From Acidobacteriota bacterium (GTDB taxonomy: Bacteria > Acidobacteriota > UBA4820 > DSQY01), in contig JBMFSH010000012.1 of the NCBI GenBank assembly GCA_049967655.1, forward strand, positions 5,945 through 69,944: a DNA stretch of 64,000 nucleotides, written 5' to 3'. The stretch's first letter is position 1, and the number at the start of each line of letters is the position of its first letter. Positions 1 through 64,000 of the stretch are shown piece by piece. Both the position numbers and the translations under genes were made by a program. The notes beneath the pieces were generated by a model. It was given only the letters and a program-made list of their open reading frames with translations. It did no database searches and was not told where the DNA came from.

Positions 1-279
1 ATTCCCAAGGGCTGCTTGGCGGTGGCCCTGGACCCCGGAGGCCGGACCATGGACAGCGAAGGCTTCGCCGGCCTCCTGCAGCGTCAAAAGGACGCCGGCA
101 AGCGCGTGGCCTTTCTCGTGGGCGGTCCCCACGGCCTGGGCCCTGAGGCCCTCGATCTCGCCGAGATCCGGCTGAGCCTCTCTCCCATGACCCTCACTCA
201 CGACATGGCCACGCTGGTCCTCGCCGAACAAGTCTATCGAGCCTTCGCCCGCTGCACGGGAAGAGCCTACGCCAAATAG
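1..279 (+). CDS. rlmH: 23S rRNA (pseudouridine1915-N3)-methyltransferase RlmH, 5'-truncated by window edge
   Basis: C-terminal SPOUT-knot sequence (...VAFLVGGPHGL...SLSPMTLTHDMATLVLAEQVYRA...) ending at TAG 277-279. Confidence 0.8.
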   Translation: MPKGCLAVALDPGGRTMDSEGFAGLLQRQKDAGKRVAFLVGGPHGLGPEALDLAEIRLSLSPMTLTHDMATLVLAEQVYRAFARCTGRAYAK

Positions 280-296
280 CGTAAAGAGGAGTCTCC

Positions 297-656
297 ATGG
301 ACAAGAAAACCCTGAAGCACTTCGAGAAATTGCTCCTGGACAAGAGGGCGGAACTCCAGAGCGCCTACCGCGATAAGCTCTCCAGAAGCGGGGACGCGGG
401 GGCGGACGGGGCGCTGGACTCGGCCGACGAGGCTTCTGCCAACTACAACAAGGAGTTCTGGTACTCCCTCTCGGACGCGGACCGGAAGATCATGCGGCGG
501 ATTGACGAGGCGCTCCGGGTCATCGCCACGGAGGGAGGCTACGGGGAGTGCGTCCACTGCGGCAAGCCCATCCAGCGAAAGCGGCTCGAGGCCGTTCCCT
601 GGGCCCGCCACTGCCTCGAGTGCCAGGATTTGCAGGAACGCGGGCTCATCGAGTGA
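297..656 (+). CDS. DksA/TraR family C4-type zinc finger protein
   Basis: 119 aa, C-terminal CxxC-x17-CxxC (CVHCGKP...HCLEC), AGGAG RBS upstream. Confidence 0.75.
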   Translation: MDKKTLKHFEKLLLDKRAELQSAYRDKLSRSGDAGADGALDSADEASANYNKEFWYSLSDADRKIMRRIDEALRVIATEGGYGECVHCGKPIQRKRLEAVPWARHCLECQDLQERGLIE

Positions 657-666
657 CCGAACCGGC

Positions 667-2043
667 ATGCGCCTGAAAACCGCCCTCATCACCGGGACGC
701 TGATCCTGTTGATGGCCCTCCTTCTGGGACTCGTCTCCAGGAACGTGGAGGTCTTGAGAGAGCCCTTCATCTTCTTCGGGCTCCGAGTTCCCATGGCCTG
801 GGTGCTGACGGTCGCCCTCCTGGCCGGTTTCCTCAGCTTCGCCGTCTGGATCGCCGCCAGCGGGTTGGCCCAGGTGGTGCGGCGGTGGCTGACGGACCTG
901 AGGCGCCAGAGCGAGAGGGCGGCCGAGGAGCACTATCTCAAAGGGCTCGACGCCGTCCTGGGAAGCCGGCCCTTTGAAGCCATCAACCACTTCCAACACG
1001 CCCTGGAGTCTCAGCCCAACTACCTGCCCGCGCTCCTCAAGCTGGGCGATGCCCTCCGCTCCGCCGGTCGTCCCCAAGAGGCGCTGGCCTACCACCGGGA
1101 GGCCCTCAACGAACACCCCGAGGACATCCCGACGCTCTACGCGCTCACCGAAGACGCCCTGGCGCTCCAGGACCACGAGGAGGCGAAGCGGTACCTGCTG
1201 GAGATCATCCGCATTCAGCCGCGCCGGGCTCTCAAGGGCATGCGGATGCTGAGGGACCTCTACATCAAGGAGGGCAATTGGCGCCGGGCGCTCGATATCC
1301 AGGAGCACATCGGGGAGGCGAGGGTTCTGGAGGAGGAGCGGGCCGAGGACGCTCCGTTCACGCCCGGCCTGCTGTACCAGATCGGGGTGGACCTCCTGCT
1401 CCAGGACAAGCACGGCGAAGCGATCGCTCAGTTGGAAAAGGTCCGAAAGAAGTATCCGGCGTTTCAGGCCACCTACCTGAAGCTCGCCGAAGCTTACCTC
1501 TTGAACGGCGAGGAGCAGAAGGCGGTGGACACCTACATCGACGGATACCGCAAAAATGCCTTCCCCACCTGCCTGCTGGCCATGGAACAGCTCTATCTCG
1601 ACAAGGGGGACCCGGAGGGCGCCATCCAGCAGTACCAAGCCCTCATCGCCTCCACGGATCGGAAGGTCCTGCCCAAGTTCCTGCTCGGGCGGTTCTTCTA
1701 CCGGCTGGAGATTCTCGACCGGGCCGAGCAGATCCTCAGGGAGGTCGAGAGCAACGTCGGCCAGTCGGGCCTTCTCCAGTATTACCTGGGACGGGTGAGG
1801 GAGAGGCGCGGAGACCTTGCCAAGGCCTGCGACCACTACCGGGAAGTCATCCGCATTTTGGATCCCTTCGAATTCAACTACGAGTGCACCTCCTGCCACC
1901 AGCCCTCTCCCGAGTGGAAGGACTACTGCACCCAATGCCAGCGCTGGGACACCTTCCTCCCCACGTTCCGTGACGAGCTGCTGCAGGAGATCCACGAGCC
2001 CAGCCCGGTCTTCTACCAAGAGATCCAGTGGAAACCCCGATGA
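667..2043 (+). CDS. lapB: LapB/YciM-like TPR-repeat protein with C-terminal rubredoxin-type metal-binding domain
   Basis: N-terminal TM helix, multiple TPRs, C-terminal CTSC-x10-CTQC; start at in-frame ATG 667 (ORF-track arithmetic). Confidence 0.65.
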   Translation: MRLKTALITGTLILLMALLLGLVSRNVEVLREPFIFFGLRVPMAWVLTVALLAGFLSFAVWIAASGLAQVVRRWLTDLRRQSERAAEEHYLKGLDAVLGSRPFEAINHFQHALESQPNYLPALLKLGDALRSAGRPQEALAYHREALNEHPEDIPTLYALTEDALALQDHEEAKRYLLEIIRIQPRRALKGMRMLRDLYIKEGNWRRALDIQEHIGEARVLEEERAEDAPFTPGLLYQIGVDLLLQDKHGEAIAQLEKVRKKYPAFQATYLKLAEAYLLNGEEQKAVDTYIDGYRKNAFPTCLLAMEQLYLDKGDPEGAIQQYQALIASTDRKVLPKFLLGRFFYRLEILDRAEQILREVESNVGQSGLLQYYLGRVRERRGDLAKACDHYREVIRILDPFEFNYECTSCHQPSPEWKDYCTQCQRWDTFLPTFRDELLQEIHEPSPVFYQEIQWKPR

Positions 2044-2065
2044 GGCCGTCACCCCCCAGCTCCCC

Positions 2066-3373
2066 ATGACCGACTCGGACCTGAGCCAGGGCATCGCGTT
2101 GTTGTCCGCCGCCGGATTCGACGCGTGGGAAGCCTTTCACCTTCGGCGCACCGCGCGGACCGCCCTTATCACTGGGGAGTCGGATCTGAAGCTGCTCGCC
2201 ATCGAGGAGGCCGGGCTCGGGATCCGGGTCTGCCGCGGAGGCAGGCGGGGCTTCGCCTCCACCACGGACTTGGGGCTGCGGGGGATCCAGGCTCTTCTGG
2301 ACCGCCTCGACGCCGTGGTCCGGTCCGCCGAGCCCGAAGCGCCGTGGACTTTGGCGGAGCCTCCAAGCGGCGCGGCGGGCGGCTCCCCGACCACCTCAGC
2401 GTCGCCCCCCCTCGATTGGCGAGAGGCCGAATCTATGCTTCAGGAGGCCGCCTCCGCCGCCCGCGGGCCCGGCCTGGCGGTCGGGGAGTGCCGCCTGCGC
2501 CAGGCCGAGGAGCGCATCAGCATCTGCAACAGCCGTGGCCTCACCGTAAACTTCGAGCGGCGCCGCTCCTCCCTCTCCGTAGCCTGCAGGACCGACGTAG
2601 GCGACCACTCAGGCCGTTTTTCCCAGTTCGGGGCCACACCCAGGGAGATGGATGCGGCCTCCGCGGGCCGCCGGGCCGCCATGCGGACCGCCGCTCGGAC
2701 GGCCCGCAAGGCTCGCCTTCCGGCCAAGGCCACCGTGGTACTCGGCCCCTGGGCGACGGCCTCCCTTTTGCGGCGCCTCACTCCCTGCCTTGCGGGCGAG
2801 GGCGAGCGCTCCTGGAGGTCAATCCTCGGAGAAGCGGTCGGCTCGGGTGCCATGACGCTCGTGGATGATCCCCGGTTGCCCGGCGGCGCCGGGAGTTCGC
2901 CCTTCGACGATGAGGGAGTGCCGGCGGAACCCCTTTGCCTGGCGGCGAAGGGCATCCTACGGGCCCTGGCCCACCATTGCGGCTCCGCCGCCAAGGCCGG
3001 AAGCGCGAGCACGGGACACGGCCTCCGCATGGGCTTTGCCCATCTACCCGAAGTCGGCTTTCACAACCTCCACCTGGCGGGAGAGCACGGCCTCACCCCC
3101 GAAGCCCTCCTCGATAAGGCCGGCCCCTGCCTTTACCTGGAAGAGCTGGCCGGCCCGCCTCCGTTCCACTCGGGGTACGGCCGTCTCCTCACGGGGTGGG
3201 GATGGGCGCTCCGCAACGGCGAGCCGACGGGGGCGGTGGACCCGGTCTGCCTGGCCGACACCCTGCCGGACCTCCTTCTCAAACTCGTCCGGGTGGCCGG
3301 CCAGCCGCTCACCTTTCCCGGCGGAACCGCCGGAACGACGGCCCTCTTCGAGGATGTTCGAATGGCCGGATGA
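2066..3373 (+). CDS. TldD/PmbA family metalloprotease (PmbA-like)
   Basis: family-typical N-terminal region (MTDSDLSQGIALLSAAGFDAWEAF...); start from ORF-track arithmetic. Confidence 0.6.
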   Translation: MTDSDLSQGIALLSAAGFDAWEAFHLRRTARTALITGESDLKLLAIEEAGLGIRVCRGGRRGFASTTDLGLRGIQALLDRLDAVVRSAEPEAPWTLAEPPSGAAGGSPTTSASPPLDWREAESMLQEAASAARGPGLAVGECRLRQAEERISICNSRGLTVNFERRRSSLSVACRTDVGDHSGRFSQFGATPREMDAASAGRRAAMRTAARTARKARLPAKATVVLGPWATASLLRRLTPCLAGEGERSWRSILGEAVGSGAMTLVDDPRLPGGAGSSPFDDEGVPAEPLCLAAKGILRALAHHCGSAAKAGSASTGHGLRMGFAHLPEVGFHNLHLAGEHGLTPEALLDKAGPCLYLEELAGPPPFHSGYGRLLTGWGWALRNGEPTGAVDPVCLADTLPDLLLKLVRVAGQPLTFPGGTAGTTALFEDVRMAG

Positions 3374-3387
3374 TGCAGTGGCCGGGG

Positions 3388-4128
3388 CTATTCGGAGGCC
3401 CGAGGCAGGTGGGGAGCCAGGCGACGCAGGAAGCTCCTGATAAGCCCCACCTCACGCCTGGAAAGTCCGAATCGGTGCAGCATGGAGCGCAGCTCCCGGC
3501 CCACCGGGGCGCCGGGGTGGCGGAGGAAGCGGATCCGCTCCGCCACATTGAGCAGCTGCTGCGCGGCCGCCTCCACCTGCTCGTGGTTCGCCGGCTCCGG
3601 CGCGGCGGCCGGCGCGGCCCCGCCTCCGGCGCGGAAGGCCAGGTAGGCCAGCAGGACCGCGGACTGCGCCACGTTCAGGTCCCGGTAGGCAGGGTCCGTG
3701 GGAATCACCACGACCCGCCCGCACGCCGACAGCTCTCGCAGGGTCAGCCCCGACGACTCGGAACCGAAGACGAGCGCCGCATCCACGCCGGGCCGGCCGA
3801 CCCGATCCGCCGCCGCCTCGGGCGTCAGGGTGGGGAGTTTGGCGTGGGCGTGCGGGGCGGTGGCCAACACCACCTGGCACCCCGCCACGGCCTCCTCGAG
3901 AGATCCGACGGTCCGGGCCGCGCCGAGAACGTCGACGGCCCCCCACGCCGTACGGCGGGACTCGGTCTCGAAGAGGGGCGGAGATCCCGGAAGGTCTTGT
4001 GAGCGGTGAAGGCGGGGATCCACCAGGATGAGATCCTGGAATCCGAAGTTCTTCATGGCACGCGCCACGGAGCCGACGTTGGCGGGGGTCCTGGGACGGA
4101 CCAGGACGAACCGAAGAGGAGCCATCAC
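3388..4128 (-). CDS. SpoU/TrmH-family RNA 2'-O-methyltransferase (TrmJ-like)
   Basis: SpoU methylase motifs (LVRPRTPANVGSVARAMKNFG ... VFGSESSGL). Confidence 0.75.
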   Translation of the reverse strand: MMAPLRFVLVRPRTPANVGSVARAMKNFGFQDLILVDPRLHRSQDLPGSPPLFETESRRTAWGAVDVLGAARTVGSLEEAVAGCQVVLATAPHAHAKLPTLTPEAAADRVGRPGVDAALVFGSESSGLTLRELSACGRVVVIPTDPAYRDLNVAQSAVLLAYLAFRAGGGAAPAAAPEPANHEQVEAAAQQLLNVAERIRFLRHPGAPVGRELRSMLHRFGLSRREVGLIRSFLRRLAPHLPRASE

Positions 4129-5153
4129 CGAACCTCAGCCGCGCCCGGCCGCCGCTGGAACCGGTTGACGGCCCGGTCGTGTTCGGCGAGTGTTCGCGAG
4201 AAGTAGTGCGTCCCGTCGTTCCGGCTTACGAAGTAGAGGTAGTCGGATGGGGTCGGGTGGAGCACCGCCTCGAGGGAGGCCTTGCCGGGGCTGCAGATGG
4301 GGCCAGGCGGGAGGCCTGCGTGAAGATAGGTGTTGTAGGGACTCGCGTATGCCAAGTCCTGTCGGGTGAGGTACCCCCGGTAGACGCCGCCCATGGTTTC
4401 GGCGTACACGATGGTGGGGTCGGTCTGAAGCGGCATGCCGATGCGCAATCGGTTCAAGAAGACGTCGGCCACCAGCGGGCGCTCCTGCGGCGCGGCCGTC
4501 TCCTTCTCCACCAGGGAAGCCAGGGTGACCACCTCGCGGATCGGCATGCCACCCGAATTCGGCAGTCCGACCTTCTCCCACCAGGACCGAAAGCTCGCCA
4601 CGAGCACCTTCAGGACGGCCTCCTCGCGCAGATCCGGATCCATCAGATAGGTCTCGGGGAAGAGATACCCCTCCAGCGTGGTGGCCGAGGGGTCCAGGTC
4701 CCGGATCAGGGCCGGATCGGAGGTGAGCTTCAGGAATGTCTTCTCGCGGCCCAGGCCGGCGGCCGCCAGCAGGTGGGCCACCTCGTCGCGGCGGAGCCCT
4801 TCGGGGATGGTCACCTTGATGAGGATGACCTCTCCCTCGTTCAAGACCTGCACCACCTGAAGGGGCGTCATGGGCTTTTCGAAGCGGTAGGTCCCGGCCT
4901 TCAAAGTCTTGGGATGGCCGAACAGGGAGAAGGCCAGTTTCAGCGAGAAGCGGCTGCGGACGACCCCTTCCGCCGCCATCCGCTCCAGGACCTGTCCGGC
5001 GCTCATGCCCCTGGGCACGTGCACGAGGACGACCCTCGGCCTGGAGGGGTAAGGTTCGTGCCAGTCCCAGGCCAGCCAGGCCGCGAATAGGGCACAGACC
5101 GCGACCGCGACGAGCACGGTTCCCAGAGCCACCCGTCTCGCCCAGACCGTCAT
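4125..5153 (-). CDS. mltG: endolytic murein transglycosylase MltG (YceG family)
   Basis: N-terminal TM then YceG domain (…GMPLQTDPTIVYA…). Confidence 0.8.
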   Translation of the reverse strand: MTVWARRVALGTVLVAVAVCALFAAWLAWDWHEPYPSRPRVVLVHVPRGMSAGQVLERMAAEGVVRSRFSLKLAFSLFGHPKTLKAGTYRFEKPMTPLQVVQVLNEGEVILIKVTIPEGLRRDEVAHLLAAAGLGREKTFLKLTSDPALIRDLDPSATTLEGYLFPETYLMDPDLREEAVLKVLVASFRSWWEKVGLPNSGGMPIREVVTLASLVEKETAAPQERPLVADVFLNRLRIGMPLQTDPTIVYAETMGGVYRGYLTRQDLAYASPYNTYLHAGLPPGPICSPGKASLEAVLHPTPSDYLYFVSRNDGTHYFSRTLAEHDRAVNRFQRRPGAAEVR

Positions 5154-5569
5154 GGGGTACCGGCGTCCAGATAACTCTGGAGCAGGATGGCGGCGGCGAC
5201 CTGGTCCAAACGCCCCTTCTCCCTGCGCCGCCGCTCGCCGTGCTCTTGAAGCACCCGCGAGGCCTCACGGCTCGTGAGCCGTTCGTCGGCGAGCCGAACC
5301 GTCACCCCCGGCAGGCGGGCGGCGATCTCCTCGGCCAACGCGCGGGCCTCTCGGGCGCTCTCACCTTCGCCTCCCTCCATGTGAAGGGGGTGGCCGATGA
5401 GGATGGTGCTGACCCCGTGCTCGACCGCCACCGCGATCACGCGCCTGAGCGCCTCGCGGTGAGAGCTGATCTCCAGCGTGGGCAGGGGCCGGGCGATGGT
5501 CCTCGTCTCGTCCGAGACGGCCATCCCGACCCGCCGCTTTCCCCAGTCTACTGCCATCACTCTTCCCAT
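5150..5569 (-). CDS. ruvX: Holliday-junction resolvase-like RuvX/YqgF
   Basis: 139 aa, MAVDWGKRRVGMAVSD motif. Confidence 0.8.
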   Translation of the reverse strand: MGRVMAVDWGKRRVGMAVSDETRTIARPLPTLEISSHREALRRVIAVAVEHGVSTILIGHPLHMEGGEGESAREARALAEEIAARLPGVTVRLADERLTSREASRVLQEHGERRRREKGRLDQVAAAILLQSYLDAGTP

Positions 5570-5590
5570 GACGTCATCCTACAACGACCC

Positions 5591-5732
5591 AAATTCCGCG
5601 ATGGAAACGCGGGTGCCTCCGACTACCGCTCGGGTTCACCGGGGAAAGGCGTTGTCTCCTGGACGGGGAGGGCCATTCCCTCCCCGCTCCACGGGCCAAG
5701 CCCGTGGAGCCTGACCCCACCCTTGGTGCCCC
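5591..5732 (+). repeat. structured intergenic repeat, copy 1 (AAATTCCGCGATGGA…GGGGAGGGCCATTCCCTCCCC…CCACGGGCCAAGCCCGTGG…)
   Basis: about 90% identical to 33159-33293 and to the reverse complement of 13607-13795; two conserved hairpins. Confidence 0.7.
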
Positions 5733-6453
5733 TCTCGGCCACGTGGAGAGTGGCGATGCCGCCCGTCAGCGGATGCTGTCGAACCTCGGCAAAGCCGTTT
5801 CGCCGCATGGTCATGGCGAATTGCTCGGGCTCTGGAAAGCCCTGGACGGTGGCCGCGAGGTAACCATAGGGACCCCTGACGCGGCTGAAGAGCGCCCCGA
5901 TCCGGGGCAGCAGGCGGTGGAAATAGAGGCGGTAGAGGGGACCGAAGAGGCGGCCCCGCGGCTCCGAAAACTCCAGAACCACGAGCCGTCCACCGGGTTT
6001 GAGCACCCGGGCGGCCTCCGCGAGCCCCCGCTCCAGATCCTCGAAATTGCGCACCCCGAAGGCCACCGTAATGCCATCCACGCAGTCGTCGCGCAGGGGC
6101 AGGCGGAGCGCGTCCGCCTGTACCCAGCAGATCCCGCTCCCCTGACGTCGGGCCTTCTTCATCGCGATCTCCAGCATGGGTCCCGTAAAATCCAGGCCCA
6201 TCACCCTGGCGCCCGAACGCCTCGCCAGCGCGAAGGCGAGGTCTCCCGTGCCCGTGCAGAGGTCCAGGTAGAGGCCCCGAGGTTTGGGCTCCATGGCCCG
6301 GACAGCCATCCGTCTCCAGTAGCGGTCCACATTCAGAGATAGGGCGTGGTTCAGGAAATCGTAGGTGGGGGCGATGGCCCCGAACATGCGGGTCACCTCC
6401 CCGGCTTCCTTCCGCTGGGGGTCCGGAGCCACCCGGCGAACGGCCCTGATCAT
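5623..6453 (-). CDS. ubiE: demethylmenaquinone/ubiquinone methyltransferase UbiE/MenG; last ~30 codons lie inside repeat copy 1
   Basis: class I SAM MTase motifs (LDLCTGTGDLA, VLEFSEP); tail …GGVRLHGLGPWSGEGMALPVQETTPFPGEPER is encoded by the repeat. Confidence 0.8.
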   Translation of the reverse strand: MIRAVRRVAPDPQRKEAGEVTRMFGAIAPTYDFLNHALSLNVDRYWRRMAVRAMEPKPRGLYLDLCTGTGDLAFALARRSGARVMGLDFTGPMLEIAMKKARRQGSGICWVQADALRLPLRDDCVDGITVAFGVRNFEDLERGLAEAARVLKPGGRLVVLEFSEPRGRLFGPLYRLYFHRLLPRIGALFSRVRGPYGYLAATVQGFPEPEQFAMTMRRNGFAEVRQHPLTGGIATLHVAERGTKGGVRLHGLGPWSGEGMALPVQETTPFPGEPER

Positions 6454-7427
6454 GGCAGCTCGTCCGCCAGCGCCCTGGTCAGCTCCTCGGGGTTGCAGGT
6501 GGCCGTGCCCATCTTACCCACCACCACACCGGCCGCGGCGTTGGCCATGTGCGCCGCCTCCGACAGGGCAACGCCCGAGGCCAGGGCCAGGCTCAGCACG
6601 GCCACTACGGTGTCGCCCGCCCCGGTCACGTCGTAGACCTCGCGGACCCGGGCGGGGATGTGCTCCAAGGCTCCCGTCCGCCGAGCCAGGACCATGCCCT
6701 CCTCCCCCACCGTAAAGAGGATCGCCGCCCAGTCGGTGCGGGAAAAGAGCCCCGCGGCGGCGGCTCCCGCCTGCTCCAGCGAGAAGGCGTGGCCGCAGAG
6801 GCCCTCGGCCTCGGCACGGTTCGGCGTGAGAACCGTGGCCCCCGGATAGGGAAAGTGGGAGGGCTTGGGATCCACGACGTAGGGGATGCCGGCGGCCTTG
6901 GCCATCTCGCCGACGGCCGCCAGGCTGGTGTGGTCAAAGAGCCCCTTGGCGTAGTCCGAGACCACGAGTGCCCCACACCCGGGCAATGCGCTCTCTATGG
7001 AGGTCAGGACTCTCTGGCGCGCCCGCTCGTCCAGAGGCTCCTTCACCTCGCGATCGACGCGTACCACCTGCTGGTGGTGCGCGACGATACGGGTCTTCAC
7101 GGTGGTGAGGCGCCCGGCGATTTCGACCAGCGCGTCGGTGGAGAGTCCGGCGCCCGCCAGCACTTCGAGGAACTGCCTCCCGGTGGGATCGTCCCCGATC
7201 GCACCCACCAGGGTCACCGCCCCTCCGAGGGCCACGATGTTGTTGGCCACGTTCGCCGCCCCACCGGGCAGGGCCCGTTCGCTGGTCACCTCCACCACCG
7301 GGATGGGGGCCTCGGGCGAAATACGGTGGACGGATCCGTAGACGAAGCGGTCGAGGATCAGGTCCCCGGCCACCAAAATCTTTATCCCTCGCCAGTCTGG
7401 CAGCCCACTTCTCATGCCTCCCCCCAC
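6450..7427 (-). CDS. D-glycero-beta-D-manno-heptose 7-phosphate kinase (RfaE domain I / PfkB family, kinase-only)
   Basis: ribokinase-fold motifs (ILVAGDLILDRF…GAGDTVVAVL); start M1 or M5 uncertain. Confidence 0.7.
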   Translation of the reverse strand: MGGGMRSGLPDWRGIKILVAGDLILDRFVYGSVHRISPEAPIPVVEVTSERALPGGAANVANNIVALGGAVTLVGAIGDDPTGRQFLEVLAGAGLSTDALVEIAGRLTTVKTRIVAHHQQVVRVDREVKEPLDERARQRVLTSIESALPGCGALVVSDYAKGLFDHTSLAAVGEMAKAAGIPYVVDPKPSHFPYPGATVLTPNRAEAEGLCGHAFSLEQAGAAAAGLFSRTDWAAILFTVGEEGMVLARRTGALEHIPARVREVYDVTGAGDTVVAVLSLALASGVALSEAAHMANAAAGVVVGKMGTATCNPEELTRALADELP

Positions 7428-7434
7428 CCGTCGG

Positions 7435-7851
7435 TCATATACCGGCTTCCCACAAATACCACCAGTTCAGTAGAAACGCCACGAGCAGGCCAAGCCAGAA
7501 CCACTTCTCCTCCCTCGGCGAGAGTTCGATGATGAAATCCCGTTCGGCGAAGCGGGCCACCAGCCCGACGAGAGTCCAGAGAACGAGGGCGGCCAGGATG
7601 AGGAGCAGGAGCGGATTGCTGTGAAAGGAGGCGGCCAGCCTCCCGTGCAGCAGGTCCAGCACCATCCTCGTGGCCCCGCAGGTGGGGCAGGGGTGGCCGG
7701 TGATTAGATGGAAGCCGCAAGGCGGCAGGAACCTCGCCGGGAGGCGCTCCGCCACCAGGCCAGCCGCGCCCAGCACCAGCAACCCCAGCCCCACGCCGAC
7801 CCACGCGGGAGTGGGATTCTCTTTCCGGTGCGGAGCCAACCCAAGCTTCAC
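7435..7851 (-). CDS. DUF2752 family membrane protein
   Basis: HLITGHPCPTCGATR motif plus TM helices. Confidence 0.6.
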   Translation of the reverse strand: MKLGLAPHRKENPTPAWVGVGLGLLVLGAAGLVAERLPARFLPPCGFHLITGHPCPTCGATRMVLDLLHGRLAASFHSNPLLLLILAALVLWTLVGLVARFAERDFIIELSPREEKWFWLGLLVAFLLNWWYLWEAGI

Positions 7852-9188
7852 TTCGGCCCCGCCTTCGACGTCCCCTTCACCAAGGTAAAGGAGGCCACGA
7901 TCTTGCCCCAGGCTTGCTCGGGCAGGACGAAGGCCACGCTGCGCTTGGCGGGGTGGGCGTACCAGGTTCCTGAGGAATCCCGGCCCAGCTCCACGCGGTC
8001 CGAGAAGCCCTGTCCCCGGAAGGTGATCGTCACGGCGGGCGGAGAGAGCCCGAGTTTACCGGGTTCCGTAAGGGGCACCGCCCGCTCACCGCGAAGGGAG
8101 GAGAGGCCATCGGCCAGAATGCTGGCTTGGGCCCCCTTGGGTGGGAGCTTCGGTTGGGTGAACACCCAGCCCAGCTTCTCGTCCCGCTTCAATGCGAGGG
8201 AGTAGAGGCCCGAGACGCCGATCTCCTGGACATCGTAGAAGTCGTGCGATATGAGGTTCATGGAGCGCAGCTTCTCCGGATCCTGGTCCAGGGACTTCAG
8301 CGAGTTGAGGGAGACGGCCATGACCGACGGGCGGTTGGAGACCCAGGCGTAGACCAGCCGCTTCTCGGGCGCGCCGCCGGGGACGGCCTTCCCGAGCTTG
8401 GCCTCGATGGTCTGGCCCTTGGCCGTCACCAGAATGTCGGTGGAGGGCGGATCGAGGCCGTAGGTGGACAGGTCGGCCGGCTTGTCCGAAACGTATTGGT
8501 CCACGGGGCAGAGGGAGATGTCGTCGAGGAGATTCTCGATCTGGTTGGTGTCCCCGCGGTCGCTGAAGGGGGCGGTGACGCTCCACCCTCCTGCGGGGTC
8601 GCGAGAGAGGGCGAGCGTCTCGGCTCCACCGCGCAGGACCTTCAGAGACTGGATGTCCGCCGTTCCGACCGTGAGGAGGTCCTTGGAGCGGAAGCTGGAC
8701 ACGGGTTCGAGGAGTAGGCTTTCGAGGTCCGGCGCCACCAGGGCGGTCCGGGCGCCGATCCGCACGTAGAGCCCTTCGTCCAGGGGCGCCTTGGCCCCCA
8801 CGTCCAGGACCACCGGCTTCGTCGGCCCCTTCAACGTCCACACGGCCCTGGGCGGGGAGAGGCCCAGCTCCGCCTCCGATGCGGTGGGTTCCACCCAGCG
8901 CAGGACCGTCGCCCTGGAGAGGCGGTCCAGGAAGCCCTCCACTCCGTAGCGGTCGGCGGCGTCGTCAACGGGCTGGCTCACTCGCCAGCCGCCTCCCTTT
9001 TCTTTGACCAGGGAAATCGCCCCCTGCCCGCTGCGGCTCAACTGGCTGACCTGGTCGGGTTTGAAGTCCACGAGACGGTTGCGCCGCTCGGCGATCTGCT
9101 CCGTGCTGGGCTGCTTCCGCTCCCAGAGGGCGATGAAGGAGACCAAGAGCGCCACCATGGCCAGCAGAATCCACGTGGATCTCTTCAT
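7848..9188 (-). CDS. DUF4340-domain protein (accessory to GldG-type ABC system)
   Basis: signal/TM N-terminus; sits downstream of the GldG-like gene as in known operons. Confidence 0.6.
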   Translation of the reverse strand: MKRSTWILLAMVALLVSFIALWERKQPSTEQIAERRNRLVDFKPDQVSQLSRSGQGAISLVKEKGGGWRVSQPVDDAADRYGVEGFLDRLSRATVLRWVEPTASEAELGLSPPRAVWTLKGPTKPVVLDVGAKAPLDEGLYVRIGARTALVAPDLESLLLEPVSSFRSKDLLTVGTADIQSLKVLRGGAETLALSRDPAGGWSVTAPFSDRGDTNQIENLLDDISLCPVDQYVSDKPADLSTYGLDPPSTDILVTAKGQTIEAKLGKAVPGGAPEKRLVYAWVSNRPSVMAVSLNSLKSLDQDPEKLRSMNLISHDFYDVQEIGVSGLYSLALKRDEKLGWVFTQPKLPPKGAQASILADGLSSLRGERAVPLTEPGKLGLSPPAVTITFRGQGFSDRVELGRDSSGTWYAHPAKRSVAFVLPEQAWGKIVASFTLVKGTSKAGPK

Positions 9189-9194
9189 GGCTCC

Positions 9195-10643
9195 TCACCT
9201 CCGTCGGCGCAGGTAGGCGAACACCCCCGCCGCTACAACCAGTCCGGGAAGGATGACGACGAAGAGGATGAAGAGGAAGTTGGACTGCGAGGCGGTCAGC
9301 GTCAGGTGCGTCTCCACCTCGGTCTTGGGAGGAATGGCCAGCCGGCTGGTCTGGGAGAGCAGCCAGTGAATGGAGTTGAGACAGAAGAGGAGGTTTCCCG
9401 CCCCCGTCTGCAAGAGCCCGTCGCTCGCCACGTCCGAGTCGCCTACCACCACCAGGCGGCACTGGTCAGCCGTGTCCTTGGAGCTCACCGCGGCGGCCAT
9501 GGTCAGGGGCCCCTGCGCGTCCGTCGGCTTTTTTTCGACGCCCTTGTCGATGTTGGCGAGATCCCGCATGCCCCACGACTGCGGCGAGGACTGCAGGAGA
9601 GCCTCGCAGTGGTAGGCCTTGTTCTGGGGGGTGCCGAGGGTGAGGGACTGGGCCAGGCTGAGGAGCACGGGCAGCTTGTTCTGGACCAGGTCCTTCACAA
9701 CAGGCTCTTCCCCCACGGCCTGGGCGAAGAAGGTCTGCGCTCCGAGGTAGGGCACCGATGCGGCCGGATCCACCGCGATGTCGTGCCCGAGCGTGATGCC
9801 CCATTCCTGGAGGGTCGTCCCCAGGCCCGTGGAGCCGAAGGTCGGCGGCTTTCCGCTCTCGATGACGGGATCCAGAAGAAAGAGGGCCTTCCCTCCCTTT
9901 TGGAGGTAGTGGTCGATAACCTGGGCCTCCTGCGGAAGGAAGGGGCTCTTGGGCCCCGCGATGACCAGCATGCTGGCGTCCGAGGGCACTTCGGTCTTGC
10001 CCAGGCTAGCCCATTCCAGGACCTTGGCGCCCTCCTTGGCGAGGCGGGCCTTCAGAAGGCTGATGCCCTCTCCTTGAGCGCCGGCGTCTCGCTCGCCGTG
10101 GCCGGTGGTGAAGTAGATCACGGGGGTCTCCGGGTGCTCCAGGCTGAAGATGGCGTTGGTGAAGGCCGCCTCGGCCTTGAAGCTCTTGATGGCGGGCTGG
10201 CCGCCGAGGCCCGCGCTGGAGAAGTCGTAATCCACCATCTGGTCCTTCTCCACGTACTTGCTTTTGCCCCCGAGGGCGAAGACCACCACGTTGGCCATGG
10301 AGACCTTGTACTGCTGGGCAAGGGCCTCCATCCTGGCGCGCTGCCGGTCGGGATCGATGGTCTCCACCTGCACCAGGGGGCTGGCGGCGGCGTAGCCGTC
10401 CAACAGGTCCTTCACCCTCTCGTACAGGGGATCGTTGGGGGCGAGAAAGACCACGACCTTGAGCGGCTCCTTGAGCTCTCCGAGCACCTTTTTGGTCTCC
10501 TGAGAAATGGTGAAGGAGCGGCTGGCCGTGAGGTCCCACCGGTGGTAGTGGCGGAAGGCCAGGTAGTTCACAATCAGGAAGAGAGCGGTCAGGAGCACCA
10601 GGAAGACGCTCCAGTTGGTCTCTTGCAGGAGTCTTTTCTTCAT
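9195..10643 (-). CDS. GldG-like ABC-transporter auxiliary component (gliding-motility-associated family)
   Basis: N- and C-terminal TM anchors flanking a large periplasmic domain; operon context with an ABC-2 permease and ATPase. Confidence 0.65.
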   Translation of the reverse strand: MKKRLLQETNWSVFLVLLTALFLIVNYLAFRHYHRWDLTASRSFTISQETKKVLGELKEPLKVVVFLAPNDPLYERVKDLLDGYAAASPLVQVETIDPDRQRARMEALAQQYKVSMANVVVFALGGKSKYVEKDQMVDYDFSSAGLGGQPAIKSFKAEAAFTNAIFSLEHPETPVIYFTTGHGERDAGAQGEGISLLKARLAKEGAKVLEWASLGKTEVPSDASMLVIAGPKSPFLPQEAQVIDHYLQKGGKALFLLDPVIESGKPPTFGSTGLGTTLQEWGITLGHDIAVDPAASVPYLGAQTFFAQAVGEEPVVKDLVQNKLPVLLSLAQSLTLGTPQNKAYHCEALLQSSPQSWGMRDLANIDKGVEKKPTDAQGPLTMAAAVSSKDTADQCRLVVVGDSDVASDGLLQTGAGNLLFCLNSIHWLLSQTSRLAIPPKTEVETHLTLTASQSNFLFILFVVILPGLVVAAGVFAYLRRRR

Positions 10644-10647
10644 GGGG

Positions 10648-11388
10648 CTATCTCCAACGCCGAGTCTGCATGGCCTGATACCCGAGGGCCAGAAAAAGAG
10701 CGGTTCCTGACAGGCAGTAGACCACCGATCGGCTGTCCACCACCCCCTTGGCGAAGCCCTGCATGATCGACCAAAGATCCACGTACTGAAGAATGGGCTT
10801 CCAGAAGGGATCGGTCACCAGGAAGGTGAGGATGGAGATCAGGATCAGCAGGAGCAGTATGGCGAAGCACAGGATGGCCGCCACCACCTGATTCTTGGAG
10901 ACCAGGCTCGTAAACAGGCCGATGGCGATGAAGAACATGCCCACCATCAGCACGCCCAGATAGCCCGAGATCACGGGGCCTGCGTCCACCTTCGAGTAGG
11001 CCGTGAGCGCCCAGACGTAAAGGACCGTGGGCAGCCAGGCCGCCGCGTAGAGAGCCATGGCGCCCAGATACTTGCCGATCACCACCTCCAGATCGGAGAC
11101 GGGAGCGGTCATGAGGGTCTCGATGGTCCCGGTCTTTCGCTCCTCGGCCCCCAGCTTCATGGTGATGACCGGGGTCATGACGATCATGAAGATCCAGAAG
11201 AAGGTGGTGCCGCCGAAGAAGAGAAGCATGGGCTGGGCCGAGAAGGCTCCGGGCTGACTCAGGGCCGCCAGGATCACGGAGAAGATGAATCCGTTCATGA
11301 GGAGGAAGGCGGCGATCACGATGTAGGCCATGGGGGCGAAGAAGTAGCTCGTCAATTCCTTCCGGGCGATGGCCATCACCGCTCTCAT
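10648..11388 (-). CDS. ABC-2 type transporter permease (GldF-like)
   Basis: six hydrophobic segments, ABC-2 family pattern. Confidence 0.7.
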   Translation of the reverse strand: MRAVMAIARKELTSYFFAPMAYIVIAAFLLMNGFIFSVILAALSQPGAFSAQPMLLFFGGTTFFWIFMIVMTPVITMKLGAEERKTGTIETLMTAPVSDLEVVIGKYLGAMALYAAAWLPTVLYVWALTAYSKVDAGPVISGYLGVLMVGMFFIAIGLFTSLVSKNQVVAAILCFAILLLLILISILTFLVTDPFWKPILQYVDLWSIMQGFAKGVVDSRSVVYCLSGTALFLALGYQAMQTRRWR

Positions 11389-12341
11389 GAGAGCACCTCC
11401 GGATTGTTCTCGTGGGTCATGATGGAGAGGAAGGCCTCCTCCAGCGAGACCTGCTGGACGCTCAACTCCAGAAGCGGCAGTCCGGCGGCGGCGCAGGCCC
11501 TGAAGATGCCCTCCCGCGCATCCACGCCCTGCGCCGTCAGAATGTGGAAGCGGGGCGGCCCTTCGGCTGCCGCCAGCCTCTCCACGCGCTCCACCCCCGG
11601 CACTCCTTCCAGGCAGCGCCGGGCCGCGTCGGCGTCCGCTGAGATGGTGCAGAGCAGCCCGGAGGCCTCGCCGCCGAGGCCCTGGCGAAGCTCGGAGACG
11701 GGGCCGTCGTAGAGCAGGGCTCCGTGATGGAGGATCAGGGCCCGGGAGCAGATGGCCTCCACCTCGGGCAGGATGTGGGTGGAGAGGATCACCGTGTGGT
11801 CGGCGCTCAGGGTCTTGATCAGCGAGCGGGTGTGCACGATCTGAACCGGATCCAGGCCCACCGTCGGCTCATCCAGGATCAGCACCGGTGGATTGGCAAG
11901 AAGGGCGTCGGCCAATCCTATCCTCTGGCGAAAGCCCTTCGAGCAGGCACCGATGATCCGGTCCTTGACTTCGGTCACCTCGCAGGCCTCCAGAACCTCC
12001 TGGATACGGCCCTTGCGCGTTTTTCCGGGAATGCCCTTGAGGGCCGCACGGAAGGCGAGATATTCCTGGACGCGCAGGTCCTCGTAGAGGGGGTTGTTCT
12101 CGGGCAGATAGCCGATGAGCCGGCGCACCGCCTTGGTGTCCTCCTGCGCCGAATGGTCACCGACGAAGACCTCGCCAGACGTGGGGGGGAGAAAACCTGT
12201 CATGATCCGAAGAGTGGTAGACTTGCCGGCCCCGTTGGGCCCGAGAAAACCCACGATTTCGCCGGGGCGGACTTGGAAGGAGACGTGATTGACGGCCGCA
12301 GTGTCGCCATACCTCTTGACCAGGTCCTTCACTTCGATCAT
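11385..12341 (-). CDS. ABC transporter ATP-binding protein (GldA-like)
   Basis: Walker A GPNGAGKST, signature LSADH…, Walker B ILDEPT. Confidence 0.85.
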   Translation of the reverse strand: MIEVKDLVKRYGDTAAVNHVSFQVRPGEIVGFLGPNGAGKSTTLRIMTGFLPPTSGEVFVGDHSAQEDTKAVRRLIGYLPENNPLYEDLRVQEYLAFRAALKGIPGKTRKGRIQEVLEACEVTEVKDRIIGACSKGFRQRIGLADALLANPPVLILDEPTVGLDPVQIVHTRSLIKTLSADHTVILSTHILPEVEAICSRALILHHGALLYDGPVSELRQGLGGEASGLLCTISADADAARRCLEGVPGVERVERLAAAEGPPRFHILTAQGVDAREGIFRACAAAGLPLLELSVQQVSLEEAFLSIMTHENNPEVLS

Positions 12342-12359
12342 CCGGACCTCCAGATTGTG

Positions 12360-12704
12360 TCAGGCAGTGACGAGAAACAACGAAACCTTACGGGCGGTTT
12401 CCGCTTTGCCGGCGGAGTGGGCGCGCTCTTGCAAGGCCTGCAGGTGGCTCTTGCTGGGCGGGATACCCAGGGCTTTGCAGGTGTTCAGAAGAAGCAGAAG
12501 ATCGGCACTCTCCACCGCCACATCCAGGAGTCTCTCCAGGGCCGGCGTGTCTTGGGCGGCTTGGTAGAACTCCAGGGCATCGTGGAGATTGCCCGCCCTT
12601 TCATAGGTGCTCCCCCAGGCGCTGAGTTCGGCTGGGGGCTCCGGACTGGTGTAGAGGATCTTGTGCTTCTCGGCTACCGTCAGGGGGAATTTGGCGCTCG
12701 CCAT
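12360..12704 (-). CDS. hypothetical protein (114 aa)
   Basis: ORF with GGAGGA RBS before ATG at 12704; the upstream in-frame extension to 12791 is judged non-coding. Confidence 0.4.
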   Translation of the reverse strand: MASAKFPLTVAEKHKILYTSPEPPAELSAWGSTYERAGNLHDALEFYQAAQDTPALERLLDVAVESADLLLLLNTCKALGIPPSKSHLQALQERAHSAGKAETARKVSLFLVTA

Positions 12705-12824
12705 GCGGCATCCTCCGTGAAGGTGCCCAGCATACACCCGCCACCGCCGGGAGGCGAGGGGTGCTCCCGGGGGGATGCTCCCGGGAGACAAAAGGGGGCG
12801 CCCGAGAGAAGACGCTGGCAGGGC

Positions 12825-12852
12825 AAAAAAATAGGGGGGGCTTGCGCCCCCC
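12825..12852 (-). terminator. Rho-independent terminator downstream of hsp20
   Basis: GGGGGGCG-loop-CGCCCCCC hairpin followed by U7 on the minus strand. Confidence 0.75.
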
Positions 12853-12875
12853 GGCGGACAACGGCCTGGATGCGG

Positions 12876-13316
12876 TTAGCCCTTGATGGCGATACGCTTG
12901 GGTTTGGACTCCTCGGCCTTCGGGACGATGAGCTGCAAGATGCCGTCCTTGTAAGTGGCCGAGATCTTGTCGGCCTCCACTCGAGAGGGCAGGGTGAAGG
13001 AGCGCGTGAATCGGCCGTAGGCCCGCTCGATGCGATGGTAGGTCTCCTTTTGGGACTCCGCCTCGAACTTCCTTTCGCCGCGGATGGTGAGGAGGTTGTT
13101 CTCCAGGTGAACCTCGATGTCCTCCCGCTTCATGCCGGGCATGTCGGCCTCGATGACATACTGTCCCTCCTCTTCGCGCAGATCCACGGCGGGGCTCCAG
13201 GCTCCGTACTCCAATTCGGCTGACTGGGTTTTCCCGAAGTTTTCGTCGAAGAGACGGTTCAACTGATCATGCATGGTGAGCAGCTCCCGCATAGGGTTCC
13301 AACGACTGATGGCCAT
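12876..13316 (-). CDS. Hsp20/alpha-crystallin family small heat-shock protein
   Basis: alpha-crystallin domain (…PAVDLREEEGQYVIEADMPGMKREDIEV…). Confidence 0.85.
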   Translation of the reverse strand: MAISRWNPMRELLTMHDQLNRLFDENFGKTQSAELEYGAWSPAVDLREEEGQYVIEADMPGMKREDIEVHLENNLLTIRGERKFEAESQKETYHRIERAYGRFTRSFTLPSRVEADKISATYKDGILQLIVPKAEESKPKRIAIKG

Positions 13317-13360
13317 GTGTGTAACCTCCTTTCTGTGGTTCAGGATGCCGTTTCATCTGC

Positions 13361-13389
13361 ATCCGGCTATAATATAAAACCGCACAGTA
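13361..13389 (-). promoter_or_regulatory. sigma70-consensus promoter of hsp20 (TTGACA-N17-TATATT) within an AT-rich block
   Basis: reverse complement of tgtcaa(13384-13389)…aatata(13361-13366), exact 17-nt spacer, about 45 nt upstream of the start codon. Confidence 0.55.
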
Positions 13390-13606
13390 ATGTTGTCAAG
13401 TATTATACCAAAAGAACGCTCATATAGATTGCAACAAACTGATAATTCATAGGTTGTACGCGGAATGAGGGAGGCGAAGAGGCAGACTTTCCCAATCCCG
13501 CGATGGAACGGGGGAAAGAGCATGGAAAGCAGGTGGGACAAGGCATTGGAGAAGAGGCCCTAGTTCCCTATCAAGGGATTGGGGCGCCCTTGAGCCAAGG
13601 GCGGGA

Positions 13607-13795
13607 GGGCGCCAAGGGTGGGGTGAGGGTCCACGGGCTTGGCCCGTGGAGCGGGGCCCCGCAGGGCAATCTCCCGAACCGTCGGGCTTGGCTCGCGGTT
13701 CGGTGCGGCAAGGCCATGACCCTCCCCGTCCAGGGGACAACGTCTTTCCCCCGTGAGCCGTAGCCGAAGGCACCCGCGTATCCATCGTGGAATTT
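13607..13795 (-). repeat. structured intergenic repeat, copy 2 (inverted, with about 55-nt internal expansion)
   Basis: reverse complement aligns to copies 1 and 3; 5' end abuts the mutS stop codon. Confidence 0.65.
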
Positions 13796-13801
13796 GGGGG
13801 C

Positions 13802-16375
13802 TCAGGAGAGCTTGCGTTTGAGCCGTTCAAGGAGAAGAAGGGCATCCAACGGCGTCAGGCGATGAGGATCGGCTTGGCGGAGAGCGGTGACCACCGCCGC
13901 CTCGCGTCCGGGATCCTCTCCCGAGAAGAGAGTCGACTGCCGCGGCCGGGGCCGGACCTGCTCGGAGAGACCCACCTGCTCTCGCCGCCGCTCCAGCCGC
14001 TCCAGCACCTCGCGAGCCCTGGACACCACGGGTGCGGGCACTCCCGCCAGCTCCGCCACGTGGATGCCGTACGATTTATCCGCCGCCCCCGGCTCCACCA
14101 TCTTGAGGAAGTGGACGGTGCCGGCGTACTCGCGCACGGCCATGGTCAGATTCCGCACGCCGGGCAGGGTGCGGCCGAGCTCGGTGAGCTCGTGGTAATG
14201 GGTGGCAAAGAGGGTCCGGCATCCGATTCCCTCCGGCCCGCGCAGCGCCTCCACGACGGCCCAGGCGATGGCGAGGCCGTCGTAGGTGCTCGTGCCCCGT
14301 CCCACCTCGTCCAGGATGACCAGGGAGCGCACCGTGGCCCCCCGGAGGATGGCGGCCGTCTCGGTCATCTCCACCATGAAGGTCGAAAGCCCTCTGAGCA
14401 GGCTGTCCCCCGCCCCGACCCGGCAGTAGAGGCGGTCCGCCAACCCCACCGTAGCGCTCCTCGCGGGCACCCAGGAGCCCACGTGCGCCATGACGGCCAG
14501 GAGGGCCGTCTGCCTCAAATAGGTGGACTTTCCGCCCATGTTGGGCCCCGTCAGGAGGGTGACCTGCTTCTCCGCCGTATCCATCTCCACGGGGTTTGGC
14601 ACGAAGGGCCTGTGGCGTTCGTCCAGCTCCAGCACCGGGTGGCGAGCCTCCTCCATGGCGATCACCGGCTCCTCCACTATCACGGGCCGCACGTAGCCCC
14701 GTTCGCGAGCAAAGTGCGCGAAGCCCGCCAGGATGTCCTGGGAGGCGAGCTCGGCCGACACCTCCCGCAAGAGCGGTAGAACGGGGGCCAGTTCCTCAAC
14801 CAGTTCGCCCCACAGGCGCTCCTCCAGCGCGTAGCGATCGGCTCTGGCGGACAAAATCCGGCCCTCCAGCTCGCGCAATTCGGCAGTCACGAAGCGCTCC
14901 GCGTTCACGAGGGTCTGCCGGCGCTCATAGTCGGGGGGCACCTTGGGCAGATTGGCCTTGCTCACCTCGATAAAATAGCCGAACACGCGGTTGTAGCGGA
15001 TTTTTAGCGAGCCGATACCCGTCCGTCCGCGTTCCCTCGCCTCCACCTGCAGGATGGCATCGTGGGCGTTTTCCGACAGGCCCCTCAGGCGGTCCAGCTC
15101 GGGCAGGAACCCGCGCGCGAAGATCCCTCCCTCCCGGGCGTGGGCCGGCAGCGTCTCTTCGAGCTGTTCGGCCAGCCGGCGCGCCCAGGCCTGCACCTTA
15201 GGCAGGGCGGCCTCCAGCGCCTCGGAGCCTTCCCCTATTCCTCGAAGCAGAGCCAGCGCCTCGGGCATTTTATCGAGGGCCGCCCGGAGACCGCCTGCGT
15301 CTCGCGGGGAGGCGATGCCAGCGGCAAAGCGCGCCACGAGCCGGCCGAGATCGGGATACCCCCTCAACAGCGATCGCCACGCCGCCAGCTCGGCGGGCTT
15401 CCCCATCCACGCCGCCACCGTGGACTGGCGCGCCAAGATCCGCGCGCGGTCGGCGCAGGGGGTCAGGAGCCAGTCCCTCAGAAGCCTCCCACCCATGGGA
15501 GTGAGAGTCCCATCGAGGCATTGGAGAAGGCTGCCCCGCCTCCCGCCGCTCTCCTGACCGACCACCAGTTCCAGGTTCCGCCGGGTGGCCTCGTCCATGG
15601 CGAGGAAGGTGCCGGGCGTCTCGTACCTAGGCATCTTCAGCGTGGCGGCGCCTCGCTCTTTTACGTACGCCAGGAGGGCGCTGAGCGCCCCCAAGGGCTC
15701 GGGCTCTCCAGGGAGACCGGGCAGGCCGGGCGGGAGTCCAAGCCCCCCGGTCAACCGCTCCAGGGCTCGCCGGTGGGCGAACTCCTCGTCGGGAATGGGC
15801 GAGTTAGCCGCCTGGCCCACCTCCGGTACCGAGTCGTCCGATTCGGGATGGAGGAGCTCGGCGGGCCCCACCGCCCTGAGGCGCTCGATGGCCTCCTCGG
15901 GCCCGGACTGCCACACCACGACTTCGCCCGAAGAGAGGTCGGTCCAAGCCAAGCCCACCCTTGCCCCAACGGCGTTCCACGCGGCCAGAAAAACGGGCTG
16001 GCCGGCCTCCACCACCCCCTCCTCCAGGGCCGTGCCGGGAGTCACCACGCGGGTCACCTCCCGCCGAACGATCCCCTTGGCCTGGGCGGGATTCTCCACC
16101 TGGTCGCAGAGGGCTACCTTGTGGCCGGCCCGGATGAGGCGCCCGAGGTAGCTCTCCAGGGCATGATGGGGGATGCCGCACATGGGCATGGGATCGGCCT
16201 TGTCCCGGTCCCTCGTGGTCAGGGCGATTTCGAGGAGATCGGAGGCCAGGAGGGCATCAGGGCCGAACATCTCGTAGAAGTCGCCCATGCGGAAGAGGAC
16301 GATCTTGTCCGGGTGGGCATCCTTGACGCGCTGCCACTGCCGCATGGCAGGGGTAAGCTTCATCTCGCTCGGCAT
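13802..16375 (-). CDS. mutS: DNA mismatch repair protein MutS
   Basis: 857 aa, Walker A GPNMGGKSTY, MutS domains I-V. Confidence 0.9.
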   Translation of the reverse strand: MPSEMKLTPAMRQWQRVKDAHPDKIVLFRMGDFYEMFGPDALLASDLLEIALTTRDRDKADPMPMCGIPHHALESYLGRLIRAGHKVALCDQVENPAQAKGIVRREVTRVVTPGTALEEGVVEAGQPVFLAAWNAVGARVGLAWTDLSSGEVVVWQSGPEEAIERLRAVGPAELLHPESDDSVPEVGQAANSPIPDEEFAHRRALERLTGGLGLPPGLPGLPGEPEPLGALSALLAYVKERGAATLKMPRYETPGTFLAMDEATRRNLELVVGQESGGRRGSLLQCLDGTLTPMGGRLLRDWLLTPCADRARILARQSTVAAWMGKPAELAAWRSLLRGYPDLGRLVARFAAGIASPRDAGGLRAALDKMPEALALLRGIGEGSEALEAALPKVQAWARRLAEQLEETLPAHAREGGIFARGFLPELDRLRGLSENAHDAILQVEARERGRTGIGSLKIRYNRVFGYFIEVSKANLPKVPPDYERRQTLVNAERFVTAELRELEGRILSARADRYALEERLWGELVEELAPVLPLLREVSAELASQDILAGFAHFARERGYVRPVIVEEPVIAMEEARHPVLELDERHRPFVPNPVEMDTAEKQVTLLTGPNMGGKSTYLRQTALLAVMAHVGSWVPARSATVGLADRLYCRVGAGDSLLRGLSTFMVEMTETAAILRGATVRSLVILDEVGRGTSTYDGLAIAWAVVEALRGPEGIGCRTLFATHYHELTELGRTLPGVRNLTMAVREYAGTVHFLKMVEPGAADKSYGIHVAELAGVPAPVVSRAREVLERLERRREQVGLSEQVRPRPRQSTLFSGEDPGREAAVVTALRQADPHRLTPLDALLLLERLKRKLS

Positions 16376-16612
16376 CGCCTGCCCTGCTCCTTTCCAAGCT
16401 GGCCCTGAGAACTGGTCGCCTGGCCAACGCCCCCGCCCCCTGTTGAAGATGGGTCCGGCTCCGGCGCGTCAGCCTGCCTATTCAACCACGAGCCCCTCCG
16501 CTTCGCCAATCTGCTGCGGGCTGGCGCCACTCTGGCACCACTCTGGCACGTTGACGCACTGGGCTCTTTCCGATAAACTGCCTTGTATACTTTCCTTGAG
16601 GGAGAGCCAATC

Positions 16613-18025
16613 ATGGACGCAAAACGGGTAATGGAGCTGATCAGGGAAAAGAGTATCCGGATGGTGGACTTGCGGTTCATGGACATGCCGGGCCTCTGGC
16701 AGCATTTCACCGTCCCGGCGGAATCCTTCTCGGAAGACGCCTTCACGGAGGGGGTCGGCTTCGACGGCTCCTCCATCCGAGGCTGGAAGTCCATCCACGA
16801 GAGCGACATGATCGTGGTTCCGGACCCGACCGCGGCCTACGAGGACCCCTACTTCACGCTGCCCACCCTGACCCTGATCTGCAACATCCTCGACCCCGTG
16901 ACCAAGGAATCATACCCGCGCGATCCTCGCAACATCGCCCTCAAGGCCCAGAACTACTTGATCTCGACGGGCATCGCGGATACGGCTTACTTCGGCTGTG
17001 AGGCCGAGTTCTTCGTCTTCGACGACATCCGCTTCGATCAGACGCCGAGCTGCGGCTTCTACTACGTGGACTCGGTGGAGGGCCGATGGAACAGCGGCCG
17101 GGACGAGAAGCCCAACCTGGGGTACAAGCCGAGGTACAAGGAGGGCTACTTCCCCGTGCCCCCCACGGATGCCACCCACGACCTCCGCGCCGAAATGGTG
17201 CGCGTCATGCAGGAGGTGGGGATGACCGTCGAGGCCCACCACCATGAGGTGGCCACGGCCGGCCAGTGCGAAATCGACATCCGCTTCGACACCCTCGTGC
17301 GAACCGCGGACAACCTGATGAAATTCAAGTACGTCGTGAAGAATACCGCCCTGCGGTACGGCAAGACGGCCACCTTCATGCCCAAGCCCATTTTCGGGGA
17401 CAACGGCTCCGGGATGCACACTCACCAGAGCCTGTGGAAGGAGGGCCAGCCGCTCTTCCCGGGCAACGGCTACGCCGGCCTCTCCCAAACGGCTCTCTTC
17501 TACATCGGCGGCCTGCTCAAGCACGCCCGCGCGCTGGCCGCCATCATCGCCCCCACCACCAACTCCTACAAGAGGCTGGTACCGGGATTTGAGGCGCCCG
17601 TGAACCTTGCCTACTCGCGCCGGAACCGCTCCGCCTCCATCCGGATTCCTCTTTACACGGAGAGCCCCAAGGCCAAGCGCCTGGAGTTCAGGCCGCCGGA
17701 TCCCTCCTGCAACCCTTACCTGGCACTGGCCGCCCAACTCATGGCGGGGCTCGACGGGATCCTGAACCGGATCGATCCGGGACCGCCTCTGGACAAGGAC
17801 CTCTACGGCCTGCCGCCCGAGCAGCTCAAGGAGATCCCCACCATGCCGGGGTCGCTCTCGGAGGCCCTGGCGGAGCTCGAGAAGGACCACGAGTTCCTGC
17901 TCAAGGGCGACGTCTTCACCGAGGACTTCCTGCACACCTGGATCGAATACAAGCGCCACCGAGAGGTGGAGGAGATCAACCTCAGGCCCCATCCCTACGA
18001 ATTCGCCCTGTACTACGATATATAG
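16613..18025 (+). CDS. glnA: glutamine synthetase type I
   Basis: GS-I signatures; start ATG 16613 ([13 protein letters not shown]…). Confidence 0.9.
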
Positions 18026-18065
18026 AGATGAAACGGGCGGCGGGGCAGCCGCTGGGAGGAAACCC

Positions 18066-18728
18066 ATGAAGCGTACGCTGGGAGCCACCATCCTTCTGCT
18101 GGCCGCGCTTTCCTGCATCCACGTGGTCGTGAACGTCTACTTCCCTGCCTCCGAAGCCAAGGGCGCCTTGGCCTCCCTGGAGGATGAGCTTCTCGCCGGC
18201 AGCCCCGGCAAGCCCCCATCCACCCAGGAAAAACCGGCACAGCCGGCGACGCCCCAGGAACCCGCCACGCCCCCCAAGGGGCCGAGGGAGAGCGCCTGGC
18301 TCGGCCTCCTCCACCCCCAGGTGGCCTACGCCGCCGGGTCCGTCACGGAGGAGGAGATCTACAACCGGATCAAGTCCATGCCCCAGGTAGTGGAGGCTTA
18401 CCAGCGAATCGGGGCCCGGATGGCCCGGGTGGACGCCCTGCGCCAGGCCGGCCTCGTGGGCGAGGGGAACGACGGGCTGCTCAAGCCCAGGCAGGCGATC
18501 CCCGATCGGCGAGACCAGCGAACCATCGAGGAGGAGAACGCCGACCGCCTGGTGGTCATCCGGGGGTTGGCCAAGGCGGCGCTTCTGGCCCAGGGCGAGG
18601 CGGTCACCGCCGCTGCCCTCAGCCGGGTCGAGCCCGACGCGGCGGCGACCTTCGCCTCCCTGCGACGCGAAAAGGCCCAAGCCGGGTGGTGGATCCAGAT
18701 GCCCGACGGGAGCTGGCGGAAGAAGTAG
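18066..18728 (+). CDS. secreted hypothetical protein, possibly DUF1318/YdbL-like
   Basis: signal peptide; C-terminal …QAGLVGEGNDGLL… resembles DUF1318. Confidence 0.4.
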   Translation: MKRTLGATILLLAALSCIHVVVNVYFPASEAKGALASLEDELLAGSPGKPPSTQEKPAQPATPQEPATPPKGPRESAWLGLLHPQVAYAAGSVTEEEIYNRIKSMPQVVEAYQRIGARMARVDALRQAGLVGEGNDGLLKPRQAIPDRRDQRTIEEENADRLVVIRGLAKAALLAQGEAVTAAALSRVEPDAAATFASLRREKAQAGWWIQMPDGSWRKK

Positions 18729-18861
18729 TCCTCTGCCCGCCTCCCGGCCTCCGAGGTACGGTGTTTCTTATTCCCACACCGGGGGGGAGAGATTCTTTTC
18801 CACAACCCGCGCCCCGTGGACATCGTGACGCAGCCATTTATCTATCAAGTGGTTACGGAGC

Positions 18862-18890
18862 TTGACAGGACTTTCGACGGGACTTATATT
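18862..18890 (+). promoter_or_regulatory. perfect sigma70 consensus promoter TTGACA-N17-TATATT
   Basis: hexamers at 18862-18867 and 18885-18890 with exact 17-nt spacer in a lower-GC non-coding region. Confidence 0.55.
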
Positions 18891-18896
18891 CTCGCG

Positions 18897-19145
18897 GCAT
18901 GGGTGAGGTGACCTGATGCTGAAATCGATTCCCTACGTTCGCCGGATGCTCCCCCAAGAATCCAAGAGGGTTCCTGCTCCCCGCCACGGCCAGTGGACGG
19001 GTGCTTCCGAAGCGGCGGCAAAGAAATCCCCTCCTTTCCAAGGTTCCGATCCGTTTCCCGCGAATCCGGTCGTTCCGGCTTCGCGGATTTCGGCTCCTCA
19101 GTGAGGGGACAAGCGGCGGGGACGGTCCCCGCCGCTTTCGTGTGG
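18897..19145 (+). ncRNA. candidate ~250-nt small RNA (unknown family)
   Basis: lies between the consensus promoter and the strong GC hairpin GCGGCGGGGAC-GGT-CCCCGCCGC (19113-19135) followed by a T-rich stretch; contains an internal hairpin CGCGAATCCGG…CCGGCTTCGCG; the overlapping 62-aa ORF has low GC3. Confidence 0.3.
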
Positions 19146-19320
19146 TCCTCCGTTGTGCTCATTGCCCTTCTCGCCCGGACCAGATGATTTGGGGATTTTC
19201 CTCTCTCCAGGTAAATCCGTTGCGGCGCGCTTTTCGGCCCTCCGAAACCAAGCGGAGAAGCGCCCGGCCCGAGGCTGGAGCCTCTTCATCGTCTCCTTTT
19301 GAACAGGCGCGATCCGCGCC

Positions 19321-20118
19321 CTACTTCTTAATGGGAGCCGATAGGCCGAGCTTGGCCATGACCTCCTGGATGTCCTTCCAGACTTGCCCTTTGGCGCCCG
19401 GGTTTCTCAGCAGGTAGGAGGGATGGTAGGTGGGCATCATGGCGGTGCCCCGAAAATCCGTCCAGGTGCCCCGGAATTTGGTGATCTGAACGGGGGCCTT
19501 CAGAAGCGCCTGGATGGCCACCCGCCCGAGCCCCACGATGACCTCCGGCCGGATGACGTCGATCTGGGCCTCCAGAAAGGGGAGGCAGGCCTGCACCTCG
19601 TCCGGCTCCGGGTCCCGGTTGCCCGGCGGCCTGCACTTCACCACGTTGGCGATGTAGACCTGGGACCGGGAGAGGCCCATACCCTTGGTGATAATGTCCG
19701 TCAGGAGCTTCCCCGCGCGGCCCACGAAGGGCTCGCCCTGGGCGTCTTCATCGGCCCCCGGCCCCTCGCCGATGAACATGACCCTAGCCCTCGGGTCTCC
19801 GACGCCGAACACGATGTGGCTTCTCTTCTCGCAGAGCTTGCACCGCCGGCAGTCGCCGATCCAGGCTCGGATGGCATCGAGAGCCCGGCCCGGCTCCTCG
19901 GGCCAGGGGCCCTTGGGGGCCGCGGAACCCTCCGAGTGGGCGTGAGGTAAAGGGGGGACAGTGGCCGGTCGCCGGAGCTCCGCCTTGGGCCGGCCGGGGT
20001 TCCCAGCCTCCATCGCGCCTGCCGCCCGGACCTGCCTGGCCAGGCCGTAGTCCAATCCCTGCTCCTTCAGGAAGCCGGCCCTCAGCCGCACCTGCTCGGC
20101 AAAGGCGTCATCGGCCAT
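19321..20118 (-). CDS. uracil-DNA glycosylase family 4 (Fe-S type) with ~85-aa N-terminal extension
   Basis: C-x2-C-x-C-x2-C… (CRRCKLC) and GEGPG motif. Confidence 0.8.
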   Translation of the reverse strand: MADDAFAEQVRLRAGFLKEQGLDYGLARQVRAAGAMEAGNPGRPKAELRRPATVPPLPHAHSEGSAAPKGPWPEEPGRALDAIRAWIGDCRRCKLCEKRSHIVFGVGDPRARVMFIGEGPGADEDAQGEPFVGRAGKLLTDIITKGMGLSRSQVYIANVVKCRPPGNRDPEPDEVQACLPFLEAQIDVIRPEVIVGLGRVAIQALLKAPVQITKFRGTWTDFRGTAMMPTYHPSYLLRNPGAKGQVWKDIQEVMAKLGLSAPIKK

Positions 20119-21349
20119 GGAGCGCCTCTTGAATGGCGTCCCATAGGGCCCTCGCGCAGTCCGTCTTGGAGGCCTCGGGGACTCGCTCCTCGGAACCGTC
20201 CGGCCAGAAGAGGCTGAGGGCGTTGCGGTCCGACTCGAATCCCACCCCCTCCTTGGAAACGTCGTTCGCGGCCACCAGGTCCAGCCCCTTGCGCTTCAGC
20301 TTAGCCAGGGCGTTCTCCTTGAGCTCCTCGGTTTCGGCCGCGAAGCCGCACACGAACTGCCCCTTCCCTTTCAGGGGCGCCAACGCCTCGAGGATATCTT
20401 CCGTGGGCTCAAGGTCGAGTTGCCAGACTCCCTTGCCCTTCTTCCTCTTGGAGGCCAGGGGTTGCGCGGCCCGGTAGTCGGCCACGGCCGCAGCCATGAC
20501 GAGGACCTGGCACTCCCGGAAGCGGGCCCGCACCGCCTCGGCCATCTGGGCCGCCGTGACGACGGGGACGAAATCGGCGCCCGACGGCGGCTCCAGACCC
20601 GTGGGCCCCGAAACCAGCGTGACTTGGGCTCCGCGCTGGATGGCCTCGCGGGCCACGGCGTAGCCCATCTTGCCCGAGGAGCGGTTGGAGAGAAACCGCA
20701 CCGGATCTACGGGTTCCCGCGTTGGACCCGCCGTCACCAGCACCTTCACACCCTGCAGGCCTCCCTCGCGCTCCAGAATGGCCACGGCCTCGCTCGCGAT
20801 GGCCGCCGGTTCGGGCAGCCGGCCCTCATCCACGTCGCCGCAGGCCAGGCTCCCCTTGGCGGGCTGAAGGACTGCGTGCCCCCGCCCCTCCAGGATCCTC
20901 AGGTTCTCCTGCACGGCGGGGTGGCGCCACATGGAGCCGTTCATGGCCGGCACCAGGAGCACCGGAGCCCCGCGGTTGGCCAGGTAGTGGGTGGTCAGGA
21001 AATCGTCGGCGATGCCTCGGGCCAGCTTCCCGAGGATATTGGCCGTGGCGGGAGCCACCAGAAACAGCTCCTCCCACCGGGCCAGCTCGATGTGGGCGAT
21101 GGAGGGCTCGCCCGATCCCTCAAAGAGGTCCGTGATGACCGGATGGCCCGATAGGGCCTGGAAGGTGATGGGCGCCACCATCCGGGCCGCGTGGGCCGTC
21201 ATCACGACCTTCACCTCGCACCTCCGGTCCTGCAGCCGCCGCACCAAATCGCAGGTCTTGTAGATGCTGATGCCGGCGCATACGCCCAGGGTAACCCGGT
21301 GCGTGCCGGCCGCAGATCCCGATGGGGCAATGGGTTTCGTTTTGGCCAT
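20108..21349 (-). CDS. coaBC: bifunctional phosphopantothenoylcysteine decarboxylase/synthetase
   Basis: flavoprotein N-domain plus DFP C-domain. Confidence 0.9.
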   Translation of the reverse strand: MAKTKPIAPSGSAAGTHRVTLGVCAGISIYKTCDLVRRLQDRRCEVKVVMTAHAARMVAPITFQALSGHPVITDLFEGSGEPSIAHIELARWEELFLVAPATANILGKLARGIADDFLTTHYLANRGAPVLLVPAMNGSMWRHPAVQENLRILEGRGHAVLQPAKGSLACGDVDEGRLPEPAAIASEAVAILEREGGLQGVKVLVTAGPTREPVDPVRFLSNRSSGKMGYAVAREAIQRGAQVTLVSGPTGLEPPSGADFVPVVTAAQMAEAVRARFRECQVLVMAAAVADYRAAQPLASKRKKGKGVWQLDLEPTEDILEALAPLKGKGQFVCGFAAETEELKENALAKLKRKGLDLVAANDVSKEGVGFESDRNALSLFWPDGSEERVPEASKTDCARALWDAIQEALHGR

Positions 21350-21551
21350 AGCCAGCCCTCCCTGCTCGCGCCCGGCGCGAGTGGCTCTTCACCCTCCCGG
21401 CGCCTTCGTTAGCCATTATGGCATCCACCGGCCATTCCTCCAACGAACCGGTCCCCTGCGGGCTTTCGGCTCGGGTGTGCCTTACATTGAGAGTTGGGAT
21501 CGAGCCTCCGACGGCGGTCGCCGGAGGGCTACCCCGCCCGAGGAGTCCACC

Positions 21552-22133
21552 ATGCGACGAACCTTTCGAACGCTCCTTCTCCTGTCCACGCCCCTTCTCC
21601 TGGCCAGTTGCGCCTCCACCCGTATCACGACCTCCTGGGCCGACCCGCAGATCTCCGGCTTTAAGCCCAAGTCGGCCATGGTGCTCGTGATCAGCCCCAA
21701 CGAGGTGACCCGCCGGAGCGGCGAGGACGAGCTGGCCGCCCTGCTCCCCGGCCTCCACGCCACCCCCGCCTACCGCCTGCTGACCGAACCGGTCCTGAAG
21801 GACAAGGACGCCACCATGAAGGCGCTCAAGGCCAAGGGGGTGGATGCGGTCATCCTGCTCCGCTTCGCCGGGGTTCAGCGTGAGCTGAACTGGGCGCCGG
21901 GCATGTATCCGACCTTCTGGGGCTACTACCGCTGGGCGTGGGTCGAGTCGCCCGCCTGGGCCTGGACCGACACTACGGTATGGACGGAGGTCCGCGTCTA
22001 CCAGGTCTCCACGGACAAGCTCGTCTGGGCCGGCGTGTTCCGGACCTTCGACCCCAAGTCGCCGCAGGACGCCATCGCCCAGGTGGCCCGCTCCGCCGCC
22101 GAGGCGCTCCAAAAGGCCGGTCTGGCTTCCTAG
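21552..22133 (+). CDS. lipoprotein, function unknown
   Basis: signal peptide with lipobox LLASC, GGAG RBS; start from ORF-track arithmetic. Confidence 0.55.
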   Translation: MRRTFRTLLLLSTPLLLASCASTRITTSWADPQISGFKPKSAMVLVISPNEVTRRSGEDELAALLPGLHATPAYRLLTEPVLKDKDATMKALKAKGVDAVILLRFAGVQRELNWAPGMYPTFWGYYRWAWVESPAWAWTDTTVWTEVRVYQVSTDKLVWAGVFRTFDPKSPQDAIAQVARSAAEALQKAGLAS

Positions 22134-22136
22134 CGT

Positions 22137-22193
22137 CCACCCTCGGGTGGGTGCGCCCGGACCAAACCCCCAGCGCCGCGCCAAGAGCGCGGC
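22137..22193. terminator. two GC hairpins between convergent genes (candidate bidirectional terminators)
   Basis: CCACCC-TCG-GGTGGG and GCCGCGC-CAAGA-GCGCGGC. Confidence 0.4.
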
Positions 22194-22257
22194 CCATCCC
22201 CCCGCCGGGGTTCGGAGCCGGCAGGGTGGTCCATGGTGGATGGACAGGACGCGAAAG

Positions 22258-24024
22258 CTATTTCTCTTTGACGGCGATCCCCAGTTCGTCGAGCTGCTTG
22301 GCCTCCACGGTGCCCGGAGAACCCGTCATCAGGCAGAGGCCCGAGGTGGTCTTGGGGAAGGGGATCACGTCGCGGATGGAGTCGCATCCCAGCAGGAGCA
22401 TTACCAGGCGGTCGAATCCGAAGGCGATTCCCCCGTGGGGAGGGGTGCCGTAGCGGAAGGCGTCCAGGAGGAAGCCGAACTTCTCCTGGGCCTGCTTCTC
22501 CGAGAAGCCGAGGGCCTTGAACACCTTCCGCTGAACGTCGCCCCGGTGGATACGGATGGAGCCGCCGCCGATCTCGTTGCCGTCCAGGACGAGGTCGTAG
22601 GCCAGCGCCTCCACCTTGCCGGGGTCGCTCTCCAGGAGCGGCCAGTGCTCCTCGCGAGGCATGGTGAAGGGGTGGTGGCGGGCCACCCACCGCGCCTCCT
22701 CGGGGCTCCACTCGAACATGGGGAAGCGGTGCACCCAGAGCAGGTCGTGGCGGCCCTTCTCCACGAGCCCCAAGGCCCCCGCGAAGTGGAGCCGGAGCGC
22801 GCTCAGACAGGCGCAGGCCGTGTCGTAGCCGTCCGCCACGAAGAGCCCCAGGTCTCCATCCTTGGCTCCGACGGCCTCCAGCATGGCCGCGGCGGGACCT
22901 TCGCCGATGTGCTTCAGGGCGGCGCCGGCGAGCACCCCCTCCCGGCGCATGAGGCTGACGACGCCCTTGCCACCGAAGGGCTTCACGATGCCGTTCAGCT
23001 CGTCGACCTGCTTCCGGGAAATCCCCGCCATGCCGGGCACGGCCAGGCCGCGCACGCAGCCGCCTGCCTCCAGCGCCCCCTTGAAGACGCCGAAGGCCGT
23101 CCCTCCGGCGATCTCCGAGACCGTCCGTAGCTCCAGGCCGAAGCGCGTGTCGGGCTTGTCGCAGCCGTACCGCTCCATGGCCTCGGCGTAGGTCAGCCGG
23201 GGGATGGACGAGGGCGGAGCGAGACCAGCCTCCTCGAAGAGGGCCGCCACCAGCCCCTCGGCCAGCGCCATGATGGCCTCCTCCGTGGGGAAGGACATCT
23301 CGATGTCGATCTGCGTGAACTCGAGCTGGCGGTCCGCTCGCAGGTCCTCGTCCCTGAAGCAGCGCACCACCTGGAAGTAGCGGTCGAAGCCCGCCACCAT
23401 GCAGAGCTGCTTGAAAAGCTGGGGCGACTGGGGGAGCGCGTAGAAGGAGCCGGGCCTCAGGCGCGAGGGGACCAGGAAGTCGCGGGCCCCCTCCGGCGTG
23501 GACTTGGTCAGGAAGGGGGTCTCGATCTCGATGAAGCCCCGCTCGCTGAGGTACGAGCGCGTCCGCTGGGCCAGCCGGTGGCGGGCCACGATGCGGGCGT
23601 TCTGGAAGGGGCGCCGCAGGTCCAGGTACCGGTAGGCGAGGCGCATCTCCTCGCTCACGAGCGCCTCGTCCTCCACCGCGAAGGGCGGCGTCTCGGCCTC
23701 GGCCAGGACCTCGATCTCCGAGACCTCCACCTCCACCGAGCCCGTCTCCATGTGGGGGTTCACGTCCTTCTCTCCGCGGGGTCGGACCGTTCCCCGCACC
23801 GCGATGACGTACTCGGGCCGCAGCTCCTTGGCCAGGGCGAAGGCGGCGGGGGTGCGGTCCTCGGAGAAGACGAGCTGGCAGATCCCCTCCCGGTCCCGCA
23901 GGTCGATGAAGACGAGGCTGCCCAGGTCCCGGCGGCGGCGGACCCATCCCTTCAGGACCACCTCCTCCCCCACGTGGCTCTTCCGGACCAGGCCGGCGTA
24001 GAGGCTCCTCTCAGGCAGGCTCAT
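22258..24024 (-). CDS. aspS: aspartate--tRNA ligase
   Basis: class II aaRS with N-terminal OB fold; start MSLPERSLYAGL at 24024; the longer upstream ORF is an artifact. Confidence 0.9.
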   Translation of the reverse strand: MSLPERSLYAGLVRKSHVGEEVVLKGWVRRRRDLGSLVFIDLRDREGICQLVFSEDRTPAAFALAKELRPEYVIAVRGTVRPRGEKDVNPHMETGSVEVEVSEIEVLAEAETPPFAVEDEALVSEEMRLAYRYLDLRRPFQNARIVARHRLAQRTRSYLSERGFIEIETPFLTKSTPEGARDFLVPSRLRPGSFYALPQSPQLFKQLCMVAGFDRYFQVVRCFRDEDLRADRQLEFTQIDIEMSFPTEEAIMALAEGLVAALFEEAGLAPPSSIPRLTYAEAMERYGCDKPDTRFGLELRTVSEIAGGTAFGVFKGALEAGGCVRGLAVPGMAGISRKQVDELNGIVKPFGGKGVVSLMRREGVLAGAALKHIGEGPAAAMLEAVGAKDGDLGLFVADGYDTACACLSALRLHFAGALGLVEKGRHDLLWVHRFPMFEWSPEEARWVARHHPFTMPREEHWPLLESDPGKVEALAYDLVLDGNEIGGGSIRIHRGDVQRKVFKALGFSEKQAQEKFGFLLDAFRYGTPPHGGIAFGFDRLVMLLLGCDSIRDVIPFPKTTSGLCLMTGSPGTVEAKQLDELGIAVKEK

Positions 24025-25271
24025 GCTCCCTCCTCCTCCGCCAAGCGGCGCGCCAGCTCTTCGCGGCTCAGCGCGGACTGCTCGCCCGTCGCCATGTTCT
24101 TCAGCGTGTAGCGCCCCGAACCGGCCTCCTCCTCCCCCAGCAGCACCACGAAGCGCACGTTCATCCGGTCCGCCCGCTTGAGGGCCGACTTGAAGGAGCG
24201 GGCCGTGTGCTCCATCACCACGATGGCGCCCGCGGCCCTCAGATCCCGCGCCAGGGCGAGGGCGGCCTGGTAGGTCCCTCCGCCCGCCCAGGCGAGGTAG
24301 CTCCAGGGCAGGCGGGAGGCCGCCGGCTGCGGGAGGGCCATGAGGAGCCGCTCCATGCCTAGGGCCCAGCCGAAGCCCGCGCAAGCCGGGCCGCCGATCT
24401 GCTCCAGGAGGCCGTCGTACCGCCCTCCCCCCAGCAGGGCATCCTGGGCGCCAAGGGCGCTGCTCGTCACCTCGAACACCGTTCGGGTGTAGTAGTCCAG
24501 CCCCCGCACCAGGCGGGGGCGAGGCACAAAGGGCACGCGGAGGATCTCCAGCGCCTCCCGCAGGGCGTCGTGGTGCTCGGCGCAGGACTCGCACAGGAAA
24601 TCGGTGAAGTGCGGCGCCTTGTCCAGGTAGGGCTGGCAGGTGGGCACCTTGCAGTCCAGGACGCGCAGCGGGTTGGTCTCCAGGCGGCGGCGGCAGTCCC
24701 CGCACAGGTGATCCGCCGAGCCCGCCAGCTCCTCTTTCAAGGCGGAGACGTAGATGGGCCGGCAATTAGGGCAGCCTACGGAGTTGAGCTGGACGGAGAG
24801 TCCCATCACCCCCACAGCCCCCAGGAACTCCATCACCATGGCGATGGTCTCGGCGTCCACGCCCGGAGCGGGGTCGCCCAGGACCTCGGCGCCGATCTGG
24901 TGGAACTGCCGGTAGCGCCCCTTCTGGGGCCTCTCGTAGCGGAACTGCGGCCCGACGTAGTAGAGCCGCCCGTGGAGGGGCGACTCGTAGAGCCGGTGCT
25001 CCACCACGGAGCGCGCCACGCCGGCCGTATTCTCGGGCCGCATGGTCAGGCTCCGCCCCTTCCGATCCTGGAAGGTGTACATCTCCTTGGTTACGATGTC
25101 GGTCTCGTCCCCGATACCCCGCACGAAGAGCTCCGTGGGCTCGAGGATCGGCGTCCGGATCTCCGTGAAGCCGTACCGCGCGAAGGTCTCCCGCGCCGCC
25201 CGCTCCACGGCCTGCCAGACCGTGATGTCCGGGAAGAGAAGGTCCTGTGTCCCCTTGACCGCTGAAATCAT
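24021..25271 (-). CDS. hisS: histidine--tRNA ligase
   Basis: class II motifs; overlaps the aspS start by 4 nt. Confidence 0.9.
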   Translation of the reverse strand: MISAVKGTQDLLFPDITVWQAVERAARETFARYGFTEIRTPILEPTELFVRGIGDETDIVTKEMYTFQDRKGRSLTMRPENTAGVARSVVEHRLYESPLHGRLYYVGPQFRYERPQKGRYRQFHQIGAEVLGDPAPGVDAETIAMVMEFLGAVGVMGLSVQLNSVGCPNCRPIYVSALKEELAGSADHLCGDCRRRLETNPLRVLDCKVPTCQPYLDKAPHFTDFLCESCAEHHDALREALEILRVPFVPRPRLVRGLDYYTRTVFEVTSSALGAQDALLGGGRYDGLLEQIGGPACAGFGWALGMERLLMALPQPAASRLPWSYLAWAGGGTYQAALALARDLRAAGAIVVMEHTARSFKSALKRADRMNVRFVVLLGEEEAGSGRYTLKNMATGEQSALSREELARRLAEEEGA

Positions 25272-25434
25272 GCGTCCTCCAGGGCCGTGATTGTACCATC
25301 CGGGCCGGTGCTCGCGCGACGATCGGATCCCTTTCCGCAGAGGCGGCAGGGGCGGGCCGGCCGCGGGGCGCCGAGCGGAAGAGCCCGCGGCCCGCGGCGG
25401 CTGACGTCGCGGAGGATCCGGCCCCGGCGGCGCA

Positions 25435-26715
25435 TCACCCCCAGGACAGCAAGCTCTCCAGGACCTGGAAGAAGTCCGGGAATGACTTCGCGACGCACGA
25501 AGGCTGGGAGATCCGTGTCCCAGAGATTCGCAGCCCCATGACGGCGAAGGCCATGGCCATGCGGTGGTCGCCGTGGGGGTCGAGGCGGGCCGGGCGGACG
25601 TCGCTGGCCGGCACGACGGTGAGGCGGTCCGATTCCACGAGCATGCTCCCCCCGAGGGCCGTGACGGCGTCCGCCAGCACCGCCAGCCGGTCGCTCTCCT
25701 TGAAGCGCAGGTGTCCGACCCCCGAAAGGACGGTGGGAGAGGGCGCGAAGAGGGCCACGGCCACGAGGGGGGGCACCAGGTCCGGGCAATCGCGCACGTC
25801 GGCTTCCAGCCCGCGGGCGGGTTGGCCCTGTAGCTCCATACCCTTCCCCGATTCGGAAAGACGGCACCCCATCGCCTCGAGGTGGTCCGCGAAGGCGGCG
25901 TCGCCCTGGAGCATGCGCCGCCTCATCCCGGCCACCGTGACGTCGCCGCCGGTCACGGCCGCGGCGGCCAGCAGAAAGGCCGCCGCCGAAGCGTCGGGCT
26001 CGATCTCCACCTCCGCCGCCCGGTAGGGGCCCGGCTCCACCTCCCACCACCCTCCGGCATCTTCGCGCACCTCGGCCCCAAAGCGGCTCATGAGGGCTAC
26101 GGTCATGCGCGCGTAGGCCCCGGACACCAGATGGGACGCGCGGAGCCGGACGGGGCCCCGCGCCAGGGGGGCCGCCAGGAGCATGCCGGAGACGAACTGG
26201 CTGCTGACGGAGGAGTCCACCTCCATCGCCCCGCCCTCCCACCTCCGCCCTTCGATGACCACCGGCGGGAAGCCCTCGCGGTCGGCGAAACGCAGCACCG
26301 CGCCCGTCCCGGCCAGCGCTCGGGCCAGGGGCTCGACGGGCCGGCGGCGCAGCTGTGAATCTCCATCCAGGGTGAAGCCGCCCTCCGAGGCGGCGCAGAG
26401 GGCCATGAGCAGGCGGAGGGTGGTGCCGCTGGCGGCGCAGTGGAGGGGCGAGCCCGGCGGAGAGAGGCAGCCGGAAGTTCCGCGGACCGTGAGGCGCTCG
26501 CCACCTTCGGTTCGGGCCCCCAGGGCCCGGATGCAGGCCAGCGTGGCCCGAACGTCCTGGGCATCGGGCACGGGGTGAATCCCGCTCTTCCCCTCGGCGA
26601 GGGCCCCAAGGATCAGCGCCCGGTGGGCGATGGATTTTGAGGCGGGGACGCGGGCCGTGCCGCGGGCCGTCCCGCCGCTCGGGACCGGGTAGGGATCGGA
26701 GATCTGGCTTCCCAT
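25435..26715 (-). CDS. aroA: 3-phosphoshikimate 1-carboxyvinyltransferase (EPSP synthase)
   Basis: 426 aa, EPSP synthase fold motifs. Confidence 0.85.
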   Translation of the reverse strand: MGSQISDPYPVPSGGTARGTARVPASKSIAHRALILGALAEGKSGIHPVPDAQDVRATLACIRALGARTEGGERLTVRGTSGCLSPPGSPLHCAASGTTLRLLMALCAASEGGFTLDGDSQLRRRPVEPLARALAGTGAVLRFADREGFPPVVIEGRRWEGGAMEVDSSVSSQFVSGMLLAAPLARGPVRLRASHLVSGAYARMTVALMSRFGAEVREDAGGWWEVEPGPYRAAEVEIEPDASAAAFLLAAAAVTGGDVTVAGMRRRMLQGDAAFADHLEAMGCRLSESGKGMELQGQPARGLEADVRDCPDLVPPLVAVALFAPSPTVLSGVGHLRFKESDRLAVLADAVTALGGSMLVESDRLTVVPASDVRPARLDPHGDHRMAMAFAVMGLRISGTRISQPSCVAKSFPDFFQVLESLLSWG

Positions 26716-26812
26716 GAACCGCCCTCGCCACTCCCCCGCCGCCGTGCCGGATCAGCGGGGGATGAGGCGCAAGGGGGAGCGCTGCCCGCCGTCCTTCCCC
26801 GGCTCCCCGGCC

Positions 26813-27286
26813 CTACCTCTCCCTCATGGCTCGCTCGGTTTCGCGGGCGATGTCGCGCTCCTTGAGGGCCTCCTTCTTGTCGTAGGTCTTCTTGCCCCGC
26901 CCCAGGCCCAGCTCCACCTTGATGGAGCCGCGGCTGAGGTAGACCCTGAGCGGAACCAGCGTCAGCCCCTTCTCCTCCACCCTTCCCTTGAGCTTCAGGA
27001 TCTCCTTCTTGTGCATGAGGAGCTTGCGCTTGCGGAGCGGGTCCACGGGGGCCAGGGCCTCGTGCGTGTGGTAGCTATAGGGGGAGATGTGGCATTGGTA
27101 GAGCCAGAGCTCCCCGCCCTCCACCATGGCGTAGGCGTCCTTCAACTGGACGTGGCCCGCGCGGATGGACTTCACCTCGGGGCCCAGGAGCACCATGCCC
27201 GCCTCGAACTTGTCGAGGATCTCGTAGAGGTGGAAGGCCTGCCGGTTGCGCGAGATGTCCCGCTGAGCCTCGGTGCGCTCGCTCAT
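26813..27286 (-). CDS. smpB: SsrA-binding protein
   Basis: 157 aa, canonical SmpB sequence. Confidence 0.9.
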   Translation of the reverse strand: MSERTEAQRDISRNRQAFHLYEILDKFEAGMVLLGPEVKSIRAGHVQLKDAYAMVEGGELWLYQCHISPYSYHTHEALAPVDPLRKRKLLMHKKEILKLKGRVEEKGLTLVPLRVYLSRGSIKVELGLGRGKKTYDKKEALKERDIARETERAMRER

Positions 27287-27540
27287 GGGCCCTCGGGATC
27301 CTGGGACGGCGGCAGGTGCCGCATGACCGCGTCCTTGAAGGAGGCCGGCACGCCGATGTTGGGCAGGCTCTCGAGGGTCTCCACCAGCCCCCGCATGGCC
27401 TCGTACTCCGCCAGGCAGGAGGGGCAGGCGGCCAGGTGGAGCCGGATCTCCTCGGCCTCCTCCGGCGTGAAGTCGTTCTCGATGAAGCGGGGAAGCAGCG
27501 CCAGGACTTTCAGACAGCGAGTGCTGGTTTTGTCCGTCAC
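27283..27540 (-). CDS. zinc-finger anti-sigma factor (putative, ZAS-like)
   Basis: 85 aa, HLAACPSC motif, immediately downstream of the ECF sigma gene. Confidence 0.6.
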   Translation of the reverse strand: MTDKTSTRCLKVLALLPRFIENDFTPEEAEEIRLHLAACPSCLAEYEAMRGLVETLESLPNIGVPASFKDAVMRHLPPSQDPEGP

Positions 27541-27559
27541 CGTCCCACCTCCAACGGGG

Positions 27560-28135
27560 CTAGCGATAGTCCTTGAGCCGCTCCATGAGGAGCTGGCGGG
27601 CCCTGAAAATCCGATTTTTAACGGTCCCGATCGGCAGTCCGGTGATCTTCGCCATCTCCTCGTAGGAGCGGAAGTTGAAGTGCCTGAGCAGGATGAGCTC
27701 CCTATAGGAGGGAGGCAGCTCCTCCAGGGCCTTCGTGACTTCGGAGAGGATCACTTGGTTGCGATACGCCTCCTGGGGATTCAAAGTTGCGCTCTCCAGG
27801 GGCAGTTCTCGGTGGTCGGGGTCCTCCTGCCGCTCCTGGATGGAGAGGGTGGTCATCTTCTGGCGCCTCAAGTAGTCGATGGTGTGGTTGCTCGCGATCT
27901 TGTAGAGCCAGGTGGAGAATTTGTACTGCCCGTCGTATCGGTCGAGGCTCCCGTAGGCCTTCAGGAAGACCTCCTGGCACAGTTCGAGGGCCTCCTCATA
28001 GCGGTGGACCATGTGGTAGATGTAGTTCACCAGCCCCTTCTGGTAGCGCTCCACCAGCAGCGCGAAGGCCTCCCGGTCCCCCTCCAGGACCTCCTTCACC
28101 ACCTCCGCATCGGTCAGGACCCGCTGGGCCTCCAT
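27560..28135 (-). CDS. RNA polymerase ECF-subfamily sigma factor
   Basis: sigma70 regions 2 and 4 (…YIYHMV…, …YEEMAKITGLPIGTVKNRIFRAR…). Confidence 0.85.
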   Translation of the reverse strand: MEAQRVLTDAEVVKEVLEGDREAFALLVERYQKGLVNYIYHMVHRYEEALELCQEVFLKAYGSLDRYDGQYKFSTWLYKIASNHTIDYLRRQKMTTLSIQERQEDPDHRELPLESATLNPQEAYRNQVILSEVTKALEELPPSYRELILLRHFNFRSYEEMAKITGLPIGTVKNRIFRARQLLMERLKDYR

Positions 28136-28393
28136 CGCCCCTCCGCCAGCATTCTAGGAGCAGGGTCGCACCCTGGCAAGCGGTCGGGCTCACCGCCGCC
28201 CCCCTGCACGGCCGTCCAAAAGAATTTCAGCCCACATCTGAAGTTTTTGCCTTCCGGAGCGAAGCGGAGGAAGGCGCGTTCCGGCGCCGGCAGGCATCTT
28301 CGTATCCGGGCTTGCGCGGATTCGTGCGGGGTGCCATAGAATGGGGGACGCAGTGCATCCTGCGAGAGGGCAGGCCCACACCAGGAGGCGTCC

Positions 28394-28813
28394 ATGAAGT
28401 CGCACCGGGAGACCCTGACCATCGAGACGCCCACCCGGCGGGCCTTCCTCAACATCACGGACCGGGTCCAGGCCGCCGTGGCGGCCAGCGGAATCCGCGA
28501 GGGGCTGTGCCTGGTCAACGCCATGCACATCACCGCCAGCGTCTTCATCAACGACGACGAATCCGGGCTCCACCAGGACTACGAGGAGTGGCTCGAGGGG
28601 CTGGCCCCGCACGAGCCCGTGAGCCGGTACCGGCACAACCGCACGGGAGAGGACAACGGCGACGCCCACCTCAAGCGGCAGGTCATGGGCCGCGAGGTGG
28701 TGGTGGCCGTCACGGGCGGGCGGCTGGACTTCGGCCCTTGGGAGCAGATCTTCTACGGCGAGTTCGACGGGCGCCGGCCCAAGCGGGTGCTCATCAAGAT
28801 CATCGGAGAGTAG
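28394..28813 (+). CDS. YjbQ/UPF0047 family protein (secondary thiamine-phosphate synthase-like)
   Basis: 139 aa, YjbQ family sequence. Confidence 0.75.
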
Positions 28814-28819
28814 CGGGGC

Positions 28820-29284
28820 ATGGCGCGAGAATCCAGGAGACACCCGGGCAGAAAGCGGGAGCGGAAGCTCACCCGCTTCAGCATGAGCCGCAAGAGCGAG
28901 GTGGCTCTGGCCGCCGTGGGCGTTTTCGTCATCGCCCTGGTGCTGGGCTTTCTGTGGCTCATCCTGTCACCCCTCTGGCTCAAGCCCGGCCCCGCCGAGG
29001 TGGCCGCGCGGCAGGTCGCCCTGGAGCGCGACGCCCAGGTGTGGCGGGAGGCCAGGGAGAGCGGACTCCTGCTGAAGGTTCAGCAGGACCGCCAGGAGCT
29101 CTTCGTGGACGCGGCCAAATGGAACGCCCTGCTGCCCACCGAGCACGCGCCGCGGGTCGCGGCCATCGCCGCCCATCTGGGCTGGGACTGGGCCTTCATC
29201 TTCGACGCCTCCACCGGCCGGCAGCTGGGCTGGTACGTGAAGGACAAGGGCTACCACTCCACGCCCAATTCTTCCCCTCGCTAG
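28820..29284 (+). CDS. hypothetical membrane protein
   Basis: one TM helix; start ambiguous (28820 or about 28883). Confidence 0.4.
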   Translation: MARESRRHPGRKRERKLTRFSMSRKSEVALAAVGVFVIALVLGFLWLILSPLWLKPGPAEVAARQVALERDAQVWREARESGLLLKVQQDRQELFVDAAKWNALLPTEHAPRVAAIAAHLGWDWAFIFDASTGRQLGWYVKDKGYHSTPNSSPR

Positions 29285-29898
29285 GGGTCGGCGGGAGGGC
29301 TCGCGCCGGCGCGGCCGAAGCTCTCCGCCCCCAGGCGCCGGGCCTCCGCGAGGTAGCCCCGGCGGGCGGCCTCATCCGCCGCCGCCAGGCCGTGAAAGAC
29401 CACGTGCCTCACCTGCCCCACCCCGCAGAGCCGCAGGGTCCAGTCATCCAGGAGGCGCTCCAGGGGCTTCTGGAATCCGAAGGCCTCGTACTGCAGCGCG
29501 CTGGCGCCGGCGGTGTTGAGGACGAGGGCCCTGGAGTGGCGCAGGAGCCCCTCCACCCGGCCGTCCGGCTTGAACCGGAAGGCGAACCCCTCGAAGAAGA
29601 CGCGGTCGAAGAAGCCCTTCATCTCGGCCGGCATGGAGAACCACCAGATGGGAAAGACGAAGGCCAGCCCCTCGGCGCGCAGGACCCGCTCGCGGTAGCC
29701 GGCCACGTCGGGGGGAACGGAGCCCGCCCCGTAGAGCGCGAGGTCCTCCTCCGTGAGCGCCGGCCGGAAGCCCTCGGCGTAGAGATCGGCCAGATCCGGA
29801 TCGTGGCCCGCCTCGCGGAGCCCGGCCAGGAGCGCCGCCGCCACGGCGGCGTTGAAGGAGTCCCGCCTGGGGTGGGCCAGCACCACGAGGATGCGCAC
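29281..29898 (-). CDS. NAD(P)H-dependent oxidoreductase, flavodoxin-like fold (NQO-type)
   Basis: Flavodoxin_2 pattern MRILVVLAHP…. Confidence 0.7.
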   Translation of the reverse strand: MRILVVLAHPRRDSFNAAVAAALLAGLREAGHDPDLADLYAEGFRPALTEEDLALYGAGSVPPDVAGYRERVLRAEGLAFVFPIWWFSMPAEMKGFFDRVFFEGFAFRFKPDGRVEGLLRHSRALVLNTAGASALQYEAFGFQKPLERLLDDWTLRLCGVGQVRHVVFHGLAAADEAARRGYLAEARRLGAESFGRAGASPPADP

Positions 29899-29901
29899 GC
29901 C

Positions 29902-30420
29902 CTAGCCGCCCTGAAAGGCGTCCGAAACCCAGACCAGGAGCACCTCGCCCAGGAAGACCCGGTGGTAGTCCCGGTCCTGGTAGTGCCCCTCCAGCCCCGA
30001 ATCGAGGAAGTGGCCGGGGTCCAGGTCCATGTTGGCCAGGATGCGGCACTCGAAGGAGAGGTCGGCCCCCTCCACCCTCGGCACCGCCACGCGCTCGGAG
30101 GGCAGGGGCTTCAGCCCGGCCGCGGACCACTTGTCCACGTCGCGGCCCGAGAGTGAGCCGCAGAGGTTCAGGGCCTCCCGCCGCTCGGGCGGCAGCACGT
30201 TCAGCGTGAACTCGGGCTGGCTCGCCAGCCGGGTGAAGGTGTGGCGGGTGGGCCGCACGTAGACGGTGACCACCGGGCGGTTCCAGAGGGTCCCGAAGCC
30301 GCCCCACGAGACGGTCATGGGGTTGGGGTTCTGCGCCCCCGCCACCAGAAGGGCCCAGCGCTTGTCCAGGATGTGGAAGGGCCTCAGGGTCAACTCCTCG
30401 GGTTTCACGACGCGCATCAT
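29902..30420 (-). CDS. flavin reductase family protein (FMN-binding split barrel)
   Basis: 172 aa; start MMRVVKPEEL at 30420 with GGAGGTG RBS; the longer upstream ORF is an artifact. Confidence 0.6.
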   Translation of the reverse strand: MMRVVKPEELTLRPFHILDKRWALLVAGAQNPNPMTVSWGGFGTLWNRPVVTVYVRPTRHTFTRLASQPEFTLNVLPPERREALNLCGSLSGRDVDKWSAAGLKPLPSERVAVPRVEGADLSFECRILANMDLDPGHFLDSGLEGHYQDRDYHRVFLGEVLLVWVSDAFQGG

Positions 30421-30461
30421 CACCTCCGTGGCTCCAACAACGCCTCGGCCCGTCACTCCAT

Positions 30462-31037
30462 TCACCGCGCGGCGGAGACCGAGGTCTCCGCCCTGGGAGG
30501 GACGTACTTCCGCATGGCCTTGGCGATCTCCTTCACACAGACCCGGGCCGCTTGCTCGGGCGTCGCCACGAAGAAGCCGGCGAGCGACCAGCGGCCCCGA
30601 AAACGGTAGTCGGCCGACCAGAGGGCCTTGCCGGCCGGGTCCTTGATCACGACGCTCATGGTGGCATCCAGCCAGCGCCGCGAGGCCGGCGGCCCCGCCT
30701 CCGCCGTCGGCTGGCTGGAGGGCCCGGTGGACGGGACGGCTGTGCTCTCCGAACCGTCGGGCAAGGAGGTGGCCAGCCCGGCGGAGCTGTGGAAGACCAC
30801 CTGCACCTCGCCCTGGGCTCCGCTGCCCCCGATGGGCAGGTAGGGCTGAAAGGCCTGGACGACCATGAGGCGGATGGGCACCTCCAGCTCGGGCGAGTCG
30901 GTCTGCACCTGCAACCGGTAGCCGCCCAGGGTCTCCAGCGCGTGCAGGTCCTTCACCGGCCCCGTCTTCATCTGGGAGCAGCCGGCCGCGAGCAACAGGC
31001 CGAGCACGGCGGCCCACCTCGCCACCGCGGGTTTCAT
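30462..31037 (-). CDS. lipoprotein, function unknown
   Basis: signal peptide with lipobox LLAAGCS; start from ORF-track arithmetic. Confidence 0.55.
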   Translation of the reverse strand: MKPAVARWAAVLGLLLAAGCSQMKTGPVKDLHALETLGGYRLQVQTDSPELEVPIRLMVVQAFQPYLPIGGSGAQGEVQVVFHSSAGLATSLPDGSESTAVPSTGPSSQPTAEAGPPASRRWLDATMSVVIKDPAGKALWSADYRFRGRWSLAGFFVATPEQAARVCVKEIAKAMRKYVPPRAETSVSAAR

Positions 31038-32017
31038 GGCGTCCGCCCGGCGCCCGCCTCGGGCGCGGAGGGGTCGACCGGAACGAGGCGCGTCTTGGCG
31101 GCGATGGCCGCCCGGATCTCCGGCAGGAGCTGCCGGGTCGCCGCTTCGCCCGCCTCCATGAGCCGCTTCTTCTGGGTGAAGTCGTCGAAGGCCACGCCCG
31201 AGACGTCGGGCCGGATGACCACGTCGGCCTCCCGCAGGCGGCACTGGGTGATCTGCTCCTGCATGATGGCCACCCCTTGGTAGGCCACTTCCAGGGCGTT
31301 GCCGGGGGCCTTCAGGGGGAGCCCCCGGGGGATGGCCACGGCGATGACCACGCCGGCCCCGAGCTGCCGGGCCACGTCGGCGGGGACCGGGTCCACTACC
31401 CCGCCGTCCACGTAGGTGGCCTCCCCGATCTGAACGGGGACGAAGACTCCCGGAATGGCGCAGGAGGCATGGACGGCCCGGGCCACCGACCCCCGCTGAA
31501 ACACGATGGGCCTTCCCGTGGACAGATCCACGGCCACGGCGGCGAAGGGCACCTTCATCTCCTCGATGTTGGCGTGTTTCAGGTGGGTGCGGAGGAAGGA
31601 CTCCAGCCCCTGGCCCTGGACCAAGCCGCCGGAAAAGAAGGAGAGGGCGCTGTAGTCGAAGAGGTCCGACTCCTTCACGGCCACGGCCATGAACTCGGCG
31701 TCGAGCACCCGGCCCGAATCGGCGTACATGGCGCCCACGAGGCTGCCCACGGAGGTTCCCACCACCAGGTCGACGGGGATCTTCTCCTGCTCCAGCACGC
31801 GCAGGACGCCGATCTCGGCGAAGCCCCGGGCGCCGCCGCCGCCGAGGGCGAGGCCCACCTTGGGCGGGACGCTCCGCATGGCCTGCGGCGGCTGGGCCAC
31901 GGGCGGCCGCGCGGGGGCGCAGCCGAGGGGCAGGAGGAGGAGCACGGTGAGGAGGAGCGCGCCCGTCGCGGGCGAGTCCGTTCGCGAAGGCGCGGGGCGT
32001 GTCTCGGGCAGGTGCAT
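31034..32017 (-). CDS. patatin-like phospholipase family lipoprotein
   Basis: GGGARG and GTSVGS motifs, DGG, lipobox PLGC. Confidence 0.75.
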   Translation of the reverse strand: MHLPETRPAPSRTDSPATGALLLTVLLLLPLGCAPARPPVAQPPQAMRSVPPKVGLALGGGGARGFAEIGVLRVLEQEKIPVDLVVGTSVGSLVGAMYADSGRVLDAEFMAVAVKESDLFDYSALSFFSGGLVQGQGLESFLRTHLKHANIEEMKVPFAAVAVDLSTGRPIVFQRGSVARAVHASCAIPGVFVPVQIGEATYVDGGVVDPVPADVARQLGAGVVIAVAIPRGLPLKAPGNALEVAYQGVAIMQEQITQCRLREADVVIRPDVSGVAFDDFTQKKRLMEAGEAATRQLLPEIRAAIAAKTRLVPVDPSAPEAGAGRTP

Positions 32018-32111
32018 GGGCGGATCCCTCCGGGTGAGGGGCCCTTCTCCCCCGGCCTGAAGGCGCGGCACGAAGAGCCCCACCCGAGTGTAGGAAGGTG
32101 GAGGGCGGGAG

Positions 32112-32531
32112 TCAAACGGAGGGAGGTGCGCCGCCCAACTCGAAAAGGCGCCTGACCTCGGAGGGGGTCACGGGGCTCACGGAGAGGCGCGACTGCCGGA
32201 GAAGCACCATGCCGCCCAGGGCCGGGTCGGCCCGCATGGCCGCCAGATCCACGGGGCGCGGAAGCGGGCTCACCGGCTCCAGGTCCACGCAGGCCCAATC
32301 GCCCGCTTCGGCCGTCGGGTCCGGGTAGGCCTCCCGCGCCACCTTCGCCGTTCCCACCACGCTCCGCTCCCCGCCCGAGTGGTAGAAGAGGCAAAGCTCC
32401 CCCTCCCGCATGGCGCGCAGGTGGTTGCGGGCCTGGAAGTTGCGCACGCCGGTCCAGGCCGTGCGCCCCTCGCGCACAAGATCGTGCCAACCGTACTCCT
32501 CGGGATCGCTCTTGAGAAGCCAGAAAGCCAT
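32112..32531 (-). CDS. EVE (PUA-like) domain protein
   Basis: 139 aa, MAFWLLKSDPEEYGW…. Confidence 0.7.
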   Translation of the reverse strand: MAFWLLKSDPEEYGWHDLVREGRTAWTGVRNFQARNHLRAMREGELCLFYHSGGERSVVGTAKVAREAYPDPTAEAGDWACVDLEPVSPLPRPVDLAAMRADPALGGMVLLRQSRLSVSPVTPSEVRRLFELGGAPPSV

Positions 32532-32533
32532 GC

Positions 32534-33001
32534 CTAGACCAGCCCCCTGAGGTCCACGAGGACCTTGTCCATGTGGCCCTTGGCGCTGACCCTCGGATAG
32601 ACCTTCAGGAGCGTGCCGTCGCGCCCCGCCACGAAGGTGCTCCGGATCATGCCCATGGAGCGCCTCCCGTAGAGCACCTTCTCGCCCCAGGCCCCCACGG
32701 CCTCGCTGAGGGTACCCTCGACGTCGCTCAGCAGGGTGAAGGGGAGCTGGTGCCGCTCGATGAAGGCCGCGTGGGACTTGACCGAGTCCCTGGAGACGCC
32801 GGCCACGGCGTAGCCCAGCTTCCGGAACTCCTCCAAGCGGTCACGGAAGCCCTGGGCCTCCAGGGTGCAGCCGGGGGTGTTGTCCTTCGGGTAGAAGTAA
32901 AGCACGAGCCCCTTCGGCCCCGTCAGATCGGAGAATGACCTCTCCCGCCCGTCCTGGTCGGGAAGCTTGAAGAGTGGTAGCTTCTGGCCCTTTTCCAGCA
33001 T
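32534..33001 (-). CDS. bcp: thioredoxin-dependent peroxiredoxin Bcp
   Basis: …YFYPKDNTPGCTLEA…. Confidence 0.85.
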   Translation of the reverse strand: MLEKGQKLPLFKLPDQDGRERSFSDLTGPKGLVLYFYPKDNTPGCTLEAQGFRDRLEEFRKLGYAVAGVSRDSVKSHAAFIERHQLPFTLLSDVEGTLSEAVGAWGEKVLYGRRSMGMIRSTFVAGRDGTLLKVYPRVSAKGHMDKVLVDLRGLV

Positions 33002-33158
33002 GGTCGCCTCTCCCTCTATGAGGGGTGCCGCCGTCTCGCGGCGGTGAATCCCCCTTTTTTTATTTTAACCCGCGAGGAGCGCCCCCTCTTCCATTCAGCC
33101 TGAACCGGTTCCCTCTGTGCCCCTGCGTCTCTGTGGTCAGCCTCTCCTTCGCGCCTCC

Positions 33159-33293
33159 AAATTCCGCGATGGAGCGCGGGTGCCTCCGGCTGCTGTTCGG
33201 GTTCACCGGGGAAAGGCGTTGTCTCCTGGGCGGGGAGGGCCATTCCCTCCCCGCCCCACGGGCAAAGCCCGATGGGGCCCCACCTCCACCTGG
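33159..33293 (+). repeat. structured intergenic repeat, copy 3
   Basis: aligns to copy 1 over about 125 nt; lies in a divergent promoter region. Confidence 0.7.
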
Positions 33294-33321
33294 ACCTCGC
33301 TCCCGCGCTATACTCGCCGCG

Positions 33322-34349
33322 TGAAGGCCCCGCTCTCCCCCCTCCGCCTCTACCTCGCCGGGATCAAGATCACGGTCTCCAACCCCGAGCTCCCCCTCTG
33401 GCAGTGGGGCGCAGCCCTCGTGCTGGGCGTCGGCTCCCTCGCCCCCCTGGCCGCCGGGGCCTTCTACCTCTTCCATCCCCTGTGGGCCTCCGGCCTCCGA
33501 CACGAGAGCCCCGATGCCCTTCTGCTTCGAGTGCTGGAGGTGCTCATCCCCCGCCTGCCGTCCCTCTTCCTCCTCGCCGCCCTCTTCCTCCTCTGGGTGG
33601 CCCTCCTTTGCCTGCCCTACCTGTACGTCCAGGCGGGCCTCGCCGGCCTTCTCGCCTCGGCCTTCTTGCGCCTGCCTCCGGAGGGGCCGGCCTCCTCCTC
33701 CCGCCTCGGTTACTCGAAGGCCTTCCGCTGCTTCCGCTATGCCGAGTTCCGCGAAGAGGCCCGCCGGCGAGTCTGGGCCGTGAGCCTGCTCGCCTCCTAC
33801 TACTCGCTCGCCGGCCTGGCCCTGGCGGCGGCCGTTCCCCTCGCGGGGTTCGCCCTCCACGCCCTCCTCCGCCCGAACCCGTGGGCGACCTATGCCGGGC
33901 TCCTCGGCGCCGGGGCTTTGGCCGTGGCCGAGGTCCCCCTCTTCGTGCTCCTCAAGGTCCACGCCCGCTACGCCCTGGCCTGCCTCGTGCTCTTCGACCT
34001 CCCGCCCGGCCGGAGCGTGGCGAGGGCCACCCGGCTCTTCCGGAGCCGGCCCCTCCCGGTGCTGGCCCTTTTCGGCATCGGCCTCCTCCTCGCCCTCATC
34101 CTGGCGGGGCTCTTCGCCGCGCTGGACGCCCCGATCGAGCTCCTCTCCTGGATTCCGCGGGCGAGCCTGTGGCTCGTGGGGCTCCGCGTGCTCCTGGCCC
34201 TGCTCCAGAACCTGGGAGGACAGGGGCTGAAGGTGGCGGGGCTCGGGGCAGCCATGGCGCTCTGCCGCGAGGAGGCCGGGCGCCCGGCTCCGGGGCCGCC
34301 GCGGCCGCGGGGCCGCCTTCCGGTTGACAGCTCCGCGGCCGCGGGGTAA
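33322..34349 (+). CDS. hypothetical polytopic membrane protein
   Basis: multiple TM helices; putative GTG start. Confidence 0.45.
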
Positions 34350-34355
34350 AAAGCC

Positions 34356-34988
34356 GTGGAGCGAGGTGAGCCCGTGGCCCAAAGAGCGAAGCCCTCCGAA
34401 CCCGAACCCTCCGGCCGTACGCTGGTGGTGGCCGCCACCGGCGCCAGCGGCGCGCGCCTGGCGGTGCGCTTCCTCGGCCACCTCCTGGCCCATCCCGGCG
34501 TCGGGGCCGTGCACTTCGTGGGTTCGCGCGCCTTCGCCCTCGTGGCCTCCCGCGAGGAGGGGAGGAAGCTTCCCGAGATGCTCAAGGGGCTGACCGGGCG
34601 GGAGAAGCTGCACCTCTACCAGGAGGAGCAGCTCGACGCCTGCGTCTCCTCGGGCTCCTTCCCGGTGGACGGCACGGTCATCATTCCGGCGAGCATGTCC
34701 ACGGTGGGCGCCGTCGCCTCGGGCGCCGGCAGGACCCTCTGCCACCGCGTGGCCGAGGTGGCCCTCAAGGAGCGCCGCCCCCTCATCTTGGTCCCCCGCG
34801 AGACCCCCCTCTCCCTGATCCACCTGCGGAACCTCGCCACCCTGGCCGAGGCCGGCGCCCTCATCGCCCCCTTCATCCCCGCCTTCTACCAGAGGCCGGC
34901 CTCCGTCGAGGCCCTGATGGACCACTTCTTCATGCGCCTCTTCGACCACCTGGGCCTGCCCTCCGCCCTCTCCACGCGATGGGCCTGA
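34356..34988 (+). CDS. ubiX: flavin prenyltransferase UbiX
   Basis: flavoprotein fold typical of UbiX/Pad1. Confidence 0.8.
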   Translation: MERGEPVAQRAKPSEPEPSGRTLVVAATGASGARLAVRFLGHLLAHPGVGAVHFVGSRAFALVASREEGRKLPEMLKGLTGREKLHLYQEEQLDACVSSGSFPVDGTVIIPASMSTVGAVASGAGRTLCHRVAEVALKERRPLILVPRETPLSLIHLRNLATLAEAGALIAPFIPAFYQRPASVEALMDHFFMRLFDHLGLPSALSTRWA

Positions 34989-35860
34989 GACACTTCGGGC
35001 GGCGGCTCTGGGCCGTCCTGGACATGATCAAGGTCCACCACACCATCTTCGCCCTGCCCTTCGCCCTGCTCGCCATGCTCTGGGCCGCGCGCGGCTGGCC
35101 CTCCTGGCGGACCTTCGGCTGGATCCTTTTGGCCATGGTGGCGGCGCGCTCGGCGGCCATGACCTTCAACCGCATCGCGGACCGCCGCTACGACGTGGAG
35201 AACCCGCGCACCTCCCGCTGGCCCCTCTCCACCGGCGCCGTCTCCCTCCCCTTCGCCTGGGGCTTCCTCGCCGCGTGCGTGCTCCTGCTCCTGCTCGCCG
35301 CCTGGCGGCTCAACCCCCTCTGCCTCGCCCTGGCCCCCCTCGCCCTGGCCGTCCTCCTCGGCTACTCCCTCACCAAGCGCTTCACCGTCTTCTGCCACCT
35401 CTTCCTCGGCTTCGCCGACGGCATCTCGGCCCCCGGCGCCTGGATCGCCGTGACGGGGACCCTGCACGGCTCCGCCCCCGCCTGGTGGCTCTGCGGCGCC
35501 ATGACCGCATGGATCGGCGGCTTCGACCTCCTCTACGCCCTCCAGGACCTCGCCTTCGACCGCGAGAAGGGGCTCTACTCCTTCCCGGCGCGCTACGGCG
35601 TGCGGCCCGCCCTCCGCCTCTCCACCGCCGCCCACCTCGCCACCGTCGCCTGCCTGATCGCCGCCGGCCTCGGCGCCGGCGCCGGATGGCTCTTTTACGC
35701 CGGCGTCGCCGCCACCCTCCTCCTCCTCCTCTACGAGCACAGCCTCGTCAAGCCCGGCGACCTCAGCCGCCTCGGCAAGGCCTTTTTCACCGTCAACGGC
35801 TACATCGCCATCGGCCTCTTCCTCGTCGCCGCCGCCGATTTGTGGATGGGCAAGAGGTAG
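34979..35860 (+). CDS. ubiA: UbiA-family aromatic prenyltransferase
   Basis: NRIADRRYD and D-rich motifs, about 8 TM helices. Confidence 0.8.
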   Translation: MGLRHFGRRLWAVLDMIKVHHTIFALPFALLAMLWAARGWPSWRTFGWILLAMVAARSAAMTFNRIADRRYDVENPRTSRWPLSTGAVSLPFAWGFLAACVLLLLLAAWRLNPLCLALAPLALAVLLGYSLTKRFTVFCHLFLGFADGISAPGAWIAVTGTLHGSAPAWWLCGAMTAWIGGFDLLYALQDLAFDREKGLYSFPARYGVRPALRLSTAAHLATVACLIAAGLGAGAGWLFYAGVAATLLLLLYEHSLVKPGDLSRLGKAFFTVNGYIAIGLFLVAAADLWMGKR

Positions 35861-36329
35861 GGCAGAGGTGCGGAGGAGCAGAGGAGCAAGGTCTCCCGTT
35901 TCTGGCGCACCGTTCCCCCGTCATCCCGTGGGACACCCCCGGCAGGCCGGGCGGAGCCCGGGGGGATGGAATGCGCCGGCCGAGCTTCCCGGCCTTGTGG
36001 AACGGGTCCCCGATCTCCGGCTCCTCCTCGAAGGCGTTGTCGGCGGCGCTCATGACCTCGCTGATCCACCGCTTGGCCTCGTCGATCCTCTGGTTCACGG
36101 GGACGTTGCCCGTGCTGAAGGCGGTCTTGGCATCCGCCTGAGTCCCGAAGGCGGCGCGGATCTCCTCCAGGAGCTTCTCCAGCTCGTCCACCTTGGCCGG
36201 CGGGAACTTGTCCGCCAGCTCCTTCGCGTGCGCCCTAGCCACCGCCACCGACACGCCGCCCTGCTCGATCATCCGCTGCGCCGAGAACCTCGACCCGATG
36301 ACAACCAGCTCCTGTTCGCCGTTAGCCAT
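35793..36329 (-). CDS. hypothetical protein with low-complexity C-terminal tail
   Basis: ORF with a conserved-looking N-terminal ~110 aa; the tail overlaps the ubiA 3' end. Confidence 0.35.
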   Translation of the reverse strand: MANGEQELVVIGSRFSAQRMIEQGGVSVAVARAHAKELADKFPPAKVDELEKLLEEIRAAFGTQADAKTAFSTGNVPVNQRIDEAKRWISEVMSAADNAFEEEPEIGDPFHKAGKLGRRIPSPRAPPGLPGVSHGMTGERCARNGRPCSSAPPHLCPTSCPSTNRRRRRGRGRWRCSR

Positions 36330-36551
36330 GCGACCTTCCCCTCCACGAACGCGCCCGTTCCCCACATCCGGCGCGGCCTCACGCTCCGCCGCCCCCTTGG
36401 AACCGATGATTGGATGGCGCCGTCCTAACAGAAGGACGTCAGAAAGGCAAAGCAGACCCTCTGTCCCCCATGGCGCTCGCAGGTTTCGGAGAGAGCGAGC
36501 CCCCAGGGCGTCCTGGGGGTTCGCCCGTCCAGGGCTGCGGTGAGCAGCTCT

Positions 36552-38564
36552 TCACGGGCATCTCGTGGAATCGTAAGATTGCCCGTCGTCAATGGGCGTA
36601 TCCTTCTGATCGTGCGGAACGCCAACTCTCACGGTGCCGCTGCAAGTGCCACCCTTCCCATCGCCGGCGGTGAACGAGATGGCATACACACGCCCGTTGC
36701 CCGTCCCCGAGCGCTCGGCGCGCACCTGCGCCTGGGCAGAACCCACTCCAAAGCCGTCGGGGCACGTATCTCCGTCGCCCAAGCCATTGGTGGGCTCGTC
36801 CTGCGTGATGCCGGTGATCTGGATGGTCACCGGATCGCCGTCCGGATCGGTGACGCCCGTGATCGCGATGGAGACCAGCTTGTGGTTGGGGGGCCAGAGC
36901 AGGGCCGGGCTTGCCGAGGCCTGGCTGCAATCGGGAGGGCGGTTAGGAGGCATCACGCCGGTCGCCACTTGAAGCTGGTTCGACGCGCAATTGTTGCTTT
37001 CGTTCGTCTCGAAGACCTGGTGGTCCGCGTCCGCGCAGGCGTCGAGGTAGTAATTGCCAGCGGGCAGGTTCGGCGGAATGACGTAGGGCGCCGTTTCCAC
37101 CGAGCTCTTCTCGCCAGGGGCGAGGGCAGGGATGGCGCGTTCCCCGACGACCGTCGCGGTTGCCGGATCGACCGGACTCGAGGTCGAGAGGTAATATCGC
37201 GTGATGCTCGGGCCGGCGGGGAGAATCCCTATGTTCATCGTCGTCTCGGTAATGTAAAAGGTCTGGCCCGGGGCGGAGATGAGCAGCGGGGGAATGAAGA
37301 TTGGCACGGTGAGATCCGGTCCACCCGTCCAGGAGACCGTGACGGGTTCCGAGAAGACACCGTTGGCTGTGCAATCGGTGAGCGACTCGCCTTGTCGTCC
37401 GTGGCTCTTTCCGGTAGGTGTGCCCTTTCCTTTCGTGGCTGCGCCCTGCCGGGCGTACAACATTCCCGTGTTCGCCCGCAAGGTGTCCACACCGACCTTG
37501 GTACCTGTATACGTAAAGCTGAAGGTCCCGTCGCCCGCCGTGGTCCCGTGGGTTCCCTGGCCGCGCTGTGGGCCGTCGGTCACCTCAATGTCGACGTAGT
37601 TGTTCGCGATGGGCTGGCCGTTGGCGACATTCACCAACATGGCCGTCGCGGTATGTGGCTGGCCAATCGCATGCGTGGCTGACGCCGGTGTCAGGGTGAG
37701 CTTGGGCGCGCAGGGCCAAGGAAGATTCTGTTGCAGGTAGAGGGCGTTGTAGTACACGAGCGCGTAGCCCTCGCTCGTGCGCTGCGAGGGCGCCGCGGCC
37801 TGAGTCGCATCGATCACCGCCTGGAGCTTCGCGTTCACCATGGCTTGGTCCTGCGCTACCGCCGCTTGACGGGCGGCGGAAAGGTTGGATTGAATCGTCG
37901 AGAGCAAGGCCGCATCCGAAATCCATCCAAGCTGGCCGGCGGTGGCAACATCGCTAATGAATTCGTTCCAATGAGCAAACGAGCCTGGATCCACACCCAA
38001 GGGACCAAGGGTCTGAACTTTTCGGATATAGCTGAGATTGATCGGATCCGATTCGCTGGGGAGCAACTCCCCCCCCTCGTAGGTAGCCAATGCATCGAGG
38101 TAGGGTTGGATCCATGGGTTGATCCACGCTTCACGAATGGTGGGTGGCCGCGGCGACTGGAAGCTGAACGGACCGGCACTCGTACCAGGTGATGGCGGGT
38201 TGGGCATATCATCCCACATCGCCCAGTCCACGAAGGGCTGATTGGGCACGAGAACGAAAGGTGGTTGAGGGGGATTCGAGACAATACCTATTGGTGCCCA
38301 GCCTGCCGACGAACCGAGCGTGACGGAGGTTTCTGCCCCGCCTACGACAATCTCAAAATCCGAGAGCTCTGCGGTGTTTGAGGCTGGGTTGGTCAAGGTA
38401 TATCCGTACATGTACGAGCCTGAATTGGGATCCTCGGTGACTGCCACTTGTATGGTTATGCCTTGAAACACTGGCGGTACGGGCTGCGCCCGAAGCGCCA
38501 CCGAGAACAGAGAGACCATGAGCCAGCCCAGGCAAGCAGTACGCCCACAAAATTTTGTAACCAT
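36552..38564 (-). CDS. secreted CARDB-domain protein with conserved C-terminal LWPPNHK…LRAERSG…VPHDQ domain
   Basis: signal peptide; CARDB motif …YYLDACADADHQVFETNESNN…; lower GC than surroundings. Confidence 0.65.
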   Translation of the reverse strand: MVTKFCGRTACLGWLMVSLFSVALRAQPVPPVFQGITIQVAVTEDPNSGSYMYGYTLTNPASNTAELSDFEIVVGGAETSVTLGSSAGWAPIGIVSNPPQPPFVLVPNQPFVDWAMWDDMPNPPSPGTSAGPFSFQSPRPPTIREAWINPWIQPYLDALATYEGGELLPSESDPINLSYIRKVQTLGPLGVDPGSFAHWNEFISDVATAGQLGWISDAALLSTIQSNLSAARQAAVAQDQAMVNAKLQAVIDATQAAAPSQRTSEGYALVYYNALYLQQNLPWPCAPKLTLTPASATHAIGQPHTATAMLVNVANGQPIANNYVDIEVTDGPQRGQGTHGTTAGDGTFSFTYTGTKVGVDTLRANTGMLYARQGAATKGKGTPTGKSHGRQGESLTDCTANGVFSEPVTVSWTGGPDLTVPIFIPPLLISAPGQTFYITETTMNIGILPAGPSITRYYLSTSSPVDPATATVVGERAIPALAPGEKSSVETAPYVIPPNLPAGNYYLDACADADHQVFETNESNNCASNQLQVATGVMPPNRPPDCSQASASPALLWPPNHKLVSIAITGVTDPDGDPVTIQITGITQDEPTNGLGDGDTCPDGFGVGSAQAQVRAERSGTGNGRVYAISFTAGDGKGGTCSGTVRVGVPHDQKDTPIDDGQSYDSTRCP

Positions 38565-38789
38565 GGCTCAGCCTCCAACCAATTCATAGTGGATTTCTTG
38601 TTTTTCATAGCGAGTAAGCAGCAGGGCTGCTGCGAGGCGATTGAGAAGGTTCTCCTGAACGCGGGCTGCCGCTCCGCCCCCGATCCACGGGGCAGCAGTG
38701 GTTCACGTCGGCGGACGTGCCCACCCGGTGGAGCTCATGTGGGCAGTCCCAGTTGTCCTGGAAATCCAAAATACCCCCCCAGGGAAGGC

Positions 38790-39553
38790 TCATATCGTTG
38801 AAGGAAAGCCTGACCCACACCCCGTCATGTTGTGGTAGCTGGCCCGGTAATTCTGGGCGAGTTGCACCAGCTTTTTGGCCATCGCTGGTTTCACGTAATC
38901 ACCCACAGGATGATCCCCGGCATTACGGACAACCACGAGAGAGGGATCCGAAGGGAGTTCGACAAGCCCGTCCACGTGAAGCCGGACGCCCATTTGAGAG
39001 TAGCCCGTGCGGCCGCTGGGGTCGGAAGGGTCCACGTGCCAGCAGTCGTCAGGAACAATGTGGTAGTTAGGGGAGCGATGCACCGGGCTGTGATTCGAAC
39101 CACTCCGGAGCACTGTGGATGGTACTTGTAGCCTGTCCATATTTGTCCGCCGGTGTCGCCGGTGAAGGTGTTCGTATCCGCAACACCCGAGAGATCCGAA
39201 TACAGACCGCCCGTCGTCATGGCGACGTCGCCCGAGCGCGGGTGGACGTGACCGCCTTCGTAATACAGAATCGTGGCGGGATCTTGCAGGCCATCTGTGG
39301 AAAAGAACTCTGTCCAGTCCTCGTGGCAATTCAGCGGTAATCCGGTGTAGAGGTCGTAGCACCCTACCTGAAAGGCGTCGAAGTCAAGTGGCACTGCGCG
39401 CAGGGAGGAACACTTCCCATAAGTCTGTGGGATGGTAGGGCTTGCGTCCCACCAGTACCAGGGCAGCTCGGTTTGAGCGTATGTTCCCAGGCTCAGTACA
39501 AGAGTAAGCAGGGTAACCGTGAGAATGACCGTGGTGCCGCCGAGACGAACCAT
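38790..39553 (-). pseudogene. secreted hypothetical hydrolase-like protein, frameshifted
   Basis: coding sense switches frame near 39100-39135 between overlapping ORFs 38891..39613 and 38790..39362; strong AAGGAGG RBS before ATG 39553. Confidence 0.5.
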
Positions 39554-39724
39554 ACAAACCTCCTTTCCAGGCAACGAGCTAGTTGATGGTATGTATGGTC
39601 CCCAATTCTTCACATATCAATGGTTTCTGTGTTGAAACCCCTCCCTGTCTTACCGCCCCTCCTCCGTACAAGTCACGTCCCCCGCCCGTGGTGTGGTATG
39701 CTGAAGTCATCTCCGGAGGACTTC

Positions 39725-42634
39725 ATGACACCCATCGAGTTCATCCACAAGTGGCGGGACGCGGCGTTGTCGGAGCGCTCGGCGTGCCAGCAGCACTTTC
39801 TGGACCTGTGCGAGCTGGTGGGCCACCCGAAGCCGGCGGAGGTGGACAAGACGGGCGAGTCCTTCACCTTCGAGCGCGGCGCGGCCAAGACCGACGGCGG
39901 CGACGGCTGGGCGGACGTCTGGAAGCGGGGCTTCTTCGGCTGGGAGTACAAGGGCCGCCACGCCAACCTCGCCAAGGCCTACGGCCAGCTCCTCCAGTAC
40001 CGGGAGGCGCTGGAGAACCCGCCCCTGCTCGTGGTGTGCGACATGGACCGCCTGGAGATCCACACCAACTTCACGGGGACGCGCACCGAGGTCCACGCGC
40101 TGCGCCTCGTGGAGCTGGACATGCCCCGCAGCCGGGAGATTCTGCACGCCCTCTTCTTCGACCCGGAGAAGCTCCGCCCCGGCGCCACCAGCGCCTCCAT
40201 CACCACCGAGGCCGCCGCCCACATCGGCGAGATCGCCCAGCGCCTGCGCGCCCGAGGCGAGCAGCCGGCCCAGGTGGCGCGCTTCCTCGACCGCCTCGTC
40301 TTCTGCCTCTTCGCCGAGGACATCGGCCTGCTGCCCGAGGCGCTCTTCTCGCGCCTCCTCCACAAGACCCGGGACGATCCGCCCCGCTTCCAGAAGCTCG
40401 TCTCGGACCTCTTCGAGGCCATGGCCAAGGGCGGCGATTTCGGCATGGACACGATCCGCTGGTTCAACGGCTCGCTCTTCGCCCACGGGCCCGTCCTGCC
40501 GCTGGAGGAGGGGGAGCTGGCCATCCTCGACCGGGCCGCCGCCCTGGACTGGAGCGCCGTGGACGCCTCCATCTTCGGCACCCTCTTCGAGCGGGGCCTC
40601 GACCCGGACAAGCGCTCCCAGCTCGGCGCCCACTACACGAGCCGCGCCGACATCGAGGCCCTGGTGGAGCCCGTGGTCATGGCGCCCCTTCGCCGCCGCT
40701 GGCAGGAGGTGCGCGCGCGGGCCGAGGAGGCCCTGGCGGCCCTCGACCGCCGGCCGGGCCGCAAGGCCCTCACGCCGCAGGCCGCCGCGCGCATCCGCGA
40801 CAGGGCCTCGGGCATCGCGGGCGCCTTCCTCTTCGAGCTGCACACCCTCACCGTCCTGGACCCGGCCTGCGGCTCGGGCAACTTCCTCTACGTGACGCTC
40901 CAGAAGCTCAAGGACCTGGAGAAGGAGGTCGGCGTCTGGGCCGTGGGGCGAGGGCTCGGTCAGTTCCTGCCCATGGTCCACCCGCACCAGCTCTACGGCA
41001 TCGAGGTGAACCCCTACGCCCACGAGCTGGCCTAGATGACCGTCTGGATCGGCTACCTCCAGTGGATCAGCGCCAACGGCTTCGGCCTGCCCCACGACCC
41101 CGTCCTCGAATCGCTGGAGCGCCACTTCCTCTGCCGCGACGCCATCCTCGACCTGGGCGACCCGGATCATCCGAAGGAGCCCGAGTGGCCCGAGGCCGAC
41201 TGCATCGTCGGCAACCCGCCCTTCCTGGGGGGGAAGATCCTGAGGCGCGAGCTGGGCGATTCGTACGTGGACCGGCTCTTCGCCCTGTGGGACGGCCGCG
41301 TGCCGCGCGAGGCCGACCTGTGCGCCTACTGGTTCGAGAAGGCGAGGGACCAGGTGGAGGCGGGGCGCTGCCGGCGCGCCGACCTGCTCGCCACCCAGGG
41401 CATCCGCGGCGGGGCCAACCGCAAGGTCCTGGAGCGGATCAAAGAGACGGGCGAGATCTTCTTCGCCGAGAGCGACCGCCCGTGGATCCTCGACGGCGCC
41501 AACGTCCACGTCAGCATGGTGGGCTTCGACCGGGGGGAGGAGACGGCGCGCCTCCTGGACGGAAAGGCCGTGCCGGTGATCCACGCCAACCTCACCGCCG
41601 CGGCGGACACCACCCAGGCGGCGCGGCTTCCCGAGAACCGGGGCCTCGCCTACATGGGCGACACCAAGAGGGGGCCCTTCGATATTCCCGAGGCCCGCGC
41701 CCTCGACTGGCTTCAGAGGCCCAACCCGCACGGGCGACCCAACTCGGACGTGGTCGTGCCCTGGGTCAACGGCTTGGACGTGACGGGCCGGCCGCGCTCC
41801 CTGTGGATCGTGGACTTCGGCGCGGCGATTGCCGAGGAGGCTGCGGCCCGGTACGAGGCTCCCTTCGAGTACGTGCGCGAGCGGGTGAAACCGGAACGGG
41901 ATAAGTCGCGAAGTACGGTTGGGATTTGGTGGCAACATGAACGAGCCAGGCTGGACATGCGGGAGGCGTTGGCGAACGTGCCGCGCTTCCTGTCCACGGT
42001 GGCCGTCTCCAAGCATCGGCTCTTCACCTGGATGCGATCGCCCACATTGCCGGACCACCAGGTCTTCGCCTTTGCCGGCTCGGACGACTATCTCTTCGCC
42101 CTCCTCCACTCGCGCTTCCACGAGGCGTGGGCGCTGAAGTTGGGCACGCGGTTGGAGACAAGGCCCCGCTACACCCCCACGACCTGCTTCGAGACCTTCC
42201 CCTTCCCCTGGCCGCCGGGACACGAGCCGGCGGAGGACCCGCGCGTGCGGGCCATCGCCGACGCCGCCCGGGAGCTGAACCGCCTCCGGGAGGGCTGGCT
42301 CAACCCGCCCGAGTGGACGCGGGAGGAGATCCTCACCTTCCCCGGCTCCGCGGAGGGCCCCTGGGGCCGCTTCGTCACGGAGCCCGACGCGCGCGGCATC
42401 GGCACCGTCCGCTACCCCCGTCTCGTCCCCAGGGACGAGGCCAGCGCCGTGGCCCTCAAGGCCCGCACCCTCACCGGCCTCTACAACCAGCGCCCCACTT
42501 GGCTCGCCAACGCGCACCAAACCCTCGACGCCGCCGTCGCCGCCGCCTACGCCTGGCCCCCCGACCTCCCCGACGAGCAGATCCTCCAACGCCTCCTCGC
42601 CCTCAACCGCGAGAGGGCGGGGAAGAGTGTTTAG
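39725..42634 (+). pseudogene. MmeI-family Type IIL restriction-modification enzyme, interrupted by in-frame TAG at 41033-41035
   Basis: N-terminal nuclease motif D-x9-EYK (DVWKRGFFGWEYKG), MTase motif I VLDPACGSGNFL (ORF1), motif IV IVGNPPFLGG (ORF2); ORF1 39620..41035 and ORF2 41036..42634 are in the same frame; alternative start 39698. Confidence 0.7.
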
Positions 42635-42708
42635 TTATCCGTTAGCAGCGAGGCACTAGCCGCCGGGTCGAAAAGGTTGGGAGCAATTGCTGCTTAGAGG
42701 AGGGTCCT

Positions 42709-43404
42709 ATGGCACTGAGGGTTAAGAGAAGAACAGTATCCGATTTCGTTAGGCGAAAGGTCATTCACCTCGCGGGCAACCGGTGCTCGTTTTGCCCGGA
42801 GGACGACGTTAGCATCCTGCAACCGCACCACCTCACCGCTGTTTCCGAGGGCGGTTCCGACGACTGGGAGAACTAGATCGCAGTGTGTCCAACCTGCCAC
42901 GAAAAGATCCACAGGGGAACGATATCTACTGCTGAGGCCCTTGCCAGAAAGGCCCTGCAGCCGGTGCCGTCAACTCGCCGCGAGCAAAGCAAGGGCACGG
43001 CGCCTATCGTGGAGATCCAAGGCGACTTGCATCAAAGCACGGTGGCTGTGGGTGCCACCGTGAACATCCGGACCAGTGGTCGAGGGAAGCCGAAGCTACT
43101 GCCGGCACCGGACTCCCTGGGGGCAGCGCCCTGTAAGCTTCGATATTGCCGCTATCTAGTCGACAGATACCATGAATTCAAGCGATCAGAAGTGGGAAAG
43201 GACCAGATAAACTACGCGATTCTCCACGGTTCCATCAAGAGGGAATTCAAGGCCGCCCTTCCGAACATTCCGGCGCACCGCTTCGAAGATGTAGCGGAGT
43301 ATCTGCAAGGCAGAATCCTAAAGAGCAAGGTTGGCCGCAATCTCAACGCTAAAGGGCAGAAAGTGTTTGAGGACTTCGAGGAATTCCGTCAAAGGCACTG
43401 CTGA
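42709..43404 (+). pseudogene. HNH endonuclease with C-terminal domain of unknown function, in-frame TAG at 42874-42876
   Basis: CSFCPEDD…HHLTAVSEGGSDDWEN*IAVCPTCHEKIH is a textbook HNH motif broken at the conserved Leu position; GGAGGG RBS; lower GC. Confidence 0.6.
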
Positions 43405-43890
43405 CCGCGGCGACGGCCTGGGGTGGCCCCGTATGGTGCATCTCGCCCGCCCCGCAGGGGCGGCATGCGTCCCGACGCCGGTGGGCCTTATGTGAGGAAG
43501 GTGAGGTGACCACACCGCGAGCGTACTCAAGGTACGCTGAGGATGTGGGCGCCGACGCCTGACGACACAGAAGGTCCGCCGCCGTCGGCGCACTCTTCGA
43601 GGGGGTGGGGACGGTCCTTCGAAGGCACGAGAGCCGGCCGCCCGAAGGGCGTGCCAGGACGCGCGCGGCGGCGGGGAGGAAGGCGCGGGGGCAGGAGATG
43701 CCGAGACCCCGAGTCAGGAAACCGCTGGAGGAGGCCACGGGGTGACGCTCCATGCTGGAGCGCCTTTCGCCCCGGTGGCGCCGCGTCTTGGCCAGGGCGC
43801 CGGAGGCGCCCGGCGGCTCGCCGCGGTGAGGCGGGAGCCCCTTTGACGCATCGCGCCGGGGAGGGCTCCTGCGAGGCGCCGGCGAGGGGC

Positions 43891-45240
43891 CTACCGCTCG
43901 AGCTTGCCCTTGAGGACGCCGGCGGCGACGAGGAGCGGGTCCCAGACGGGGGCGAAGGGCGGCGCGTAGGCGAGGTCGAGCATGGAGAGCTCCTCCACCT
44001 TCATCCCGCAGGTCAGCGCGGCGGCGAGGGTGTCGACGCGCCCCTTGGTCCCCTCCGGGCCGCAGACCTGCCCGCCCAGCAGGCGCCCGCGCCGGTCGGC
44101 GGTGAGGTGAACGAGGACGCCGCCACCGCCGGGGTAGTAACCCGCGCGGCTGCCCGCTTCGATCCAGGCCTCAACGGGGTCGAAGCCCGCCTCCCGGGCC
44201 TGGGCCGGGTCCAAACCGGTGACGCCCACCTCCAGGCCGAAGGCCCGCGTGATAGCCGTGCCCACCACGCCGGGAAAGCGCTCGCGCCCGCCGGCGATGT
44301 TGGTGCCCGCCACCCGGCCCATCTTGTTGGCCGTCGTGCCCAGGGGGATGTAGACGGGCCGGCCCGTCACCAGGTGGCGGACCTCGCAGCAGTCCCCCGC
44401 CGCCCAGACGCCGTGCACCCCCGTGGCGCAGGTCTCGTCCACCTGGATGGCGCCGTTTCGGGCCAGCGGGACCGGCGAGCCGCGCAGGAAATCGGTGGCG
44501 GGCCTCACCCCCGTGGCGATGAGGAAGAGGTCGGCGGCGAGCTCGCCCCGGTCGGTGCGCAGGGCCAGGAGGCGGCCGTTCGCGCCCAGCGCCTCCAGCA
44601 CCTGTGTCTCCAAGAGGAGGCGGACGCCGCGCTCCTCCAGCTCCCGCAGGAGGCGGTCGCGCAGCGGCTCCACCAGGTTCTTGAGGAGGCGCGTGGAGCG
44701 GTTGATGAGGGTCACCGCCATGCCTCGGGCGGCGAAGTTCTCGGCCATCTCCAGGGCGATGTAGCCCGTGCCCCAGATGAGCGCCGAGCGGGGGCGGACC
44801 GCCTCGATGAAGGTGGTGAGGCGGCGGCCGTCGGGCAGGTCGTGGAGCGTGAAGAGGTTGTCGCCCGAAAGGCCGCGCAGATCGGGCAGCACCGGTGTGC
44901 TCCCCGTGCTGATGAGGAGGGCGTCGTAGTCCTCCTCGGCGGTCCGGCCGGAGGCCAGGTCCTCCACGCGGACCCGCTTCTTGCCCTCCATGAGCTCCAC
45001 GACTCGCTGGCGCAGGCGCACCTCGATGCCGCGCCGCTGGATCTCCTCGGGGTCCAGGGCGCTCAGGTCGTCGAAGCTCGGCGTGATGCCCCCCACCACG
45101 TAGGGCAGGCCGCAGGCGCCGTAGGAGAGGTCGGGCCCCGCCTCGAGGACGGTGGCCTCCCACTCGGGCCGCATCCGCCGGAGCTTGCTTGCCGCGCTCA
45201 TGCCAGCCGCCATTCCCCCGATCACGAGCAATTTGGGCAT
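43891..45240 (-). CDS. FAD-dependent pyridine nucleotide-disulfide oxidoreductase (CoA-disulfide reductase/NADH oxidase family)
   Basis: GGMAAG FAD motif, NAD motif, C-terminal dimerisation domain. Confidence 0.75.
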   Translation of the reverse strand: MPKLLVIGGMAAGMSAASKLRRMRPEWEATVLEAGPDLSYGACGLPYVVGGITPSFDDLSALDPEEIQRRGIEVRLRQRVVELMEGKKRVRVEDLASGRTAEEDYDALLISTGSTPVLPDLRGLSGDNLFTLHDLPDGRRLTTFIEAVRPRSALIWGTGYIALEMAENFAARGMAVTLINRSTRLLKNLVEPLRDRLLRELEERGVRLLLETQVLEALGANGRLLALRTDRGELAADLFLIATGVRPATDFLRGSPVPLARNGAIQVDETCATGVHGVWAAGDCCEVRHLVTGRPVYIPLGTTANKMGRVAGTNIAGGRERFPGVVGTAITRAFGLEVGVTGLDPAQAREAGFDPVEAWIEAGSRAGYYPGGGGVLVHLTADRRGRLLGGQVCGPEGTKGRVDTLAAALTCGMKVEELSMLDLAYAPPFAPVWDPLLVAAGVLKGKLER

Positions 45241-45362
45241 CGTGTCACCTCCCGCGCACCGCCGTGAGGGCCGCGCGCCTCCTTATTGTACCCTCGGTCC
45301 TACGGATATCGCGAGTTCGCGCCGCCCTTGTCCCGCGGCTCTTGCCTGGCTATGCTGGCGGG

Positions 45363-46139
45363 ATGAAGGAATTTCGGCGCTTCCACCCGATGACGCCCGC
45401 CGAGGTGCGGGAGAGGCTTGAGCACGAGGCTCCCGAGGAGCTGTGGTCGGCGGGAGAGCCCCTGGCCGGCGGCCGGGGGACGGCCCGGCTGCTCGATGTG
45501 GCCGGTCAGCGGGTGATCCTGAAGCGGGAGCGGCGGGGCGGGCTGGCGGGGCGCATCCTTCCCGATTTCTATCTGCTGGAGGGCCCTTTCCTCGCCGAGT
45601 GGGAGATGGCCTGCCGGCTGGCGGAGGCGAAGCTGGCACCCCAGCCCTACGCCCAGGTGTTCCGCCCGGCGGGACCCCTGTTCGCCGTCTTCACCCTCTC
45701 GCGGGCGGTCCCTCAGGCGCCTTCCCTCCTGGGGCTCTGGACGGAGGGGCGGCTGGGGCCGGAGCAGCTCCGGACGGCCGGGGCGGCGGTGGGCCGGCTC
45801 CACCGGGCCGGCCTGCTCCACGGCGATCTCAACGCCGGCAACCTGCTGCTGGACGAGGGGGGGGCGGCGCTCTTCCTGGACCTGCGCCACTCCAGGCTCG
45901 AGCCCGGTCCGCCACCCGCCGGCCCCAGGGGCCGCAACCTCCTGCGCCTGAGCCGCTCCCTGCACAAGCTCCACTACCTGCGCTCCCTGCCCTGGCCCGA
46001 AGGCTGCTGGGAGGCCCTGGCGGATGGCTACGCCACCGGCTGGGGCGAGCGCGAGCCCTGGCTGACGGAGTGGATCGCCCGCAGCCGCCGCGGATTCGGC
46101 CTCTCCCATCTGGGCTGGAGACTGCTGAGGGGAAGCTGA
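45363..46139 (+). CDS. Kdo/LPS kinase family protein (KdkA/WaaP-like)
   Basis: …HRAGLLHGDLNAGNLLL… kinase catalytic motif. Confidence 0.6.
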   Translation: MKEFRRFHPMTPAEVRERLEHEAPEELWSAGEPLAGGRGTARLLDVAGQRVILKRERRGGLAGRILPDFYLLEGPFLAEWEMACRLAEAKLAPQPYAQVFRPAGPLFAVFTLSRAVPQAPSLLGLWTEGRLGPEQLRTAGAAVGRLHRAGLLHGDLNAGNLLLDEGGAALFLDLRHSRLEPGPPPAGPRGRNLLRLSRSLHKLHYLRSLPWPEGCWEALADGYATGWGEREPWLTEWIARSRRGFGLSHLGWRLLRGS

Positions 46140-46159
46140 CGTAAAGAGCCTGGGAGCGC

Positions 46160-47407
46160 TCAGGCCTCCACGAGCTGGGCGGCGAGTCCCTCGCTCCCGA
46201 CCGACCGGAGGGCCACCGTCACGAAGCGGTTCGGCTCCTCGGGGCGGGGAAGGGCGACGTGGAGGAAGTTCTCAGTGAGCGCCCGGCCCCGATCCGCCGC
46301 CGGGGCCAGGGTCAGGGCGGACAGGGGGCGGCCCACGAACCGGGCCGCGAAGGCAAGGCGCTTGTGTTCTCCGAGCGCCCGGACGCGGCGGGTCCTCTCC
46401 GCGGCCTCCCGCTGGGGGATGGAGGGCATGGCTGCCGCGGCGGTTCCGGGCCTGGGCGAATAGGTGAAGGCGTGGACGAAGGCGACGGGGGAGCGCTCCA
46501 GGAGGGCCAGGGTCGCCTCGAAATCGGTCGGGCTCTCCGTGGGAAACCCCACCAGCACGTCGGCGCCGATGCCCACGCCCGGCACCTCCTCCGCGAGCGC
46601 CCGGAGCTGCTCCTCGTAGAAGGCCGCGCGGTAGTTGCGGCGCATGGCCCTCAGGACGGTATCGGAACCGCTCTGGAGGGGGACCTGGAGGTGCTTGGCG
46701 AGGGCCGCCTCCCGGCGCATGAGCGACCGGATTCCCGGCGTAACCGCCCGGGGTTCGACGGAGTTGAGGCGGATGCGGTACCGCCCCGGCACCGCGAGGA
46801 GCCGCTCCAGCAGTCCCTCCAGGCCTCCCCGGAAACCGTTATCCTTGCCGTATTCCCCGGTGTTCACGCCGGTGAGAACCACCTCCCGATACCCCACATC
46901 CAGTAGGGCCCGAAAATCCTCCACCACCACTTCCACCGGGACGGAGCGGGAAGGGCCGCGCACCGAGGGGATGATGCAGTAGGTGCAGGGGAAGTTGCAG
47001 CCTTCCTGGACCTTGAGAAAGGCCCGCGTGCGATCGCCGAAGTGGGGGACGCAGGCGTGCCCTCTCCCCCCCTCAGAACCGGCGACCCGGTCCAGAAAGG
47101 CCGCGAGATCCTCATCGGTGGCCAAGACCTCGTCCACCTCCGGCATGGCCCTGTAGGGCGTCTGGTCCCGCCGCACGGAGCAGCCCATGACCGCGAGCAG
47201 GGCGTGGGGGTTGCGCCTTCGCAGGCACCGAAGAGCCTGCCTCGCCTCACGGTCCGCCTTGTGGGTCACGGTGCAGGTGTTCAGGAGGATGAGGTCGGCC
47301 TCTTCGGGACGCCGGGCCTCCTCGCAGTGGGGCCGCATGCGCCCAGCCGCCCTCGCCGAATCGGCCTGGTTCAGTTTACAGCCCAGCGTAAGGATGGCGA
47401 CCTTCAG
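46160..47407 (-). CDS. radical-SAM tRNA methylthiotransferase (MtaB/MiaB family)
   Basis: UPF0004 N-domain, CNFPCTYC radical-SAM motif, TRAM; the only plausible start is CTG at 47405-47407, preceded by AGGAGG. Confidence 0.7.
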   Translation of the reverse strand: MKVAILTLGCKLNQADSARAAGRMRPHCEEARRPEEADLILLNTCTVTHKADREARQALRCLRRRNPHALLAVMGCSVRRDQTPYRAMPEVDEVLATDEDLAAFLDRVAGSEGGRGHACVPHFGDRTRAFLKVQEGCNFPCTYCIIPSVRGPSRSVPVEVVVEDFRALLDVGYREVVLTGVNTGEYGKDNGFRGGLEGLLERLLAVPGRYRIRLNSVEPRAVTPGIRSLMRREAALAKHLQVPLQSGSDTVLRAMRRNYRAAFYEEQLRALAEEVPGVGIGADVLVGFPTESPTDFEATLALLERSPVAFVHAFTYSPRPGTAAAAMPSIPQREAAERTRRVRALGEHKRLAFAARFVGRPLSALTLAPAADRGRALTENFLHVALPRPEEPNRFVTVALRSVGSEGLAAQLVEA

Positions 47408-48447
47408 GGCTTGCCTCCTGCCCCTCCCTGGACGGCCGGGGCTGAGCCCCCCTGCGGAGCTTCGGGGGCCTTGGGTTGGGCGGCCGCGGCCGCCTCCCTG
47501 TCGATCTGGGCCCGGAGAGCGTCGATCTCGCTCTGGTGGGTTCCGAAGCGCTCGGCCATCACGAGCTCCGCCTGGGCCTCCTTGAACTTCTTCTGGCGCA
47601 GGTCCAGCTTGGCGAGAACCAGGTGGGCCTCGGGACCCTCGGAGGCCCTCAGGGAGGCCATGAGCAGGCGCCTGGCTTCGATCAGGCGCCCCGACTCCAT
47701 CCGGATCTCGGCCAGCGTGAGAAGCCCCAGGTAGGCCTTCGGGTAGCTCTTCTTCTCCAGGCTCTCCAGGATGCCGGCGCTCTCCGTTGTGCGGCCGGTG
47801 TCCTTCAGAACCACCGCCAGGCAGCACTTGGCGTCGTCGTAATCGGGCTCTAGCTCCACCGCCTTGCGGAAATAGACCTCTTGAAGGAGGGGGTCCGGGG
47901 AGATTCGCCCCCGGATGTAGCTCTCGAAGGCCTGGGGGCTCACCTTGGGAGGCCCCGCCCAGGGCTTGTCCAGCACCGTGAAGACGTCGTGCCCCAGCTT
48001 GCCGGTGAGGTCCAGCAGGCCCTGGAGGTCCTCCTCCTCGTCCCAGCCGTTCAGGCGCCTGAGGTTGCCCCTGAGGTCGTAGGCGTCCAGGTGCACCGAC
48101 AGGGTCGTGTCGGTGACCGAGTAGCGGCCGAAGAAGAGGACCCCGGCGCCGAGCTGGCGGGCCAAGGCCACGGCGGCGGGCAGATCGAAGGTGGGATCCT
48201 CCACCAGCCCCTCCTGCTCGAAGAGCCGTTTGAGGTTGTCGTACGGGATGTTGGCGACGCCGCCCCGCGTGAGGGACTCGTCCAGGGCCACCGCCAGCCC
48301 GGTCCCGATCCAGCTCGCCGAGACGGGCCCGCTGGTCTGGGCCGGAGGGAAGACGAGCACCCGCTGGGCAAGGAGCGGGGGGCATCCGAGGAGCACAAGG
48401 GCCGTCACGATGAGCCATCTCTTCACGCCATTGTTCGAGGGGTTCAT
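47404..48447 (-). CDS. secreted TPR-repeat protein
   Basis: signal peptide then TPRs; start MNPSNNG from ORF-track arithmetic. Confidence 0.55.
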   Translation of the reverse strand: MNPSNNGVKRWLIVTALVLLGCPPLLAQRVLVFPPAQTSGPVSASWIGTGLAVALDESLTRGGVANIPYDNLKRLFEQEGLVEDPTFDLPAAVALARQLGAGVLFFGRYSVTDTTLSVHLDAYDLRGNLRRLNGWDEEEDLQGLLDLTGKLGHDVFTVLDKPWAGPPKVSPQAFESYIRGRISPDPLLQEVYFRKAVELEPDYDDAKCCLAVVLKDTGRTTESAGILESLEKKSYPKAYLGLLTLAEIRMESGRLIEARRLLMASLRASEGPEAHLVLAKLDLRQKKFKEAQAELVMAERFGTHQSEIDALRAQIDREAAAAAQPKAPEAPQGGSAPAVQGGAGGKP

Positions 48448-49775
48448 GGTCGTCCTTTCGGTGAGCGGGCCGCGGCCCGCTTTCGGCGCTCCCGCCAGGT
48501 CTCCATCCACTGCCCTATGCGGGCCTCGAAGCCCGCCTCGCCGGGAACATAGTACCGCCTTCCGGCGAGCTGCGGGGGCAGGCACTGGAGGTCCGCGATC
48601 CCTTCGGGCTCATCGTGGGCGTAGCGGTAGCCCTGGCCGTATCCCGCCTCCTCCATGAGCCGGGTCGGTGCGTTCCTGAGGGCCATGGGAACGGGATAGC
48701 GGTGGCCCTTGCGGAGGTCGGCGGCCACCGCCTGCTGGGCCACGTAGACGCGGTTCGACTTGGGAGCCACGGCCACGTAGACCGTGGCCTGCGCCAGGGC
48801 CAGCGCGCCCTCCGGCATCCCCAGGAAGTCGATGGCCTCTTTCGCGTCCAGGGCCCTGCGCAGGGCCTGCGGATCGGCCGTACCCACGTCCTCGGAGGCG
48901 GCGCGGACGAGCCGCCGGGCGAGGTAGAGCGGCTCTTCCCCGCCCTCCAGCATCCGGAAAAGCCAGTAGAGGGCGGCGTCGGGATCCGAGTTGCGGATGG
49001 ACTTGTGGTAGGCGCTGATGAGGTTGTAGTGCTCCTCCCCGCCCCAGTCGTAGAGCACCCGGCCGCTCGTGAGCCAGGCCCTGGCCTCCGCCGGCTCCAT
49101 GGAGGAGTCCGCCGGATACTGGAGGGCCAGCGCCTCCAGCGCGTTCAGCGCGAACCGGGCATCGCCGGCGGCCATCCGGGCCAGCTCCTGAAGCACGCTC
49201 TCGGGAACGGCCCGGCCCTTCTCGGCCAGGATGGCGTCCTCCCCCTGGACGCGCCTGAGAACGGACAGGATGTGCTCCTCCGACAGGGGGGCCAGGGTGA
49301 CCACCCGGCATCGGGAGAGCAGGGCCGGCGTGAGGTGGAAGGAGGGGTTCTCGGTGGTGGTGCCCAAAAGGATCACGGAACCCTCCTCGAGGTAGGGCAG
49401 GAAGGCGTCCTGCTGGGCCTTGTTGAAGCGGTGGATCTCGTCGATGAAGAGGATGGTCGGGGTGCCCTCGCCGCGCCAGCGGGTGCGCGCGCGCTCCATC
49501 ACCTCCCGGACCTCCTTCAGGGTGGATAAAACGGCCGAGAGGCCCACGAAGGGCCTCCGGCTGTGACGTTCGATGATTCGCGCGAGGGTGGTCTTTCCCG
49601 CCCCCGGGGGGCCCCAGAGGATGGTGCTCGCGAGGCTGTCCGAGGCGAGGGCGCGACCCGTCGGCGTCTCGGGGCCGACGACCGCATCCAGCCCCACCAG
49701 GTCCTCCCAGCGCTTCGGGCGGGCCCTCTCCGCCAGCGGCGGAGCCTCACCCTCGGAGCGGAAGAGGGAGGTCAT
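48444..49775 (-). CDS. rarA: replication-associated recombination protein A (AAA ATPase)
   Basis: Walker [10 protein letters not shown] and MgsA C-terminal domain. Confidence 0.85.
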
Positions 49776-49799
49776 GGGCTGCCTCCGGCCGGGAGAGCT

Positions 49800-50387
49800 C
49801 TAAGCCTGGTCGCCGGGCTTTCCCTCGCTCGGTTCCGGGGCCGGCTCCGCGGCCTGCTCGGGTGCGGCCTCGGGCTTCGTGGCTTCCTCGGCCGCCGCGG
49901 CCTTGGGTTTTCTGGGGGCGCGGGCCTTCTTCTTTGCAGCGGCCTCTTCGGCGGGCGGTTCCGGCGCGGTCTTCGCGGCCTTCTCGCCCTTCCCCTTGCC
50001 CTTGCCCTTCTTGGCCTCTTCAAGCTTGGGCTCACGGTCCACGAGCTCGATGAGTGCGACCTGCGCCCCGTCGCCCTTGCGGAACCCTAGCTTCACGATG
50101 CGGGTGTAGCCCCCGGGGCGCTGCGCATAGAGTGGTCCGAGCGTGGAGAAGAGCTTCTTCAGAACCGCGGGGTCCTGGATGTGCCGGGCGGCCGTCCGCC
50201 GGGCGTGGAGCGTGTCCTTCTTGGCCAGGGTGATGAGGCGCTCGACGAAACGGCGGAGCTCCTTGGCCTTCTCGAGGGTGGTCTGGATCCGGTCATGCCG
50301 CACCAGGCTCGCGGCCTGGTTGCGGAGCATGGCGATCCGGTGTTCAGTGGTGCGGCCGAGCTTTCGATGGTCTATCTGATGGCGCAT
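49800..50387 (-). CDS. rplQ: 50S ribosomal protein L17 with ~75-aa K/A/P/E-rich C-terminal extension
   Basis: L17 core, then a low-complexity tail. Confidence 0.9.
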
Positions 50388-50394
50388 AGCGTCC

Positions 50395-51342
50395 TCACAC
50401 GTTCATGCCAAGGGTCAGGTTCATCTCCTCAAGGGCGGCCGAGACCTCCTTGAGGGATTTCTCGCCAAAGCCCTTGACGCTTCGCAAATCCCCCTCGGTC
50501 TTCTTGACCAGGTCCCTGAGCGTCTGGAACTTCATAGCCCCGAGCCTCTTGGCCACGCCCTCCGAGACGTTTAACTCGGCGATGGGGCGGGAGAGCAGGC
50601 GCTCCAGTTCGTTCGGATCGGCGAGCTTGGTCCCCTGCGGGATGACCGCCGCGTCCGGCCCCGTGAGGGCGGCGAACAGCTCCATGTGCGCCGTCAACAG
50701 ACGCGAAGCCCTGGCCACGGCGTCCTGGGGAGTGATGGCCCCGTTGGTCCACACCTCGAGCTTCAGGCGTTCGTAGTCGGTGGCCTCCCCGACGCGCGTT
50801 TCGGTCACCTCGTAGTTCACCTTCCGCACCGGAGAATGGATGGAGTCGATGGCGATGAAGTTGGGATCCGCGACGCCGTTCGCCTCCGCCGGAACGTAGC
50901 CGCGCCCCTTGTTGAGCAGGAGCTCCATGGTGAGAGAGCCCTCCTCGTTGAGCGTGGCGACGGGGGCGTCGGGGTTCAGGATCCGGATGGTGCCGTCGTG
51001 CTGGATGTCCTTGGCCGTCACCGTCGCGGGGCCCTTGACCGACAGGCGGAGGGTCTTGGGGTCGTCGGAGTGCTGGATGAACTGGATGGCCTTGAGGTTC
51101 AAGACGATGTCCGTCACGTCCTCGATCACGCCGGGGACGGAGGTGAACTCGTGCAGGATCCCCTCGATCCGCACCGCCGTGAGCGCCGCCCCTTCGATGG
51201 AGGAGAGGAGGATCCGCCGCAGCGTGTTGCCGAGCGTGATGCCCCACCCCCGCTCGAGGGGCTGTGCCACGAACTCGCCGTAGCGGTCCGTGAGGGTTTC
51301 TATGTTGCACTCGATGAGAGTGGGCATTTGAAAGTCTTGCAT
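50395..51342 (-). CDS. rpoA: DNA-directed RNA polymerase subunit alpha
   Basis: NTD and CTD conserved. Confidence 0.95.
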
Positions 51343-51364
51343 GGGCTTCCGCTCTCCTTAGGCC

Positions 51365-51991
51365 TTACTTCGAGTAGAGCTCGATGATGAGCTGCTCTTC
51401 GATGGGATAGGTGACGTCGGCCCGCTGGGGCTCCCGGACCACGCGACCCTTGAGGTTCTCCCGGTCCAGCTCCAGCCACTCGGGGACGCCCCGGCCGCTG
51501 GAGGATTCTACGGAGGCGAGCAGGAAGACGTTCTTGGCGAGGTTGGCGGCGAGGCCGATCTCGTCCCCGGGGCGCACCTGGTAGTTGGCCACGTTCACCC
51601 GCCTGCCGTTCACGCGGATGTGACCGTGGGAGACCCACTGCCGCGCCTGCTGGCGGGAGGAGGCAAAACCGAGGCGGTAGACCACGTTGTCCAGGCGCTT
51701 TTCGAGCAGACCGATCAGGTTCTCGCCAGTGACGCCGCGGAGCCGGTCGGCCTCCTTGAAGTAGTTGCGGAACTGTTGCTCGAGGACGCCGTAGATCCTC
51801 TTCATCTTCTGCTTCTCGCGGAGCTGGAGGCCGTAGCCCTTGAGCTTCCCGCGACGCCTCGCGTGCTGACCTGGGGGCGTGTTCCTCTTCTCGATGGCGC
51901 ACTTCTCCTTGAAGCAGCGGTCGCCCTTGAGGAAGAGCTTGACGGCATCCCGGCGGCAAAGACGGCAAACGGCAGCATGGTACCGAGCCAA
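51365..51991 (-). CDS. rpsD: 30S ribosomal protein S4
   Basis: sequence. Confidence 0.95.
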   Translation of the reverse strand: MARYHAAVCRLCRRDAVKLFLKGDRCFKEKCAIEKRNTPPGQHARRRGKLKGYGLQLREKQKMKRIYGVLEQQFRNYFKEADRLRGVTGENLIGLLEKRLDNVVYRLGFASSRQQARQWVSHGHIRVNGRRVNVANYQVRPGDEIGLAANLAKNVFLLASVESSSGRGVPEWLELDRENLKGRVVREPQRADVTYPIEEQLIIELYSK

Positions 51992-52006
51992 GGCAGTCCT
52001 CCTATC

Positions 52007-52402
<396 letters not shown>

Positions 52403-52423
52403 GAATCTTCTCCTTGCAACCGC

Positions 52424-52804
52424 CTACTTCTTGGTGGCCTTCTTCTTTCCCGCGATGGCCCGCCTGGGGCCCTTGTGGGTCCTGGCGTTGGTGTGGGTCC
52501 GCTGGCCGTGCACGGGAAGGCCCGTACGGTGGCGGATGCCGCGGTAGGACCCGATGTCGATGAGCCTGCGGATGTCCATCTGGATCTTCTTGCGCAGATC
52601 GCCCTCGACGTTGCCTTCGTCGGTGATGACCTTGCGGATGCGGGAGACCTCATCCTCGGTCAGGTCCTTCACCCGGACGTCCCGGCTCACGTTGGCCTTG
52701 CCCAGAATCTCCTGGGCCCTGGACAGGCCGATCCCATAGATGTAAGTCAGCCCGATTTCGACCCGCTTGTTCAGGGGGAGATCGACTCCAGCAATACGCG
52801 CCAC
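52424..52804 (-). CDS. rpsM: 30S ribosomal protein S13
   Basis: GTG start [10 protein letters not shown] preceded by GGAGG; the upstream ORF extension is an artifact. Confidence 0.9.
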
Positions 52805-52815
52805 GGCCTGCCTCC

Positions 52816-52929
52816 TTAACCTTGCCTCTGCTTGTGCTTCGGGTTGTCGCAGATCACCCGGACCACGCCCTTGCGCTTGATGATCTTGCACTTGGGGCAG
52901 ATTTTCTTGACCGAAGGTCTCACTTTCAT
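52816..52929 (-). CDS. rpmJ: 50S ribosomal protein L36
   Basis: translates to [37 protein letters not shown]; not in the ORF track. Confidence 0.85.
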
Positions 52930-52943
52930 GGTTCTCTCTCCGC

Positions 52944-53165
52944 TCAGCTCTTGAACCGGTAGACGATGCGTCCGCGGTTCAGGTCATAAGGAGACAGCTC
53001 GACCAGAATCTGATCGCCGGGCAGGATGCGGATGAAGTGCTTTCGCATCTTGCCCGAGATGTGGGCCAGCACCCTGTGGCCGCTCTCCAGCTCCACCCGG
53101 AACATGGCGTTGGGGAGGGCCTCCTTCACTGTCGCCTTCATCTGGATTACGTCGTCCTTGCTCAT
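52944..53165 (-). CDS. infA: translation initiation factor IF-1
   Basis: sequence. Confidence 0.95.
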
Positions 53166-53914
53166 GCCCCCTCAATCCCCAGGATCCTGGGCCCGTTTTC
53201 GGTGACGGCCACGCTGTACTCGAAGTGAGCGGAGCGCTTTCCGTCCGCGGTCCGCACCGTCCACCCGTCCTCGTCCACCGTCACATCGTGACCACCCTCG
53301 TTGATCATGGGTTCGATGGCCAGCACCATGCCTACCTGCAGGCGCGGTCCCCGCCCGGGCTCCCCGAAGTTCGGTACCTGGGGTTCCTCGTGCAGGGCGC
53401 GCCCTATGCCGTGGCCCACGTAGTCGCGGACCACCGAAAAGCCTTGGCCCTCCGCGTATTCCTGAACGGCGTGGGACACGTCCGAAACGCGACTTCCCAC
53501 GCGAACCTGTTCCACCCCCTTCTCGAGGGAGGTTCGGGTCACGGTCAGGAGGCGGACGCCTTCCGGATCCACGTCCCCCACCGGAAAGGTGCGGGCCGCA
53601 TCCCCATAGTATCCATCCACAATGGCGCCGAAGTCCAGCGAGACCAGGTCCCCCGGCTGAATCACCCGGGGCCCAGGGATGCCGTGCACGACCTCGTCGT
53701 TTACGGAGATGCAGACCGAGGCCGGGAATCCCCCGTAACCCTTGAAGGCGGGCTTGCCGCCCATCTGCTTGGTCAGGGACTCGGCCAGCCGGTCCAGATC
53801 CCGGAGCACGACGCCGGGCGCGAGCTCCTCGCCCAGTCGGTCCAGGACCGCGTGGACGATCCGGTTGGCCCGGTCCATGATCTCGATCTCTTCAGGCGCC
53901 TTCAAATGAATCAT
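53162..53914 (-). CDS. map: type I methionine aminopeptidase
   Basis: start [11 protein letters not shown] at 53914. Confidence 0.9.
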
Positions 53915-54560
53915 CCAATCGCTCTCTCCAGGGCGGCGAGAACCTGGGAAGGTTCGCGGTCTCCCGGAACGGTCTTCAGGAGTCCCCGGCGGCGGTAGTG
54001 GTCGGACAGGGGTGCCGTCTTCTCGTGATACACGCGCAGCCGCTCGCGGATCACGTCTTCCCGGTCGTCGTCGCGCTGCACCAAGCCCGTGCCGCACTTG
54101 TCGCAAAGCCCCTCGCGCTTGGGGGGCGAAAAGACGAGGTTGTAGACGGTGCCGCAGCCGGGGCAGCTTCGCCGGCTCGACAGCCTCTTGACGATCACCT
54201 CGTCGGCCACTTCGAGTTCCAGGGCCAGCACGTCCTGCTTGCCCAGTTCCGCGAGGATCCCCTCCAGGATGGAAGCCTGGGAGAGGTTGCGCGGGTAGCC
54301 GTCCAGGATGAACCCCGGGCCGCAGTCGGCCTTGGCGAGCCGTTCCTTGATGATGCCGGTGAGCAGCTCGTCGGAGACCAGTCCGCCCGACTCCATCACG
54401 GCCTTCGCCTTCAGCCCGAGCGGCGTGCCCTCGCGAACGGCCTCGCGCAGCATGTCACCCGTGGAGATGTGCGGGACGCGCAACCGCGCCGCCAGCTCCT
54501 TGGCTTGGGTTCCCTTCCCCGCTCCAGGCGGTCCCAACAGCACCAGGTTCTTCTGGCTCA

Positions 54561-54561
<1 letters not shown>
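53911..54561 (-). CDS. adk: adenylate kinase (zinc lid type)
   Basis: GPPGAGKGTQ P-loop; CPGCG…CDKCG lid. Confidence 0.95.
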
Positions 54562-55966
<1,405 letters not shown>

Positions 55967-55970
<4 letters not shown>

Positions 55971-56413
55971 GGCTTCCTCACCTCCGCCCGGCCGCCCGCT
56001 GCCTCAATGGCCTTGCGGGCGCTGTCCGAGAAGGCATCCGCCACGACCGTGATGGCGCGGTCCAACGATCCGCCGCCCAGAATCTTCACGGCGGAGCTCT
56101 CCTTGCGGATGAGGCCCGCGTGCTTCAGAACCTTGGCGTTGACCTCGCTGCCCGCCTCGAACCCGGCCAGCCGTGTCAGATTGACCACCTCGTACCGATG
56201 AGCAAAGAGGTTGGTGAACCCCCGCTTGGGGATTCGCCTCTGGAGGGGCATCTGGCCGCCCTCGAAGCCGGGGTTCTGGTGGAACCCGGAGCGGGACTTC
56301 TGGCCCTTCTCGCCCTTGCCGGCCGTCTTGCCCTTGCCGGAGCCAGGGCCGCGGCCGATCCGCTTGGGGCTCTTCTTTGCGCCTTTCGCCGGTCGCAACT
56401 CGGAGAGAAACAT
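55967..56413 (-). CDS. rplO: 50S ribosomal protein L15
   Basis: sequence. Confidence 0.95.
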
Positions 56414-56424
56414 GGGGGGCCTCC

Positions 56425-56631
56425 TTACGCTTCTTCGCTGACCCTGAGCAGGTGCTTGACCGCGAAGATCATGCCTCGAATCTCCGGCCGGTCGGGGTAC
56501 CTGTGGGTGCGGTTGAGTTTTCTGAGCCCCATGCTCCAGGTGACGCGGCGGAGCTTCTCGGTGCCCGGGCGGCGGATCAGGGTCACCACCAACTGCTTTT
56601 CCTTGGTCGCCTTTTTCTTTCTCTCAGCCAT
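56425..56631 (-). CDS. rpmD: 50S ribosomal protein L30
   Basis: sequence. Confidence 0.9.
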
Positions 56632-56634
56632 GGC

Positions 56635-57135
56635 CTACCCCACGATCTCTTCAAGAGCTTTGCCGCGCTTGCGGGCGACGCTCTCGGGGCTCTGGAGCTT
56701 CAGAAGGCCCTCCACGGCCGCCTTCACCACGTTCTGCGGGTTGTTCGTGCCCACGCACTTGGTCAGGATGTCCTGGATGCCCGCGGCCTCCATGACGGCC
56801 CGGATGGCCCCGCCCGCGATGACGCCCGTCCCCTTCGACGCGGGGCGGAGGATCACGTGGCCGGCGCCGAAGCGGCCCTCCACGTAGTGTGGGATGGTAT
56901 TGCCCTGGAGGGGGACCCTCACCATGCATCGCTTCGCCTGTTCAATCCCCTTCGAGATCGCCAAAGGCACCTCGCGGGCCTTGCCCAGGCCGAATCCCAC
57001 CTTGCCGTTGCCGTCCCCCACGACCACGAGGGCCGAGAACGAGAAGTTCTTTCCGCCCTTGACGACCTTGGTGACGCGGCGGATGGAAACCACCTGTTCG
57101 CGCAGCTCCACTTCGCTGGAGTTTCTCTCTTCCAT
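56635..57135 (-). CDS. rpsE: 30S ribosomal protein S5
   Basis: sequence. Confidence 0.95.
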
Positions 57136-57145
57136 GCCCGCGCTC

Positions 57146-57523
57146 CTAGAACTGGAGGCCGCCCTTGCGGGCGCCCTCGGCGACGGCCTTGACCCGTCCG
57201 TGGTAAACGTAGCCGCTGCGGTCGAACACGACGGCCTCGATTCCCTTGGCCTTCAGGCGCTCCGAGACGAGCTGCCCGAGCTGCTCGGCCACCGAGAGGT
57301 GCTTCCCGGAGGTCTTTAGCTTGGCCTTCAGCTCGGGCTCTAGGGAGGAAGCGGCCGCCACCGTCGCCCCGGTGGTATCGTCCACGGCCTGCACGTAAAT
57401 GTAGCGGGTGCTCTTGAAGACGCAGAGCCGGGGCTTCTGCGGCGTGCCCTCCATCCGTTTCCGGATGCGGAGCTTTCGCCACGCTCTCTTCTCACTGCGG
57501 TCCGCATGCGTCCATTTCGACAT
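57146..57523 (-). CDS. rplR: 50S ribosomal protein L18
   Basis: sequence. Confidence 0.95.
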
Positions 57524-57541
57524 GGCTTCTTCCCCGTGCCT

Positions 57542-58078
57542 TTACTTCGCGGCCTTGCCGGCCTTGCGGATGATCTTTTCACCCGTGTACATGACGCCCT
57601 TGCCCTTGTACGGTTCGGGCTTCTTCATGGCTCGGATCTGCGCGGCCACCTGGCCTACCGACTGGCGGTCGGCTCCGGTCACCACCACGTGGGTGGATTT
57701 CTCCACCGCGATCTCGATCCCCTCGGGGATGGGAAACTCGATGGGATGCGAATAGCCCAGGTTGAAGACCGCCTTGCGGCCCTCCACGTTGGCCTTGTAG
57801 CCCACCCCCACGATGTCCAGCTCCTTCTTGTACCCCTGCGTGACCCCGTGAACGGCGTTGGCCAGAAGGGCGCGGGTCAGGCCATGGAAGGCCCGGCAGG
57901 ACTGCGTGTCGTCCGCGCGACTGATTCGCAGCTCCTTGCCCTCCAGGGCGCAGGAGATGCCCGGGAGAACCGGCGTGCGGAGGAGCCCCTTGGGGCCCTT
58001 CACCTCCACGTGGTCCTCGCCGATGACCACCTGAACTTTGTCAGGGACGGGGATGGGCATTTTTCCGACGCGCGACAT
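57542..58078 (-). CDS. rplF: 50S ribosomal protein L6
   Basis: sequence. Confidence 0.95.
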   Translation of the reverse strand: MSRVGKMPIPVPDKVQVVIGEDHVEVKGPKGLLRTPVLPGISCALEGKELRISRADDTQSCRAFHGLTRALLANAVHGVTQGYKKELDIVGVGYKANVEGRKAVFNLGYSHPIEFPIPEGIEIAVEKSTHVVVTGADRQSVGQVAAQIRAMKKPEPYKGKGVMYTGEKIIRKAGKAAK

Positions 58079-58087
58079 ACTCCCCTC

Positions 58088-58486
58088 CTACCAGACCCTG
58101 CACAGGAGCTCGCCGCCCACGCCTTCGCGGCGGGCGGCCTTGTCCGTCAGGACGCCATGGGAGGTGCTCAGGATGGAGATCCCCAGCCCTCCCAGGACCG
58201 GTTTCACGTCATCCCGCCGCATGTAAAGGCGGCGGCCCGGGCGGGAGGCCCGCTCGATGCCGGCGATCACGGGGCGCCCCTCGTTGGTGTACTTGAGGTC
58301 CACCCGCAGGATCCCCTGCTTCGCGTCTTCGGTCACCTTGAAGTTCAGTACGTAGCCCTCTTCCTTGAGGAGCTTGGCCACCTCCACCTTGAGGTTGGAG
58401 GAGGGCATCTCCACGTAGGCCTTGCGGCTGGAGAGTCCGTTGCGGATGCGGGTCAGGAAGTCGGCGATGGGATCGGTCATCGTCAT
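58088..58486 (-). CDS. rpsH: 30S ribosomal protein S8
   Basis: sequence. Confidence 0.95.
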
Positions 58487-58495
58487 CGCGTCACC

Positions 58496-58681
58496 TCACC
58501 ACGACGCCTTGGTCACGCCCGGAAGCTGGCCCGCCAGCGCGAGCTCGCGCAGGCAACAGCGACAGAGGGCAAACTTGCGGTAGTACCCGCGGGGCCTCCC
58601 GCAGCGCCTGCAGCGGTTGCGGTAACGAACGGCGAACTTGGGCTTCTTTTCCATTTTGGCGAACATGCGAATGCTGGCCAT
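58496..58681 (-). CDS. rpsZ: 30S ribosomal protein S14 type Z (zinc-binding, 61 aa)
   Basis: CRRCGRP…CRCC. Confidence 0.95.
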
Positions 58682-58691
58682 CCTTGGTCTC

Positions 58692-59240
58692 CTACTTGCG
58701 GAATGGCATCCCGAAATGCCGAAGGAGGGCCTTCGCTTCGGGGTCCGTTTTGGCCGTGGTGCCGATCGTGATGTTCATGCCCATGGCCTTCGTGATCTTG
58801 TTATATTCCACCTCGGGAAAGATCAGCTGATCCTTCACTCCGAGGGTGTAGTTGCCGTGCCCGTCGAAGGAGCGGTCCGACAGCCCCCTGAAGTCGCGCA
58901 TCCGGGGGATGGCCAGGGAGATGAGCCGATCCAGGAACTCGTACATGCGGTCGCCGCGGAGGGTGACCATGGCGCCGATGGGCTGACCCTGGCGAAGCTT
59001 GAAGTTCGAGATCGACTTGCGGGCCCGCCGGACGGCCGCCCTCTGACCGGAGAGGGTGGTGAGCGTCTCCACCGCCTCGTCCAGAAGCTTGATCTCGCTC
59101 TTGGCCTCGCCCATGCCCATGTTGATGGTGACCTTCGTCAGTTTGGGAACGGCCATGACGTTACGATATTGGAACTCCTGCTGCATGCGCGGCAGGACCT
59201 CCTTTCCGTAGAACTCTCTGAGGCGCGGCTGCTTCTTCAT
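58692..59240 (-). CDS. rplE: 50S ribosomal protein L5
   Basis: sequence. Confidence 0.95.
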
Positions 59241-59250
59241 GACTGTCCCC

Positions 59251-59568
59251 TTAGTCCTGCGCGGCGTCGCACTTCTTGCAGACGCGCATCTTCCTGCCCT
59301 CGCGGGTCTGGAAGGAGAAGCGGGTGGGCTCCTGGCACTCCTTGCAGATGCCCATGAGCTTGGAGAGCGGAAGCGACGCCTCCTTCTCCAGGATGCCTCC
59401 CTTGATATTCTTTTGCGGATTGGCCTTGGTGTGCCGCTTCACGAAATTGACGTTCTCCACCACGGCGATGGCCTTGCCCGGGTCCACGCTCAGCACGCGC
59501 CCGCGCTTGCCCTTCTCCCTGCCGGAGAGAATCAAGACTTGGTCGTTCTTCTTAATCCGGTTGCCCAC
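59251..59568 (-). CDS. rplX: 50S ribosomal protein L24 with C-terminal Cys4 motif
   Basis: KOW domain, then C-terminal CKEC-x17-CKKC. Confidence 0.9.
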
Positions 59569-59580
59569 GGCGTGCCCCTC

Positions 59581-59952
59581 TCAGATCACCTCGGGGGCCA
59601 GGGAAACGATCTTCATGAACCGCTTCTCCCTGAGCTCCCGTGCGACAGGTCCAAAGACGCGGGTACCGATGGGCTCGCCCTTGTCGTCCACCAGCACGGC
59701 CGCGTTGTTGTCGAAACGGATGTAGGAGCCGTCCCGGCGCCGCGTCTCCTTGACGGTGCGCACGACCACGGCCTTCACCACCTTCCCCTTCTTGATGTTG
59801 CCCTGGGGCGCCGCCTCCTTGACGGAGCACGTGATGATGTCGCCGAGGCCGGCGTAGCGCCCGGTCGTGGAGCCCCCCTTCATGTGGATGCAGAAGAGCT
59901 TCTTGGCCCCGGAATTGTCCGCTACCTGCAGGATGGTCCCCATCTGGATCAT
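59581..59952 (-). CDS. rplN: 50S ribosomal protein L14
   Basis: sequence. Confidence 0.95.
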
Positions 59953-59971
59953 GGCTGTCTCCTAAGGCCGA

Positions 59972-60250
59972 TCAGCGGGCTTTCTCCAGGACTTCCTTAA
60001 CGGCCCAGTGCTTGTCCCGGCTCAGGGGGCGGGTCTCGACGATGAGGACCGTGTCCCCCACCCCGCACTGGTTCTTCTCGTCGTGCGCCTTGAAGCGGTT
60101 GGTCCGCTTGACCACCTTCTTGTAGGCTGGATGGAAGATGCGGCGCTCCACCTGCACGACCACCGTCTTGTCCATCTTGTCCGACACCACCAACCCCACC
60201 TTGGTGGCGTGGTGGCGGGTCTCCTTCGTGGCATTCGCGTCCATGCTCAA
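59972..60250 (-). CDS. rpsQ: 30S ribosomal protein S17
   Basis: sequence. Confidence 0.95.
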
Positions 60251-60471
60251 CTCCCCTGGGCCGCCCGCTGCTTCTCGGCCAAGACTGTCTTCACCCGTGC
60301 CAGGCCGTGCCGGTAAGCGCGGATCAGCTGCGGATTCTCGATCTGGCCGGACGCCAGCTGGAAGCGGAGCTTCATGAGGTGCTCCGTGATCTCCTGCTCT
60401 TCGCGCCTGAGTTCATCCACGCCCAGGTCGCGGATCTTGGCCGGTCTCTTGAGATCCTGTGGCTTCATCAT
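60247..60471 (-). CDS. rpmC: 50S ribosomal protein L29
   Basis: start MMKPQDLKR at 60471; the upstream ORF extension is an artifact. Confidence 0.9.
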
Positions 60472-60893
60472 AGCGAGAACTCCTGGTCCTTCCGGGCCAC
60501 GAACCGGGTCTTGATGGGAAGCTTGTGGGCCGCGAGACGGAAGGCCTCCTGGGCGATGTCCAGGGTCACCCCCTCGAGCTCGAAGAGGACGCGGCCCGGC
60601 TTGACCACCGCCACCCACCCCTCCGGATTGCCCTTTCCCTTGCCCATACGGGTTTCAAGGGGCTTCTTGGTGAAGGGCTTGTCCGGGAAGATGCGGATCC
60701 AGAGCTTGCCGCCCCTCTTGATGGAGCGGTTGATGGCGACGCGGCTCGCCTCGATCTGCCGGTTCGTGATCCACGCGCATTCCAAGGCCATCAGGCCGTA
60801 ATCGCCGAAGTCCACGTGACTCCCGCGGGTGGCCACTCCGGCGCGGCGCCCCTTCATCTGTTTCCTGTACTTGACCTTCTTTGGCATCAACAT
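60468..60893 (-). CDS. rplP: 50S ribosomal protein L16
   Basis: sequence. Confidence 0.95.
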
Positions 60894-60911
60894 GGTGCTG
60901 CTCCCGGCGGC

Positions 60912-61541
60912 TTACTTGCCGACCTTCTGGCCCTTGTAGATCCACACCTTGACGCCGATGACCCCGTAGGTGGTCCTGGCCTCGGCGAAGCCGTAGTCGA
61001 TGTCGCTGCGCAGCGTCTGCAACGGCAGGCGCCCTTCAAGATACCACTCGGACCGCGCGATTTCGGCCCCATTCAGGCGACCGGCCACGCGGATCTTGAT
61101 GCCGAGCGCCCCAAACTTGCCGGCCATCTCGATGGCCCGCTTCATGGCCCGGCGGAAGGCCACGCGCTTGTTCAGCTGGAGGGCGATGGATTCGGCCACC
61201 AGCTGGGATTCGATCTCGGGCCGGTGGATCTCCTCGATCTTGATGTAGACCTCGCGGCCGAGGCGTCGCTGGACCTCTTCTTTGAGACGGTCCACCTCCG
61301 CGCCCTTCTTACCGATGATGATGCCGGGGCGGCTGGTGAACACCGTGATGGTGAGCTTCTTGCCGGCCCGCTCCAGATCGACGCGGGATACCCCGGCGTG
61401 CCGCAGGCGCCCCAGGAGCTCCTTCCGAAGCTTGAGATCCTCGTGGAGCAGGGACTTGTAATCCTTCTTCGCGAACCAGCGGGACTCCCAGTCCTTGTTG
61501 AATCCTACCCGGAAGCCTACGGGGTTAACTTTCTGACCCAA
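60912..61541 (-). CDS. rpsC: 30S ribosomal protein S3
   Basis: sequence. Confidence 0.95.
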
Positions 61542-61656
61542 AGCTCACCTCCAAAGTCCAGTGCCGAGTGCCGAGTACTGAGGCGCGGTATCACTCCCGC
61601 TCTCCCTCGCAGCCTGCCTGGCTCAGTCCTCAGTGCTCACTCCTCAGTCCTGACCG

Positions 61657-62013
61657 CTACCTCTTCTCGTCCAAACCGATGGTGATGTGACTCTGACGCT
61701 TCACGAAGCGGTAGGCCCGGCCCATGGGGGCGGGCAGGGTCCGCTTCCGAAACTTCAGCGAGGCGCCGTCCACGAAGATCGTCGACACCACCAGATTGTC
61801 CACGTCCACCTGCCGGTTCGGCAGGCTCTCGGCATTGGCCACGGCCGCCTTGAGAAGCTTCTGCAGGTGCCGGGCGGCGCGCTTCTTGGTGAAGCGCAGG
61901 ATGGCCAACGCATCCCCGACAGAACGGCCCCGGATCATGTCCGCCACGAGGCGGGCCTTCTGGGGCGAGCTGTCCACGTATTTGGCGACGGCTTTCACGA
62001 TCATGGCGGCCAC
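61657..62013 (-). CDS. rplV: 50S ribosomal protein L22
   Basis: sequence. Confidence 0.95.
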   Translation of the reverse strand: MAAMIVKAVAKYVDSSPQKARLVADMIRGRSVGDALAILRFTKKRAARHLQKLLKAAVANAESLPNRQVDVDNLVVSTIFVDGASLKFRKRTLPAPMGRAYRFVKRQSHITIGLDEKR

Positions 62014-62014
62014 C

Positions 62015-62296
62015 TTACTTGACCTCTCCCTTTTTCCTGTCTCCCGAGTGCCCCCGGAAGGTGCGCGTGGGGGCGAACTCGCCGAGCCGGTTACCGATCA
62101 TGTTTTCCGTGACGTAGACCGGCACGAACTTCTTCCCGTTGTGGACCGCGATGGTGTGGTTCAGCATGGCCGGCACGATCATCGAACGGCGGCTCCAGGT
62201 CTTGATGACGCTCTTCTTGCCCGAGGCGTTCAGGGCGTCCACCTTGCGCATCAGGTGGTCGTCCACGAAGGGGCCTTTCTTCAGGGACCGCGACAT
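62015..62296 (-). CDS. rpsS: 30S ribosomal protein S19
   Basis: sequence. Confidence 0.95.
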
Positions 62297-62297
62297 T

Positions 62298-63119
62298 CTA
62301 GGCTCTCCTCTTGACGATAAACCGGGCCGTCCGCTTGTTCCGGCGGGTCTTGTAGCCCTTGGTGGGGACGCCCCAGGGGGTCACCGGATGGCGCCCGCCC
62401 TTGGACTTGCCCTCACCGCCGCCGTGGGGGTGGTCCACCGGGTTCATGGCCGTGCCGCGGACCTTCGGCCTGCGGCCGAGCCAGCGATTGCGTCCGGCCT
62501 TCCCCAGGCTGAGGTTCTGGTGCTCCAGGTTGCCGACCTGTCCCACGGTGGCGTAGCAGTTGATGCTGACGTAGCGCATCTCGCCCGAGGGCATGCGGAG
62601 TGTTGCCAGTCGGCCCTCCTTGGCCATCAGCTGGGCCGAGGCTCCCGCCGCCCGCGCCATCTGGCCGCCGCCCCCCTCGTGGAGCTCGATGTTGTGGATC
62701 ATGGTGCCGACGGGGATCTTGCGGAGGGGAAGCGCGTTGCCCACCACCACTTCGGCCTCCTCGCCCGCCATGATCGCCTGGCCCACCTGCAGCCCCTCGG
62801 GGCAGAGGATGTAGCGCTTCTCGCCGTCGGCGTAATTCAGCAGCGCGATGCGGCAGGTCCGGTTGGGGTCGTACTCGACGGCGGCCACCTTGGCCGGGAT
62901 CCCGCGCTTGCCGCGCTTGAAGTCGATGATGCGGTACCGGCGCTTGTGGCCGCCGCCACGCCGGCGCACGGTGACGTGGCCGTGGGCGTTGCGGCAGCTC
63001 GTCCGGGTCTTCTTCTCCAAAAGCCGCTTTTCGGGCTCGGTCTTGGTCACCTCTTCGAAGGTTGAAGTGGTGATGTAGCGGCGGCTGGGAGTTACCGGTT
63101 TATAGGTCTTGATGCCCAT
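62298..63119 (-). CDS. rplB: 50S ribosomal protein L2
   Basis: sequence. Confidence 0.95.
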
Positions 63120-63129
63120 GGATGTCCCC

Positions 63130-63423
63130 TTACACTCCCTCGAAGTACTCGATGGGTTTGGCGCCCTTGGCGAGCTTCACGTAGGCCTTCTTCCAATCGG
63201 CGCGCTTGCCTTCGGACCGGCCGACCCTCTTGTTCTTCCCAAGGACGTTCACGACCCGCACGGTCTCCACCTTGGTGCCGAAGATCTTCTCCACGGCGTA
63301 GGCGATCTCGATCTTGTTGGCCTTCGGATCGACCTGGAAAGCGACCGTGTGCGCGCGCTCCTTGGCGATGAGGTTCTTCTCCGTCAGGAGCGGGCGAATG
63401 ATGATACTGTGGGGGCTCCTCAT
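63130..63423 (-). CDS. rplW: 50S ribosomal protein L23
   Basis: sequence. Confidence 0.95.
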
Positions 63424-64000
63424 GGCTTGAGAACCTCCGAGAGGCGCGCGAGCGCCGGCTCTGTTAAGACGACCATCTCGTAGCGAGCGAGGTCGTAGAT
63501 GTTCACCTCGTCCACGCCCGTCACCTTAACGCCCGGAACGTTCCTGCTGGCCAGCCGGAGGGGCTCGGAGACGGCCGAGTCCACGAACAGCACCGTCTTG
63601 TGGGCGTCCAGGATGGGAGCGTAGCGGGAGAGGAACTCCTTCGTGCGGTGGCTCTCCACGGCGAAGCCCTCCATCACCGCCAGCATGCCCCGGCGGATCC
63701 GCTCCGACAGGAGGCTTCGCATGGCGCCGCGGCGGATCTTCTTGGGGATCGAGTAAGAGTAGTCGCGCGGCTTGGGGCCGAAGACGATGCCGCCGTGGTA
63801 CCAGAGCGGGGAGCGGATCTCGCCCATGCGGGCCCGCCCCGTGTGCTTCTGCTTCCACAGCTTCTTGCCCGAGCCCGAGACCTCGTCGCGCCGCTTGGTG
63901 GAATGGGTCCCCAGACGCTGGTTGGCAAGGAAGTTCCGCACCGCCTCGTAGATGAGGTCGCGGCGGTAGGGGGTCGCGAAGACCTCTTCGGGCAGGTTGA
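63420..64000 (-). CDS. rplD: 50S ribosomal protein L4, N-terminus beyond window edge
   Basis: reading frame continues past 63941 to the window end (…NLPEEVFATPYRRDLIYEAVRNFLANQ…). Confidence 0.9.
   Translation of the reverse strand, partial: NLPEEVFATPYRRDLIYEAVRNFLANQRLGTHSTKRRDEVSGSGKKLWKQKHTGRARMGEIRSPLWYHGGIVFGPKPRDYSYSIPKKIRRGAMRSLLSERIRRGMLAVMEGFAVESHRTKEFLSRYAPILDAHKTVLFVDSAVSEPLRLASRNVPGVKVTGVDEVNIYDLARYEMVVLTEPALARLSEVLKP

Follow-up and report, generated by a model that had tools for sequence, protein, structure and literature searches.

A probable new MITE family with a repeatable hairpin module in an uncultured bacterium

Several families of small repeats are scattered between bacterial genes. 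The Correia elements (CREE/NEMIS) of Neisseria are small, non-coding and gene-adjacent. They measure about 100-160 bp, carry terminal inverted repeats (TIRs) of about 20-26 bp, TA duplications, stable stem-loops and IHF and promoter motifs, occur as full-length and internally deleted size classes, and can be co-transcribed with their neighbours. The BOX elements of Streptococcus pneumoniae are built from two terminal modules around a middle module, about 45-50 nt long, whose copy number varies; to our knowledge, they have neither clear target-site duplications (TSDs) nor a known mobilising enzyme. Elements derived from IS200/IS605 are not known to possess TIRs or TSDs, carry different subterminal hairpins at their two ends and insert 3' of a fixed tetra- or pentanucleotide.

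Prokaryotic MITEs are shorter than 500 bp and have TIRs of 4-30 bp as well as direct repeats that fade with age. They form stable stem-loops, are found fused with host ORFs, also occur as partial copies without TIRs or direct repeats, and are usually described as AT-rich (PMC10969869). In the Chunjie family of Geobacter, conserved TIRs and direct repeats are present in complete copies and missing from many partial ones, and the Rickettsia palindromic elements (RPE) insert into protein-coding genes and add residues to the host proteins (PMC10969869). The ERIC or RU-1 (IRU) sequences of enterobacteria are imperfect palindromic intergenic repeats, in which internal insertions at fixed positions give rise to longer variants and of which occasional intragenic copies extend host ORFs (PMC2759123, PMC3184786). 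REPs, according to PMC3733652, are 20-40-nt palindromic units, often marked by a GTAG/CGTC tag, with which a RAYT transposase is associated.

Here we address three repeats in a 64-kb stretch of DNA, which is referred to as the window. With a probability of roughly 0.8, they represent a new MITE family, lineage-restricted and with a hairpin module that can be repeated, i.e. non-coding, non-autonomous DNA transposons. The three repeats are homologous to each other: an HMM built from them recovers each of the copies (nhmmer E 2e-47, 8e-43 and 4e-40) and detects no fourth copy in the 64-kb window, the best other match being no better than E 0.28. They share a 22-nt core motif, GGGGAAAGRCGTTGTCYCCTGG, which occurs exactly three times in the window with 0 occurrences expected. 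A preliminary description of this DNA had listed three copies, motifs shared among them, and ruvX, ubiE, mutS and bcp as flanking genes. All three points hold: nhmmer and the exact motif place the copies at about 5588-5737 (+), 33157-33300 (+) and 13607-13798 (minus strand, a part of the second copy, see below), the core motif has no further match, and the neighbours are indeed RuvX, UbiE, MutS and an AhpC/TSA (Bcp-like) protein (Table 1). Copy 1 lies antisense to both of its neighbours, copy 2 is in sense orientation downstream of mutS, and copy 3 in sense orientation upstream of a gene. An extension of copy 1 into ubiE (to 5792), as suggested by nhmmer, was rejected for its low posterior probability.

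Table 1. Positions of the repeat copies, their parts and the neighbouring genes within the window.
Feature	Position	Strand	Remarks
Copy 1	5588..5737	+	Short derivative: internal deletion, right module lost; nhmmer
Copy 2	13489..13798	-	Full-length, ~310 nt, between mutS stop codon and hsp20 promoter
Copy 3	33157..33300	+	Short derivative between bcp and membrane-protein gene
Left TIR of copy 2	13780..13798	-	CCCAAATTCCACGATGGAT
Right TIR of copy 2	13489..13507	-	Reverse complement ..CCCAATCCCGCGATGGA; same end in L009, L010, L012, L003
Right-hand module	13508..13606	-	In copy 2, missing in copies 1 and 3; homologous in L009, L010, L012, L011, L003 (alignments)
Internal hairpin module	13663..13716	-	CCGAACCGCGAGC-CAA-GCCCGACGGTTCGG plus GAGATTGCCCTGCGGGG; deleted in copies 1 and 3
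Deletion-created hairpin, copy 1	5665..5685	+	GGGGAGGG-CCATT-CCCTCCCC
Hairpin B, copy 1	5686..5710	+	GCTCCACGGGC-CAA-GCCCGTGGAGC; conserved in all copies
RuvX	5150-5569	-	Neighbour of copy 1
UbiE ORF	5623-6453	-	Neighbour of copy 1
MutS	13802-16375	-	Neighbour of copy 2
hsp20	12876-13316	-	Other neighbour of copy 2
AhpC/TSA peroxiredoxin (Bcp-like), bcp	32534-33001	-	Neighbour of copy 3
Membrane-protein gene	GTG start 33321	+	Downstream of copy 3; third-position GC 0.93

Some features of the surrounding DNA were recorded in passing. Upstream of hsp20 (13340-13400, minus strand), a near-consensus promoter, TTGACA-17-TATATT (13399-13371), is followed by the inverted repeat GGATGCAG...GGCATCC just before the ribosome-binding site. 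Promoter and inverted repeat are conserved in contigs L003, L015, L019 and L022, in which the remaining spacer diverges; the feature is possibly a control element of the heat-shock response or an RNA thermometer. In the spacer between bcp and the membrane-protein gene, the plus strand has a GC hairpin and, after it, a long T-run (33025-33066), with no plus-strand gene upstream. A TATACT box (33310-33323 region) precedes the GTG start codon of the membrane-protein gene by only 5 nt, and judging from this spacing the gene may have a leaderless mRNA. Elsewhere in the window, a plus-strand gene for an MmeI-family type IIL restriction-modification protein is split into two ORFs (39620-41035 and 41036-42634), which are in the same frame and parted only by the stop codon of the first. 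Since the gene sits in a stretch (37750-43250) of 54-59% GC within a window of 67% GC, it is probably a horizontally acquired defence gene that was inactivated (or recoded).

Copy 2 turned out to be 118 nt longer (13489-13798) than previously described. Its right end was located by a 15-nt search with the 5' motif, which produced an inverted match with two mismatches at 13493-13507, 100 nt past the end reported before. The end thus located is identical to the inverted 5' end of copy 3 at 21/25 positions, and 0/300 shuffled sequences scored as well. Copy 2 is accordingly bounded by imperfect TIRs, CCCAAATTCCACGATGGA and CCCAATCCCGCGATGGA, and matches positions 2-328 of a full-length model built from five copies (nhmmer, E 1e-84). 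The preliminary description had found neither TIRs nor TSDs because its coordinates were truncated. The first statement is wrong for copy 2; a perfect 5-bp duplication flanks a copy outside of the window (L012, see below).

As scans of DNA collections for the core motif had given no close copies, elements beyond the window were approached through protein databases, which were queried with translations of the element; gene callers were expected to call ORFs across the element in GC-rich genomes. A six-frame chimeric protein query gave a single match, P0121, which is weak (E 0.08) but real, and the ORF spanning copy 2 matched P0123, P0124 and P0125. Two matches of the representative search, P0122 and P0126, were dropped as eukaryote-like repetitive proteins. 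Each of the contigs behind P0121 and P0123-P0125 (L009-L012) contains the element. With the full-length model, contig L003 proved to have a copy at either end and L019-L027 one downstream of hsp20; no element was detected in L005 and L006, the relatives with 68% identity. At least six further copies lie outside the window (L009, two in L010, L011, L012, two in L003, and L019-L027), in contigs that come from close relatives and in four others of metagenome or MAG origin. Scans for exact matches to the core GGGAAAGNCGTTGTCNCCTGG gave two chance matches in the GTDB representative genomes and two in the JGI metagenomes, and no others. This core motif is specific to a near-identical subfamily and absent from L010-L012, and these scans therefore say little about the wider family. 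A scan of viral contigs for the right terminus found nothing, and blastn of a full copy against plasmids yielded only short chance matches inside rpoD and tetR genes. The RuvX protein of the window had no exact match on record; for its MutS, the identity amounts to 92% with a metagenomic protein, 68% with several MAG proteins and 60% with an Acidobacteriota-labelled protein. Among named relatives, the nearest, at 53-60% identity, are MAGs labelled 'Acidobacteriota bacterium'. The host of the window is an uncultured bacterium and the family is lineage-restricted.

The route through protein databases also illustrates how the element inflates ORF calls. P0121 and P0123-P0125 are public hypothetical proteins or C-terminal extensions of real proteins that derive from ORFs across the element, and these element ORFs are annotation artefacts of the repeat. 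In the window, the UbiE ORF gains 35 spurious-looking codons, and element-crossing ORFs are found at 13447-13845 (minus), 33117-33320 (plus) and 5623-5727 (minus). ORFs of 132 aa and 410 aa cross copies. Moreover, metagenome assemblies break at element copies: contigs L003 and L004 begin and end inside copies, as expected of a dispersed repeat in short-read assembly.

In an alignment of seven copies, the canonical unit measures about 310-330 nt, and non-coding full units span about 260-330 bp overall. The unit consists, in this order, of the left terminus CCCAAATTCCGCGAT(G/T)G, a GC-rich body, the internal hairpin module, hairpin B, a right module of about 110 nt and the inverted left terminus. 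All copies measured are 145-327 nt long with a GC content of 0.61-0.71, in a surrounding genome of 67% GC. TIRs are present in every copy that retains both ends (copy 2, L009, L010, L012 and L019), with 13-18 matching positions, among them 16/17 in L012 and 18/20 in L010. The G/T variant in GCGAT(G/T)G is identical at the two ends of each copy. Copies 1 and 3 are both truncated: a common internal deletion has removed about 50 nt from each, and the right-hand ~110 nt, including the right TIR, are lost as well. Reading frames are shifted by indels from one copy to the next and nearly all six are open, which leaves none distinguished as coding.

The size classes reflect an internal module of about 53 nt, which is absent from copies 1 and 3 and from L009, single in copy 2 and L010-L012, and present as a tandem (2.0-2.4x) in L019 and L003. 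It had been taken for an expansion of about 55 nt specific to copy 2. The hairpin, of about 54 nt, is real, but the polarity is reversed: the module is present in 4/7 aligned copies from four sources and deleted in copies 1, 3 and L009, and from this distribution it is the ancestral state and the deletion derived. The same applies in part to the two hairpins regarded as conserved. Both exist, but GGGGAGGG-CCATT-CCCTCCCC is limited to the internally deleted subfamily, since it was created by the internal deletion. This deleted sub-lineage occupies three different loci in two sources and must therefore have multiplied after the deletion arose. The right ends of copies 1 and 3 lie within about 5 nt of each other, a coincidence which is unexpected for independent decay and only partly explained by microhomology at copy 1.

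Two further arrangements were observed among the copies outside the window. In L010 (173-596), a complete copy (270-596) adjoins the partial left half of another (173-270), and the join point is exactly the hairpin-loop position at which other copies have the internal module. Either a nested self-insertion or a chimeric assembly accounts for this. A diverged subfamily with 2.0-2.4 tandem hairpin modules of 52-53 nt is represented by L019 (2674-2779) and L003 (3733-3860 and 1-45). The module loop reads GCGAAGC in this subfamily and GC-NAA-GC at that position in the others; GCGAAGC is a motif that forms an unusually stable DNA mini-hairpin.

Copy 1 stands in place of the last 24 ubiE codons, 18 nt upstream of ruvX. 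The last 72-78 nt of ubiE in relatives (24 residues after VAER) are missing here, along with the right module of the element. The junction between copy 1 and ubiE falls inside a shared motif, GCCC(C)TCTCG (5728-5737), and a 9-nt stretch at the junction, CGAGAGGGC, is common to the element (reverse strand) and the ubiE gene of L013. An insertion close to the ubiE stop codon, after which a deletion occurred between the two identical 9-nt stretches, would probably have given rise to copy 1. As a consequence of the present arrangement, the ubiE frame runs 35 codons into copy 1. The Pfam match of UbiE stops at residue 239 of 276, and the gap between ubiE and ruvX now measures 53 nt, compared to 25 nt or an overlap in relatives.

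Comparison of occupied and empty sites provides evidence for mobility. The ubiE-ruvX site is empty in at least 12 contigs of relatives (L013-L027), whose RuvX proteins are 86-92% identical and whose spacer is 25 nt long, and in L005, a relative with 68% MutS identity, the two genes overlap by 4 nt without an element. The spacer between mutS and hsp20 measures 116-180 nt in four relatives (L003, L015, L019, L022) versus 485 nt in the window, and the difference is exactly copy 2, which is placed directly after TGAGCC. In the L019/L003 lineage, on the other hand, a diverged copy is located downstream of hsp20 and a second one upstream of mutS, and both of these sites are empty in the window and in L013/L015. 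Three sites are polymorphic when the window is compared with the L013/L015 and L019/L003 lineages. In L009, a copy interrupts a DUF2867 gene. When the element (262 nt) was removed in silico, a contiguous Pfam match was obtained, covering 15-142/142 of the DUF2867 profile at 111.8 bits, versus 16-99 at 71.3 bits for the called protein. With 262 nt between the flanking codons, this insertion shifts the frame and truncates the gene.

The copy in L012 is flanked by a perfect 5-bp TSD, GTTCA, which directly abuts the TIRs (8168-8172 and 8498-8502). In L009, the 4-bp sequence GTTT is present on both sides (11347-11350 and 11609-11612). The TSD is clear in the former copy and plausible in the latter; none was found at copy 2 and the L019 copy, and no TSD consistent across all copies emerged in the several registers tried. 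The left flanks differ among copies (CAACGA, GAGCC, GCGCCT, GTTCA, AGTTTG), and flanks of different copies show no homology beyond the element. A search among 30 ORFs of the window (Pfam) and the called genes of the fetched loci revealed no transposase or autonomous element with the termini of the family. As a separate observation, sequences at or near the insertion points resemble each other: GTTCA(C) at the L012 TSD, GTTT(AC) in L009 and GGTTTAC at the right flank in L010 (597-603), with a similar sequence, AGTTCACG, at the empty ubiE-ruvX site of L013 (8417-8424). By their likeness, they hint at a possible target preference for GTTYAC.

Alternatively, the repeats could have moved as single-stranded DNA by means of a tyrosine (HUH/Y1) transposase, which would recognise the hairpins rather than TIRs and make them large REP/BIME-like or IS200/IS605-derived, palindrome-associated elements. 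We consider this unlikely. The 17-20-bp inverted-repeat termini, with sequence variants that match at both ends, and the perfect TSD at L012 argue against it, even though the body is dominated by GC-rich perfect hairpins with co-varying stems, copy 2 and the L019 copy lack a TSD, and short forms without the right TIR exist at two loci. Full units of 260-330 nt are far above the 20-40 nt that PMC3733652 gives for REPs, and neither a RAYT nor a TnpA-like gene was present in the scanned ORFs or in the genes called at the loci. As to the individual assignments, REP/BIME was set aside on a unit of 145-330 nt with TIRs and on ORFs scanned that include no RAYT-like gene, and an IS200/IS605-derived element on the presence of TIRs, the 5-bp TSD at L012 and the differing left flanks.

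The hairpins themselves have been preserved. The preliminary description had looked to covariation in a larger alignment, and this is what RNAalifold detected in the seven copies: the consensus structure comprises 49 pairs with 95% of cells paired, and six pairs show compensatory double changes, versus 0-1 when partners were slid by 1-3 columns. The internal hairpin pairs through three different stem sequences (AACC/GGTT, ATTC/GAAT and TTCC/GGAA), and three pairs of the internal module carry compensatory changes across subfamilies. In hairpin B (z -6.5), one pair is C-G in four copies and U-A in three. Compensatory changes and pairing through three stem sequences indicate that the hairpins are maintained, and compensatory changes of this kind are usual in MITEs. 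Fold z-scores range from -1.9 to -2.6 for single copies and from -4.4 to -6.5 for isolated hairpins. The variable stem in which substitutions between copies 1 and 3 had been said to leave pairing possible does not belong to this evidence; it is absent from the seven-copy consensus structure, and the substitution is a single A-U to G-U change.

These structures raise the possibility that the repeats are small structured RNA genes or cis-regulatory RNA elements which are multi-copy by chance, the hairpins being the functional product. The stability of the hairpins, the 95% of paired cells and the six compensatory pairs would be in keeping with such a family, but the remaining evidence makes it quite improbable. 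No Rfam family matched at gathering score in the 64 kb, and permissive thresholds (E up to 10) gave only noise (at most 18.6 bits, E of at least 0.69). No sigma-70-like promoter or intrinsic terminator was detected within the copies or next to them. The two strands are about equal in folding (-49.9 versus -46.5 kcal/mol for the reverse strand in alifold, with similar single-sequence energies), i.e. there is no strand preference. An excess of G-U pairs on the aligned strand (30 versus 4) was considered as evidence for RNA and rejected by this two-strand comparison; it is uninformative because the structure had been chosen on that strand. In addition, the copies have mixed orientations to genes, one lies inside a coding sequence, and the locus is not conserved among close relatives. 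Equal folding of the strands and the lack of promoter, terminator and Rfam match therefore point to palindromic DNA typical of MITEs and not to a strand-specific RNA gene; neither an own promoter or terminator nor strand-specific structure sets these copies apart. The preliminary description had left the choice between a REP/MITE-like element and a small structured RNA family: TIRs, one clean TSD, empty sites and an interrupted coding sequence support the MITE, whereas the RNA gene finds no support in Rfam, promoter, strand and orientation.

The hairpin modules might rather be functional parts in mobility, either as recognition hairpins of an HUH transposase or as a structured RNA of guide or bridge type that a recombinase would employ in trans. 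If so, the short copies 1 and 3, which have no right TIR, would not be debris but a mobile unit in their own right, which would explain both the ~5-nt coincidence of their ends and the pairing through three stem sequences, but we regard this idea as very doubtful. Least probable is that the repeats are immobile debris, i.e. remnants of the ends of a larger insertion sequence, or pieces dispersed through recombination or duplication, the small unit itself never having transposed: 2/3 window copies are truncated, copy 1 is tied to a flanking deletion and L010 has a chimeric or nested arrangement, but complete units of the same length class with both termini reside at unrelated loci in at least four sources (copy 2, L009, L010, L012), the internally deleted sub-lineage multiplied after its deletion to reach three loci in two sources, and the flanks lack homology beyond the element.

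Taken as MITEs, the repeats are small and non-coding, have TIRs and are dispersed in copies that differ in presence and absence between relatives. A transposase encoded elsewhere in the genome would bind the two termini and move the element in trans, and transposition would sometimes leave a 4-5-bp target duplication. Copy 2 is a complete element whose insertion lies immediately behind the mutS stop codon. Copies 1 and 3 would belong to a decayed sub-lineage that lost the internal hairpin module first and the right end second, and at copy 1 this loss of the right end would continue into ubiE, taking its last 24 codons. Insertion next to or into housekeeping genes would be recent. Mobilisation in trans, the identity and type of the transposase and any effect on the expression of neighbouring genes are what we infer from the sequences. 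The element marks recent genome flux in a poorly known uncultured lineage, as sites differ at 86-92% RuvX or MutS identity. Host genes are affected in that the 3' end of ubiE is altered and the ubiE-ruvX spacer widened, and that a DUF2867 gene is disrupted in another genome. The hairpin module of variable copy number is an example of how elements grow and shrink, and leaves the understanding of MITEs unchanged.

When compared to known systems, the family is previously undescribed and its kind, a widespread type of genomic parasite, is ordinary. It agrees with the description of prokaryotic MITEs in size, TIRs, stem-loops, partial copies and fusions with host ORFs, has a clear direct repeat at one copy and a plausible one at a second, and departs from the description in its GC-richness (0.61-0.71). 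Like the Correia elements, it has size classes from internal deletion, TIRs, stem-loops and dispersal beside genes, but it differs in its length of 260-330 bp, its GC content of 61-71%, a non-TA duplication of 4-5 bp where visible, and the absence of a detected promoter motif. Its modular build with a middle hairpin module of about 53 nt that varies in number resembles BOX, from which it is distinguished by longer TIRs, one clean TSD and another host. With ERIC it shares imperfect palindromes between genes, length variants of internal origin and occasional copies inside genes, but ERIC is 127 bp long and occurs only in Gammaproteobacteria. As in RPE, host genes are entered: the UbiE ORF takes its final 35 codons from copy 1, and the DUF2867 gene contains the copy of L009; however, RPE insertions are typically in-frame and tolerated, whereas that in L009 is frame-shifting and gene-truncating. 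With Chunjie, the family has in common complete copies with TIRs next to partial copies, in a different host. Correia, BOX, ERIC, RPE and Chunjie are taken as unrelated in sequence and are separated from the family by description and host; descriptions, hosts and base composition together set it apart from Correia, ERIC, BOX and RUP.

Follow-up and report, generated by a model that had tools for sequence, protein, structure and literature searches.

Does a cluster of disrupted genes in DNA of atypical base composition mark a horizontally acquired island in decay, or does it reflect errors in a metagenome assembly? This question is raised by a locus at about 36 to 43 kb of a 64-kb stretch of DNA (hereafter the window) from a Thermoanaerobaculia-like member of the Acidobacteriota. 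A preliminary description of the window had favored a decaying defence and surface island. The comparisons with related genomes presented here make it likely that the locus is a composite accessory islet in a hotspot of recombination and gene flux, that its modules are exchanged independently, and that it has recently decayed in this genome.

An accessory islet between two core genes

Synteny comparison defines ~35.87-43.89 kb as an insertion of ~8 kb between two convergent genes. The left flank is a ubiA-type prenyltransferase gene, assigned from its ORF translation (34979..35860, + strand), and the right flank, our synteny anchor, is an ORF for a CoA-disulfide-reductase-like (CoADR-like) pyridine-nucleotide oxidoreductase (43891..45240, - strand), whose orthologue matches Pfam Pyr_redox_2 / Pyr_redox_dim. 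In seven distant relatives with 70-77% nucleotide identity (L006-L009, L013, L014, and L016), window position 43900 is joined straight to 35820, and the 3' ends of the two genes lie only 55-120 bp apart. At the left edge, homology breakpoints delimit a junction or deletion scar between ubiA and a truncated small gene (35861..35972): homology to L003 and L005 stops at 35866-35868 and that to L004 at 35943, ~35 bp are without a match, and L004 has 896 bp extra at that point. The right edge is a high-GC stretch with no convincing gene (43405..43890). It belongs to the inserted DNA, as it is 85-90% conserved in L005, L083, and L084-L086 and missing from L003, L004, and more distant relatives. A search of 35-45 kb, this stretch included, against Rfam at E<=1 gave zero matches.

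Sibling lineages at ~90-95% flank identity carry different cargo between the same two genes. For example, L003 has genes for a 579-aa secreted protein, a DUF3124 protein, and an MgtE-like protein, L004 has an intact version of the small gene and two low-GC genes, and L005 has only remnants of an MmeI gene (80% amino acid identity over 65 residues). L083 carries this islet in the equivalent position, GC mosaic included, and its CARDB, partner, and MmeI genes are intact; L095 has an islet of the same type. In L084-L087, an intact HNH gene, with TTG where the window has its amber codon, lies between MmeI and CoADR. Two of these genomes, L083 and L085, come from one sample, ERZ27236874, and strains with alternative cargo therefore co-occur. 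The islet core is 96.5-98% identical to that of L083 at the nucleotide level (dS 0.06-0.10), compared to 87-93% for the flanks (dS 0.20-0.30).

Taken together, the insertion between core genes, the variable cargo, the gap in identity between islet and flanks, and the presence of one cassette at an unrelated locus (described below) support the view, already put forward in the preliminary description, that this DNA is accessory and was acquired horizontally. The preliminary description had named a finding that would count against its reading, namely intact copies of these genes in related genomes at this locus and with matching GC, and L083/L095 and L084-L087 provide it; acquisition is therefore not private to the window genome, and only the lesions are.

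The edges of the region had been reported to lack tRNA genes, an integrase, and direct repeats, and broader searches agree. There is no tRNA gene in the 64-kb window and no integrase, recombinase, or transposase among its ORFs, and the repeats at 35.5-44.2 kb are short ones at chance level, with no att-like pair. A scan for promoters and terminators gave nothing exceeding shuffled sequence. The integrase, tRNA or tmRNA target, and direct repeats of a classical integrase-borne island are thus absent. What is present is the pattern of an accessory islet at a core hotspot, with core flanks that are adjacent in relatives and cargo that varies among close relatives. The islet resembles defence islands and integration hotspots in its conserved core flanks, variable cargo, restriction and nuclease genes, atypical GC, and pseudogenes or remnants. 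It differs from them in the absence of an integrase, tRNA, transposase, or att-like repeats and in its length of only ~8 kb, and half of its cargo, the CARDB pair, is without a defence annotation. The defence part of the earlier label fits the MmeI and HNH genes and finds no such backing in the CARDB pair.

Base composition and modular structure

GC content was calculated in 400-bp windows. The mean over the 64 kb is 0.672 (sd 0.045). GC falls to 0.62-0.66 at 36.4-37.8 kb, 0.55-0.60 at 37.8-39.8 kb, and 0.55-0.61 at 42.6-43.4 kb, and is 0.70-0.76 in the adjacent flanks. The lower-GC stretches that had been noted are therefore real, but the proposed range of 50-57% was too low. Third codon positions agree: GC3 is 0.73 in the CARDB gene, 0.66 and 0.80 in two segments of its partner gene read in the coding frame, and 0.65-0.69 in the HNH gene, compared to 0.90-0.97 in six host genes. 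Atypical composition is thus confined to the CARDB pair and HNH gene (GC3 0.65-0.80); the MmeI gene between them, at 0.87-0.97, is as host-like as had been claimed.

A single island had been proposed to account for this mosaic. The comparisons argue instead for a composite structure, in which three or more modules are exchanged independently of one another and which explains the GC mosaic. The modules would be the small gene, the CARDB cassette, an MmeI gene with a swappable segment, and a slot that holds either an HNH gene or, in L083 and L095, a DUF3800 gene. Their exchange presumably occurs by homologous recombination through conserved flanks.

Two compositional features lie outside the islet. 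The lowest GC of the window, 0.50, is at 13.0-13.4 kb, and the skew of both GC and AT, strongly negative at 33-36 kb, stems from + strand genes that encode hydrophobic, probably membrane, proteins.

The truncated small gene and the CARDB cassette

The first gene of the islet (35973..36330, - strand) is a small gene of unassigned function that had been missed previously. It is 94-96% identical in nucleotide sequence to L083 1994-2399 and L004 13912-14316, where the intact versions encode 245 and 285 aa, respectively. Protein identity to these relatives ends after '...HKAGKLGR', so that the first ~119 codons are kept and the 3' half is deleted. The gene has no Pfam or PADLOC family match.

Next to it is a low-GC cassette of ~3 kb that contains a peptidase-like gene and a CARDB gene (36485..39503, - strand) and is mobile as a unit. 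It occurs at 89% nucleotide identity in L093 and L094 at an unrelated locus, with tRNA-synthetase and PEMT genes on one side and adh_short and FBA genes on the other, and the gene pair is kept in L001, L002, L083, and L088-L091. The CARDB gene (36552..38564, - strand) is intact and encodes a secreted CARDB / Ig-like protein of 670 aa, as do its orthologues in L083 and L093. The protein is 100% identical to NCBI MGC8723506.1 and scores 38 bits against Pfam CARDB (PF07705), above the gathering cut-off of 22.7; Big_1 and Big_9 are below threshold.

One part of the cassette has a separate history. All pairs compared drop to 72-76% identity, from 96-98% in the surrounding sequence, in a patch at 38281..38680 (- strand) that takes in the first ~100 CARDB codons and the partner gene's 3' end. 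Within the CARDB gene, dS is 0.9 in the patch and 0.10 in the remainder, with dN/dS of ~0.2 in both. Diversifying selection on the CARDB N-terminus was considered and ruled out: dS is raised nine-fold with dN/dS unchanged, which instead indicates recombination.

The partner gene (38566..39553, - strand) is a pseudogene for a secreted, LAS/M74-like peptidase-like protein. It had been described as a frameshifted hydrolase-like gene at 38790-39553. The frameshift stands, but the gene is longer and has three 1-bp indels rather than one. Relative to intact orthologues, these are a deletion at ~39069 (C6 to C4T), a deletion at ~38821 (G5 to G4), and an insertion at 38682. Three-frame translation and tblastn with the intact 336-aa L001 protein recover matches in three frames. 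The shifts are uncompensated (net -1, with the frame passing from 2 to 1 to 0 to 1), and all three are absent from L083, L093, L094, and L095; the intact L083 ORF encodes 348 aa.

The partner family conserves 'D(L/M)SLPxGG ... HxxHRxGxxxD ... H', in which we recognize the H-x6-D and distal His that typify LAS enzymes. H296, D303, and H342 are invariant in a five-sequence alignment and are putative zinc ligands. These residues are the likeness to MepA, a penicillin-insensitive murein endopeptidase of the LAS zinc peptidases (Peptidase_M74), and a distant Nitrospiraceae homologue (L088) matches Pfam Peptidase_M74 at 8.9e-6. Unlike MepA, the partner protein has a long unrelated N-terminal region and always pairs with a CARDB protein. 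The partner proteins of the window, L083, L001, and L090 have no Pfam match to Peptidase_M74 or any other family, PDB sequence and profile searches with the protein gave nothing, and a single-sequence AF2 model of its frame-corrected version has a pLDDT of only 33.

An MmeI-family gene with an exchangeable recognition segment

The high-GC center of the islet is a restriction-modification gene of the MmeI family (39725..42634, + strand; an alternative ORF start is at 39620), assigned with Pfam and PADLOC. A 436-aa NCBI fragment (P0221) is consistent with the start at 39725. The Pfam domains MmeI_N, MmeI_hel, MmeI_Mtase, MmeI_TRD, and MmeI_C all match, MmeI_C below its cut-off (21.7 vs 27 bits), and PADLOC REase_MTase_IIG matches the orthologue P0096 at 2e-266. 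The gene thus shares its five domains, its length of ~970-1000 aa, and its motifs, including the DPACGxGNFL form, with MmeI, a type IIL/IIG enzyme (Morgan et al. 2008, PMC2582602; family, PMC2731913; structure, PMC4833311). The N-terminal ORF has the PD-(D/E)XK motif D-X9-EXK ('ADVWKRGFFGWEYK'), given for MmeI as VD70-X9-E80MK82 (PMC2582602). The motifs of gamma-class N6-adenine methyltransferases follow in order: X (GAHYTS), I (VLDPACGSGNFL; DPACGSGNFL), and IV (GNPPF).

The difference from MmeI is an in-frame TAG at 41033-41035, which confirms the amber codon reported for this gene. Homologues have Q (CAG) at this position. The stop splits the Pfam matches and breaks the single uninterrupted polypeptide that is typical of the family. 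Nine homologues aligned over the position, as well as L092, read through it as single chains of ~950-1050 aa, and L083 MmeI has 984/1012 aa with CAG. Because an ATG follows the stop directly and in frame (TAGATG) and every catalytic motif is intact on one or the other half, we considered whether translation might terminate at the TAG and restart at ATG 41036, with the halves reassembling as an active enzyme. We regard this as very improbable. The break interrupts the methyltransferase fold after motif I and ahead of motif IV, so that NPPF is downstream, the homologues are single chains, no Shine-Dalgarno-like sequence was seen upstream of the ATG, and the damage to the adjoining genes fits general decay. 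In the case of decay, the amber would remove catalysis and DNA recognition together, and the fused enzyme could be lost without self-restriction.

Enzymes of the MmeI family cleave ~20/18 nt from their site and protect it by m6A on a single strand. In the window gene, the C-terminal half of the methyltransferase domain and the target recognition domain form an exchangeable segment (41174..42235, + strand). Over this segment, aa 519-872, identity to L083 and L095 is 39-82%, compared to 97-100% before it and 93-95% after it, and 41529-42170 has no nucleotide alignment to L083. The segment is different again in L084, L085, and L086, and the MmeI remnant of L005 has the window type. Over its whole length, the protein is 83% identical to intact orthologues, a figure that rises to 97-100% for the N-terminal 518 aa. 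Since the recognition segment differs between sibling strains, specificity probably differs as well.

An HNH nuclease with a helical C-terminal domain

The last gene (42709..43404, + strand) is a low-GC gene for an HNH nuclease with a helical C-terminal domain; Pfam HNH matches its N-terminal piece. The amber codon reported here is also confirmed: an in-frame TAG at 42874-42876 replaces the L codon (TTG) of its only close homologue, the intact 231-aa P0216. For the intact homologue, an AF2 model (pLDDT 90) matches the HNH domains of EcoKMcrA, Cap5, IscB, and ScoMcrA, and the motif CxxC...HH...N...CxxCH is present. The protein thus appears similar in fold and motif to McrA (type IV restriction) and Cap5 (a CBASS effector). 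It differs from both in lacking SAVED, SRA, and any other known sensor domain and in its C-terminus, a helical bundle of ~100 aa with no specific structural or profile match and no Pfam, NCBIfam, or PADLOC model. The protein family has ~140 representatives at E<1e-10. In other proteins, the helical domain follows an N6-methylase domain or an effector of the TIR/ThsB-like, Mrr, or Cap5-like HNH type. This arrangement resembles the effector swapping of single-gene anti-phage systems, and the domain could therefore be a new sensor.

Recent pseudogenes or sequence errors

The preliminary description counted three disrupted genes. All three were recovered, and with the small gene, four of the five islet genes (small gene, partner, MmeI, and HNH) are damaged and only CARDB is intact, which bears out the view that the islet is decaying. 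The lesions are private to the window; L083, L093-L095, and L084-L087 are intact at the genes compared. Their clustering is real, since alignment of ~25 kb of flank to four relatives revealed no frameshifting indels inside genes. The other adjacent ORF pairs in the same frame in the window are separate, complete genes.

The possibility raised earlier, of assembly or consensus errors, would apply to all five point lesions and leave the islet intact in the organism. Low coverage, strain mixing, or homopolymer or modification miscalls could produce such lesions. Some sequencing chemistries err at G/C runs, and runs of this kind (G5 and C6) contain or adjoin two of the three indels; the co-occurring strains L083 and L085 could lower or mix coverage of the islet. 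The two ambers share a hexamer, being the only + strand CTAGAT sequences in the window (rough estimate of coincidence, p~0.02), and dN/dS is without a sign of long-term relaxation. Nevertheless, we judge this explanation unlikely. The ~25 kb of flank is clean, and three indels within 1 kb have a rough probability below 1e-3 under a uniform error rate. Within the islet itself, ~3.9 kb made up of CARDB and the N-terminal portion of MmeI is free of indels. Furthermore, genuine decay at this locus is evident from the small gene, which has lost its 3' half, and from what is left of MmeI in L005. A second assembly of the same population that would confirm the lesions did not turn up: exact-protein look-up with the CARDB protein and P0001 found no contig, and when metagenomes were scanned once for a near-identical twin at the MmeI amber, the sole match was a distant homologue with CAG.

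The shared CTAGAT is in itself a mild coincidence that could hint at a systematic artefact. A motif-specific miscall is unlikely, as 62 precursor-like hexamers elsewhere (35 CCAGAT and 27 CTTGAT) are unchanged.

Adjacent genes that each have an in-frame TAG, together with two indels in short G/C runs, might also suggest programmed recoding, in which TAG readthrough or reassignment and programmed or phase-variable frameshifts would allow the genes to be expressed. This is the least credible of the explanations considered. TAG terminates 20 of 50 coding-like ORFs in the window, core genes included, which rules out a TAG-reassigned code; relatives have the sense codons CAG and TTG at the TAG positions; the runs are just 4-6 nt and the three shifts do not compensate; and there is no tRNA gene within the window.

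The best reading of the lesions is that they represent recent, private pseudogenisation. Pairwise dN/dS against intact orthologues is still 0.05-0.26 (MmeI aa 1-518, 0.05-0.11; CARDB, 0.20; partner gene, 0.21), as in the flanks, which suggests that the lesions are recent. When changes in the partner gene are polarised, the synonymous/nonsynonymous counts, which are small, come to 5/8 for the branch leading to the window and 31/17 for that leading to L083. That the partner gene has three indels and yet a dN/dS of 0.21 implies that either decay began only very recently or short runs acquire indels fast. In the sequence of events that we envision, selection on the islet was recently relaxed in the window genome, and private inactivating changes (three 1-bp indels, CAG to TAG, TTG to TAG, and a 3' deletion) would then have hit four of its five genes.

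Implications

The islet is an instance of ordinary accessory-gene turnover. It matters little alone, and its value is as a small, clear case of this process in an uncultured lineage of the Acidobacteriota. One intergenic hotspot holds other cargo in each sibling lineage, and modules have been swapped later than the chromosomes diverged. Because the MmeI recognition segment is shuffled among co-occurring strains, each of them probably has a restriction specificity of its own. Genes that are not needed are quickly lost. For annotation, the GC mosaic here reflects separate modules and not one island, and the pseudogene calls to which the five point lesions lead in this metagenome-assembled genome are provisional.

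We tentatively suggest that the islet also includes two undescribed functional units, namely the HNH plus helical domain family and the mobile pair of LAS-peptidase-like and CARDB proteins. The pair was found in contigs labelled as Acidobacteriota or Nitrospiraceae, and the CARDB component is also found in proteins labelled Sulfuricella and Acidiferrobacterales. Both units are candidates for defence or surface functions.

An accessory islet between two core genes

Our analysis indicates that the DNA at about 35.87-43.89 kb is an accessory islet of an ordinary kind, occupying a hotspot between core genes. With the CoA-disulfide-reductase-like (CoADR-like) gene on its right (43891-45240) as a synteny anchor in searches of GTDB species genomes, we found seven Acidobacteriota/Thermoanaerobaculia MAGs, at 70-77% nucleotide identity, in which this gene lies 55-120 bp from ubiA (34979-35860); thus, the stretch that separates these two convergent core genes is an insertion. 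The content of the site is different in each of four sibling lineages that are about equidistant in the flanks (87-95% nucleotide identity): L003 has genes for a 579-aa secreted protein, DUF3124 and an MgtE-like protein; L004 has an intact copy of a small gene, truncated in the window, and two low-GC genes; L005 has only C-terminal remnants of an MmeI-family gene, abutting ubiA; and L083/L095 have the islet of the window with all genes intact and DUF3800 instead of HNH. An intact HNH gene is found between MmeI and the CoADR-like gene in L084-L087, loci from four samples, one of them shared with L083. The slot 3' of MmeI holds DUF3800 in L083-type strains (L083 8895-9686; L095 3823-4614) and HNH in the window; in L096, a further DUF3800 gene (3007-3861) is close to a SIR2_2 gene and a member of the HNH family.

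The two low-GC stretches reported in the preliminary description were confirmed by sliding GC, but the range given there, 50-57%, was too low. GC is 0.55-0.60 at 37.8-39.8 kb, next to a shoulder (36.4-37.8 kb) of 0.62-0.66, and 0.55-0.61 at 42.6-43.4 kb, compared to 0.70-0.76 in the immediate flanks and a window mean of 0.672 (sd 0.045). Measured per gene, GC at third codon positions cleanly separates the low-GC islet genes (CARDB, 0.73; the partner gene paired with it, 0.66 and 0.80 in segments read in frame; HNH, 0.65-0.69) from six host genes (UbiX, UbiA, CoADR, Kdo kinase-like, rpoA and RarA; 0.90-0.97). MmeI, at 0.87-0.97, is host-like, as originally proposed. The edges likewise lack tRNAs and direct repeats: no tRNA was found in the window, no meaningful repeats flank the islet, and an Rfam search of the islet region gave no matches. 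Outside the islet, and unconnected to it, the GC minimum of the window (0.50-0.56, 13000-13400) is at an Hsp20 gene (12876-13352, minus strand) and reaches just past its 5' end, and a second low spot is at 10400-10700 (0.58).

Genes of the islet and their lesions

On the minus strand, an intact gene (36552-38564) encodes a CARDB/Ig-like protein of 670 aa, which has an N-terminus resembling a signal peptide and is identical to MGC8723506.1 from an Acidobacteriota MAG in NCBI. The partner gene upstream was described as frameshifted at 38790-39553; the frame is disrupted, but translation in three frames, together with a tblastn search using an intact homologue of 336 aa, extends the gene to 38566-39553 and reveals three frame changes. 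Aligning the nucleotide sequence to those of four intact orthologues puts these at ~39069 (-1, C6 > C4T), ~38821 (-1, G5 > G4) and 38682 (+1). A G7 run at 38774-38780, possibly a slippage-prone site unmutated in the window, is in frame and common to L093; L083 has GGGGAGG. The partner protein has no matches among Pfam and PDB sequences. Its family conserves D(L/M)SLPxGG...HxxHRxGxxxD...H, and a distant member, though not the protein itself, matches Peptidase_M74 (8.9e-6), making the earlier label "hydrolase-like" plausible, if weakly supported.

The plus-strand gene at 39725 (or 39620)-42634 encodes an MmeI-family type IIL enzyme, with Pfam matches for all five MmeI domains and a PADLOC call of REase_MTase_IIG. 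Like MmeI (PMC2582602), it contains the defining motifs D-X9-EXK, GAHYTS, DPACGxGNFL and GNPPF. The amber codons noted previously in this gene and in the HNH gene (42709-43404, plus strand) are both present: TAG at 41033-41035 stands in place of a Gln that is nearly invariant (CAG in the orthologue), and TAG at 42874-42876 replaces a Leu encoded by TTG in P0216, an intact 231-aa protein and the sole close homologue. All three genes considered disrupted are therefore damaged, and a fourth was overlooked: a minus-strand gene at 35973-36330 retains the first ~119 codons of a protein of 245-285 aa in relatives. Between HNH and the CoADR-like gene, 486 bp (43405-43890; GC 0.73-0.76) have no convincing ORF or Rfam match. 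This segment, which may be a gene remnant or an uncharacterized element, is 85-90% conserved in L005, L083 and L084-L086; L003, L004 and more distant relatives lack it.

The HNH protein belongs to a family with 143 representatives at E<1e-10. In an AF2 model built from 59 sequences (pLDDT 90), the predicted nuclease domain resembles those of McrA, Cap5 and IscB. No Pfam, NCBIfam or PADLOC model covers the C-terminal helical domain (P0216 residues ~130-231), and structural comparison returned nothing specific. The same domain also follows Mrr (Mrr_cat), TIR/ThsB-like, Cap5-like HNH and N6-methylase domains, and it may be an undescribed defense-associated sensor domain. A defense role for the HNH protein is supported by a family member that adjoins SIR2_2 and DUF3800 genes.

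Exchange of modules among strains

The islet core is far less diverged from L083 than the flanks are: dS is 0.10 for CARDB codons 101-670, 0.09 for partner codons 1-225 and 0.06 for MmeI aa 1-518, compared to 0.20-0.30 for flanking genes. Sharing of the islet therefore postdates the split of the window and L083 lineages. The CARDB and partner cassette (36485-39503) is found at 89% nucleotide identity amid unrelated genes in L093/L094 (L093 2056-5076), where the partner gene is intact (328 aa). The pair is also conserved in contigs of other contexts, among them L088-L091, including one Nitrospiraceae genome and others labeled Acidobacteriota; in L090/L091, it lies amid toxin-antitoxin and SIR2-like genes.

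Two segments of the islet vary sharply. A 400-bp patch (38281-38680), spanning the first ~100 CARDB codons and the partner gene's 3' end, diverges by 24-28% in all strain pairs, with just 2-4% divergence around it, which indicates that recombination brought in divergent alleles. Diversifying selection on the patch was rejected, as dS is 0.9 while dN/dS (~0.2) is unchanged. The N-terminal 518 aa of MmeI are 97-100% identical to L083/L095; aa 519-872 (41174-42235; 7656-8312 in L083), comprising the C-terminal half of the methyltransferase and the recognition domain, are 39-82% identical. Over the part covered, the partial genes of L084 and L086 differ from both types, and that of L085 shares 88% identity with the type in the window. 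L083 and L085 come from the same sample and differ in this segment. These alignments suggest recombinational switching of restriction specificity among sibling or co-occurring strains. The islet is a composite of separately exchanged modules, and this accounts for its GC mosaic.

Decay or assembly error

We consider it probable that the lesions are real and reflect recent pseudogenization. Local assembly error, the other origin proposed initially, seems unlikely, although two of the indels sit in short G/C runs and both ambers lie within the only two plus-strand CTAGAT hexamers of the window (41032-41037, 42873-42878). Comparison of the flanks (~25 kb) with those of four relatives revealed no frameshifting indel inside genes, and the 1-kb partner gene has three, whereas none occurs in 3.9 kb of coding sequence from CARDB and MmeI. 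The remaining ORFs in the window that looked like split genes proved to be separate, complete genes. The ambers are distinct substitutions (C>T, T>A) converging on CTAGAT, and 62 precursor-like hexamers elsewhere are unchanged; the shared hexamer is probably a coincidence. CTAG is strongly avoided in the window (22 observed, 114 expected). Decay is also evident at the locus from the truncated small gene and from what is left of MmeI in L005.

dN/dS is still low (0.05-0.26), which leaves no sign of long-term relaxation, as assembly error would predict, and means that real lesions must be recent. A brief period of relaxed selection, estimated at ~0.5-3% neutral divergence, would suffice for all of them. 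The small counts for the partner gene (8 nonsynonymous and 5 synonymous changes on the window branch; 17 and 31 on the L083 branch) are suggestive of relaxed constraint. Exact-protein look-ups and a metagenome scan found no twin assembly carrying the lesions. An MmeI that works as two polypeptides, or programmed recoding, accounts for the small remaining probability; TAG terminates 20 of 50 coding-like ORFs in the window and is an ordinary stop there.

The proposal of a decaying, horizontally acquired island was thus largely right as to insertion, exchange and decay. The islet is, however, shared with relatives, whose copies have the same GC mosaic (L083-type, L084-L087) and intact genes at the same locus (the whole islet in L083/L095, HNH in L084-L087), a finding expected at the outset to argue against this reading; it also comprises several modules and more lesions than were listed. 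The inactivating mutations appear to be recent and private to the window genome. Three further points may merit study in their own right: that co-occurring strains shuffle the recognition domains of MmeI, that several defense-type effectors have an unannotated helical domain in common, and that the peptidase-like/CARDB pair is mobile.

Follow-up and report, generated by a model that had tools for sequence, protein, structure and literature searches.

The stretch from position 39725 to 42634 on the forward strand of the window (the whole 64,000 nucleotides of DNA analysed, part of a 75,745 bp contig of an Acidobacteriota metagenome-assembled genome, MAG) very probably represents a single MmeI-family (Type IIL/IIG) restriction-modification (R-M) gene that was recently disabled by one point mutation. 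Its appearance as two open reading frames is most likely due to an ordinary recent gene knock-out rather than to the design of a two-piece enzyme.

Translation of 39725-42634 yielded 969 codons with a sole internal stop, at codon 437. The sequence-only reading had placed the ORFs 39620..41035 and 41036..42634 in one frame; the ORF list bears this out, and the two jointly encode a 969-residue MmeI-family protein. At 41030-41041 the sequence reads GCC TAG ATG ACC, and the TAG at 41033-41035 is the only separator of ORF1 and ORF2. The start of ORF1 had been put at 39620 and was corrected to the ATG at 39725: a Shine-Dalgarno sequence, GGAGG, can be read at 39715..39719 (+), 5 nt before this ATG, the protein then begins with MTPIEF like its homologs, and the 436-aa GenBank protein is identical to the translation of 39725-41032. 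The terminal stop of ORF2 is a genuine TAG. The contrast in GC content that had been described was also found, with 0.69-0.74 for the gene and 0.57-0.62 for the flanks (38000-39500 and 42500-43500).

Pfam searches assigned to the N-terminal fragment (39725..41035, +; 436 aa followed by the TAG) a PD-(D/E)XK nuclease, a helical spacer and the methyltransferase (MTase) motifs X, I and II, and to the C-terminal fragment (41036..42634, +; 532 aa) the MTase domain from motif IV onwards, the target-recognition domain (TRD) and a C-terminal helical domain. ORF1 matched MmeI_N, MmeI_hel and positions 16-78 of 259, the first quarter, of MmeI_Mtase; ORF2 matched MmeI_Mtase 138-257 and MmeI_TRD above the cut-off and MmeI_C below it (21.7 bits vs a cut-off of 27). 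A phmmer comparison of the joined protein with the MmeI sequence of PDB 5HR4 gave an E value of 1.7e-49 (family threshold, E below 1e-20), over stretches covering query residues 3-603 and 780-853. For PADLOC, the intact homolog P0001 (83% identical) was used as query in place of the broken gene, and it was matched by REase_MTase_IIG at E 2e-266. The earlier assignment of the broken gene to the MmeI family is correct, as is the gene anatomy given with it.

The motifs named in the sequence-only reading, an intact D-x9-EYK, motif I in ORF1 and NPPF with the target-recognition region in ORF2, were all recovered from the translation and the Pfam matches. The nuclease catalytic motif D64-x9-E74-Y-K76 is encoded at 39914..39952 (+); its D, E and K are invariant in the best 120 homologs (120/120) and correspond to D70, E80 and K82 of MmeI (PMC2731913). 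MTase motif I, VLDPACGSGNFL (AdoMet binding; aa 377-388; 40853..40888, +), aligned to FFDPACGCGNFL of MmeI (PDB 5HR4). Motif IV, NPPF (aa 497-500; 41213..41224, +), is likewise invariant among the best 120 homologs and aligned to NPPF 481-484 of MmeI. The motif order is that of a gamma-class MTase: GAHYTS with H303, motif I at 377-388, NPPF at 497-500 and W587 within DRPWILDG, a His and a Trp of the adenine pocket being conserved in the gamma-class N6-adenine MTase of the MmeI family (PMC4833311). Members of this family are made of one uninterrupted nuclease-MTase-TRD chain, which here is broken by the in-frame TAG at codon 437; the window copy is therefore a disrupted family member, a pseudogene, and is not functional as encoded.

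A search of 5.8 billion proteins returned 8000 matches, the best 120 of which were aligned with MAFFT and analysed. All 120 are single uninterrupted chains of 951-1276 aa with a query coverage of 97-100%, the window copy being the only one seen with a stop. The column of the stop is Gln in 120/120 of them. This answers the question raised in the sequence-only reading of which residue the TAG replaces; that the two halves might normally be separate genes, which the same reading had taken into account, finds no counterpart in these 120 unsplit proteins. MmeI itself, aligned from PDB 5HR4, has Gln at the same position, within IAQVALW. In a syntenic contig from a relative (L001; roughly 92-97% identical at the nucleotide level), which carries the best match, P0001, codon 437 is CAG. 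The TAG is the sole difference between the window and L001 over codons 412-454, a stretch reaching 75 nt upstream and 51 nt downstream of it. As the stop column is Gln in the homologs and the codon is CAG in L001, the TAG at 41033..41035 (+), which lies between motifs II (GIE) and IV of the MTase domain, was identified as a C-to-T nonsense mutation of Gln-437. When genome and metagenome collections were scanned for exact 35-mers carrying Y in place of the mutated base, the only matches were two distant homologs, both with CAG, and the TAG allele did not turn up a second time. Contig look-ups by the exact products of ORF1, ORF2 and the neighbouring oxidoreductase returned nothing.

The break looks recent from the state of the coding sequence, since the gene is otherwise undecayed. 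ORF1, before the stop, differs from L001 by 18 synonymous and 2 nonsynonymous changes (omega 0.036). After the stop, the differences from L001 in the conserved parts lie mostly at positions that vary across the family, and the last 225 codons, in the ORF2 region, gave an omega of 0.30 when compared with contig L005, which has the same TRD type. Of the 255 alignment columns with a conservation of 95% or more, the window sequence departs from 3, the stop among them; the median for the homologs is also 3. Recent inactivation was among the options offered in the sequence-only reading and is the one that the evidence (unsplit homologs with Gln, CAG in L001) supports. The undecayed state would fit equally well a young pseudogene or a gene still expressed by readthrough or as two fragments: with no sign of decay, one is left with a young mutation, an error or continued selection on the gene.

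In its intact form the gene would encode one chain of ~970 aa, with an N-terminal PD-(D/E)XK nuclease, a helical spacer, a gamma-class N6-adenine methyltransferase and a TRD. Characterised enzymes of the MmeI family cleave unmodified DNA in an AdoMet-dependent manner ~20 nt (20/18) from an asymmetric site and protect the host DNA by m6A on a single strand (PMC2731913, PMC4833311); by analogy, the intact enzyme would be expected to methylate one strand and to cleave ~20 nt away in the presence of AdoMet. The C-to-T transition converted the codon of the invariant Gln-437 from CAG to TAG in the middle of the methyltransferase fold, so that translation would end after 436 residues, with the nuclease and the AdoMet-binding motifs made but neither NPPF nor the DNA-recognition domain. 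Since such a product lacks the catalytic NPPF and the TRD, both methylation and site-specific cleavage should be lost. This loss of function of the split MmeI-like enzyme is inferred from domain logic.

A second nonsense mutation was found in the adjacent gene. A low-GC HNH endonuclease gene (42709..43407, +) begins 75 bases downstream of the MmeI-like gene and is split by an in-frame TAG at 42874-42876 (TTG to TAG). Its Pfam HNH match (E 1.5e-09, residues 26-69) spans the stop and is divided by it at codon 56, in the middle of the HNH motif, which in an HNH endonuclease should run as C-x2-C ... HH ... N ... C-x2-C-H on one chain. The only database homolog of this gene, P0121 (81% identity), is unbroken and has Leu where the stop lies, and five contigs (L004-L008) have TTG there; in the three longest (L004-L006) the HNH gene occupies the same place, directly downstream of an MmeI-like gene. 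The omega of the HNH gene against L005 was 0.20, which indicates that this break is also recent. No other split gene was found in the 64-kb window beyond these two. A candidate third one, 28394..28813 and 28820..29284 (same frame, TAG between), was rejected because its first ORF alone contains the whole UPF0047 profile.

Both ambers share the hexamer context CTAGAT, a post-hoc coincidence of ~2%, and the sole other CTAGAT in the window also lies within the HNH gene. A motif-specific basecalling artefact converting CCAGAT or CTTGAT to CTAGAT was considered and rejected, since 35 CCAGAT and 27 CTTGAT sites remain unconverted in the window.

Together with the disruption of the MmeI-like gene, the HNH nonsense mutation would leave the islet formed by the two genes switched off in this lineage. 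These data suggest a defence islet that was silenced either because selection on it had relaxed or because its cost or self-toxicity was selected against; the loss of a costly or toxic enzyme is plausible.

Among the other explanations, the one that survives best, although improbable, is that the TAG is a sequencing or assembly artefact, or a MAG consensus drawn from a minority allele, the real gene being intact with CAG. The sequence comes from a metagenome-assembled genome, the locus differs between strains, and the relatives' contigs are short and broken here, at just the kind of place where consensus problems are likeliest; the gene is otherwise perfectly conserved, and the TAG allele was absent from the other public contigs in the exact 35-mer scan. 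Such an error would however have to include two different changes, C to T and T to A, both creating stops and both in adjacent genes, while ~60 other genes are undisrupted. Random error would not cluster in this way, and the unconverted CCAGAT and CTTGAT sites show that there was no motif-wide conversion either. Because the two independent substitutions are confined to adjacent nuclease genes, a biological loss of the islet is favoured over random sequencing error.

A working two-piece enzyme, in which ribosomes would restart at the ATG next to the stop and the two fragments (436 and 532 aa) would assemble into an active R-M enzyme, is rather less probable still. Stop and start are directly adjacent in TAGATG, so that reinitiation could occur even without a Shine-Dalgarno sequence; neither half has decayed, GenBank annotates two CDSs, and natural and engineered split DNA methyltransferases exist. 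The homologs argue against it, as 0/120 of the best ones are split, and so does the position of the break, which falls inside the methyltransferase domain between motifs II and IV and removes an invariant Gln shared with MmeI. The ATG that the sequence-only reading had noted immediately after the stop turned out not to be a feature of the break. The column following the stop is Met in 94/120 of the best homologs and the codon is identical in L001; the ATG at 41036..41038 (+) is thus an inherited internal codon (Met-438), older than the stop, and not a new start. No Shine-Dalgarno sequence precedes it (the upstream sequence reads ...cacgagctggcctag), and no change accompanies the TAG relative to the intact L001 allele.

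About equally improbable is a leaky or conditional amber, by which near-cognate readthrough, or a suppressor tRNA encoded elsewhere in the genome or on a mobile element, would yield some full-length enzyme, with insertion of Gln restoring the wild type. The lost residue is indeed Gln, as inserted at TAG in known cases of recoding to Gln (PMC9523058, PMC10879173), the stop is followed by A, the gene is undecayed, and the codon is amber, not opal or ochre, in both neighbouring defence genes. Several observations weigh against this explanation. A crude GC-frame gene call gave 62 ORFs in the window, ending in 28 TGA, 26 TAG and 8 TAA stops, the 26 TAG including both the internal and the terminal TAG of the MmeI-like gene; seven ribosomal protein genes (S5, L18, S8, L5, L22, L2 and L17) have a TAG exactly at the end of the Pfam profile. 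With TAG ending ~40% of the genes, efficient suppression would be costly. No tRNA gene was found in the window, the TAG allele is absent from the closest relatives, and the HNH amber replaces Leu, not Gln. Amber is moreover the expected nonsense codon in a GC-rich gene such as this: 185 of the 256 possible single-base nonsense changes in the MmeI-like gene (72%) give TAG, and 45% of those in the HNH gene. Readthrough of a weak, near-cognate kind would put Gln back at the stop and yield a little wild-type enzyme, and this would be compatible with the main explanation.

Genome-wide recoding of TAG, or pyrrolysine-type decoding, was rejected, TAG being a frequent genuine terminator, in ribosomal protein genes as elsewhere; the genome-wide readthrough contemplated earlier is contradicted by these normal stops. 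In-frame TAG is restricted to the MmeI-like and HNH genes, a distribution that does not correspond to a TAG-to-Gln recoded system. As TAG is an ordinary and frequent terminator, recoding is excluded and efficient suppression is argued against. It is very unlikely that the two ambers act as a gate, keeping the nucleases silent until an amber suppressor arrives, for example a tRNA-CUA(Gln) of a TAG-recoded phage or mobile element; were this true, readthrough would bring back precisely the wild-type Gln in the MmeI-like enzyme and activate both nucleases, and CTAGAT would be part of the signal. A phase-variable on/off switch, the last of the options suggested earlier, can practically be set aside: R-M genes are often phase-variable in other bacteria, but a point substitution can revert no faster than the base mutation rate allows, and phase variation has no substrate here, as neither a homopolymer nor a short tandem repeat lies at 41033 or close to it. 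Weak repeats were seen only at 42195-42209 and 42525-42547.

The recently disabled MmeI-like gene lies in a locus that varies between strains. L001 is syntenic with the window: in both, genes for a CARDB protein and a hypothetical protein lie on the upstream side, and those for an FAD oxidoreductase, a Kdo-family kinase and a radical-SAM protein on the downstream side. The two are about 91-98% identical at the DNA level. Within the MmeI-like gene, DNA identity to L001 is ~98% in the N-terminal part and ~95.5% in the C-terminal part. Between them, amino acid identity falls to ~45% in a segment that begins immediately behind NPPF and extends through the TRD (~41231-42170). Comparison with L001 and L004-L006 marks this segment (41231..42170, +), the second half of the MTase domain together with the TRD, as a mosaic specificity segment exchanged between close relatives. 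Over ~1.85-1.95 kb of downstream sequence, L004, L005 and L006 show 99.6-100% mutual identity. On the upstream side of breakpoints near window positions 42072 and 42170, they fall, with the window and L001, into three TRD alleles (L004; L005 and the window; L001 and L006). The downstream gene varies as well: the place held by the HNH gene in the window and L004-L006 is taken by a DUF3800 gene in L001. One metagenome assembly yielded both L001 and L005.

Judged from these contigs, the MmeI-like and HNH genes are a strain-variable defence islet, with at least three TRD alleles and two different downstream genes in the relatives. Neither silent TRD cassettes nor inverted repeats were detected in the 64-kb window by tblastn and blastn, and no recombinase was found there; for this reason the TRD swap looks like allelic recombination between strains that changes specificity, and not like a shufflon. 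The locus offers a small, clean example of the evolution of a single-chain R-M enzyme within a population, in which near-identical strains swap a specificity segment and a downstream gene, and point mutations have disabled both nucleases of one strain.

The two halves are present in GenBank as MGC8723508.1 (ORF1) and MGC8723509.1 (ORF2), both named "type IIL restriction-modification enzyme MmeI", so the family assignment is already public; other proteins of the same contig include L2 (MGC8723542.1), S8 (MGC8723531.1) and the oxidoreductase (MGC8723511.1). What is absent from the record is that the two CDSs are one broken gene. In surveys of defence systems or methylomes, MGC8723508.1 and MGC8723509.1 should be treated as one pseudogene, which avoids counting the halves as two MmeI-like enzymes or as a methyltransferase-only protein. 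The gene belongs to a well-known R-M family and was inactivated recently, and its value is mostly one of housekeeping. An enzyme shown to be active despite the amber would be of real interest; nothing here points in that direction.

Partial similarity to the methyltransferases of multi-gene defence systems was confined to the MTase core. BREX PglX and DISARM DrmMI share a homologous MTase-TRD core with the MmeI-like gene (PADLOC DrmMI, E 4.6e-74; PglX matches weak), but unlike it they have no N-terminal PD-(D/E)XK nuclease and act in multi-gene systems. No BREX or DISARM partner genes were found beside the MmeI-like gene, and membership of BREX, DISARM or MADS was rejected, given partial similarity of the MTase core only and no partner genes. 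The exchange of the segment from just after NPPF to the TRD end resembles the TRD exchange described for single-chain R-M enzymes and for Type I HsdS (domain movement; PMC3983042, PMC2731914).

The closest known proteins are those of a ~970-aa subfamily annotated as "class I SAM-dependent DNA methyltransferase / YeeA" (PADLOC REase_MTase_IIG, PDLC03627); the joined window protein is 57-83% identical over its full length to the best 120 proteins. Their hosts include Acidobacteriota, Deferrisoma, Brocadiia and Planctomycetes, among others, and the invariant nuclease and MTase motifs are common to all of the best 120, each of which is uninterrupted, unlike the window copy. MmeI of Methylophilus methylotrophus (PDB 5HR4) has the same five domains in the same order: PD-(D/E)XK nuclease, helical spacer, gamma-class m6A MTase, TRD and C-terminal helices. 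D-x9-E-x-K, the motif I residues and NPPF are common to both, and His314 and Trp570 of MmeI are H303 and W587 here. The relationship is nevertheless distant, as the phmmer E value indicates, with a TRD that is only weakly alignable, and the reading frame that is continuous in MmeI is interrupted in the window by TAG.

The HNH endonuclease gene located directly downstream from the MmeI-like gene (42709-43407, forward strand) was found to contain one in-frame amber codon, at 42874-42876, where TTG is changed to TAG within the HNH motif. The corresponding codon is TTG in all five contigs of relatives that carry the HNH gene (L004-L008). An intact homolog, P0121, 81% identical, occupies the same place in the three longest of these (L004-L006), 3' of an MmeI-like gene. 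In L001, a syntenic contig in which the MmeI-like gene is not split, the HNH gene is replaced by a DUF3800 gene.

The hexamer CTAGAT occurs only three times in the 64 kb, at 41032-41037, 42873-42878 and 43154-43159 (reverse strand), all inside 2.1 kb, against approximately 8 expected across the whole window from shuffling. Two of the three sites contain the in-frame ambers of the MmeI-like and HNH genes, and at each of the three a single base distinguishes the window from close relatives.

TAG terminates approximately 40% of the crude gene calls in the whole window, unusually frequent for a genome of approximately 70% GC; the genes ending in TAG include seven ribosomal protein genes, in an operon at 49.8-63.1 kb.

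In the public record the halves of the MmeI-like gene are annotated not as a single pseudogene but as two proteins under one MmeI name, GenBank MGC8723508.1 (window 39725-41032) and MGC8723509.1 (window 41036-42631).

Upstream from the MmeI-like gene, on the reverse strand (36552-39613), lie genes for a CARDB/Big_1 repeat protein of 670 aa and for a 240-aa protein that gave no family match. Their DNA is lower in GC (0.57-0.66) and yet conserved in L001; identity to that contig drops to about 80% across one stretch of approximately 600 bp (38168-38767).

The specificity segment, comprising the methyltransferase half that follows the NPPF motif and the target recognition domain (window 41231-42170; L001 7360-8312; L004 1-286; L005 1-168; L006 1-147), is mosaic, with at least three alleles, two of them from one metagenome, on downstream backgrounds that are 99.6-100% identical.

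Follow-up and report, generated by a model that had tools for sequence, protein, structure and literature searches.

Restriction-modification enzymes of the MmeI family characteristically recognise an asymmetric site, cut about 20/18 nt away from it and place m6A on one strand; they have no companion methyltransferase gene beside them, and the host is protected by this single-strand modification. Morgan et al. 2009 described three native genes of the family that are disrupted in sequenced isolates: in NmeAIII codon 32 is TAG, in DraRI codon 841 is TAA, and the lesion of ApyPI is a frameshift (PMC2731913). Resequencing confirmed the lesions, the native alleles were inactive, and correcting the lesion revived activity, for which a single base change was enough in NmeAIII and DraRI (PMC2731913). 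The authors proposed that natural populations contain active enzymes together with inactive forms that are readily repaired (PMC2731913).

Here we describe a locus from an Acidobacteriota metagenome-assembled genome (MAG) in which an MmeI-family gene and the gene that follows it each hold one in-frame amber codon. The locus lies in a 64-kb stretch of DNA, the whole of which was analysed and is called the window below. We consider it very probable that the two genes form a defence cassette in which each was knocked out recently by one derived single-base TAG, in the course of ordinary gene decay. The ancestral cassette would have consisted of an MmeI-family Type IIL enzyme, 74 bp, and then a co-oriented nuclease combining a zinc-knuckle HNH domain with a helical domain.

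Two neighbouring genes with one amber codon each

The upstream gene (39725..42634, + strand) encodes an MmeI-family Type IIL restriction-modification enzyme of 969 codons, its start set at the ATG at 39725 (MTPIEF...), and with one amber codon it is now a probable pseudogene. The D-X9-E-X-K form of the PD-ExK nuclease motif that marks the family is present as DVWKRGFFGWEYK (residues 64-76; 39914..39952, + strand), corresponding to D70, E80 and K82 of MmeI (PMC2731913). Methyltransferase motif I, LDPACGSGNF, which binds AdoMet (40856..40885, + strand), lies upstream of the amber; the amber itself stands at 41033-41035 (+ strand), between motifs I and IV, in place of a conserved Gln (CAG to TAG); and the catalytic motif IV, NPPF (41213..41224, + strand), lies downstream and so is absent from the shortened product. 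By Pfam the N-terminal half matches MmeI_N (2.9e-13), MmeI_hel and MmeI_Mtase and the C-terminal half MmeI_Mtase, MmeI_TRD and MmeI_C, while the PADLOC model REase_MTase_IIG PDLC03627 (Type IIG) is matched by both halves, at 6e-136 and 5e-131. Nearly all of the 120 closest homologues listed are 950-1075 aa long, Gln occupies the amber site in each of the 40 closest listed, in the context ELAQ(M/T)TVWIGYLQ, and in a syntenic intact allele (protein P0002 of locus L006, 984 aa) the codon aligned to the TAG is CAG.

The PD-ExK motif is retained in the 436-aa product and methyltransferase catalysis is lost; as the stop falls between motifs I and IV, the change from CAG to TAG would have removed both NPPF and the entire target-recognition domain. 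Intact members hold motifs I and IV, the target-recognition domain and the C-terminal domain on one polypeptide of about 920-1000 aa, and here these domains are all encoded in a frame that the TAG cuts. The window gene is thus a member of the family by descent, not an intact member. No companion methyltransferase adjoins it, its neighbours being a 240-aa protein without a Pfam match and, on the other side, the HNH gene followed by an oxidoreductase gene.

The downstream gene (42709..43404, + strand, 231 codons) encodes an HNH nuclease and, with one in-frame TAG, is likewise now a probable pseudogene. It is separated from the MmeI gene by a 74-bp spacer (42635..42708, + strand) with a Shine-Dalgarno-like GGAGG 7 nt 5' of the HNH ATG, which is kept in L001-L003. 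The open reading frame translates as CSFCPEDDVSILQPHHLTAVSEGGSDDWEN, then the TAG at 42874-42876, then IAVCPTCHEKIH, and ends with a TGA at 43402-43404. A sequence-only reading of this stretch had recognised a canonical HNH motif in 42709-43404, and the protein with Leu put at the TAG does match Pfam HNH (PF01844, E=9.3e-11, residues 26-69). The HNH (beta-beta-alpha-metal) domain (42784..42915, + strand) is laid out as C26xxC29, H40-H41, N55, L56 (now the stop) and C60xxC63-H64, and C26, C29, H40, H41, N55, C60, C63 and H64 are all encoded in the ORF. Translation ending at the stop gives a product of 55 aa; the loss of Leu56 (TTG to TAG) in the middle of the metal motif would have taken with it the second CxxC pair (C60xxC63) and the distal metal-binding His64. 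A beta-beta-alpha-metal motif with catalytic His, structural Asn, distal metal-binding His and two CxxC zinc pairs is therefore incomplete in the window product, in which the TAG at codon 56 precedes C60-H64, and complete in the nearest relative, P0001. Further along the frame an uncharacterised, conserved alpha-helical C-terminal domain is encoded (43114..43401, + strand), supported by the family alignment, an AF2 pLDDT of 96-99 and a dN/dS of 0.16, and its pattern is NY..YL..RY.EFK ... REFK ... RFD.L..YLQ.RI..T.LGR.

The same reading had placed the TAG at 42874-42876 (+ strand) on a conserved Leu and attributed it to a single TTG to TAG change, and had named a homologue alignment with no conserved residue at this position and protein ends nearby as grounds for abandoning the idea. 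In a 46-sequence alignment Leu follows the HNH Asn in 36 of 45 family members and Met in 6, and the position is conserved. The intact HNH alleles of the sister strains (L001-L003) have TTG (Leu) aligned to the TAG of the window (DNA alignment, columns 1098-1100), so that one T-to-A change accounts for it. The HNH gene is also, as had been claimed, the second TAG-interrupted gene in a row, given the TAG at 41033-41035 in the MmeI gene and the CAG in L006, and the frame is preserved downstream in both genes, with no additional stop or frameshift in either. A search of 5.8 billion clustered proteins gave P0001 as the sole close relative, which is intact, 231 aa long and 81% identical. Its gene occurs on five short contigs from metagenomes or MAGs, in the order MmeI 3' end, HNH, oxidoreductase. 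A public protein of 436 aa from an Acidobacteriota MAG (P0274, NCBI MGC8723508.1, 'type IIL restriction-modification enzyme MmeI') is identical to the N-terminal MmeI fragment of the window, and a public 114-aa gene call (P0123) has zero differences from the C-terminal HNH residues, which means that both genes are already split in public annotation. The S11 protein of the window is likewise identical to entries from NCBI MAGs that are labelled Acidobacteriota.

The sequence-only reading had also suggested comparing dN/dS and the downstream frame with homologues. Against L001 the HNH gene has an overall dN/dS of 0.21; the part 5' of the stop gives 0.16, the part 3' of it 0.21 and the C-terminal domain 0.16. 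The value 3' of the stop indicates purifying selection that fits either recency or read-through. With two more distant relatives as outgroups, the amino-acid changes on the window and intact HNH lineages number 12 against 8 and 5 against 7, and there is no excess on the window lineage. In the MmeI gene, comparison with L006 over the 435 codons 5' of the stop shows 18 synonymous and 2 non-synonymous changes (dS 0.057), and the tail has 4 window-specific against 5 L002-specific amino-acid changes. The low dN/dS and the lack of a lineage excess indicate that the lesions are recent when measured against the divergence of the strains. Continued read-through translation would fit these data too, and for this reason we keep a small probability for that explanation, which is weighed below.

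A strain-variable island and the HNH family

The target-recognition segment of the MmeI gene (41530..42170, + strand) is swapped between strains, as judged by blastn and protein identity against L006. Blastn similarity is lost over 41529-42170, and protein identity is 42-62% in the recognition segment against 92-100% in the flanks. L001, L002 and L003 are mutually divergent in the segment and P0275 is a further variant; at least three or four unrelated variants lie between near-identical flanks, the counterpart in L006 being at 7656-8312. These variants point to specificity switching by recombination, probably within one population. Comparison with L006 also delimits an exchangeable low-G+C cassette (42619..43569) made up of the last five MmeI codons, the spacer and the HNH gene. 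The cassette is 950 bp long with 56% G+C, and the HNH gene itself has 56.5% G+C against 67% for the window. In L006 a DUF3800 gene (8760-9841, 56% G+C) occupies the slot; the left swap junction lies five codons 5' of the MmeI stop, and the MmeI C-termini differ, GKSV against EGLKP before the stop codon.

Beside the variable island the first conserved core gene is a pyridine-nucleotide disulfide oxidoreductase gene (43891..45240, - strand). Sister strains are 93-96% identical over 18 kb on the ribosomal-protein side, and similarity ends past the oxidoreductase gene, near 43850. Loci L040-L048, compared with window 43843-43880, are without the MmeI/HNH island and have at this place a 566-aa protein without a Pfam match, or nothing; one of them, L043, holds a 178-bp MmeI remnant (19976-20152) that matches window 41725-41901. 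Between the cassette and the oxidoreductase gene lie about 320 bp of G+C-rich non-coding DNA (window 43570-43890), whose conservation is roughly 95% among strains that have one or the other cassette and partial in L043, which has none; this segment has neither an Rfam match nor a predicted terminator. The Rfam scan of 38-46 kb gave no RNA family, the promoter and terminator scan of the same region gave terminator-like sites only on the opposite strand and at chance level, and no flanking mobile-element repeats were found at the locus. Overall, the comparisons make the locus look typical of a hypervariable defence island that exchanges a specificity module and a downstream cargo gene.

Elsewhere in the window, the ORF at 33069-34349 (+ strand) falls where strand skew is extreme (AT skew -0.43, GC skew -0.22). 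Its product is Leu/Ala-rich, probably a membrane protein and without a Pfam match, and the ORF lies directly 5' of flavoprotein and UbiA genes.

A HMMER search of 1.84 billion representatives places the HNH protein in a family of proteins of about 230 aa that share the layout of HNH and helical C-terminal domain, with 143 found at E<=1e-10. The helical C-terminal domain (about 100 aa) has no Pfam match, no PHROG match and no convincing structural neighbour. Public annotation calls these proteins only 'HNH endonuclease signature motif containing protein', and the family has no characterised member. We sampled the neighbourhoods of 27 family members in GTDB species-representative genomes, and in 8 of these 27 unrelated genomes the homologue lies directly downstream of a single-chain restriction-modification enzyme. 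A co-oriented MmeI-like gene stands upstream in L014 and L027, and also in L008, at a distance of about 3 kb and seemingly split by an insertion; the upstream partner, again co-oriented, is an N6_Mtase+Type_ISP_C enzyme in L009, L018 and L024 (with a 97-aa ORF between in L024) and an N6_N4_Mtase+Mrr_cat fusion in L007 and L029, and in L012 a type I HsdR gene adjoins the homologue. The gap between enzyme and homologue is -4 to 150 bp in most of L007, L009, L014, L018, L024, L027, L029 and L012. Other neighbours of homologues are DUF4238, a SocA/Panacea antitoxin, an SF1 helicase and, on a plasmid, an ATPase and S8 peptidase pair.

The sister strains have the same MmeI-HNH gene order, and together with the 8 of 27 neighbourhoods this makes the MmeI and HNH genes look linked. 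The recurrent position downstream of single-chain restriction-modification enzymes suggests, from gene neighbourhood, that the HNH family is a partner or accessory of these enzymes; our literature search found no description of an MmeI-HNH pairing. A more specific proposal, which we put forward tentatively and think on balance doubtful, is that the family is an unrecognised accessory nuclease of single-polypeptide restriction-modification enzymes, its activity dependent on or checked by the methylation of its partner, with the double knock-out as the signature of this coupling. If this were true, once one partner was lost the other would have to go or would be free to go, and the proposal would cover MmeI-like Type IIL, N6_Mtase+Type_ISP_C and N6_N4_Mtase+Mrr_cat enzymes alike.

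Two further observations concern disruption within and beside the family. P0134 and P0122 are the nearest relatives after P0001; in P0134 (165 aa) similarity stops past the linker, as if the gene were frameshifted, and P0122 (194 aa) starts after the first CxxC pair, and decay of the HNH gene may be common. In L008, an alphaproteobacterial MAG, the MmeI-like gene occupies 2578-5016 and 7074-7388 and appears to be split by about 2 kb with an opposite-strand 497-aa ORF, which may be another disrupted MmeI gene beside the HNH family.

Origin of the two stop codons

Among the coding-type ORFs of the window (non-overlapping, with GC1>GC2<GC3 composition, n=45), 19 end in TAG (about 40%), 20 in TGA and 6 in TAA. 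The genes ending in TAG include rpsM, rplQ and MmeI itself, whose terminal TAG is conserved in the intact alleles. A six-frame scan for single stops with coding-type composition on both sides, its candidates tested by Pfam, found an internal TAG only in the MmeI and HNH genes, one in each. The other same-frame TAG junctions tested are borders of complete unrelated genes (S13/S11, L17/MgsA, ECF sigma/SmpB, flavin reductase/flavodoxin-like and UPF0047/unknown), and with TGA and TAA junctions checked likewise no further interrupted genes were found in the 64-kb window. That the interrupted genes are a pair of neighbours exceeds chance, yet it is expected from the decay of a functionally linked cassette.

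The choice of stop codon itself calls for little explanation. All single-base stop-creating changes were enumerated in the MmeI gene, which is GC3-rich, and in the HNH gene, and TAG results from 72% and 45% of them, respectively. The chance that two independent nonsense events are both amber is about one in three, and with these shares the two ambers are not unusual, which is where we part from the sequence-only reading. Both ambers fall within CTAGAT (41032-41037 and 42873-42878), of which the + strand of the window has only these two copies, and CTAG is about nine-fold depleted in the window (22 copies, where base composition predicts about 194). The ancestral contexts are C-CAG-AT (MmeI) and C-TTG-AT (HNH), in which the flanking bases predate the stops, and the mutation types differ, a C-to-T transition in MmeI and a T-to-A transversion in HNH. 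Since the flanks are ancestral and the mutations are of two different types, we rejected a common mutational or editing mechanism and take the shared CTAGAT to be a coincidence.

An altogether different explanation would be that TAG is decoded as an amino acid, through a suppressor tRNA, pyrrolysine, a recoded genome or a phage-like donor, and that both genes are intact; the sequence-only reading had raised this in the form of a donor, for example a phage, that reads TAG as sense. Both interruptions are indeed TAG and both preserve the frame, purifying selection is visible 3' of the stop, and the HNH cassette has a G+C content below that of the genome, which indicates a foreign origin. A reassigned code would be expected to leave TAG rare as a terminator and to place many in-frame TAGs in conserved genes; instead, about 40% of the coding-type ORFs stop at TAG, ribosomal protein genes and MmeI among them, and each interrupted gene has one TAG. 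The two sites also match different conserved residues, Gln in MmeI and Leu in HNH, and orthologous alleles that are 81-99% identical have ordinary CAG and TTG codons there. The 64-kb window is devoid of tRNA genes, and neither it nor 10 syntenic loci yielded a tRNA-CUA or pyl genes; the window is chromosomal, with the S10-spc-alpha ribosomal protein operon, mutS, aspS and smpB; and searches of IMG/VR contigs and of 50,697 phage genomes gave no full-length relatives of the HNH protein. TAG is read as an ordinary stop here, and the two ambers do not point to an altered genetic code. The idea of recoding or a phage donor is largely refuted by this evidence, and we give it next to no credence.

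The remaining alternatives concern whether the stops are real and whether they are complete. If the TAGs were sequencing, assembly or consensus-calling errors, the real genes would be intact; the sequence was assembled from a metagenome, the island varies between strains, and related assemblies break up here into contigs about 2 kb long, so that mixing of strains is conceivable. A search of JGI metagenome contigs did not recover the TAG alleles: the HNH TAG pattern had no match and the MmeI pattern had one distant homologue, with CAG, a result that is uninformative on polymorphism. Consensus substitution errors are rare in short-read assemblies, and it is improbable that two stop-creating substitutions would fall in neighbouring genes and none in the other 43 or so coding-type ORFs. 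Mixing of strains would yield a TAG only if some strain truly carries it, and genuine disruptions of a like kind are documented for the MmeI family (PMC2731913). Error is thus a very unlikely source of the two stops. Slightly less remote, and still unlikely, is that the ambers are leaky or functional, with low read-through or split polypeptides keeping a throttled activity under on/off or dosage control. Candidate starts for split polypeptides are the ATG right after the TAG for the C-terminal part of MmeI and the GTG at 42883 for that of HNH. TAG followed by A is reported to be a relatively suppressible context, and both ambers share the hexamer CTAGAT, which occurs nowhere else on the + strand; a conserved Met codon lies directly 3' of the MmeI stop (TAGATG); the downstream sequence has not decayed; and Morgan et al. 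proposed populations in which active enzymes coexist with inactive ones that are easily repaired (PMC2731913). The flanking bases are ancestral, however, and were not made together with the stops, and recency explains the absence of decay equally well. Active folding is unlikely for an MmeI protein split between motifs I and IV or for an HNH protein cut inside its metal finger, and expression of the NmeAIII and DraRI alleles with their native nonsense codons gave no activity (PMC2731913).

Recent loss of both genes from a defence cassette remains the best reading, and the coordinated inactivation of defence or toxic genes that the sequence-only reading had offered as one possibility is in substance the same. 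On this reading the two genes became pseudogenes recently, or are at most alleles that are inactive and could still be repaired. We infer that the two losses were functionally linked: once one gene was lost, selection on its partner may have been relaxed, or the nuclease of the partner may have become a liability. The locus may serve as a calibration case in which adjacent in-frame ambers mimic recoding and simple checks show recent loss of function in a mobile defence cassette. Three checks serve here: the ancestral codons in sister strains, the use of TAG as a stop in neighbouring genes, and the nonsense spectrum in a high-GC3 genome.

Relation to known systems

The solved structures nearest to the HNH domain are those of EcoKMcrA (6ghc), IscB, CBASS Cap5, ScoMcrA and TagI. 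The HNH domain alone aligns, over 80 residues to 6ghc and at residues 21-69 to the PADLOC model mREase_IV (2.8e-6). Unlike these proteins, the window protein has no methyl-cytosine-binding, SRA, SBD, RuvC or SAVED domain and has instead the helical C-terminal domain. A Type IV McrA-like enzyme was considered for it and rejected, as the C-terminal domain matches no reader domain for modified DNA (the EcoKMcrA N-terminal domain, SRA or SBD). What the family adds is a modest new point, an HNH protein with its own C-terminal domain that recurs beside single-chain enzymes and whose partner role is testable.

With stop-codon-recoded phages and bacteria, in which TAG stands for Gln, Ser or pyrrolysine, the locus shares only an in-frame TAG at a conserved Gln, and that in one gene. 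It differs from them in that TAG is a frequent terminator, each gene has a single TAG, different residues are needed at the two sites, the setting is chromosomal and no suppressor tRNA was seen in the window or the syntenic loci.

The closest likeness is to the disrupted genes of the MmeI family itself. Like NmeAIII and DraRI, the window gene encodes a PD-ExK nuclease, a gamma-class N6A methyltransferase and a target-recognition domain in a single chain and has one premature stop, which in NmeAIII is also TAG. As in the disrupted genes of the family, there is no other decay, one base would repair the frame, and active and inactive alleles coexist. Unlike in NmeAIII, DraRI and ApyPI, the stop falls between methyltransferase motifs I and IV, and a co-oriented downstream HNH gene is also knocked out; the evidence here comes from metagenome sequences, whereas those three genes were resequenced from isolates. 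The locus offers a natural example, from an uncultured Acidobacteriota population, of the polymorphism between active and inactive but repairable MmeI-family alleles that Morgan et al. envisaged, here accompanied by exchange of the recognition module and of a cargo gene (HNH or DUF3800). By analogy with those genes, we regard the MmeI half of the cassette as a further case of the phenomenon already documented in 2009, and the HNH half as extending it to a neighbouring gene.
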